NCBI GenBank assembly: GCA_038826135.1
Contig: JAWBON010000003.1
Coordinates: 1 to 32,000 of the forward strand
Source of the DNA: Candidatus Odinarchaeota archaeon
GTDB lineage: Archaea; Asgardarchaeota; Odinarchaeia; Odinarchaeales; Odinarchaeaceae
Direction: 5' to 3'
Length of the DNA stretch: 32,000 nt
This document shows positions 1 through 32,000 of this stretch, piece by piece. The position numbers and the translations under genes are program-made. The notes below the pieces were generated by a model, which did not search any database, was not told the origin of the DNA, and was given only the letters and a program-made list of their open reading frames with translations. The stretch's first letter is position 1. Every line of letters starts with the position of its first letter.

Positions 1-446
1 TTTATGTTAACTTTTTCTTTTAAGCGGATATTAGCATCATAAACAGGTATAAGTTTGTCTAAACCAGCGTGCACATAACTTCTAGAACTATTTTTTCGAA
101 CAACTACACCTTGTCTGATACACTCCCGCTGGATTTCACTGCTTTTTACAAAGCGCATATGATGAGGGGCTTCTAAAGGCGGTAAACGCCCCACGCTTCT
201 AAGATCGTCATTCAATGGGAAGAAATATTTTCTTAGATATTGAGGGCAATCAATATAATCAAAAATGGTTTTCAAAAACTTTGCATTTAATCTTGACCAT
301 TTCTCCCCTGTGTTGTAAACTATAATCTTACTTATTTTGAATACAGCGGCTGCTCGTGCGATTAAACCGACCTTGATAGTTTTCGAATCAATATCACTGC
401 AATCTTCTAGCAGAGATGAGGGAAGCAGCAAAAAAATTTTACTCAT
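1..446 (-). CDS. SPOUT-family putative RNA methyltransferase (DUF171/COG2106, SPOUT1-like); runs off window start
   Basis: Manual translation from ATG at 446: MSKIFLLLPSSLLEDCSDIDSKTIKVGLIARAAAVFKI...DCPQYLRKYFFP...VGRLPPLEAPHH, matching the family motifs PQYLRK and G-x-LPPL-x-x-PHH; open to the window edge. Not in the ORF track. Confidence 0.85.
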   Translation of the reverse strand, partial: MSKIFLLLPSSLLEDCSDIDSKTIKVGLIARAAAVFKISKIIVYNTGEKWSRLNAKFLKTIFDYIDCPQYLRKYFFPLNDDLRSVGRLPPLEAPHHMRFVKSSEIQRECIRQGVVVRKNSSRSYVHAGLDKLIPVYDANIRLKEKVNI

Positions 447-622
447 AGTTACAGCCTCTAATAAAATTAAGTTTTTGAAAGCATATTTAATAGTTTAAGT
501 TACTAATTTAAGAGTTTAAAAGCGTAATATTAATAAGCTATGCTGTATTTTTTAAGTTGCCTAAAATTTATTATCATGTGAATACGGATAACATTAAAGA
601 TCATGTTAAGAAGGGATGATTT

Positions 623-1630
623 ATGGGTCATAGAAGAAGCAGCCCTAAGAGAGGTAGTTTATCATATTTGCCTAGAGCTAGGGCTGATAACATCATCGGG
701 AGGATAAGGAACTGGCCGGATTATCAGGGGCCTCCGAAAATACTGGGTATGATGGGTTATAAAGCCGGTATGACGCACGCTGTTATCGTTGAAACTAAAC
801 CTACAAGCCCATGGGTTAGTCATGAAATCTCGGTACCTTTAACAATAATAGATGTACCGCCGCTTATTGTTTTTGCAGTACGAGGCTATAAAAAAACTCC
901 TTACGGTCTACGGGTTGTCGACCAGATATGGAGCGCGGAAGTTAACCCTGATCTTGGCAGGAGATTAACCGTACCTAAAGACTATAATTTTGAAGAAGCG
1001 GTTAAACGATTTGAGAGCAAACTCCAAGGTATGGATGAGTTAAGCGTCCTGGTTCACACTCAACCGAAACTTGCAGGAATCTCTAAGAAAACACCGGATG
1101 TAGCTGAATTCAGGGTTGGCGGTGGGACTGTGCAAGAGAGGTTCACGTATTTAAAAAATCTTTTGGGCAAAGAGATCAGAGCGCGTGATATCTTCACTGA
1201 GGGAGGATACCTAGATACTATCTCTGTTAGTAAAGGTAAAGGATTCCAAGGTCCTGTTAAAAGATGGGGTATAAGAATACTTCCGAACAAGTCTAGGAAA
1301 ACAGTTAGGGGTGTAGGTTCAACAGGCCCATGGCACCCAGCTAGGGTGTTTTACACAGTGCCGAGAGCGGGGCAGATGGGGTTTCATCAGAGAGTAGAGT
1401 ATAATAAAAGAATAATTAAAATAGGGGAAGATCCTAAAGAAATAACTCCTAAAGGGGGTTTCTTAAGTTATAGTCCTGTTAAAAGGGATTACATGCTTGT
1501 TGAAGGAACCATACCTGGGACTAGAAAGCGGCTTATAAAATTTAGGCTACCTGTAAGAGCTCTTAAATTAGGAGCTGAGAAACCACCCCAGCTTGTATAT
1601 GTATCTTTGGATAGTAATCAAGGTGCGTGA
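623..1630 (+). CDS. rpl3: 50S ribosomal protein uL3
   Basis: PKRGSL, GYKAGMTH, SKGKGFQGPVKRWG and GQMGFHQR motifs. Confidence 0.98.
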   Translation: MGHRRSSPKRGSLSYLPRARADNIIGRIRNWPDYQGPPKILGMMGYKAGMTHAVIVETKPTSPWVSHEISVPLTIIDVPPLIVFAVRGYKKTPYGLRVVDQIWSAEVNPDLGRRLTVPKDYNFEEAVKRFESKLQGMDELSVLVHTQPKLAGISKKTPDVAEFRVGGGTVQERFTYLKNLLGKEIRARDIFTEGGYLDTISVSKGKGFQGPVKRWGIRILPNKSRKTVRGVGSTGPWHPARVFYTVPRAGQMGFHQRVEYNKRIIKIGEDPKEITPKGGFLSYSPVKRDYMLVEGTIPGTRKRLIKFRLPVRALKLGAEKPPQLVYVSLDSNQGA

Positions 1631-2418
1631 CTGTGATGGCTGCGGCTAAAGTTGGAGTTTACTCGTTGAAGGGTAGAAAAATCGGGGATGTTGAATTACC
1701 ACCAGTTTTTAAAACCCCGATCAGACTGGATTTAATTAAGAGAGCGGTGTTATCTGCAATCAGTAAGAGAAAACAGCCCTATGGGAGAGACCCTATGGCA
1801 GGTAAGAGAACCACAGCGATTTCTCTAGGACCGGGGCATGGTATATCAAGAGCGCCTAGGGTTAAGGGAAGCGGTTATAGTGCAGCTCAGAGAGGCGCGT
1901 TTTCCCCGTCAACTGTGGGAGGGCGCTTAGCTCATCCGCCTAGGTCTAATAAAGTGATCGGGGAAAAAATAAATATTAAGGAGAGAAGGCTTGCTTTAAA
2001 ATCTGCAATAGCTTGTACAGCGGTTAAAGAAATGGTAGAGGCGCGGGGTCATAAATTAGCCGATGTAAAAGAGCTGCCTATAGTTATAACTGATGAAATT
2101 GAAAAAATAAGTTCCACTAAAGAGGCTTTAGAGATTTTAAACGCCTTCGGATTAGAGACCGAGTTAGATAGGTGCAAAGAGAATATTAATATCCGGGCTG
2201 GTAAAGGTAAGATTAGAGGTAGAAAATATAAGAAACCTAGAGGCCCACTCGTCGTGGTAAGTAAAGATGAAGGCGTTGTTAACGCTATGAGGAATATTCC
2301 CGGTGTAGATGTTATAACCGTGTCTAATTTGAACTGTGAGCTTTTAGCTCCAGGATGCCATGCGGGTAGACTTACAATATATTCTAAATCCGCTTTAGAA
2401 GCTTTGAAAAACAGGTAG
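1627..2418 (+). CDS. rpl4: 50S ribosomal protein uL4
   Basis: QPYGRDPMAGKRTTA, GGRLAHPP, RAGKGKIRGRKYK and LAPGCHAGRLT motifs; overlaps the rpl3 stop (GTGA). Confidence 0.97.
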   Translation: MTVMAAAKVGVYSLKGRKIGDVELPPVFKTPIRLDLIKRAVLSAISKRKQPYGRDPMAGKRTTAISLGPGHGISRAPRVKGSGYSAAQRGAFSPSTVGGRLAHPPRSNKVIGEKINIKERRLALKSAIACTAVKEMVEARGHKLADVKELPIVITDEIEKISSTKEALEILNAFGLETELDRCKENINIRAGKGKIRGRKYKKPRGPLVVVSKDEGVVNAMRNIPGVDVITVSNLNCELLAPGCHAGRLTIYSKSALEALKNR

Positions 2419-2427
2419 GTGTGGTAA

Positions 2428-2688
2428 ATGGCGTACAGAAATATATTAATCCACCCGGTTATAACAGAAACCGCTTTAGAGCTAATAGAGAAAGAGAATA
2501 AGCTCACATTCCTGGTTAGGAGAGAAGCTACTAAAAAGAGTATAAAAGAGGCGGTTGAAAAATTATATCAGGTGAAAGTTGAGAAAGTGACAACGTTAAT
2601 CAGACCTGACGGTAAGAAGAAGGCTTATGTTAAATTAACTGCTGAAAACAGCGCCGCGGATTTAGCGACTAAAATCGGTATATTCTAA
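2428..2688 (+). CDS. rpl23: 50S ribosomal protein uL23
   Basis: HPVITE, ENKLTFLV and KKAYVKL motifs; operon position. Confidence 0.97.
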   Translation: MAYRNILIHPVITETALELIEKENKLTFLVRREATKKSIKEAVEKLYQVKVEKVTTLIRPDGKKKAYVKLTAENSAADLATKIGIF

Positions 2689-2702
2689 AGGAGGAATTAT
2701 AA

Positions 2703-3431
2703 TTGGGTAAAAGAATACTTGTCCAACGTAAAGGACGTGGAGGAAGACAGTTCAGAGCACTCTCTAATCATAGTAGAGGCGCGGTTAAATATGCTTATCT
2801 TCAAAAAACAGAGCCTGAGACTGTTATAAAAGGCGTCATCACCGATATAATTCATGATCCTGGTCGAGGAGCCCCCGTTGCCTACGCTAAACTTGAAACA
2901 GGAGGCGAGTGCCTTATGCTTATCTCTGAGGGAATGGGGGTGGGAGATACTTTTGAAATCGGAACTGGAGCCGAGTTGAGAATCGGTAACATAATGCCTT
3001 TGAAAAATATACCTGAAGGCACACCTGTTTTTAATATAGAAGGCATACCTTTTGACGGAGGGAAATATGTAAGAAGTTCAGGTGCGTATGCTACAGTGGT
3101 CAGTGCGGATGAGAATAAGGCTATTGTTAAAATGCCCTCAGGTGTTTTAAAAACATTCAACTCTAACTGTAGGGCTACGATAGGTATAGTCGCCGGCGGG
3201 GGTAGAATTGAAAAACCCTTCGCTAAAGCAGGTAAAAAATTCTATTTAATGAAGGCTAAGGGGATCCACTGGCCGGTAGTCAGAGGTGCTGCGATGAGCG
3301 CTGTTAGCCATCCACATGGTGGTGGTAGCCATCAAGGACCTGGAGGACCCTCATCAGTTAAAAGAAACACACCTCCTGGTGCAAAAGTCGGTTTAATAGC
3401 GCCTAAAAGAACAGGTCTTAAAAAGAGATAA
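2703..3431 (+). CDS. rpl2: 50S ribosomal protein uL2
   Basis: MGKRILVQRKGRG, HDPGRGAP, WPVVRGAAM and HPHGGG motifs; TTG start after GGAGG. Confidence 0.98.
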   Translation: MGKRILVQRKGRGGRQFRALSNHSRGAVKYAYLQKTEPETVIKGVITDIIHDPGRGAPVAYAKLETGGECLMLISEGMGVGDTFEIGTGAELRIGNIMPLKNIPEGTPVFNIEGIPFDGGKYVRSSGAYATVVSADENKAIVKMPSGVLKTFNSNCRATIGIVAGGGRIEKPFAKAGKKFYLMKAKGIHWPVVRGAAMSAVSHPHGGGSHQGPGGPSSVKRNTPPGAKVGLIAPKRTGLKKR

Positions 3432-3435
3432 CCTA

Positions 3436-3452
3436 TCTCTTTTTTACTTTCT
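3436..3452 (+). terminator. Probable archaeal oligo(T) terminator after rpl2
   Basis: Pyrimidine/T tract (tctctttttttactttc) a few nt after the rpl2 stop, before the convergent tRNA. Confidence 0.4.
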
Positions 3453-3550
3453 AAGGCTGAAACTGTTCAGTAACAGCTTTGAAGATTATAGCAGCTCTAC
3501 TGTAATCTATTCAAGTAACGAAATAAAATTAAAGATCGAGGAATGCGAGG

Positions 3551-3684
3551 TGCGAGGGGAGGGATTTGAACCCTCGTAAGCCTGCGCAGAGCCTCTTAGG
3601 CGTTCTTCTACGCTACGGGATCTTAAGTTTGGCGATAGTCATAAGACTACACCCGCCCCTTTGACCTGGCTCGGGTACCCTCGC
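3551..3684 (-). tRNA. tRNA-Leu(UAA) with two introns (3629-3651 at position 30/31; 3582-3607 in the variable arm)
   Basis: Removing both gives an 85-nt cloverleaf GCGAGGGTACCCGAGCCAGGTCAAAGGGGCGGGACTTAAGATCCCGTAGCGTAGGCTTACGAGGGTTCAAATCCCTCCCCTCGCA; both introns fold as BHB-type motifs; CCA not encoded. Confidence 0.93.
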
Positions 3685-3830
3685 ATCATTCTAAATATTG
3701 TTTAACTGTTTTTAAAAATTTAGTTTTTATACTTTTAAAATATTATGTAGAAAAGATAATAAATATTGTTTTTTTAAATATAAAATATAATCATCAAAAA
3801 TTTAAGCAAATCTAAATAGGTGTATAGATA

Positions 3831-4805
3831 ATGGATATGAGGAAGATACAAAAAACCGGTGGAAGCACTTATCTAATATCACTACCCAAAGAATGGATAA
3901 GCCGCTTAGGATTAAAACAGGGAGATCATCTCGCAATAATAGAGAAGAAAGACGGGACAATAGTTTTAGACCCTAGATACGATGAGAAAGAGAAGCTTAA
4001 AGAAGCGGTGATTGTGCCGAATACTAATATAACAATAGATATAACAGCCAAATATCTCAGCGGCTATGATATAATAAAAATAAAGTCTCCTAATCGAATA
4101 AGCTCTGAACTCAGGGATACAATAATTAAAACTAAAGAGAGATTAATCGGAATTGAAATAGTTGAGGAGAGCGCTAATGAAATAACTTTAAACTGTTTAA
4201 TATCCCCAGACATCGTACCCCTTGAGAAAACACTTAAGCGAATTCATCTACTCACTTTAAGAATGCATGAAGAGGCGGTAAAGTCTTTTCTCGAGAAAGA
4301 TGTGGAACTAGCTAAGAACGTTATTGAACGGGATGACGAGGTTGATAAACTTTACTTCCTTTTTGTTAGAGAGATTAGGTCTGCGCTTCAAGACCCAAGA
4401 TTAGCTGATAAAATAGGCGTTACACCAATTAAATGCTTGGATTATAGAATGATTGTGAAAAGTCTGGAGAATATAGGGGACGCTGCTGTTAAAATCGCTA
4501 GTAAAACTTTAGAATTAAATGATAATAAACTCACAAAAGTAATGTATCAACACATTATTAATCTCAGCCAGCATATAAGCGGGTTGCAGGAAGAATCTAT
4601 GCAGGCGCTTTTAAAAGAAGACTTGATGCTGGCTATTCAAGTCATGGATAAAAGAGGGGGGCTAGCAACTTTACTTGAAAACGCGAATAATGAATTAATG
4701 GGAGAGGAGTCGAATATACGTGGCAAAATTGATTCTATACTGGATGGAATAGAGCGTATTGCAGATTACTCTGTTGATATCGCTGAATTTGTAATCAGAC
4801 ATTAA
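3831..4805 (+). CDS. phoU: Phosphate uptake regulator, AbrB/SpoVT-type N-terminal domain plus PhoU domains
   Basis: RKIQKTGGSTYLISLPKEW N-terminus; ERDDEVDKLY and LENIGD PhoU motifs. Confidence 0.85.
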   Translation: MDMRKIQKTGGSTYLISLPKEWISRLGLKQGDHLAIIEKKDGTIVLDPRYDEKEKLKEAVIVPNTNITIDITAKYLSGYDIIKIKSPNRISSELRDTIIKTKERLIGIEIVEESANEITLNCLISPDIVPLEKTLKRIHLLTLRMHEEAVKSFLEKDVELAKNVIERDDEVDKLYFLFVREIRSALQDPRLADKIGVTPIKCLDYRMIVKSLENIGDAAVKIASKTLELNDNKLTKVMYQHIINLSQHISGLQEESMQALLKEDLMLAIQVMDKRGGLATLLENANNELMGEESNIRGKIDSILDGIERIADYSVDIAEFVIRH

Positions 4806-6655
4806 ACTACTGATATAAACAGGAAAACTATAAGTGTTAAAATCAATGTTGATAGTAATATCGGGGGTAAAGCACTCCTAGCTGAATTTATCGCGTCACC
4901 TGTTCCTTTAAGAATCTCTTCAACGGAAGGCCCCGCCAACCTCATACCATCTATTTTTAAAATAGAGTAACCGCCCTCAGCCTCCGCAAGATTTTTTTCA
5001 GCTTCTGCTAGACATTTAATAATATTTTTTATCAGCTCATCCTCTGGAAAGCGTAACCCCACAAGATTACTAGCGCTTAAAGTAACACCATCCACCGAGT
5101 GAGTGTCTGTAGTCATAACCTCACATTCATCATAACCAAGCCTTAACACAGCCTCCCTGATCCGATCCCTAAGCCCCGCTAACATATTATTCCCGTCTAT
5201 TAATACGTACACCATTCTCTGAGATTTCGAAGCCAAGATAACAGTAGCGATACCGCTGTCACCGATTCCGTTAGCTCTAAGATTTTTATCAAAAGTAAGC
5301 CTGCTGGAACCTATATGAAAAGTCTCCCTAGACTGTTTTGCCGCTTCTTTAATAACAAGCTCCGCAACCTCTATTAAATTATTTACTTCTTTATCTTCAC
5401 TTATAGGTTGACGTTTAGAATCAGCAGTCTTGTTATTATGAGCGTCTATTAAAATAATGTTTCTCACACCGATAGCCCCCGCCTTACTTCTAAGCATCTC
5501 TAAAACACGTGGCGCGATATCTTCAGTGTCAATTTTATCAAAAGCGGTTATAAGAGCTAAATCCCCAAAAAACTGGCAGCCAACATTGAACTGTAGATTT
5601 TGTTTTCTAATAAATTTTGAGATTGTTTTAAAAGAGGAAGAGCAGCCAACAACCTCTTTTTCCAGCATATTAGATATAGCATTAACACTTTCCGATTTAG
5701 CAAGATTCATAGCGTGAGTGGATGGCCCGTGGAAGACACCTATAACATTCACAAGCCGGCCTTCTAATTTAGATGAAATCAGCCAGGGAAGATTTGAACT
5801 TCCAACTGTTCTAAAAGGACCTGGATGAATATTCGGGACTGCAAAAACCGTCTTTTTACCAGCCGCATCTTTAAAACAGATTAATCCAATTTCAATATTA
5901 CTTGTCTCCCCCAGCTTATCAAATAAGTTTTCCAAATAAGTATTATCATCTTCAAGCCAGCTTGCCATAAAAGCTTTTAAAAAAACTGTGCTCTTAATTC
6001 CGACCGCTTTCTTCAATTTCGAGTCAACAATGTATTTATATACGAAAACACCCGCCCCCATTATTATAGATGAGAGAATAATGCTAGGAATCCAGATAAA
6101 GGAACTTGTGAAAATCAATGGAAGAGGAGTATACAACGGGGTTAAAATCACACCTACACCGAGAATGGTTCTTAATACACTTAAAAAAAGATTTTCCCAC
6201 CAATTAGCAAAACTTATTGAGAAGAAAACTAGTAAACGGAGAGTTAATACTAATGCCCCACCCAGACTGAAACCGTATACAATCACAACAGGGTTAAAAG
6301 TAAAAAAATATATGAGAGCACTTATAATGTAAAAAACACCCCAAAGAAGCGTTTCTATAGTTGAGACCGCTACCAGCCGCCTTAAATTAAGCATCCGTGT
6401 ACTCCTATTAAGAATAAGCAACCCCACTAAACTGCTAATTAAAGCAGGTATAAAAAAGATTATAATCCCTTCTAAAAAACCATAATAAAAATCCGATAAC
6501 AAATTAAAGGGGGGTATAATAAACTCTGAGAGAACCCCCACAAATAAGCTAGCGGATAAGCTAATTAAAATTAATTTTTTAAATGAAGGAAACTGAAATA
6601 ATATACTGTAAAAGGAGGGCGCCTTCTCAACCTCGGTTTTAATCCCTTCACTCAA
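4802..6655 (-). CDS. DUF2070-family membrane protein
   Basis: Multi-TM N-terminal half; HPGPFRTVGSSNLP, FHGPSTH, IDAHN and TTDTH motifs. Confidence 0.8.
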   Translation of the reverse strand: MSEGIKTEVEKAPSFYSILFQFPSFKKLILISLSASLFVGVLSEFIIPPFNLLSDFYYGFLEGIIIFFIPALISSLVGLLILNRSTRMLNLRRLVAVSTIETLLWGVFYIISALIYFFTFNPVVIVYGFSLGGALVLTLRLLVFFSISFANWWENLFLSVLRTILGVGVILTPLYTPLPLIFTSSFIWIPSIILSSIIMGAGVFVYKYIVDSKLKKAVGIKSTVFLKAFMASWLEDDNTYLENLFDKLGETSNIEIGLICFKDAAGKKTVFAVPNIHPGPFRTVGSSNLPWLISSKLEGRLVNVIGVFHGPSTHAMNLAKSESVNAISNMLEKEVVGCSSSFKTISKFIRKQNLQFNVGCQFFGDLALITAFDKIDTEDIAPRVLEMLRSKAGAIGVRNIILIDAHNNKTADSKRQPISEDKEVNNLIEVAELVIKEAAKQSRETFHIGSSRLTFDKNLRANGIGDSGIATVILASKSQRMVYVLIDGNNMLAGLRDRIREAVLRLGYDECEVMTTDTHSVDGVTLSASNLVGLRFPEDELIKNIIKCLAEAEKNLAEAEGGYSILKIDGMRLAGPSVEEILKGTGDAINSARSALPPILLSTLILTLIVFLFISVV

Positions 6656-6746
6656 CAGACATCAACCACCATCATAAACAATAAATATGAAGATACTTAT
6701 AGAATCTGGATTTATATTTTACCATTACCGTTAAGCTGGTTTAAAA

Positions 6747-7247
6747 ATGCTACTGGAAGAATTAAGGACTAAACTACCTGAAATATTTGAACAAGTTAAG
6801 AAAGACGTGTGGAAGGCAATTAAACGGCGAAGAGCCGGCTTATCATTAGGATTAACTGAAATGGGGCTTTTCAGAGGCGGATTCATAGGAGGCATGTATT
6901 TCTCCGGAGGGACCATGATACTTATGAACACAACCCCCCTCCGTATAATACTGGAAAACTACCCGGAGGAAATAGTCCTCGCATACACATACCACATACT
7001 ATTACACGAATACATACACTCTCTCGGATACCTAGAAGAAGCTCAAACTAGAGCCATTACAATTCAAATAACACGGGAAATATACCCTGATAGAAAACAC
7101 CCGGCGCGGATAATAGCTGAAGAAGGCATAAGCGCATTCTTCCCTAGCATACCATTAATATACGCTCCAAGCAACTATGAACCGGCGAACCTGCACATAG
7201 ATATCGTAAAAGAATTCGATAAAGGAAGTAAAACATATTATATATAA
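6747..7247 (+). CDS. Small zincin-like metallopeptidase-domain protein
   Basis: HExxH motif (LLHEYIHSLG). Confidence 0.6.
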   Translation: MLLEELRTKLPEIFEQVKKDVWKAIKRRRAGLSLGLTEMGLFRGGFIGGMYFSGGTMILMNTTPLRIILENYPEEIVLAYTYHILLHEYIHSLGYLEEAQTRAITIQITREIYPDRKHPARIIAEEGISAFFPSIPLIYAPSNYEPANLHIDIVKEFDKGSKTYYI

Positions 7248-7311
7248 GAAAACTCGTAAAGTTAAAATATAAACATATTTCACTAAAAACGTAAAAAATA
7301 ATTTATAAAAA

Positions 7312-7443
7312 GCGGGGGTTCCCAAGCCAGGTCTAAGGGGCAGGACTGAGGAAGGATAAACCTTTAGATCTCCTGTGGACTTCCTTTCAAAAAAGGAGGC
7401 AGAGCGTAGGCCTTCATGGGTTCAAATCCCATCCCCCGCACCA
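7312..7443 (+). tRNA. tRNA-Leu(GAG) with two introns (7352-7369 canonical 37/38; 7379-7404 in the variable arm); CCA encoded
   Basis: Acceptor stem GCGGGGG/CCCCCGC, anticodon stem CAGGA/TCCTG, T arm ATGGG TTCAAAT CCCAT; 85 nt plus CCA after splicing; both introns have BHB helices. Confidence 0.93.
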
Positions 7444-7476
7444 TCCATTTCGAGATTTATACTGTTTTAGAATTGT

Positions 7477-8328
7477 TTAGAATCTTTTTACGTACCTGTG
7501 GCAGTATGGTATTCCACCGTTTTTATTATAGTAGTCTTGATGGTATTCCTCTGCGGGCCAGAATTCTGTAGCTTTAGTGATTTTTGTAGCGACTTTGTAG
7601 CCCTGATTTTTAAGCTGTTCGATTATTTTCTCAGCGGTTTTCTTTTGCTCCTCATTCAGATAGAATATTTCAGATCTGTATTGTTCACCTATATCCGGTC
7701 CCTGATGATTAATTTGGGTTGGATCGTGGATTTCAAAAAATATTTTTACAAGTTGCTCATATGTGACAGTATTCGGATCGAAAACAACTTCTACGGCTTC
7801 AGCGTGACCAGTGTTACCCTTACAAACATCGCGGTAAGAGGGGTTTTCTTTATGACCGCCAGTGTATCCGACCCTGGTTGAAATAACTCCTTTAACTTTT
7901 TTAAAAAAGTATTCAACCCCCCAAAAACAGCCTCCTGCGAATATTGCTTTTTCAATTTTTTCACTTTTATCTTCAGGTATAAAATTTAATGAGATTGAAT
8001 TAACACAGTGCCTGACATTTTTATCCGTAAACCCTTCGCCTGTAAATATATGGCCTAGATGCGCGCCGCATTTTGCACAAACAATCTCTGTTCTAATACC
8101 GTCTTGATCAAGCTGTTTACTTACCGCTCCAGGGATTTCATCATCAAAACTAGGCCATCCGCAACCTGAATCAAACTTATCGGATGAACGGTAGAGGGGG
8201 GCGCCACAGCGCTTACAAGTATAAACCCCTTTCTCCCAGTGAAAAGTGTATTTACCAGTGAAAGGTGGCTCTGTGCCTTTGTAAATTATTACGCGCTCCT
8301 CTTCTTCGGTTAATTTATTATAATTCAA
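7477..8328 (-). CDS. msrAB: Bifunctional methionine sulfoxide reductase, MsrB-MsrA order
   Basis: MsrB motifs GTEPPF, SGCGWPSF, HLGHIF and RHCVNS; MsrA motifs AGGCFWG, GHAEAV and HQDYY. Confidence 0.95.
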   Translation of the reverse strand: MNYNKLTEEEERVIIYKGTEPPFTGKYTFHWEKGVYTCKRCGAPLYRSSDKFDSGCGWPSFDDEIPGAVSKQLDQDGIRTEIVCAKCGAHLGHIFTGEGFTDKNVRHCVNSISLNFIPEDKSEKIEKAIFAGGCFWGVEYFFKKVKGVISTRVGYTGGHKENPSYRDVCKGNTGHAEAVEVVFDPNTVTYEQLVKIFFEIHDPTQINHQGPDIGEQYRSEIFYLNEEQKKTAEKIIEQLKNQGYKVATKITKATEFWPAEEYHQDYYNKNGGIPYCHRYVKRF

Positions 8329-8402
8329 TTCTAAACACCCTTAGATTATTCAATATTCTAAATAGGTGTAAGCATTTATTAACTAATTAGTATAAATTAA
8401 GT

Positions 8403-8918
8403 ATGGTGATACCCATGGATGTGGGGAAAATTTTGAAACTTAAAATAATCTCGTCTGATTTTAAAGATGTTGGTAAAGTTAAATCGCTTGAAGTGCAAAA
8501 TTGGAATGTAGTTGGGATTAGAGCTGAATTATCTAAAGAGTTGACTACACGATTCTTCGGTAAATCCACCTTCCGGTTAATAGGTGAGGAGACTCTTTTC
8601 CTAATTAAACTCGTTAAGAATATCGGTGATGTGATAGCGTTAAATGTAACAGGCCCGGATCTGATGGTTTACTCGAAACTCGGGCAGATATTCGTAAACG
8701 GCTGTGACGTTTTAAAAAAGGAAGTTATGTCCGTTAAAGATATCGATAAATTTACTAAAAAAATCGATGAACAGATAAAGGAGTTTTTAAAAGAGGTTGA
8801 AACGATCGCAGGGGTTTCGGATCAGACACGGATTAGTATAACTAGCGATGTTAATATTCTTAGAGAGAATTTAATTAACAGCGCTTATGAACAATTAGGT
8901 GTGGAACAGAAAAAATAA
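8403..8918 (+). CDS. PRC-barrel-like domain protein with C-terminal helical extension
   Basis: KIISSDFKDVGKVKSLEV...VKNIGDVIALNV resembles the PRC-barrel pattern; start may be ATG 8415. Confidence 0.55.
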   Translation: MVIPMDVGKILKLKIISSDFKDVGKVKSLEVQNWNVVGIRAELSKELTTRFFGKSTFRLIGEETLFLIKLVKNIGDVIALNVTGPDLMVYSKLGQIFVNGCDVLKKEVMSVKDIDKFTKKIDEQIKEFLKEVETIAGVSDQTRISITSDVNILRENLINSAYEQLGVEQKK

Positions 8919-8979
8919 TAATTCAAGTATTGCTAAGTATACTCAGCTAATAAAAATAAAAAAAAGTTAAGTTTTCTAA

Positions 8980-9330
8980 TTAAGCTAGTTTTCTGACCAA
9001 ACTGATTATTCCAGCGATAATTATTAATATCGCACCAATAGAGCCACCGAAAATTAATGAGAGAATACCTAATATTATTAACATCACCCAATTGTGTTCC
9101 ACTTTAGGCCCTAAATTAATAACACCGTAGCTGGTCAGCACTATTATACCGAATATTATAACTAGTATACCCCATACTATGTTTAATAAACCGCCGGCGG
9201 GGATTAAAGGTCCGATCAATATAGCGGATAGCGCGATTAGTAGTACGCCGAAAATTATACTGAGAATCGCCCCGATGACCGCCAGAACTCTCACTATATC
9301 GTCTTTATCTTTAGATTTTTTAGTTGGCAT
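8980..9330 (-). CDS. Small Gly-rich integral membrane protein (about 4 TM)
   Basis: Hydrophobic stretches with GxxxG-like repeats and a basic N-terminus. Confidence 0.7.
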   Translation of the reverse strand: MPTKKSKDKDDIVRVLAVIGAILSIIFGVLLIALSAILIGPLIPAGGLLNIVWGILVIIFGIIVLTSYGVINLGPKVEHNWVMLIILGILSLIFGGSIGAILIIIAGIISLVRKLA

Positions 9331-9451
9331 AAGATATATTATAAGGGATGTTTAATATAAAGATTACATTTATAATACGATAAAATTTAATTATTGAACG
9401 TTTAACTTTATAAATAAAAAGTAGATATTATTCAGCTTATATTTTAGAAGT

Positions 9452-9556
9452 GGCTCGGTAGCTCAGCCCGGTAGAGCGGCAGCATGGTAAGTTGTCGGTC
9501 TTGTATGCATTGCATACGAGGATGAATCGTGGGTTCAATTCCCACCCGAGCCTCCA
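9452..9556 (+). tRNA. tRNA-Thr(GGU) with a 28-nt intron at 46/47 (9499-9526); CCA encoded
   Basis: Acceptor GGCTCGG/CCGAGCC, D stem GCTC/GAGC, anticodon GGT, U73 discriminator; the intron has a 9-bp inner hairpin and a TGTC/GATG central helix. Confidence 0.92.
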
Positions 9557-9632
9557 TTTTTATATTTTAACTGTTAAATTTATAAGTTAGTATTACTAAG
9601 TAATATATTATTTAGTAATATTGAGGGCGACT

Positions 9633-10094
9633 ATGGAAGAACTTATTAGAATCTCCCTGACAATACCTAAAAATATACTCCAAAAACTAGATGAAGTATC
9701 CCCTAACCGGAGTTCATATATCACACAATTATTAAAAGAGAATTTTCAAGCGAAAAAAAGCCAGCAAATAATATTAGAAGTAAACTCGAGAAAAACACTA
9801 AAGCAATACCTTGATCCTAAAAACAAATATCATATAGATATTAACAAGCTCGCACCTGTTTTAGCAGTCTCAATAAAAACTGATTCAAGCGGACCGAAAA
9901 TCAGTTTATTATCCTTCAAATATGGATCACCGATATTATTTAAAATTGACCTGTCACCGATTAAATATGATGAAGAATTAATTAATGACAGTGGTGAATG
10001 GCTAAGGCTAATAGATGTTTACAGTGCTGACGGTGAGTTTATAATGAATTTATTGAATAACAATATTTTGATAGTTGATGAAATAAAGTTATAA
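9633..10094 (+). CDS. Ribbon-helix-helix (CopG-like) N-terminal domain protein with an uncharacterised C-terminal domain
   Basis: IRISLTIPKNILQKLDE...NRSSYITQLL RHH pattern; ATG 9633 preferred over TTG 9621. Confidence 0.65.
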   Translation: MEELIRISLTIPKNILQKLDEVSPNRSSYITQLLKENFQAKKSQQIILEVNSRKTLKQYLDPKNKYHIDINKLAPVLAVSIKTDSSGPKISLLSFKYGSPILFKIDLSPIKYDEELINDSGEWLRLIDVYSADGEFIMNLLNNNILIVDEIKL

Positions 10095-11015
10095 TATTCT
10101 CCTATCTTTCAAAGTAGTTAAGTATTTGAAGTACTCCCAGCGGTTATCTATGAACTTCTGAATAGCAGTTATTTCATTCCTACTTAGTTTAGAGAATCTT
10201 CCTTGCAGCGATAGATATGTTTCCAAGTTTTTCCTGTTTTTAGGGTCTAAGAGTTTTAAACTTGGACCCGTCAGATTAAATTTTGAGTCTTCCACCTCGA
10301 ATAATGGCCACATCCCAGTGTCAACCGCTAGTTTAGATATTGTTACAGTGTATTTAGAGTCAAAACGCCATCCAGACGGGCAGGGAGTTAAAACATGTAT
10401 GAAACGGAAACCTTGGTGCTTCTTTGCTTTTAAAACTTTATTATAGAGATCGATAGGGTAACCTGAGACTCCTGTGGCTAAATAGCTAGGTTCATGAGCT
10501 AAAATTATTGAGATAATATCTTTTTTCCTCTCTCTTTTACCTAAAAAGGGTGTTGTTGTAGTTAAAGCCCCGAACGGTGTTGCACCGCTTGTCTGTATGC
10601 CGGTATTCATATACGCCTCGTTATCATAACAGAAATATATCATGTCGGTGTTTCTCTCCGCCGCGCCGCTTAGAGCCTGCAAACCTATGTCAAATGTAGC
10701 CCCATCACCAGCCCAAACGATTACATTTAAGTTTTCAAATTTATTTTTAGCCTTTAAACCTTCTACTATGCCACAGCCGAAGGCTGCAGCTGAGTCAAAA
10801 GCCGAGTTTAACACAGGAATGTCTAAAGCAGATTTAGGATACATGCCTTGTATTATAGATGAGCAGCCGGCAGGGATGACTATTATTGTATTTTTCCCTA
10901 GAGCTTTAAGAACATGTCTTAGTGCAAGAGCGGCACCACAACCTGCACAGGCCGCGTGACCTGGTAAAAGATGTTCATCTAAGCTGAGTTCTAATATTTT
11001 AGCCAATAAACTCAC
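10089..11015 (-). CDS. porB: 2-oxoacid:ferredoxin oxidoreductase beta subunit (pyruvate/ketoisovalerate family)
   Basis: HAACAGCG, GDG...CYDNEAYMNTGIQ TPP-binding motif and TPCPSGW; substrate not determinable. Confidence 0.9.
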   Translation of the reverse strand: MSLLAKILELSLDEHLLPGHAACAGCGAALALRHVLKALGKNTIIVIPAGCSSIIQGMYPKSALDIPVLNSAFDSAAAFGCGIVEGLKAKNKFENLNVIVWAGDGATFDIGLQALSGAAERNTDMIYFCYDNEAYMNTGIQTSGATPFGALTTTTPFLGKRERKKDIISIILAHEPSYLATGVSGYPIDLYNKVLKAKKHQGFRFIHVLTPCPSGWRFDSKYTVTISKLAVDTGMWPLFEVEDSKFNLTGPSLKLLDPKNRKNLETYLSLQGRFSKLSRNEITAIQKFIDNRWEYFKYLTTLKDRRIL

Positions 11016-12213
11016 CTTTTAAACCTATCCAGTAAATGTCTCTTTCCCTGATTTTATCAGTTAAATGTTTGTAGGAGTCTTTGACAAATTCCATTATATC
11101 CCTTGTAGTTACATCCATTCCTCCTAAACCGGCAACAGCGGAGATTATCTTAATATTATCTTTTAATTCAAGTAGGGACGATCTAACCTCCCAAGAGAGG
11201 ATCCCCCCTATTCCTGGCGATAGATCCCGGTCTATTATGAAAACCGCTTTTTTCGATTTACATATTTTCTTGAGCTCCTGATGAGGGAACGGTCGGAGAG
11301 AACGCACTTTCAATGCACCTATTTTGTAACCTTCTTTTCTAAGCCGGTCTACAGCACTGATAGTTTGGTTGAATAATGTTCCGATAGATATTAAAATCAG
11401 GTCTGCGTCGCTACAATTATACTCGTATGTTAACCCTCCATATACTCTCCCCACTAATTTCTCGAATTCCAACTGAATTTTTTTGAAAATACTGCCAGCT
11501 GTTATCATCGCTTTATGAGCTAAATATCGGTGTTTATAATATAAGTGGCCATGAGTAGCCGGTGATACAACATTTCCGTATGTAAAAGGCTTATTTACAT
11601 CGAGTAGGATTTGATTAAATGATGAAGGGTTATACTCTGGTAAAAACTCATCTACCAGGTTTTGATCAATAAGCCTAACAGGAGTGGCTGTATGAGATAG
11701 AAGGAAGCCGTCCATGCAAAGCATTACGGGCAATTGGACTTGAGATGATTCAGCCAGCTTAAAACACTGAAACACTAAATCATATAATTCCTGGTTTGTA
11801 GAAGCGTAAATTTGGATCCATCCTGAGTCTCTTTCCAACATGGAGTCCGTGTGTTCCACCCAAATGTTCCAAGGAGGGGCTAGGGTTCTGTTAACATTAG
11901 TCATTACAATAGGTAGTCTGGACGCTGCCGCCCAGTAAAGCAATTCATGCATTAAAACAAGACCTTGAGAGGATGTTGCGGTATATACTCTACAACCAGT
12001 TGAAGCAGCACCTATACAAACCGCCATAGCACTACGTTCACCTTCAACCCGAATGAATCGTGATTTTAACATGCCTGTCTCCACCATTGCAGCTAAAGCT
12101 TCAACTATCTGTGTCTGCGGGGTTATAGGGTAAGCTGCGATGACATCTACATTAGACTGTTTTACTGCTTCGGCCACTGCGTAGTTTCCTGTTAAAATCC
12201 TAATGTCTGACAA
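10999..12213 (-). CDS. porA: 2-oxoacid:ferredoxin oxidoreductase alpha subunit
   Basis: GNYAVA, YPITPQT, TATSSQGL and GLGGMD motifs. Confidence 0.9.
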   Translation of the reverse strand: MSDIRILTGNYAVAEAVKQSNVDVIAAYPITPQTQIVEALAAMVETGMLKSRFIRVEGERSAMAVCIGAASTGCRVYTATSSQGLVLMHELLYWAAASRLPIVMTNVNRTLAPPWNIWVEHTDSMLERDSGWIQIYASTNQELYDLVFQCFKLAESSQVQLPVMLCMDGFLLSHTATPVRLIDQNLVDEFLPEYNPSSFNQILLDVNKPFTYGNVVSPATHGHLYYKHRYLAHKAMITAGSIFKKIQLEFEKLVGRVYGGLTYEYNCSDADLILISIGTLFNQTISAVDRLRKEGYKIGALKVRSLRPFPHQELKKICKSKKAVFIIDRDLSPGIGGILSWEVRSSLLELKDNIKIISAVAGLGGMDVTTRDIMEFVKDSYKHLTDKIRERDIYWIGLKGEFIG

Positions 12214-12471
12214 TTATTCCCTCTCCATAATGATACATTTTTTAGGGCATTCCTGGGCGCATATACCGCATCCTTTACAGTAATCATAGTCAACTTTTGG
12301 AACGGTTTCTTTTTTAATTATTATAGCGGCGTCCGGGCAGTAGAGCCAACAATTATAGCATTTTACGCACTTTGAATAATCGATTATAGGCTTGCTGTGA
12401 CGCCAGCTGCCTGTTTTGCCGAATGCTCCTTTCCCAGGTTTTGAAATCGGGATAATGCTTTTTTTACTCAT
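12214..12471 (-). CDS. porD: 2-oxoacid:ferredoxin oxidoreductase delta subunit (2x[4Fe-4S])
   Basis: KTGSWR; CVKCYNCWLYCP and CKGCGICAQECP. Confidence 0.92.
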   Translation of the reverse strand: MSKKSIIPISKPGKGAFGKTGSWRHSKPIIDYSKCVKCYNCWLYCPDAAIIIKKETVPKVDYDYCKGCGICAQECPKKCIIMERE

Positions 12472-12515
12472 AATATCACAATGTATGATATCATACTATT
12501 ATGGAATATACTATA

Positions 12516-13085
12516 CTATAACATCTGACATTTTTCATAAGCTAATTTAGTAGCTTCAATATTTTTATCTAGGAATTCACCACTCCAAGTCTCTTCAACA
12601 ACGGTGAGAATGTTTTTTAGTTTTACGAGTCCGGTGGCTTTTGAAAAGGCACCTAACATGCAGGTGTTAACAACAGGCAGACCTGCCACAGTCAAATTAA
12701 TATTAAATGCAATAGTTGTAGCATCTACGATAAAGACCTTCAGATCCTTCACCGAAGCCGCATTTATATCTGAACAGGGGGAATTAACTATCAGATAGCC
12801 GCCCGTATTAATTTCCTTATCAGGGTGAACTATACTTAGAAGACTCCAATCAAGAACTATGAAAATATCAGCAGAATATATCGAAGTAAACTCATGAATG
12901 GCGGTTCCCCCTATCCTAGTATAGGCTTTCACAGGGGCTCCCCGCCTTTCCGCTCCGAAAAAGGGAAATGATTGAACATCTTTAAAACCTTCAATAAAAG
13001 CGGCTTTAGCTAGAATATTTGACGCTGTTACTGCTCCTTGACCGCCTCTACCCAACCAAGTTATATCCCATTGCCGAATAGACAT
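12516..13085 (-). CDS. porG: 2-oxoacid:ferredoxin oxidoreductase gamma subunit
   Basis: GRGGQGAVTA, FFGAERRGAPV and NTCMLGA motifs. Confidence 0.92.
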   Translation of the reverse strand: MSIRQWDITWLGRGGQGAVTASNILAKAAFIEGFKDVQSFPFFGAERRGAPVKAYTRIGGTAIHEFTSIYSADIFIVLDWSLLSIVHPDKEINTGGYLIVNSPCSDINAASVKDLKVFIVDATTIAFNINLTVAGLPVVNTCMLGAFSKATGLVKLKNILTVVEETWSGEFLDKNIEATKLAYEKCQML

Positions 13086-13258
13086 TTACAACACCGGGTG
13101 CCTCACTAGAATTTTAGTTTTAGAGCAATATTAAATTTAGCTTATTTTCAACAAGAGGGGTTGGCGCAAAGTTTTTAACCTAATTTGACGATAAAGGAAA
13201 TACTCCTAGCTGTTAGCGGGGGTAGTTCAGTATATCAAAAATTAGAGGTGAAACTGTT

Positions 13259-13555
13259 ATGTCAGATGCAAATGTAGTATACGTTGGAAATAAGCCAGTT
13301 ATGAACTATGTTTTAGCTTGTGTTACCCAATTAAACCAGGGTGCTGATGAAATTATAGTAAAGGCTCGTGGTAGAGCTATTAGCAGAGCTGTTGATGTCG
13401 CAGAGATTTTAAAGAACAGATTTATGACGTCGGTAGAAGTCAAGGATATAAAAATAAGCACAGAACAGATCAACACAGCCGAGGGCGGCCAAGCTAACGT
13501 AAGTGCTATCGAGATAGCCTTAAGCGGTAAAGCTATCCCAAAAACTAAGAAATAA
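13259..13555 (+). CDS. albA: DNA/RNA-binding chromatin protein Alba
   Basis: [27 protein letters not shown] and VSAIEI motifs; SD GAGGTGA. Confidence 0.96.
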
Positions 13556-13653
13556 ATAAATTTTTTATTTTTATTATTTTTCAATGTAGAAAAAGGGAAA
13601 TGCGGTCGCCTTTACTAACCATATATGACTATGTATTCTTATGGAATACATAA

Positions 13654-14202
13654 TTAACCTAAATTGTAACCTATTTTTCTCACTAAGTCTTTTCTGCCTT
13701 GTCTTTGAGTATCGTCCTCGATCTTGTTAACAGACTGCCCGTCTACGACCCCCAGCACGGCCCTGCCTACGGAGGAGCCGAGCGGGGTCTCAGCTAAAAT
13801 TACCTTACATTTATTAGCGGTCCCTACATATAAATTGACTACGCCGTAGCTAAGCTTTAAGGCGTTCATTAAATTTATAGGCCAAGCGCCTTTAAACTGT
13901 ATTACAAACACGTGACTTGCACCTATGTTTAGTGCGTTCCGCGCCACTATTTTTTTTAAGGTTTCATCATTACCTTCTACACGGGTTAGCCTTGGATCAG
14001 CCTCATTCATCGCACATGCAAACCTAACTTGACCGTCAGTAGTCCCCGGGACGGCTGCTTGAACAATCCGGTAAAGTTCGTCAACCATTTTAATAGAGAA
14101 AATGGGGTTTTAATCCAGTGATTAAAAATTCCCCTGCCCTATTATTATCTGGTGGTCAGGTTCTTTTTCTATATCTACACTAATTAATTTAATTTCACTC
14201 AT
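13654..14202 (-). CDS. Adenosine-specific kinase family protein (COG1839-like), split by a 27-nt intron; exons 14129-14202 and 13654-14101; 173 aa
   Basis: ATG 14202 with SD GAAGGTGA gives MSEIKLISVDIEKEPDHQIIIGQG; after splicing it continues NFSIKMVDELY, matching the family G-Q-x-[HN]-F-x-K-x-V-[ED]-x-LY motif; GASHVF, PIN and GVVDG motifs downstream. Confidence 0.85.
14102..14128 (-). other. Putative BHB (tRNA-type) intron in an mRNA
   Basis: Minus strand: GGGG AA^T TTTTAATC ACTG GATTAAAA CCCC AT^T; two in-frame TAA when unspliced. Confidence 0.85.
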
Positions 14203-14258
14203 ATGCATTCACCTTCTTTTTTAATAGAATATTTTATTAACTTGAAAATTATAAAAAT

Positions 14259-14909
14259 ATGGTATACGTTTTAGTGCTTAGGTTTCTGAAAAGATTATTA
14301 TATGTGATTGTTGTATACAATTTTGTATCCGTACGGTACCTTGTTTCAGGAGGTAAAATTATCAAAGAAGAAACCGATAAAAATGTTATTTTTTGGATTA
14401 ATAGACAATTAGATGACCCGATTACAAAAATTATGCTTAAAGAGACCAATTTAACTGAAATTCAGCTTAATACGCTCTTATTAGATTTTCTAGCAGATGG
14501 TTTTTCTGAAGAAAAGGTAAAGTACGAGGAGAAAGCAAGACTAAGAAGATTGAAAGCCGAGGTAAAAAAGGAGGGTAAAAGAGCGATAACCAGAACCAAT
14601 TCTGGAGTTTCGAGAGGCGCCTTTAACAGGGTTCTAAAGCAAGCTAGAAAAAATGTGATAAGATCAATTTACACAATTATACTACTAGGCTATCTGGGTC
14701 TTTTTGACGATCCTCGTCTCCAACAATATCTTGAACTAGCAGAAGAGCTGAGAGGATATTCCAAAACATATGAGAAAGCATATGCTCAACTTACAGACAA
14801 CAAGACTCAGCTAAAGGAAATCAAGGAATTATTATCCAGTCTACAAAAACATTTAAAAGAGACAATAGAGCAGCTTGGAGACCATACGAGTTTAAAATCA
14901 AAAAAGTAA
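14259..14909 (+). CDS. Conserved archaeal helical/HTH-like hypothetical protein; true start probably near 14358
   Basis: NLTEIQL, SRGAFNRVLKQARKN and SIYTIILLGYLG resemble a family I recall from TACK archaea (recollection, not searched). Confidence 0.6.
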   Translation: MVYVLVLRFLKRLLYVIVVYNFVSVRYLVSGGKIIKEETDKNVIFWINRQLDDPITKIMLKETNLTEIQLNTLLLDFLADGFSEEKVKYEEKARLRRLKAEVKKEGKRAITRTNSGVSRGAFNRVLKQARKNVIRSIYTIILLGYLGLFDDPRLQQYLELAEELRGYSKTYEKAYAQLTDNKTQLKEIKELLSSLQKHLKETIEQLGDHTSLKSKK

Positions 14910-15054
14910 TATAACGGAATATATTGGGTTATAATGGAGGATAATAGGATTATATTCAAATATAAGGCGCCGACTAAAAAATAGTATAAGTAAACTTACA
15001 AATATTTAAGAGAAGGAGTTACGTAATACATTGGAGTATGTTGGGAGATATAAT

Positions 15055-15975
15055 ATGACCTGGACTCGTGATGTGTTCACCAGCAGAATTAAAAATTTAG
15101 AAGAAGCGCGGCGCAAATACTACGAACTCTTAGGGTGGCAGAAGAATATATTTCAGGATGCGGAGCTACCGGCAGGGGATATATACGTTGACAATAATGA
15201 AGACTGCATTATCCAGATAGCTCAAGCACTTAATGGTCAAAAAAGCCAAATTGTATTAATATACGGTGATGCGGGAATCGGTAAATCTTGTTTCAGAAGG
15301 GAGATGGAGGAAGAGCTACGAAGCGATCCTGTGATAGGTAAAAAGTACATGTTTATTATAGTGGATGACCCCGGACAGTATACTGATCTTCAAGTATTAA
15401 GACTGATTGGTTCGGAGCTAAATATTGATTTTGAATCAAAGTGGAATAATCGAGAGGCTGTCGCCTCAATGATACTTAAAAAATTGCTTGAAAATTTTAT
15501 TGAGAAAAGGGTTCAAACAATTATAGTTTTAGATGAGGCTCAGAAGCTTAGCCTAATAAGCCTTGACACTTTAAAACAGTTTAGCGACCTTGAGTATGAG
15601 GGGATAAAAATATGTAGGCTAATTTTACTAGGCACCCCGGAAATATTCAAGAAATTATCCTCACCTTCGATGGAGCCTTTTATCGATAGGATACTTATTA
15701 AATTTGAATTAAAAGGCTTCAACTTTAAAGAGACCGCGGAGTATATTGCGAGGTGGATTGCGTACAGTAAAGGTGAGGAGTTTAAGGGTGTAGATGGGAC
15801 TTCTATCTACCCATTTACCCCAGATGCGGTTGAAAAAATATTTCAAATCTCAAAAGGCCATCCGCGAACGGTCAGAAAACTGTGCGCCCTAAGTATAGAT
15901 GTAAGACTTGAGAATCCGAAGAGTGTTGAGATAGATTCGCCAATAGTTGAGGAAGCTAGTAAAAGATTAATATAA
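15055..15975 (+). CDS. ExeA/GspA-like (AAA_22) AAA+ ATPase, stand-alone
   Basis: Walker A GDAGIGKS, Walker B IIVLDEAQ, putative Arg finger DRI, sensor-2 FTPDAV...SKGHPR; N-terminal YYELLGW-x-x-N-x-F like ExeA; ATG 15055 preferred over TTG 15031. Confidence 0.75.
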   Translation: MTWTRDVFTSRIKNLEEARRKYYELLGWQKNIFQDAELPAGDIYVDNNEDCIIQIAQALNGQKSQIVLIYGDAGIGKSCFRREMEEELRSDPVIGKKYMFIIVDDPGQYTDLQVLRLIGSELNIDFESKWNNREAVASMILKKLLENFIEKRVQTIIVLDEAQKLSLISLDTLKQFSDLEYEGIKICRLILLGTPEIFKKLSSPSMEPFIDRILIKFELKGFNFKETAEYIARWIAYSKGEEFKGVDGTSIYPFTPDAVEKIFQISKGHPRTVRKLCALSIDVRLENPKSVEIDSPIVEEASKRLI

Positions 15976-16022
15976 TCGTTAGTAGTATAATGTCATATAA
16001 TATAATCCATTGGAGGATTTAT

Positions 16023-16364
16023 ATGTCTAAACCGAAGAATCCATTTGCAGAAAGATTTAGAAAGATTGACGGGGGGAAAGCATCCGTAATTGCAAGCGCG
16101 TGGGAAAACATTGTTAAAGAGAAAAAACAAAGCGAGGGCGGAGATTTATCGAGAAACAGCACGACCGAGACTGAAGATATGGTTAAAATATCATTATGGG
16201 TTCCAAAGGCTATTAAAAATGATATTGACGAGTTTATAAAATCCCTTAAAGGAAGTTCACTATATAAGCCGTTTGCTAAAAGCTCTGTTATATTAAGGCA
16301 GGCACTTGAACTCGGTTATCCTAAGTTGAAAGAACATATTATGAGCCTTTTAACAGATCAGTGA
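16023..16364 (+). CDS. Small protein with a low-complexity N-terminal tail and a C-terminal ribbon-helix-helix
   Basis: VKISLWVPKAIKNDIDEFI...KSSVILRQALE RHH pattern; ATG 16023 after GGAGGA. Confidence 0.6.
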   Translation: MSKPKNPFAERFRKIDGGKASVIASAWENIVKEKKQSEGGDLSRNSTTETEDMVKISLWVPKAIKNDIDEFIKSLKGSSLYKPFAKSSVILRQALELGYPKLKEHIMSLLTDQ

Positions 16365-16385
16365 GTATAAGCGGAATACAAAGTA

Positions 16386-16970
16386 TTACAAGGTATTATA
16401 AGAGAGGACGTCTATTTTTGTTAAAATCCCGATGATTGAACTGGCCTCAGCTATAAGCACAGCAGGATAACCCTGCGTAAACAATTTATTAACATCCTCT
16501 AATTTTGAATTTATATTAACCACGGGGAGAGGGTCAGACATCACCTCGCCCACCCTTAATTCTGACAGATCTTTCTTCTGAACTGCTTTTTCTAAGAGAT
16601 CTGATTCTAATACGCACCCCACCGGCTTACCTTGATCAAGTACCGGTATTTGAGAGACACCGTATTTTTTCATAAGCTCGATAGCGTCTGAAACTTTCGC
16701 TTTTACATCTAGCGAGATTAAGTTCGGTATTTTGCTTTTATCTTTATTTTTTAATATTAAGATATCTTTGACTGTTTTTTTAAGCCGCATTGTTTCTTCA
16801 ATAGCGTCAATAATTTTTCTAATAGTTGATAACCTGGGATCGACCGTATCAGATTCTATACGGGCTATTAGTGACTGGCTTAAATGAGATTTTCGTGCCA
16901 ATTCGGCTTGAGTTAAACCTGCTTTTTTTCTATAATTTTTGATATCTTCACTGGAGGGAATGTTAAACAT
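16386..16970 (-). CDS. XRE-type HTH plus tandem CBS-domain regulator
   Basis: RKKAGLTQAELA...IARIE...DPRLST followed by a CBS pair (SQIPV, VMSDPLP, GILTKID). Confidence 0.92.
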   Translation of the reverse strand: MFNIPSSEDIKNYRKKAGLTQAELARKSHLSQSLIARIESDTVDPRLSTIRKIIDAIEETMRLKKTVKDILILKNKDKSKIPNLISLDVKAKVSDAIELMKKYGVSQIPVLDQGKPVGCVLESDLLEKAVQKKDLSELRVGEVMSDPLPVVNINSKLEDVNKLFTQGYPAVLIAEASSIIGILTKIDVLSYNTL

Positions 16971-17117
16971 CGACTCACCTAATTACTTATATTCATATTA
17001 ATATTGTTCATTTATTCATATTTAATAATATATAATTTTTAAAGGAATAAATAGATAATTTATCTTGGTTGAAGAGGCGAATGGGGTATAATGTAGTCTA
17101 ATGGATTACTTTGGAGG

Positions 17118-18659
17118 ATGAAAATGCAAACAATAAATCAAATGTTAGAAGACCTTATAGAGAGAGGCTATCAATTAACACCAGCAGCTTTTAAAATTAT
17201 AAATGAATCTGAAAACCCGCTTGAAACAATCAGCCTACTAATAAACAAAATTTCGGCAACCTCTGGTTTACCCCCTGTTTTAGATGTAGAGGTTATTTCC
17301 TCTTTAATAAATACTCAAAAGGATATTTCACCCCCCAGACCGGAATTAAATCATAATGGTCAGATAGCTACTAGTTTAAAACCTTTACCGGTAGCCCGAG
17401 ATGCGGTTGAAAAAATAAAAATATTATTCGACCCTACCGGCAAATCATACTCCACAGGGAGAACAGAGGAGTTCATTAAATACTTTCAGAACAGGTACAT
17501 GAAAATTAAAAAAATTTTCCTCTCAAGGAAGGATATGAACGATGTTATAACAATAGATGGTTTAAGCAGAACAAATTCAACGGAGGACAAAATCAAATTA
17601 ATAGCTATAGTAATGGATAAAAAAGCTACGGGAAAGGGGAATATTCTACTAGAATTAGAGGATCCGACAGGTACAATTAAAGCAATCGTCAACAAGAATA
17701 ACAGAGAACTATTTTTAAAAGCAAATAACATATTATTAGACCAGGTGTTGTGCTTCGAAGGCACAGTCAGCCAGTCGAACTTATTCTTTATTGAAGAAAT
17801 ATATTGGCCGAATACGTCAACTCAGCATAAAAGTAAAAGCGCAGGGGAACAGATATTTGTAGGCTTACTTTCAGACATGCATATTGGGAGTAAACAGTTT
17901 TTAGAAAAATATTTTTTAAAGTTTATATCCTGGTTAAAAGGGGAAATAGGAAGTGAGAAGCAGAGAGAGATAGCCAGCCGATTGAAATATATTATAATCG
18001 CTGGCGACTTAGTTGATGGAATAGGGGTTTACCCTCATCAAGAAGAAGATCTCGCCATTATAGATGTTACCGAGCAATATGAAAAAGCCAGATCACTACT
18101 AGAACAAATACCCGAATACATAAATATCATTATCAGCCCCGGTAATCACGATGCGAGTCGGCAAGCTTTACCCCAGCCAGCGATACCTGAAAAATATGCT
18201 AAAGGATTATACGATATGAAAAATGTAGTAATGGTTGGGAACCCCGCATTAATCCAAATATGTGAACATAATTTTCTCGTATACCATGGAAGAAGTTTAG
18301 ATGATTTAGCAGCGTCAATCCAAGGTGCAACACCACTTAACCCCACTAGTTTAATGAGGGAGTTACTTGTTGGACGACATTTAGCTCCAGAGTTCGGAAA
18401 TAGAACACCTATATCCCCGGAGTTCGAGGACTACTTGGTTATAGAAAATGAACCTGATGTCTTCCATGCAGGGCATTTACATATAACTGGGGTTGAAACA
18501 TATCGGAATATAGCATTAGTAAATTCCGGTACCTGGCAAAGTCAAACTACATATCAAAAGAACATGGGGATAATTCCAACACCTTGCAAAATTCCATTAT
18601 ATGATTTGAGGGAGAACAAAATCCATATAATCGATTTTATGGAATACAACGGAGGATAA
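17118..18659 (+). CDS. polB: DNA polymerase D small subunit DP1
   Basis: OB fold (LEDPTG) and metallophosphoesterase motifs SDMHIGS, GDLVDGIG, PGNHD, YHG, GHLH and NSGTWQ. Confidence 0.95.
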   Translation: MKMQTINQMLEDLIERGYQLTPAAFKIINESENPLETISLLINKISATSGLPPVLDVEVISSLINTQKDISPPRPELNHNGQIATSLKPLPVARDAVEKIKILFDPTGKSYSTGRTEEFIKYFQNRYMKIKKIFLSRKDMNDVITIDGLSRTNSTEDKIKLIAIVMDKKATGKGNILLELEDPTGTIKAIVNKNNRELFLKANNILLDQVLCFEGTVSQSNLFFIEEIYWPNTSTQHKSKSAGEQIFVGLLSDMHIGSKQFLEKYFLKFISWLKGEIGSEKQREIASRLKYIIIAGDLVDGIGVYPHQEEDLAIIDVTEQYEKARSLLEQIPEYINIIISPGNHDASRQALPQPAIPEKYAKGLYDMKNVVMVGNPALIQICEHNFLVYHGRSLDDLAASIQGATPLNPTSLMRELLVGRHLAPEFGNRTPISPEFEDYLVIENEPDVFHAGHLHITGVETYRNIALVNSGTWQSQTTYQKNMGIIPTPCKIPLYDLRENKIHIIDFMEYNGG

Positions 18660-18677
18660 TATCGTATATAATCTATG

Positions 18678-19916
18678 TTACGCGCCTATCTTTTTTAAAG
18701 AAGACTCTAGTGAAAATATTTTTTTCAGCCGAAAATCTTTTTCCAAACAGTTTCTCACCAAGTCCGGTGCCACAGCTAATTTAATTTTTTTAGTGCGACC
18801 ATAACGGCCTTTATTAATTATCGCCGCATTTATTAAACCATGCATGTCTAGCTCACTTATTAGATCGCTTATTCTCCTCTGGGTTAAATTATCCACTTTT
18901 ATTATCTCAGTTAATTTTAGGTAGATGTTAAAAATGTCGCCTGTAATAATTTCAGGCGTCTTGTTTTTCTCCAATAAGTATACACTAAGCAAAACTATTT
19001 TTGATTGAATTGGCAGAGATTTTAAGAGTTCAGATACAATATCATGTTCATATTGAAACATGCTTTTTCTAACATGATCCTCAGTTACTCGTTGCGCGCC
19101 CTCCCTTTCAGCGAATTCCCCGGCGACCCTAAGCAAGTCGATCGCCCGTCTAGCGTCACCATGCTCCCTCGCAGCTAAAGCCGCGCATAAATTAATAACT
19201 CCAGGTTCAATAACCCCGCGGTTAAAACCCATCTCCGCTCGATTCCTCAAAATATCTTGAAGCTCTAAAGCAGTGTAAGGCGGGAATACAAGCTCCTCCT
19301 CACTTAGACTACTAAGAACCCGGGGGTCAAGATAATCCTTAAATTTAAGATCGTTAGTGATGCCTACAATATTAACCCTAGCGCGTTTTAAACTAGAGTT
19401 TATCCTAGTTAAATTATAAAGGATATCGGTTCCGCTTTTTTCAACTAGTTTATCAACCTCGTCAAGAACCACGATTAAAAGTTGAGCTTCAACATCAAGC
19501 TTATCCTTAAACCTGTAATAAACTTCATCAGTCGGCAACCCTGTAAACGGTATTTCAACATTGACAGACTCGGCTAAACGCGCCAGCACCCGGTAATTAG
19601 TATCGATAATTCTACAATTAATATAGGAGCTATTAACTTTCAGTTTGCTTTCAATTCTTAACGCGCGCTCCGATAGTTTTTCTATAACATACTTAACAAC
19701 AGCTGTTTTACCAGTTCCTGTTTTACCGTAAATAAATAAATTTGAGGGGGTCCCGCCTTTCAAAGCAGATGCGAGAATCATGCCTACCCGAGTGATCTGT
19801 TGTTCCCTATGCGGAAGCTCGCTTGGTATGTAGGTGGGCCGCATCACATCCCTGTTTTTAAAAATATTGCTCATTAAAATACGATCGAATGTGGCTTCCA
19901 ATGTGTTATCGCTCAT
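18678..19916 (-). CDS. cdc6: Orc1/Cdc6 replication initiator
   Basis: LPHREQQI, Walker A GKTGTGKT, Walker B LDEVD, HGDARRAIDLL and C-terminal winged helix (GRYGRT). Confidence 0.96.
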   Translation of the reverse strand: MSDNTLEATFDRILMSNIFKNRDVMRPTYIPSELPHREQQITRVGMILASALKGGTPSNLFIYGKTGTGKTAVVKYVIEKLSERALRIESKLKVNSSYINCRIIDTNYRVLARLAESVNVEIPFTGLPTDEVYYRFKDKLDVEAQLLIVVLDEVDKLVEKSGTDILYNLTRINSSLKRARVNIVGITNDLKFKDYLDPRVLSSLSEEELVFPPYTALELQDILRNRAEMGFNRGVIEPGVINLCAALAAREHGDARRAIDLLRVAGEFAEREGAQRVTEDHVRKSMFQYEHDIVSELLKSLPIQSKIVLLSVYLLEKNKTPEIITGDIFNIYLKLTEIIKVDNLTQRRISDLISELDMHGLINAAIINKGRYGRTKKIKLAVAPDLVRNCLEKDFRLKKIFSLESSLKKIGA

Positions 19917-20373
19917 AATAGACTACTCCAAAAGATTAGTGCAGTGAAATATCGTTTTTCATTATTAAAGATTTACTATATAGAAAACTTAAAACAGTAC
20001 AAGCTCGTTTTAGCGCTTTTTTCAAGAATCTATGGTTGACGGGAGTATTCTCAGTTTCAATTGTGGCGCTTAACCATGAATAAAGAAATTTTATAATAAA
20101 AGTTTAGCAAGCGTTTTTTCACTAACATAAACTTTTAAACCCTTATAATTTGGTAATAACCCGCTCTACTTCCCCTAAATCCTAAATTAAATTTAAAAAT
20201 AATAAAGAAATAAAATTCTTATAAGATATATTTGTGAAATTGTAAAAACCTAGAAAAGCGATAATAAGAGCAAAGTTAGCTAATCGCGGTTTAATCGGTT
20301 TTTTATAGTATACAATATTTCACAGATAAACATAAATATACAAAAATTTATAGTAATTAAGCAGTGGTTCCAG

Positions 20374-20835
20374 ATGGCGCACGGACGGGTCAAAATAGAG
20401 TTCTTCAACCAGGAGGCGGGCAGTAAGGTAACTTTAATCATCGAGGGGGGGCTGCCTCAGAATGTAATCACCCCTCTCGAATCATTTTTATTATCAACTA
20501 TAAAACAGCCAGAAATAGAGAATATAGAAGAGCGCCCCACGCCGACTGCGTTAGACTTAGATTCATTGACAAAGAAGCAGAAAATAGAATTAATAATTAT
20601 AAAATATTTTAGAAACGGTTCATTCACTTCAAGAGACGTCCAAGAGTTATATAAATCCGCTTTTGAAGAAGAGATAAATCTGAGCACTATTTCAACTAAT
20701 CTGATCAGGCTTGTTGAAGAAGGAGTGCTGTTAAGAAGCGGACCGCGCTTAGACCGGCGTTACCGTTTATATGTAAATGTTGCAAAGAAGAAGTTGATTC
20801 AACTATACCCGCTCACAGAGAGGTTAAAGGCCTAG
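20374..20835 (+). CDS. Winged-helix protein with an N-terminal beta-hairpin, divergent from cdc6
   Basis: FTSRDVQELY...INLSTISTNLIRLVEEGVLLRSG...RRYRL wHTH pattern. Confidence 0.7.
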   Translation: MAHGRVKIEFFNQEAGSKVTLIIEGGLPQNVITPLESFLLSTIKQPEIENIEERPTPTALDLDSLTKKQKIELIIIKYFRNGSFTSRDVQELYKSAFEEEINLSTISTNLIRLVEEGVLLRSGPRLDRRYRLYVNVAKKKLIQLYPLTERLKA

Positions 20836-20902
20836 CTTCAATTATGTTTAAATAGTTTATCACTTAATTTATATATAAAATAAAATTATAGGTCGGTTTA
20901 TA

Positions 20903-21181
20903 ATGCCAGCTAAATCCGACAAAACAACCATTATTAACGAGGACAGTTATGTTAGCGGGGAAGTAGTTAAATCTAAACTAGATTTAAAGAATACAATATT
21001 AGATCTGCTCGGCAAGCACGGTCCGCTAACTAGAGATGATATGGTTGAGTTCACAGGAATACCGAGAACCACCTTATATGATTCCCTCGATAAATTGATA
21101 TTATCTGGAAAAGTTGAAAAATATGTTTTAAAAGTTAATAAGAAAGGTAGGCCAACGGTTTATTACGAGTTGGTGAAATAA
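20903..21181 (+). CDS. Small winged-helix (TrmB/ArsR-like) DNA-binding protein
   Basis: GPLTRDDMVEFTGIPRTTLYDSLDKL...GRPTVYY. Confidence 0.8.
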   Translation: MPAKSDKTTIINEDSYVSGEVVKSKLDLKNTILDLLGKHGPLTRDDMVEFTGIPRTTLYDSLDKLILSGKVEKYVLKVNKKGRPTVYYELVK

Positions 21182-21410
21182 CTCTATAAAATCTCCTAGC
21201 CAGCTATTAATTAATGAATTATATTTTTAGTTATAATAAATGTTGAAGTGAAAATAAGGGTATAATATTTAGGGAATATAAGTTTACGAATAACATAATA
21301 GATATAAGTTAAATTACATAGTAAGCGATAAGTTCTGATAAACTACTTTTTCATAATATTTTAGTTAATAAAACAATGTTTTTGAAACCTGCTTAAATTT
21401 AGTTACCCTC

Positions 21411-21431
21411 ACCCCATTGCTTCCACTGGAA
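21411..21431 (-). promoter_or_regulatory. Origin recognition box (ORB) 1
   Basis: TTCCAGTGGAAGCAATGGGGT on the minus strand: dyad plus G-string. Confidence 0.8.
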
Positions 21432-21599
21432 GTTATTAAAATAAATAGAATTATATTTTATAGTTAAAAAAATAGTTTGAATGTATATTAATTTTCATAT
21501 ATAAAAACTTATCGCAGATCCTTTACCACCAGCTATTAGACGCTTTAATCACATGCACCCATAATAAATCCTTCTATAAATTGCAGTATTGAAACATAT

Positions 21600-21623
21600 C
21601 AAATACCAAAACAAATACCAAAA
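21600..21623 (+). repeat. Tandem 12-bp repeat (CAAATACCAAAA)x2
   Basis: Read directly; lies between the two ORBs. Confidence 0.8.
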
Positions 21624-21707
21624 TCAAGCACAACGCGTAAACAAATACAATGAAAAGTTGAAATTATAAAAATAATTATAATAAAGCCCTAATCTATCTA
21701 TTAAATT

Positions 21708-21728
21708 CTCCAGTGGAAATAAAGGGGT
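21708..21728 (+). promoter_or_regulatory. Origin recognition box (ORB) 2
   Basis: CTCCAGTGGAAATAAAGGGGT, 17/21 identical to ORB 1. Confidence 0.82.
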
Positions 21729-21734
21729 TGCCGG

Positions 21735-22028
21735 TTATTTGAGAAAAACCTCTTTTTCCACTAAAAACTTTCTCACCGTTATAACATCACTGTAGATCCT
21801 AAACAATTCATCAAAAAACCCAGAAAACTCTAAATTAACACTTATCGCACTATCCCCTATTTTATTAGCTTGGTAACGTTGCAGAAGCCCCGCCCTGTCT
21901 TTCTCTTTTAAACCGTCCTTAGTCAACCACTTATATTTGTACCCAAACAACTCTTTGTTAAACCTAGTTCGCCGCGGATCCCTCTGTCTTCCTTTTTTAA
22001 CATCATAAACGTATATTACTAGCGACAC
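21735..22028 (-). CDS. Cas2/VapD-like small protein, stand-alone
   Basis: LVIYVYDVK...RRTRFNKELFGY resembles the Cas2 beta1-Asp/alpha1 pattern; no cas1 or array in the window. Confidence 0.45.
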   Translation of the reverse strand: MSLVIYVYDVKKGRQRDPRRTRFNKELFGYKYKWLTKDGLKEKDRAGLLQRYQANKIGDSAISVNLEFSGFFDELFRIYSDVITVRKFLVEKEVFLK

Positions 22029-22389
22029 ATCTATAATAGTTGACCACCGGTCTTAAAAAACTTATACAAAGTCTTAAACAAAAACCCGGCTGGTTCTGAA
22101 CACCAATTATAATGGACAAATATTCGTTGAACCACGCTTAGACTTTAACTCAGAACTCACGTAGACCTGAACCTGCGCCTCCATGGCGGTAAATCCTGTT
22201 TTTGCCTTTAATTTTTTGGCCTCTCAAGCTAAATCGTTTAAACATCCTGCAGCCAGTATCTTCTCAATTAGAATAATTCTACCTCTCATACATTAACAAC
22301 CCCCTCTTAATTGGTGTTTTTATAATTTTTTGTAAACTGGTTAGTGAATTTAACCCAACTGTGATTTTCCGGGGGCGTGGTGGTTTATT

Positions 22390-23040
22390 ATGGTCTTAGA
22401 AATTATATTTAATTGCTTAACAGTTGCTGTGGAGTTCCTTCTTTCAGCAATATTGCTTTTTAAATGGATCAGGGTGAAGATAAAATTCTATTCAGATCTG
22501 CCGTTTCTATTCGGCGTCTCGATATTGTTTATAGGTTTTTCAACGTTATTGAATTTAATATACTCAATAACTTTTTTCATCCAAGAAATAACCATCTTTC
22601 AAGTCAGGGGTGTTTTAATTTGTATCACTGCGGTTACAATGTTTCTCGGCGTCCTTAAAATCTGGCTGCCAGAAAACTATAAACTACTAATCGCTGGCAG
22701 TTTGATTTATACAATAAGTTTTCTAACAATTCTGTTTATTTCAGCGTCGCCAGCTCAAATCGTAACCTACACCAGTCCGTTTATTGCAATTAATATACTG
22801 CTTGTAGTGACAACGTTTAGCGTGGTGTATGTTAAACACAGGCTTCCTCTAATTAATTCCCCATTGATTATTTCAGGGGCGCTTGTAATTTTAATCAGTC
22901 AATTACTTAAAGCCTTTTCTTTCAATCTGGGTGTACTTTTAATTCCAGATTTGGTCTCAATTGTCGGTTGGTCGCTATTTACACTAGGCTTCCTCTTAAA
23001 GGCCCCGTATTTTAGAGCGCAGTCTCAAATCAGTTTATAA
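22390..23040 (+). CDS. Integral membrane protein (about 7 TM), unknown function
   Basis: Successive hydrophobic segments. Confidence 0.7.
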   Translation: MVLEIIFNCLTVAVEFLLSAILLFKWIRVKIKFYSDLPFLFGVSILFIGFSTLLNLIYSITFFIQEITIFQVRGVLICITAVTMFLGVLKIWLPENYKLLIAGSLIYTISFLTILFISASPAQIVTYTSPFIAINILLVVTTFSVVYVKHRLPLINSPLIISGALVILISQLLKAFSFNLGVLLIPDLVSIVGWSLFTLGFLLKAPYFRAQSQISL

Positions 23041-23284
23041 ATTATTAAAATTGTTTAAACCTGTCAACATCTATTTTTTATGTAATCTTTTGAATGCAGG
23101 TGTTTAAGCTTACCACTAATGATTAGCAACTTAAATAACAATTTTTACCCCCACAGACGGCTGGTAATTCATATTTTTTAGATTTTTTAGCTTACAAAAC
23201 TCAATAAATCGACTTAAAAATGAAATAAGTTTTTAAAGGTTTAAGTCGCTTTATTATATAAGAAAAAATTAAGGTGTTAAATAT

Positions 23285-24493
23285 ATGAGATCGCTTATTG
23301 AGGATGCGCTAGCACACGCCAGATACGAGGAGAAAATTATGCCGGTGAAAACTGAGGGTAACGCTCGTATTGTTGTGGTGGGTGCTGGGGGTGGTGGTAA
23401 TAACACTGTAAACCGGCTTATGACGCTGGGTATTCAGGGTGCAGAATGTATTGCTGTTAATACTGACCGGCAACATTTAGATTTTGTAAAAGCTAATAAG
23501 AAAATTTTAATCGGTGAAATGATTACAAGAGGGCTTGGCGCTGGGGGGTACCCTGAAGTTGGTGCCGCTGCAGCTGATGAAAGCAGAGACACGATAAAGG
23601 CGGCGCTTCAAGACTCGGATCTAGTATTTATCGCAGCTGGTATGGGGGGTGGGACAGGAACGGGAAGCGCGCCCATAATCGCCGAGATAGCTAAAGATTG
23701 CGGTGCGATAGTTGTAGGTGTTGTGACAATGCCGTTCCATGTTGAAAAGGCGCGAATCGAGAAAGCAAAGATCGGCTTAGAGAAACTTCAAAAACACGCT
23801 GACACGGTTGTGGTTATAGATAATAATCGCCTGCTAGAAATAGCGCCGAATTTACCAATAGATAAAGCGTTTTGCGTAGCAGACGAGGTTCTTGCAAATA
23901 TGGTGAAGGGGATAACTGAAACCATAACCCTGCCAAGTCTAATAAATCTCGACTACGCAGATGTGAGAACTATTATGACTAATGGGGGGGTTGCACTGGT
24001 AGGTTTAGGTGAAGCCTTCTCCTCAGAGACGGGCTCTGAAAACACTCATTTTAATCTCAGCAGACCACCAGTCGTAAATAAATTAAAACTGTCAGGTAAA
24101 TCAAGGGCTGAGATTGCTGTTAAAAACGCTCTTAACACGCCGCTTCTAGAAATAGATTATGAGGGTGCTACAGGCGCTTTAATACATGTAGTCGGAGGGG
24201 AGGATTTAACTCTGGAAGAAGCAAACTATGTGGCCAAAATAGTAACTGATAAAATGGATCCAAACGCGATAGTTATCTGGGGGGCTAGAGTTGATCCTCA
24301 ATTAAACGGTGCCCTAAGAGTTATGTTAATATTAACCGGTGTTAAAAGCCCTCAGCTACTAGGTAATTCAAGGAAAGATAGAACTATACCCCCAAAAAAT
24401 TATATTTCTAAACTCCCATCATATTCCTCCACAGGTTCAGAAAGCGCGATGACGGTTGACATATATGATTTAGGCTTAGACAGAATAGACTAA
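23285..24493 (+). CDS. ftsZ: Cell division protein FtsZ, archaeal FtsZ2-like
   Basis: [22 protein letters not shown] and [10 protein letters not shown]; FtsZ2-like PFHVEKAR and C-terminal LGLDRI. Confidence 0.95.
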
Positions 24494-25126
24494 TCATCTA
24501 ATCTTTGATCTTACTTTCCTTAAAAACCGCCAGTGAATCGGTGATGGCCTTCCAAAGTAAGGATTTTTATTTTTAACAATCGAAGATAGGATGTCATCTA
24601 AACCACCCTGCTCAACCAGCGTGTATGCTGACCCGAGTTCAGCGGCTATATGCGCATCGCTTCCAGCTGTGGTTCCACACCTTGTTTTCGAAGCGTATCT
24701 GCTAGCGATTAAATTTCCAAACGGTGTCATCATACCTGAATTATAAACTTCGATTAAATCTGAACGTACCATTTTTATCTTTAAACCTAAACCCCCCCTA
24801 AGATAATCGAATGGGTGTGGTATAAGAGCTAAGCCGCCTTGATCCCTGATCATGTCAATTGTCTCCTCAGGTGTTTTTATAGGATTAAACTCCCCCGTCA
24901 CTCCTAAAGCTATTATATGCCCACCCGTAGTTTTAATCTCAACTCCTGGTATTAATATTAGATTCGTCTTGTTTTTTTTGATTTTATAATAGCCTCTACA
25001 CGTATCGTGATCCGTTACCGCAACCCCGTCCAATTTTTTTCTAACAGCGGTTTTTAAAATTTCTTTAGGACTGCTAATACCGCATTTAGAATAATAAGTG
25101 TGAACGTGAAAATCGATTTTCAACAT
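24494..25126 (-). CDS. PHP-domain phosphoesterase
   Basis: DFHVHT, VTDHD, GHII, PHPF and AGSDAH motifs. Confidence 0.9.
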   Translation of the reverse strand: MLKIDFHVHTYYSKCGISSPKEILKTAVRKKLDGVAVTDHDTCRGYYKIKKNKTNLILIPGVEIKTTGGHIIALGVTGEFNPIKTPEETIDMIRDQGGLALIPHPFDYLRGGLGLKIKMVRSDLIEVYNSGMMTPFGNLIASRYASKTRCGTTAGSDAHIAAELGSAYTLVEQGGLDDILSSIVKNKNPYFGRPSPIHWRFLRKVRSKIR

Positions 25127-25127
25127 A

Positions 25128-26750
25128 TTATATTTCCCCTATTATCGCCGCTTTTATTTTAGGCAAATCTTCTTGACTGATATGAGTTGGCTGTTTGATT
25201 AAAAAAATCTTCACGTCCATAACATTATTCGTTTTTTTCAAGTTTGAAACACACTCTATTAACGCATCCCCGTATTGGGTAGGATCATTTAATAAAATTA
25301 TTTTTTTGAAACCGTATTTAACTATAAATTGATTCAAAGCATCTTTAATCATTTTTAACTGTGTTTCAGAAACAGTATAAGGGGTTAAATACTGTGAAAA
25401 CGGATAGAATTCTTCAATTTCAGCCGGTATTAAACCGAACATTTTTGATAATATTACTATCTCGCTCTTTTTTAAAACATTATCACTCTCTAATATAATT
25501 TTTAACAGTTGATTATATAGCTTTGACTTGTTGAACGGCTTATTTCTAGGTTCAGGAACTAGTATAAGAGTGTCCGGTCTCCAAGGCAGCTTAACTTCAA
25601 ATATTTTAGTCAGATGACGTTTTATTTCAGGTCTGTTAACAGTCTCATCGCTCAGCCATAGAAGTGCTCGTTTTTTACTTGTAGGCGTCCCCTTCTCTAA
25701 ATCATCCTGATATTTCTTTAAAAATTTGAAAGCCTCATATATTGAGGGGTGGCTTCTAGAATTCCTCTCTAAATACTCCCAGAGCCGTCCCTCCCTTATC
25801 GCATATTTAATATTATTAATTTCGTTGAGAATAACATATAAGTTATGTTCAGCCACGAGTTTAACTCTTAAAGATTTATCAGACTGTAAAAGTTCACTCG
25901 GAGTGAACGTGGCACAAACCGGGCAGGTACATATCCGCTCCCTTAATTCACTTAACCGCTTAGTGCCGTGAGGTGTGATATATCGATCACCCTCAGCGTA
26001 AAGCGCGTATGATGCTGAATCGAAAACATCACAACCTAATGCAACAGCTAGTGCGAAAACCATAGGATGCCCCGCGCCGAAAAGATGAACGGGTTTATTT
26101 AGGGGGAGATATCTCTTAGCAGCAGATATCATTTCAATAATTTTTGAATAATTATACTGTTCTAGGAACTGGGTTGGGCTTCCGATAGCATATATGTCGA
26201 ATGGATATTCCCTCATCCCCTTCGCGCTCTCTTCAACTAAATCTATAAACTCTCCTCCCTGTATCGGCCCCACCCAGAGAATATTCTCTTTAGTTTTAAT
26301 TTCAAAACACTGTTTTGCACGCTTCAAAGTCTCATCGACAGTTTTACGAGCAGTCTTATAATTCACACCACTACCTGTAGGGACATCTAGAAAAACACAT
26401 ATATCTGAATCAATAAGTTCTTGGAATTTCACAATCTCCTCCGGGGATATGTCCACTTCACCGTAAACTAGTAATTGGTAGGCCCCAGAATCTGTCATAA
26501 TGGGGCCTTTAAAATCAAGGAATCTGTGAACACCCTGCGAAACCACTTCGTCATAACAATTCTTCTTTAAAATATACGCGTTCGTGATTATCGAATCAAT
26601 TTTAAAATCCCGCATCATTTTATTAGGAGGTATTGTTAATTTAAGCGGGTTTATTACAGGTAAAAGTGCAGGGGTTTCTATATAACCTGACCTAGTTTTA
26701 ATTTTACCTATCCGCCCCATAAGATCTCTCTCAATAATTTCAAAAACCAA
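25128..26750 (-). CDS. tgtA: tRNA-guanine(15) transglycosylase (archaeosine pathway)
   Basis: ETPALLPVINP, TDSGAYQ, PIQGG, HLFGAGHP, FDSASY and Zn-site CTCPVC. Confidence 0.95.
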   Translation of the reverse strand: MVFEIIERDLMGRIGKIKTRSGYIETPALLPVINPLKLTIPPNKMMRDFKIDSIITNAYILKKNCYDEVVSQGVHRFLDFKGPIMTDSGAYQLLVYGEVDISPEEIVKFQELIDSDICVFLDVPTGSGVNYKTARKTVDETLKRAKQCFEIKTKENILWVGPIQGGEFIDLVEESAKGMREYPFDIYAIGSPTQFLEQYNYSKIIEMISAAKRYLPLNKPVHLFGAGHPMVFALAVALGCDVFDSASYALYAEGDRYITPHGTKRLSELRERICTCPVCATFTPSELLQSDKSLRVKLVAEHNLYVILNEINNIKYAIREGRLWEYLERNSRSHPSIYEAFKFLKKYQDDLEKGTPTSKKRALLWLSDETVNRPEIKRHLTKIFEVKLPWRPDTLILVPEPRNKPFNKSKLYNQLLKIILESDNVLKKSEIVILSKMFGLIPAEIEEFYPFSQYLTPYTVSETQLKMIKDALNQFIVKYGFKKIILLNDPTQYGDALIECVSNLKKTNNVMDVKIFLIKQPTHISQEDLPKIKAAIIGEI

Positions 26751-26825
26751 TTTTCAACCTCCTAATGCGGGGTTACCAATACTATTTTATTAGAAAAACA
26801 GTGAATAAAAAAGTAGATGTGTGAT

Positions 26826-27257
26826 TTACTGTTTTTGCCTTTCACTGTAATAAGCGTCAAATACTTTTTTAACACGTTCAGCTAGTGGCCCAACACCCTC
26901 AACACCGCCCTCAGTCACTTTTATCTTGTTGAGCACAGTTATGAGGCGGGCATCCTCTATGTATTTAACCTCGCCGGGTGGGAAAAGCTTCTGTAACTCG
27001 TTAGCTAACCCTGCAAGGTCGAATGGTTCCTCGCTTTTGATAAGTTCTGTGATCTTATTCCCATATAAGAAAACTTTATGGTATTGAACACCGCTCTCGT
27101 CTTTAACGTTAGTTAAGCAAATACTAAGAGTATTCGGATCATATCCTTTAAAAATCCCTGTATATGTCTTATTAGACTCGGTTTTAACCGATACAGGCGA
27201 CTCTAGAATGGCTGTTAACTCCCTAAAAAATTTTCTACCCGCAGTGCTTTCAGACAT
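26826..27257 (-). CDS. Lsm/SmAP3-type RNA-binding protein (Sm fold plus Lsm C-terminal domain)
   Basis: YTGIFKGYDPNTLSICL Sm1, KVFLYG Sm2, C-terminal GVEGVGPLAERV; ATG 27257 preferred. Confidence 0.85.
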   Translation of the reverse strand: MSESTAGRKFFRELTAILESPVSVKTESNKTYTGIFKGYDPNTLSICLTNVKDESGVQYHKVFLYGNKITELIKSEEPFDLAGLANELQKLFPPGEVKYIEDARLITVLNKIKVTEGGVEGVGPLAERVKKVFDAYYSERQKQ

Positions 27258-28007
27258 GTCTACTTCTCTCCTATTCACTTATTTTAAAATATATGGTTTA
27301 TTATCTCAAGCTAAAACAATATATTAACGCTTTTTAAAGATAAATACTCATTGTATTAAAACTTTATTTATTTGAAGGCTGATTAATTTCTCAAAATCGA
27401 CTATCTTAAAACTCTAAGATGTTAAAATCTCTAATTATTCAACACTCTCGCATATGTTCAGCGAATTTTGTAAGCAGCTAAAGCGCACATATATAAATAT
27501 TCTATAAATCTAAAAATTAAAACTGAAAATAGAATTCAGTGTGTGAGGCGTCCACTAAAGGTCGGTTTTATACCAGTTATAAAAAACACAGCCACCACAG
27601 ATACTAAAAGAACATTTAGGTTAGGGAAGAGAGCGCAGATAAATATAAAACGTTTATATGTGAATGCCTGCTGAACTAAATATTTTTAATAAAGATGAAC
27701 GTGTTAAAGTTGCACTGTCTGGAAGAGTCTATAACGTGGAAAAAAATCGAGAATACGCTGATCATTCAAGAATCATTCTGGGGGCTTCTAGCCACCCTCA
27801 CTCTAACCGGGAACCGCATAGACGCCCCGTTTTTTTAAAAAAACATCTATCTATCGATTAAAAAACCTAATATTTTCACTTATCTCTCTAACCCTATTTT
27901 AATTCCCGTGAAATTCATCTATCCCTCTTTTAATAATACTGCTCGTTCGAATCATAGTTACAACAAGTTCGTATAAATGTTAAAAGACGCCCCCACTCTT
28001 TTTTTAC

Positions 28008-28988
28008 TTGGTGTTAAATATGGTGGAAAGCATTTGCCCTGAATGTGGAGGCCATATTGTTATAACCACCGGCGAGTATGTTTGCTCTATTTGCGGGCTA
28101 GTGTTAGATAAACTATTCCAGCAGCCTTTAGAAGCTCTAGATAATACTAACCCTAAGTCAAGCGGCGCCCTCGGAGAGAGGCTTCACATAGTGGATGGGC
28201 TTGGCAGTTATATAGACTACCATAACTCGCATAGATTATCAGATTTAAAATTATTGAGAGTCTCTGAAAGAAGGAGAAATCTACTTCAAAGATTAAAAAA
28301 CACACATAACTTTTACGCGAGATATACTAACCATCAAACAGAGTACCGTATACTTAGAATACTCAACCAGATAACAGCTATCCTCAGTCTACCTGCGTAT
28401 GTAAGGGATAACGCTGCATACATTTACAGGAAGATAAAAAACAAATACCAAGCTAAAATTGTAAACCATATATCTCTAATCGCGGTGTGTATTCTATTAT
28501 CGATTAGAGAGCAGGGTTATGTTACCCCGTTAACTTTAACAGAGCTATGCACCGCATTTCAAAAACTAGGTCACAGAGTAAACGAGCGTCTAATAACTAG
28601 AACCGCCCTTAAACTTAGAATTAACTTAGGCTATAAAGTGAAAGTGAGGAAAAGTGAAGATTATTTGACGCGGCTTATATCATTAATCTCTAACAATGAA
28701 AAAATAAAGAGTAAAATCTTAGAGCAAAAAGAGGATATTTACTGGCATAGACTCAACTTGAAGGCGATAGATCTCTTAAATAAGATCCCTAAAATCGAGC
28801 GGGGGGGAAGACACCCATACGTCTTCGCAGCGTCGATTATTTACGCTGCTGAAAGATCTCTCGCCTATGAGGAAAACAGGCAACCACTTCTAACTCAAAA
28901 AGAAGTCGCGAACATATTAGGGGTGGCGGAATACAGCATTCGTGATCACTATCGATATATAAACAACTATGCTGCTAATTTAAGCTGA
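28008..28988 (+). CDS. Divergent TFB/TFIIB-family paralogue
   Basis: Zn ribbon CPECGG...VCSICGLVL; cyclin-repeat motifs LSLP...AAYIYRK and GGRHP...AASIIYAA...LTQKEVA. Confidence 0.8.
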   Translation: MVLNMVESICPECGGHIVITTGEYVCSICGLVLDKLFQQPLEALDNTNPKSSGALGERLHIVDGLGSYIDYHNSHRLSDLKLLRVSERRRNLLQRLKNTHNFYARYTNHQTEYRILRILNQITAILSLPAYVRDNAAYIYRKIKNKYQAKIVNHISLIAVCILLSIREQGYVTPLTLTELCTAFQKLGHRVNERLITRTALKLRINLGYKVKVRKSEDYLTRLISLISNNEKIKSKILEQKEDIYWHRLNLKAIDLLNKIPKIERGGRHPYVFAASIIYAAERSLAYEENRQPLLTQKEVANILGVAEYSIRDHYRYINNYAANLS

Positions 28989-29214
28989 TGGATATGACTA
29001 GTTGTGAAATAAATAAAACGATAATTATTGACGCCACTATGTAAGTAATACTTTCTAAAATTCCGCTTCCCCTTACTAAAATTAAAGCAGTAGGGATACT
29101 TAACGCGTAGACGCCGGCTAAAAAAATATGGCTTACAATCTCATTACTAATAGATAACACTAAAATTCCCGTAAACCAAATTAGGTAAATAACAACTATT
29201 AGTAAAATAAGCAA
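28975..29214 (-). CDS. Small membrane protein
   Basis: Almost entirely hydrophobic 79 aa directly downstream of the 131-aa gene. Confidence 0.5.
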   Translation of the reverse strand: MLILLIVVIYLIWFTGILVLSISNEIVSHIFLAGVYALSIPTALILVRGSGILESITYIVASIIIVLFISQLVISISLN

Positions 29215-29218
29215 TCAA

Positions 29219-29614
29219 CTACACCTCTAAAAATCTTATTACCAATATGCCATCATCACAGGATACGCTAAGTAAAAACTCTCCCGAACCATTCGGCGGC
29301 GTAAGATTAACAATTAAAGGATAGGTTTGCTTTAAAATATAGTTATCCCCATCCCCATACTGGCAATAAACAGTTTTATCCAGACTCCAGACACTTATAT
29401 TTGGCGGTATGTTGACGCGGTCCAAGTAAACCCCGCCGCGCTCTAGTACTTCTTTAGCAGCGTAATCTATTTGACTCATCAACACAGAAGCGTTCTGGTA
29501 GTTCTCAGCTTGACCGATAGTATTTAATACTAAATTAATAAGAGGCACCCCTATCGCAATACATATTGAAAGAGAAAGTGTTAGGCCGACCGCCCTCTCA
29601 AGCGTTACATGCAT
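29219..29614 (-). CDS. Single N-terminal TM protein, possibly pilin-like
   Basis: VTLERAVGLTLSLSICIAIG N-terminal helix followed by a beta-rich domain; lies beside a pilus ATPase locus. Confidence 0.45.
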   Translation of the reverse strand: MHVTLERAVGLTLSLSICIAIGVPLINLVLNTIGQAENYQNASVLMSQIDYAAKEVLERGGVYLDRVNIPPNISVWSLDKTVYCQYGDGDNYILKQTYPLIVNLTPPNGSGEFLLSVSCDDGILVIRFLEV

Positions 29615-29681
29615 AACTTAGCCCACCATTTATTCAGAGCGGTGTATTTAAACACTGCTAAACATAAATTACCGGATAAGT

Positions 29682-30347
29682 ATGAAGATAGTTATTTTTC
29701 TCTCAGCTCAGGGAGGTGTAGGGCGTTCACAAATAATAAGCAGCCTAGCATATTTATTATCAAATTTAGGTCGAAAAGTAGGCGTGATCGATTTATGCGG
29801 GAACAGTATTGAAGAACTGCTGAAAACAATTAACTCAATCACACCAGTTTTAGTAGCCGGCATAAACAATTACAAACCTCAATCTCTTATAGAAAAATGG
29901 GAGAAGGAAGGGGTTGATTTCACATTAGTCAACCACCTCTCCGACTATTCTGAGATAAAAACAGAAAGTATTCTAATAGTGACAACACCTCTAAGATTAA
30001 GTTTACTAAGAAACAGAAGATTAGCCTATAATATTAGAAATAAAAACCCTCAGGCTAAGATTAGCGTAGTTTTAAACAAAGTCGGTGAATGTGAAAACTA
30101 CGAGTACAAGAACATCATAGTTGAAAAAATTCTCGGCGCACCTGTCATTCAACAAATCCCATATGACCTAGATTTTATCAGATGTGAACAATTGGGCACT
30201 CCACTACCAAAACTTGCAGGTAAAACACCGACCGTGATATCATTATTAGAATTACTTAGCCTTGTCTGTGAAATCCAAATACCTGTTAACATACTCAAAT
30301 CTGAAAAACACTCCCGGTTAAAATTAAATAAGAGGTGTGAAAGATGA
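29682..30347 (+). CDS. Degenerate MinD/ParA (TadZ/CpaE-like) protein
   Basis: SAQGGVGRS in place of SGKGGVGKT; KVGVIDL, VVLNKV and IPYD motifs. Confidence 0.7.
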   Translation: MKIVIFLSAQGGVGRSQIISSLAYLLSNLGRKVGVIDLCGNSIEELLKTINSITPVLVAGINNYKPQSLIEKWEKEGVDFTLVNHLSDYSEIKTESILIVTTPLRLSLLRNRRLAYNIRNKNPQAKISVVLNKVGECENYEYKNIIVEKILGAPVIQQIPYDLDFIRCEQLGTPLPKLAGKTPTVISLLELLSLVCEIQIPVNILKSEKHSRLKLNKRCER

Positions 30348-30685
30348 CTGTTAAAAAAAGTATAGAAGATTTAGTAATCATCTTTAAAGAAAGCGGGCTT
30401 GAAGAGAAAACTATTATGGTAATTCTACGTAAACTCGGGTTGCCTGAAACCCAGGTTCGAAACACACTATTAAAACTATCCCTTCTTGACAGACTAAACA
30501 GTGAAACATGTAATTCTACGCCTTTAACTAGTGGAGTGGATGATGTGAAAAACTGTGAACCCCCTACTGTACGCATAGACGAGTTTAATAATATTCTAAA
30601 AAAGAATAACCTCCTGCTCGAACAATTACTTGAAATAATATCTGAGAAACCGAGCACCCCTGAACGTGAAAACACCAGTAGCTGA
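30344..30685 (+). CDS. Hypothetical protein, operonic with the MinD-like gene
   Basis: ATGA overlap with the upstream stop, SD GAGGTG; helical N-terminus and C-terminal coiled segment. Confidence 0.6.
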   Translation: MTVKKSIEDLVIIFKESGLEEKTIMVILRKLGLPETQVRNTLLKLSLLDRLNSETCNSTPLTSGVDDVKNCEPPTVRIDEFNNILKKNNLLLEQLLEIISEKPSTPERENTSS

Positions 30686-30842
30686 TTTTTTATATATTTA
30701 TTCTAATTAATTTACGGGTTTAGTTACGCGTTTAAACACGTTTCCAATATCCAAAATTAACCAGGAGAAAACAGAAATCCACGACCTTGTAATCAGAGAG
30801 TTCTCCAATCTCAAACTAGGCGAAGCCTGTATTGGAAAAATT

Positions 30843-32000
30843 TTGCAGAGAATTTTTAGTATAACCGCAAGCGCTGAAATATCCTGGCTTAGAATTCAAG
30901 TTAAACTAGCTGATGCGACTATTCTCATACCTGAAGAATTCCAGAAAACCATCATAGACTTATATAAAAAAATCTCCAACAGTTATACAGCTCTAACATC
31001 AATGGATATATTCAAAAATATGTGCGGGGCAGGCTACTCCTGTCCGAATATTAAGCATCTGTTAAAAAACGAATTAATAAACAACTCGATCACAAAAGAT
31101 CCTTTAAAATATTATTTAGAACTGGTAATCGATTTAGAAGCTTTAAAATCTGTGAAAAAAGAAAAATGCAATAAGTGTTTAAAGAAGGTTTTAAAAAATC
31201 TTAATAAAATTAAAGAAAAACTTGAACAGACAAACCTGATCAGAGATTATTTGAAACTGCCCTCCGATATAAAAATTAAACCATTAGAATTAATATACGA
31301 GCGATTAATAGTATTCGAAATCATACCGGATAAAGAACCATCTGACAACTTGACACCCACGTCCACCCGCCCCCTCTTAGACTCTTATATTATAGGACCA
31401 TATCAGATAAGCATATACCCCCCCAGCGAGGTGTCAAACGAGTATTTATACCAGGCTACACCGCTTTTACCAGAATGCGATTTCAATTTAACCGTAAAAC
31501 AGTTTCAAAAATATATAGATAACCTAAACTATTTCTCTAAAAACGTTGATGAATATTACCCCCCTGAACAATTAATCGAGATAAGGAAAAAACAGGCTGA
31601 ATCATTTGTTAAAACAAATCTGTCAAACAGTTCTCCTAAAACTGATAAAATTCTGATAGAATATTTAAGCTATCAGACAACCGCGCTGAAACCTTTAATA
31701 CCTTACTTAATCGATGATCAAATCGAAGAAATATTTATCGACAACCCTTATTCTAGAATATATCTTGACCACCGTCGACTCGGTAGATGCATAACATCTC
31801 AATTACTAGATAAAAGCGGCTTCGATAAACTTGTTACATATTTAAGAGCTACTACAGGTCTCAGATTAGATGCGAAAAACCCTTCACTGAAGACAGAGCT
31901 TTTAACCAGCGCGTTTCATATAAGAATCTCCGTTGACATAAGTCCCCTAGCAGCCGACTGCTTCCATGTGGATATTAGAAAACTTAGAAGAAAATATTTT
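30843..32000 (+). CDS. Type II/IV secretion (VirB11/TadA/ArlI-like) ATPase, N-terminal part; runs off the window; start uncertain
   Basis: Frame open from 30711 to the end; LIPYLIDDQIEEIFIDNP...YLDHRRLGRC and RISVDISPL...DIRK motifs; first TTG 30843, first ATG 31002. Confidence 0.8.
   Translation, partial: MQRIFSITASAEISWLRIQVKLADATILIPEEFQKTIIDLYKKISNSYTALTSMDIFKNMCGAGYSCPNIKHLLKNELINNSITKDPLKYYLELVIDLEALKSVKKEKCNKCLKKVLKNLNKIKEKLEQTNLIRDYLKLPSDIKIKPLELIYERLIVFEIIPDKEPSDNLTPTSTRPLLDSYIIGPYQISIYPPSEVSNEYLYQATPLLPECDFNLTVKQFQKYIDNLNYFSKNVDEYYPPEQLIEIRKKQAESFVKTNLSNSSPKTDKILIEYLSYQTTALKPLIPYLIDDQIEEIFIDNPYSRIYLDHRRLGRCITSQLLDKSGFDKLVTYLRATTGLRLDAKNPSLKTELLTSAFHIRISVDISPLAADCFHVDIRKLRRKYF

Follow-up and report, generated by a model that had tools for sequence, protein, structure and literature searches.

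Introduction

In the crenarchaeal orders Desulfurococcales and Sulfolobales, the gene cbf5 is reportedly interrupted by a BHB intron, in accounts attributed to Watanabe in 2002 and Yoshinari in 2006. The splicing of the cbf5 pre-mRNA in Crenarchaeota depends on EndA (PMC2738675, Yokobori 2009), and cbf5 figures there as the one confirmed case of a coding-sequence intron of this kind, other introns being mentioned only as 'predicted' (PMC2738675). A paper of 2020 still gave it as the only example besides the intron in a Haloferax 5′ UTR (PMC7714728), that is, the BHB intron in the 5′ UTR of the Haloferax volcanii HVO_1309 mRNA, which has been confirmed as an EndA substrate both in vivo and in vitro (PMC7714728). 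On the other hand, BHB introns of archaeal tRNAs are unusually abundant in Asgard archaea, and it is with tRNA genes that the papers on Asgard introns are concerned (PMC11291895; bioRxiv 10.64898/2026.10.13.758758). A literature search, with most subscription journals outside its scope, returned nothing on coding-sequence BHB introns of Asgard archaea or on an intron in a PF04008 gene.

In eukaryotes, the HAC1/XBP1 mRNA carries a small intron that is removed by IRE1, after which an RNA ligase, which in metazoa is RtcB, joins the exons. This IRE1/RtcB-dependent reaction has been named spliceosome-independent splicing (PMC13149111).

The gene described here, a member of the PF04008 family, lies on the minus strand of a 32,000-nt stretch of DNA (hereafter the window; positions 1 to 32,000 of contig JAWBON010000003.1, assembly GCA_038826135.1) from an uncultured archaeon of the Asgard class Odinarchaeia, whose genome assembly amounts to 1.26 Mb in 105 contigs and is 93% complete. 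As with the cbf5 intron, the putative intron of this gene is short, lies within the coding sequence, is defined by a BHB motif with predicted cuts between the second and third bulge nucleotides, is lineage-specific, leads to mis-annotation of its gene and occurs in a host whose EndA would be of a hetero-oligomeric, broad-specificity type. The genes differ, however (a pseudouridine synthase against a PF04008 protein), and so do the lineages (Crenarchaeota against Odinarchaeia). Moreover, cbf5 introns are mostly described as unconventional BHB motifs (PMC2738675), whereas the PF04008 motif is closer to the strict hBHBh′ form, and the splicing of cbf5 is supported by cDNA and in vitro data, whereas the PF04008 intron has no such support.

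In the case of archaeal tRNA introns, the likeness extends to the motif, the size range and the predicted enzymes, but the host RNA is here an mRNA, so that removal serves the reading frame and not a tRNA fold. The exon halves of the PF04008 motif are codons (Ile-Gly-Gln-Gly-Asn / Phe-Ser-Ile), and the motif is therefore constrained by the protein sequence. The HVO_1309 intron is likewise an EndA-type substrate within an mRNA, but it resides in an untranslated leader and leaves the reading frame uninterrupted. The HAC1/XBP1 system also involves a small mRNA intron, a protein endonuclease plus an RNA ligase, and a removal that alters the frame or the product; IRE1, however, is not an EndA homologue, and the reaction is stress-regulated, whereas there is no evidence of regulation for the PF04008 intron.

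A PF04008 gene interrupted near its 5′ end

The mechanical list of open reading frames begins this gene at ATG 14088 and gives it 144 aa. This downstream frame alone matches the Pfam profile PF04008 (Adenosine_kin; PAE2307/PH1918-like proteins) over positions 22-153 with 133.6 bits, for a gathering score cut-off of 25 bits. Translation from the upstream ATG 14202, with X at both stops, extends the match to positions 1-153 of 154 and raises the score to 142.7 bits, which indicates that the upstream piece encodes the missing N-terminus of the family, exon 1 supplying profile positions 1-21. Membership of the family, understood as a full-length match above the gathering score, is thereby met. The two coding pieces are separated by a 27-nt insert that contains both in-frame TAA codons (14124-14122 and 14112-14110): after the codons of exon 1 the unspliced frame reads AAT TTT TAA, with the second TAA four codons on, and translation of the unspliced message ends after 26 residues. 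Removal of 14128-14102 yields a product of 173 aa from the whole gene, 14202-13654 on the minus strand. The features of the gene and of its putative intron are collected in Table 1. Relatives also show, on reading of their sequences, AT-rich boxes upstream of the PF04008 gene.

Table 1. Coordinates of the PF04008 gene, of the elements of its BHB motif (window positions) and of the further BHB inserts in the same genome (contig:positions).
Feature	Position	Strand	Description
Possible archaeal TATA box	14249-14257	minus	AT-rich TTTTTATAA, ~50 nt 5′ of the start codon; inferred only
Shine-Dalgarno-like motif	14209-14216	minus	GAAGGTGA, 6 nt 5′ of ATG 14202; read directly in the sequence
Exon 1	14129-14202	minus	24 codons (MSEIKLISVDIEKEPDHQIIIGQG) plus AA of the Asn25 codon
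Putative BHB intron	14102-14128	minus	27 nt, phase 2, two in-frame TAA; interrupts codon 25 after its second base; contains the third nt of the 5′ bulge, the 8-bp hairpin with loop ACUG, CCCC and the first two nt of the 3′ bulge
Exon 2	13654-14101	minus	last base of the Asn25 codon, 148 codons (FSIKMVDELY...GYNLG) and stop TAA 13656-13654
Outer exon-exon helix	14144-14137 with 14098-14091	minus	8 bp, UAAUAGGG with CUCUAUUA; minimum-free-energy fold
Central helix	14134-14131 with 14107-14104	minus	4 bp, exon GGGG (codons Gln23-Gly24) with intron CCCC; minimum-free-energy fold
5′ bulge	14130-14128	minus	AAU; predicted cut 14129/14128
Inner stem	14127-14120 with 14115-14108	minus	perfect 8 bp, loop ACUG; minimum-free-energy fold
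3′ bulge	14103-14101	minus	AUU; predicted cut 14102/14101
Junction peptide			predicted tryptic peptide of the spliced product, EPDHQIIIGQGNFSIK
gcvPA insert	C60:2456-2485	minus	30-nt BHB insert, CCCC/GGGG helix, AUA bulges, in-frame TAG
CitG insert	C79:1196-1220	plus	25-nt BHB insert near the 5′ end; triphosphoribosyl-dephospho-CoA synthase family
Radical-SAM gene insert	C33:9419-9447	minus	29-nt BHB insert splitting CxxxCxxC (...CTFRCAY / CQNYD...)

The conceptual product is matched by six solved homologues with E values down to 1.5e-39, all of which were deposited as hypothetical proteins. Its alignment to one of them, PH1918 (PDB 2d16), reads IIGQGNF, a gap of 9 residues and SI, and this gap corresponds to exactly the nine codons of the intron; exon 1 aligns to residues 3-23 of 2d16 and exon 2 to residues 24-161. 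Uninterrupted Asgard homologues read GQGNFSV (in the locus L014) or GMANFSI at the junction, without any gap. An NCBIfam search with the gene product gave no match, and 'adenosine-specific kinase' is the annotation name for PF04008 members and not a tested function, no kinase activity being shown here. Public calls of the interrupted gene measure 132-144 aa, as compared to 156-172 aa for uninterrupted homologues. An earlier note, made from the letters of this stretch alone, had already argued that the listed frame misses the family N-terminus, that a Shine-Dalgarno motif and ATG 14202 precede a 27-nt insert with two in-frame stops, and that the gene would be mis-annotated as truncated; all these elements are indeed read where they were placed, and the profile coverage and the short public calls agree with the rest. 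The alignment with intronless orthologues that it had proposed likewise came out as expected, the product being colinear with both PH1918 and L014.

A BHB motif at the exon-intron boundaries

The minimum-free-energy fold, computed over 14150-14085, contains two 3-nt bulges on opposite strands with a 4-bp helix between them, as the definition of a BHB motif demands. Flanking helices are found on both sides, as in the strict hBHBh′ form, although the outer side is slightly relaxed. The 5′ strand presents, in this order, the outer helix, the central helix, the bulge and the inner helix, and the 3′ strand the inner helix, the central helix, the bulge and the outer helix, which is the order of elements on both strands of archaeal pre-tRNAs. 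Within the stretch AUUUU on the 3′ side, the bulge AUU is followed by U14100, paired with A14135, and by U14099, in a mismatch with C14136. Since the outer helix is thus imperfect near the 3′ bulge (an A-U pair, then a C.U mismatch), and weaker still in the second genus, the motif is better described as slightly relaxed than as strict. Cuts placed behind the second nucleotide of either bulge would join AA to T and read GQG-N-FSIK across the junction.

The energy of this fold is -17.1 kcal/mol (z = -2.8), and 2 of 200 shuffled sequences fold as well. Such a single-sequence statistic is modest; it is the comparative evidence that puts the finding far beyond chance. When the intron and its flanks were compared by blastn-short with the whole genome, no second copy was detected, only chance matches of 10-14 nt, so there is no sequence-level sign of a repeated or mobile family of introns.

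Conservation of the motif across Odinarchaeia

The site was compared in 12 lineages, which comprise all 7 species genomes of Odinarchaeia (two families) and 5 metagenome contigs that were reached via truncated public gene calls with 60-78% identity. An insert is present at the identical codon in all of them (12/12), with lengths of 25, 25, 26, 27, 30, 31, 32, 34, 34, 35, 39 and 46 nt. Only three of these lengths are divisible by three, as would be expected of a length on which translation imposes no constraint, and the exons lie in different frames in the remaining nine lineages. In spite of these differences in length and sequence, the canonical cuts, with two bulge nucleotides on one side and one on the other, restore an in-frame GQGNFS(I/V)K in every lineage, and hence a workable exon junction.

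The bases of the motif are observed to be nearly invariant in the 12 lineages: in the central helix GGGG pairs with either CCCC or CUCC, the 5′ bulge reads AAU or AAA, and the 3′ bulge follows the pattern A-N-U, its middle base being free. The 5′ arm of the hairpin shows a mean pairwise identity of 51%, as compared to 75-84% for the flanking exon bases, and pairing is nevertheless complete, since inner-stem positions 1-7 are paired in all 84 cells, whereas shifting the partner by 1-3 nt leaves only 25-53 of the 84 paired. Each of these positions shows at least two pair types, with double changes that include U-A to C-G and A-U to C-G. An RNAalifold analysis of an independent MAFFT alignment recovered both the outer and the central helix, together with the 3-nt bulge and the lowest part of the inner stem, and 6 pairs showed compensatory changes; only the first 4 inner pairs were reported in this case. 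MAFFT misplaces the hairpin arms where loop lengths differ, and the pairs of the inner stem were thus counted in register from the bulges. By either count (84/84 cells; 6 RNAalifold pairs) the structure is kept by compensatory change, with the caveat that this covariation represents fewer independent events than cells, the lineages being related and most stem differences separating a few clades. Both the fold drawn in the earlier note and the return to frame that it had deduced from the canonical cuts were recovered, the former as the minimum-free-energy structure and the latter in the source genome, with its 173 aa, and in 11 further lineages. Only splicing from the mRNA, as far as sequence comparison can tell, makes sense of the manner in which the 12 lineages keep the putative intron.

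A wider sample of 400 Asgard genomes gave a PF04008 match in 71. The interrupted pattern, taken as a PF04008 match that begins at profile position 14-19 or contains two TAA, was confined to the 7 Odinarchaeia and absent from the other 64 PF04008-bearing genomes. The simplest reading, which remains an inference, is that the common ancestor of the class acquired the intron and its descendants retained it.

A different irregularity was seen in another Asgard genome (G103:C14:3165-3803), where PF04008 profile positions 1-33 and 8-154 are matched within one frame of 229 aa. The arrangement resembles a partial duplication of the N-terminus, or else an in-frame insertion, and not an intron.

Putative splicing pathway and alternative explanations

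The enzymes that such a reaction would need, EndA and an RNA ligase (RtcB), are both encoded by the host. The EndA catalytic domain (PF01974) is matched on contig C45 and at the ends of contigs C48 and C72, which overlap and join into one gene, giving two EndA paralogues. They agree with the heterotetrameric type that has been reported for Asgard archaea, an (alpha-beta)2 enzyme to which the L1 loop gives a broad specificity (PMC5829648). The overlap between the two contig ends, C48:1-135 (-) and C72:2-247 (+), spans ~125 nt with one mismatch and suggests that it is the assembly, and not the gene, that is broken here. RtcB (PF01139) is matched on contig C16. This match (C16:2586-5357) falls into profile segments 1-50 and 49-426, and because they lie ~1.4 kb apart in one open frame of 995 aa, an intein within the RtcB gene is suggested.

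The proposed pathway would start with a primary transcript in which the exon GGGG pairs with the intron CCCC, between two 3-nt bulges and together with the intron hairpin and the exon-exon helix. EndA is inferred to cut after the second nucleotide of each bulge, and RtcB to join the exons and probably to circularise the intron, whereupon the mature mRNA would read ...GQG-N-FSIK... and direct the synthesis of a PF04008 protein of 173 aa. Cleavage, ligation and protein product are all inferences from observed features of the DNA, in the absence of RNA, circular-intron, enzymatic or peptide data. Even so, it is highly probable that the intron is spliced from the PF04008 mRNA by the tRNA machinery.

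Several other explanations can be envisaged. The upstream ORF of 26 codons could be a remnant, or a separate frame, of a split or decaying gene whose product, if any, would be the 144 aa from Met 14088, and gene callers do give proteins of 132-144 aa for all close relatives, and in the source genome an ATG lies four codons into exon 2. The upstream codons, however, do not behave as a remnant: pN/pS is 0.27 over exon-1 codons 2-24 and 0.24 over the initial 30 codons of exon 2 (12 lineages), so that purifying selection, as estimated from these ratios, is the same on both exons. Exon 1 also has its own start codon, ATG or TTG, in 12 of the 12 lineages, in most of them just behind a Shine-Dalgarno-like GGTGA or GGAGG. 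There is, besides, no conserved internal start, since Met 14088 is replaced by Leu in 5 lineages, where translation could in most cases begin no earlier than codon 14 of exon 2; this accounts for the public calls of 134 aa. A product initiated there would be without the ~23 residues that precede the exon-2 start point in all six solved members of the family, and a decaying insert would not retain a covarying hairpin and invariant BHB bases throughout the class. A split or decaying gene is accordingly considered very unlikely. An origin of the insert in assembly or sequencing can practically be disregarded: the source assembly is certainly fragmented, with its 105 contigs, but an insert at the same site is found in 12 independently assembled genomes or contigs, single-contig genomes included. 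An intein at this position was also rejected, the insert having stop codons and only 9 codons in length.

On the other hand, the unspliced mRNA might be decoded through translational bypassing or recoding, either by a ribosome hop such as that of phage T4 gene 60 or by readthrough of the stops. The stop that follows right after the last codons of exon 1, and the stable hairpin behind it, are loosely reminiscent of the gene 60 coding gap. Yet readthrough is impossible in 9 of the 12 lineages because their exons lie in different frames, and these frame-shifting intron lengths in most relatives led to the rejection of stop-codon reassignment as well. For a hop, no matched pair of take-off and landing codons exists in the correct frame (for the TTT at 14127-14125 there is no TTT in frame on which to land), no such pair is conserved in the second genus, and what is conserved instead is the BHB geometry, with its 4-bp helix and its two 3-nt bulges starting with A, for which a hop has no need. 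Bypassing or recoding can hardly be credited on these grounds. A last possibility is that EndA cleaves the message without any rejoining, the BHB being a regulatory cleavage or decay site; EndA is known to process BHBs that are not introns, as in rRNA processing stems and in the Haloferax 5′ UTR (PMC7714728). It would be left unexplained, however, why frame and family motif are restored in 12 of 12 lineages despite their varied intron lengths unless the ends are ligated, and RtcB is encoded in the genome, so cleavage alone is scarcely plausible.

Other interrupted coding sequences in the genome

The earlier note had also suggested that more such genes might be hidden in this genome and that a genome-wide scan for BHB motifs could uncover them. 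The scan, which combined the BHB motif with ORF fusion, was used merely to propose candidates, and homology then decided on each of them. It showed no enrichment of hits in comparison with a reversed-genome null (e.g. 40 vs 68; 59 vs 76), and it cannot, for this reason, estimate how many coding-sequence introns the genome holds. As a source of candidates it was useful, since three further genes found support in homology: gcvPA, CitG and a radical-SAM gene (Table 1).

In the case of gcvPA, exon 1 corresponds to positions 9-99 of the GDC-P profile and exon 2 to positions 101-428, and the split is common to five Odinarchaeia genomes (the source genome plus G001, G002, G003 and G005). Four Odinarchaeia genomes have a CitG exon 2 that begins at profile position 17-18, and in a fifth, G002, the profile match continues through a TGA. 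Removal of the insert from the radical-SAM gene rebuilds its CxxxCxxC motif. Including the PF04008 gene, at least four coding sequences of this 1.26-Mb genome appear to be interrupted, and for at least three of the four genes the intron appears to have been in place before the two Odinarchaeia families diverged. That splicing by the tRNA machinery has been an obligatory, long-standing step for a whole set of metabolic genes of Odinarchaeia is a reading towards which these data lean, without settling it.

Four other candidates (C23:14012-14037, C11:19922-19946, C88:2408-2434 and C9:7105-7126) were dismissed as motifs that occur by chance between neighbouring genes, because their exon tails and heads look like those of two separate proteins.

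The crenarchaeal-type cbf5 intron is absent from the source genome, because the cbf5-type TruB_N gene (C2:27118-27456) matches in a single open frame of 331 aa without stops. Nor does the intron described here meet the definition of the cbf5 intron family, which is an intron in cbf5 at the codon of the catalytic Asp, its host gene being a PF04008 member.

Implications for Asgard gene catalogues

As far as the searched literature goes, the putative intron makes PF04008 a second gene family after cbf5, here in Asgard archaea, and the comparative proof of its coding-sequence BHB intron is unusually clean, the splicing itself being inferred. Standard gene callers shorten such genes (all public calls of the PF04008 gene have 132-144 aa in place of 173), which implies that Asgard metabolic reconstructions and protein-family censuses carry hidden errors. 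The heavy load of tRNA BHB introns in Asgard archaea appears to spill into mRNAs, and a prokaryote with coupled transcription and translation would have to splice these messages before they are read; the cost, the timing and the possible regulatory use of such splicing become directly testable. If such splicing is indeed obligatory for a whole set of metabolic genes, these prokaryotic relatives of eukaryotes would possess a small 'spliced proteome', and Asgard gene catalogues would systematically miss or shorten the genes that belong to it.

Other genes of the window

Two tRNA genes are found in the same window, at 7312-7440 (+) and 9452-9553 (+). Both carry introns, as follows from lengths of 129 and 102 nt for a match to a model of 71 positions. 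ARAGORN mis-reads one of them, and BHB-like motifs are visible, such as an 18-nt insert at ~7352. Just downstream of the PF04008 gene, and convergent with it, lies a gene of the Alba family (13259-13555, +), and this convergent arrangement is retained in all five metagenome contigs examined.
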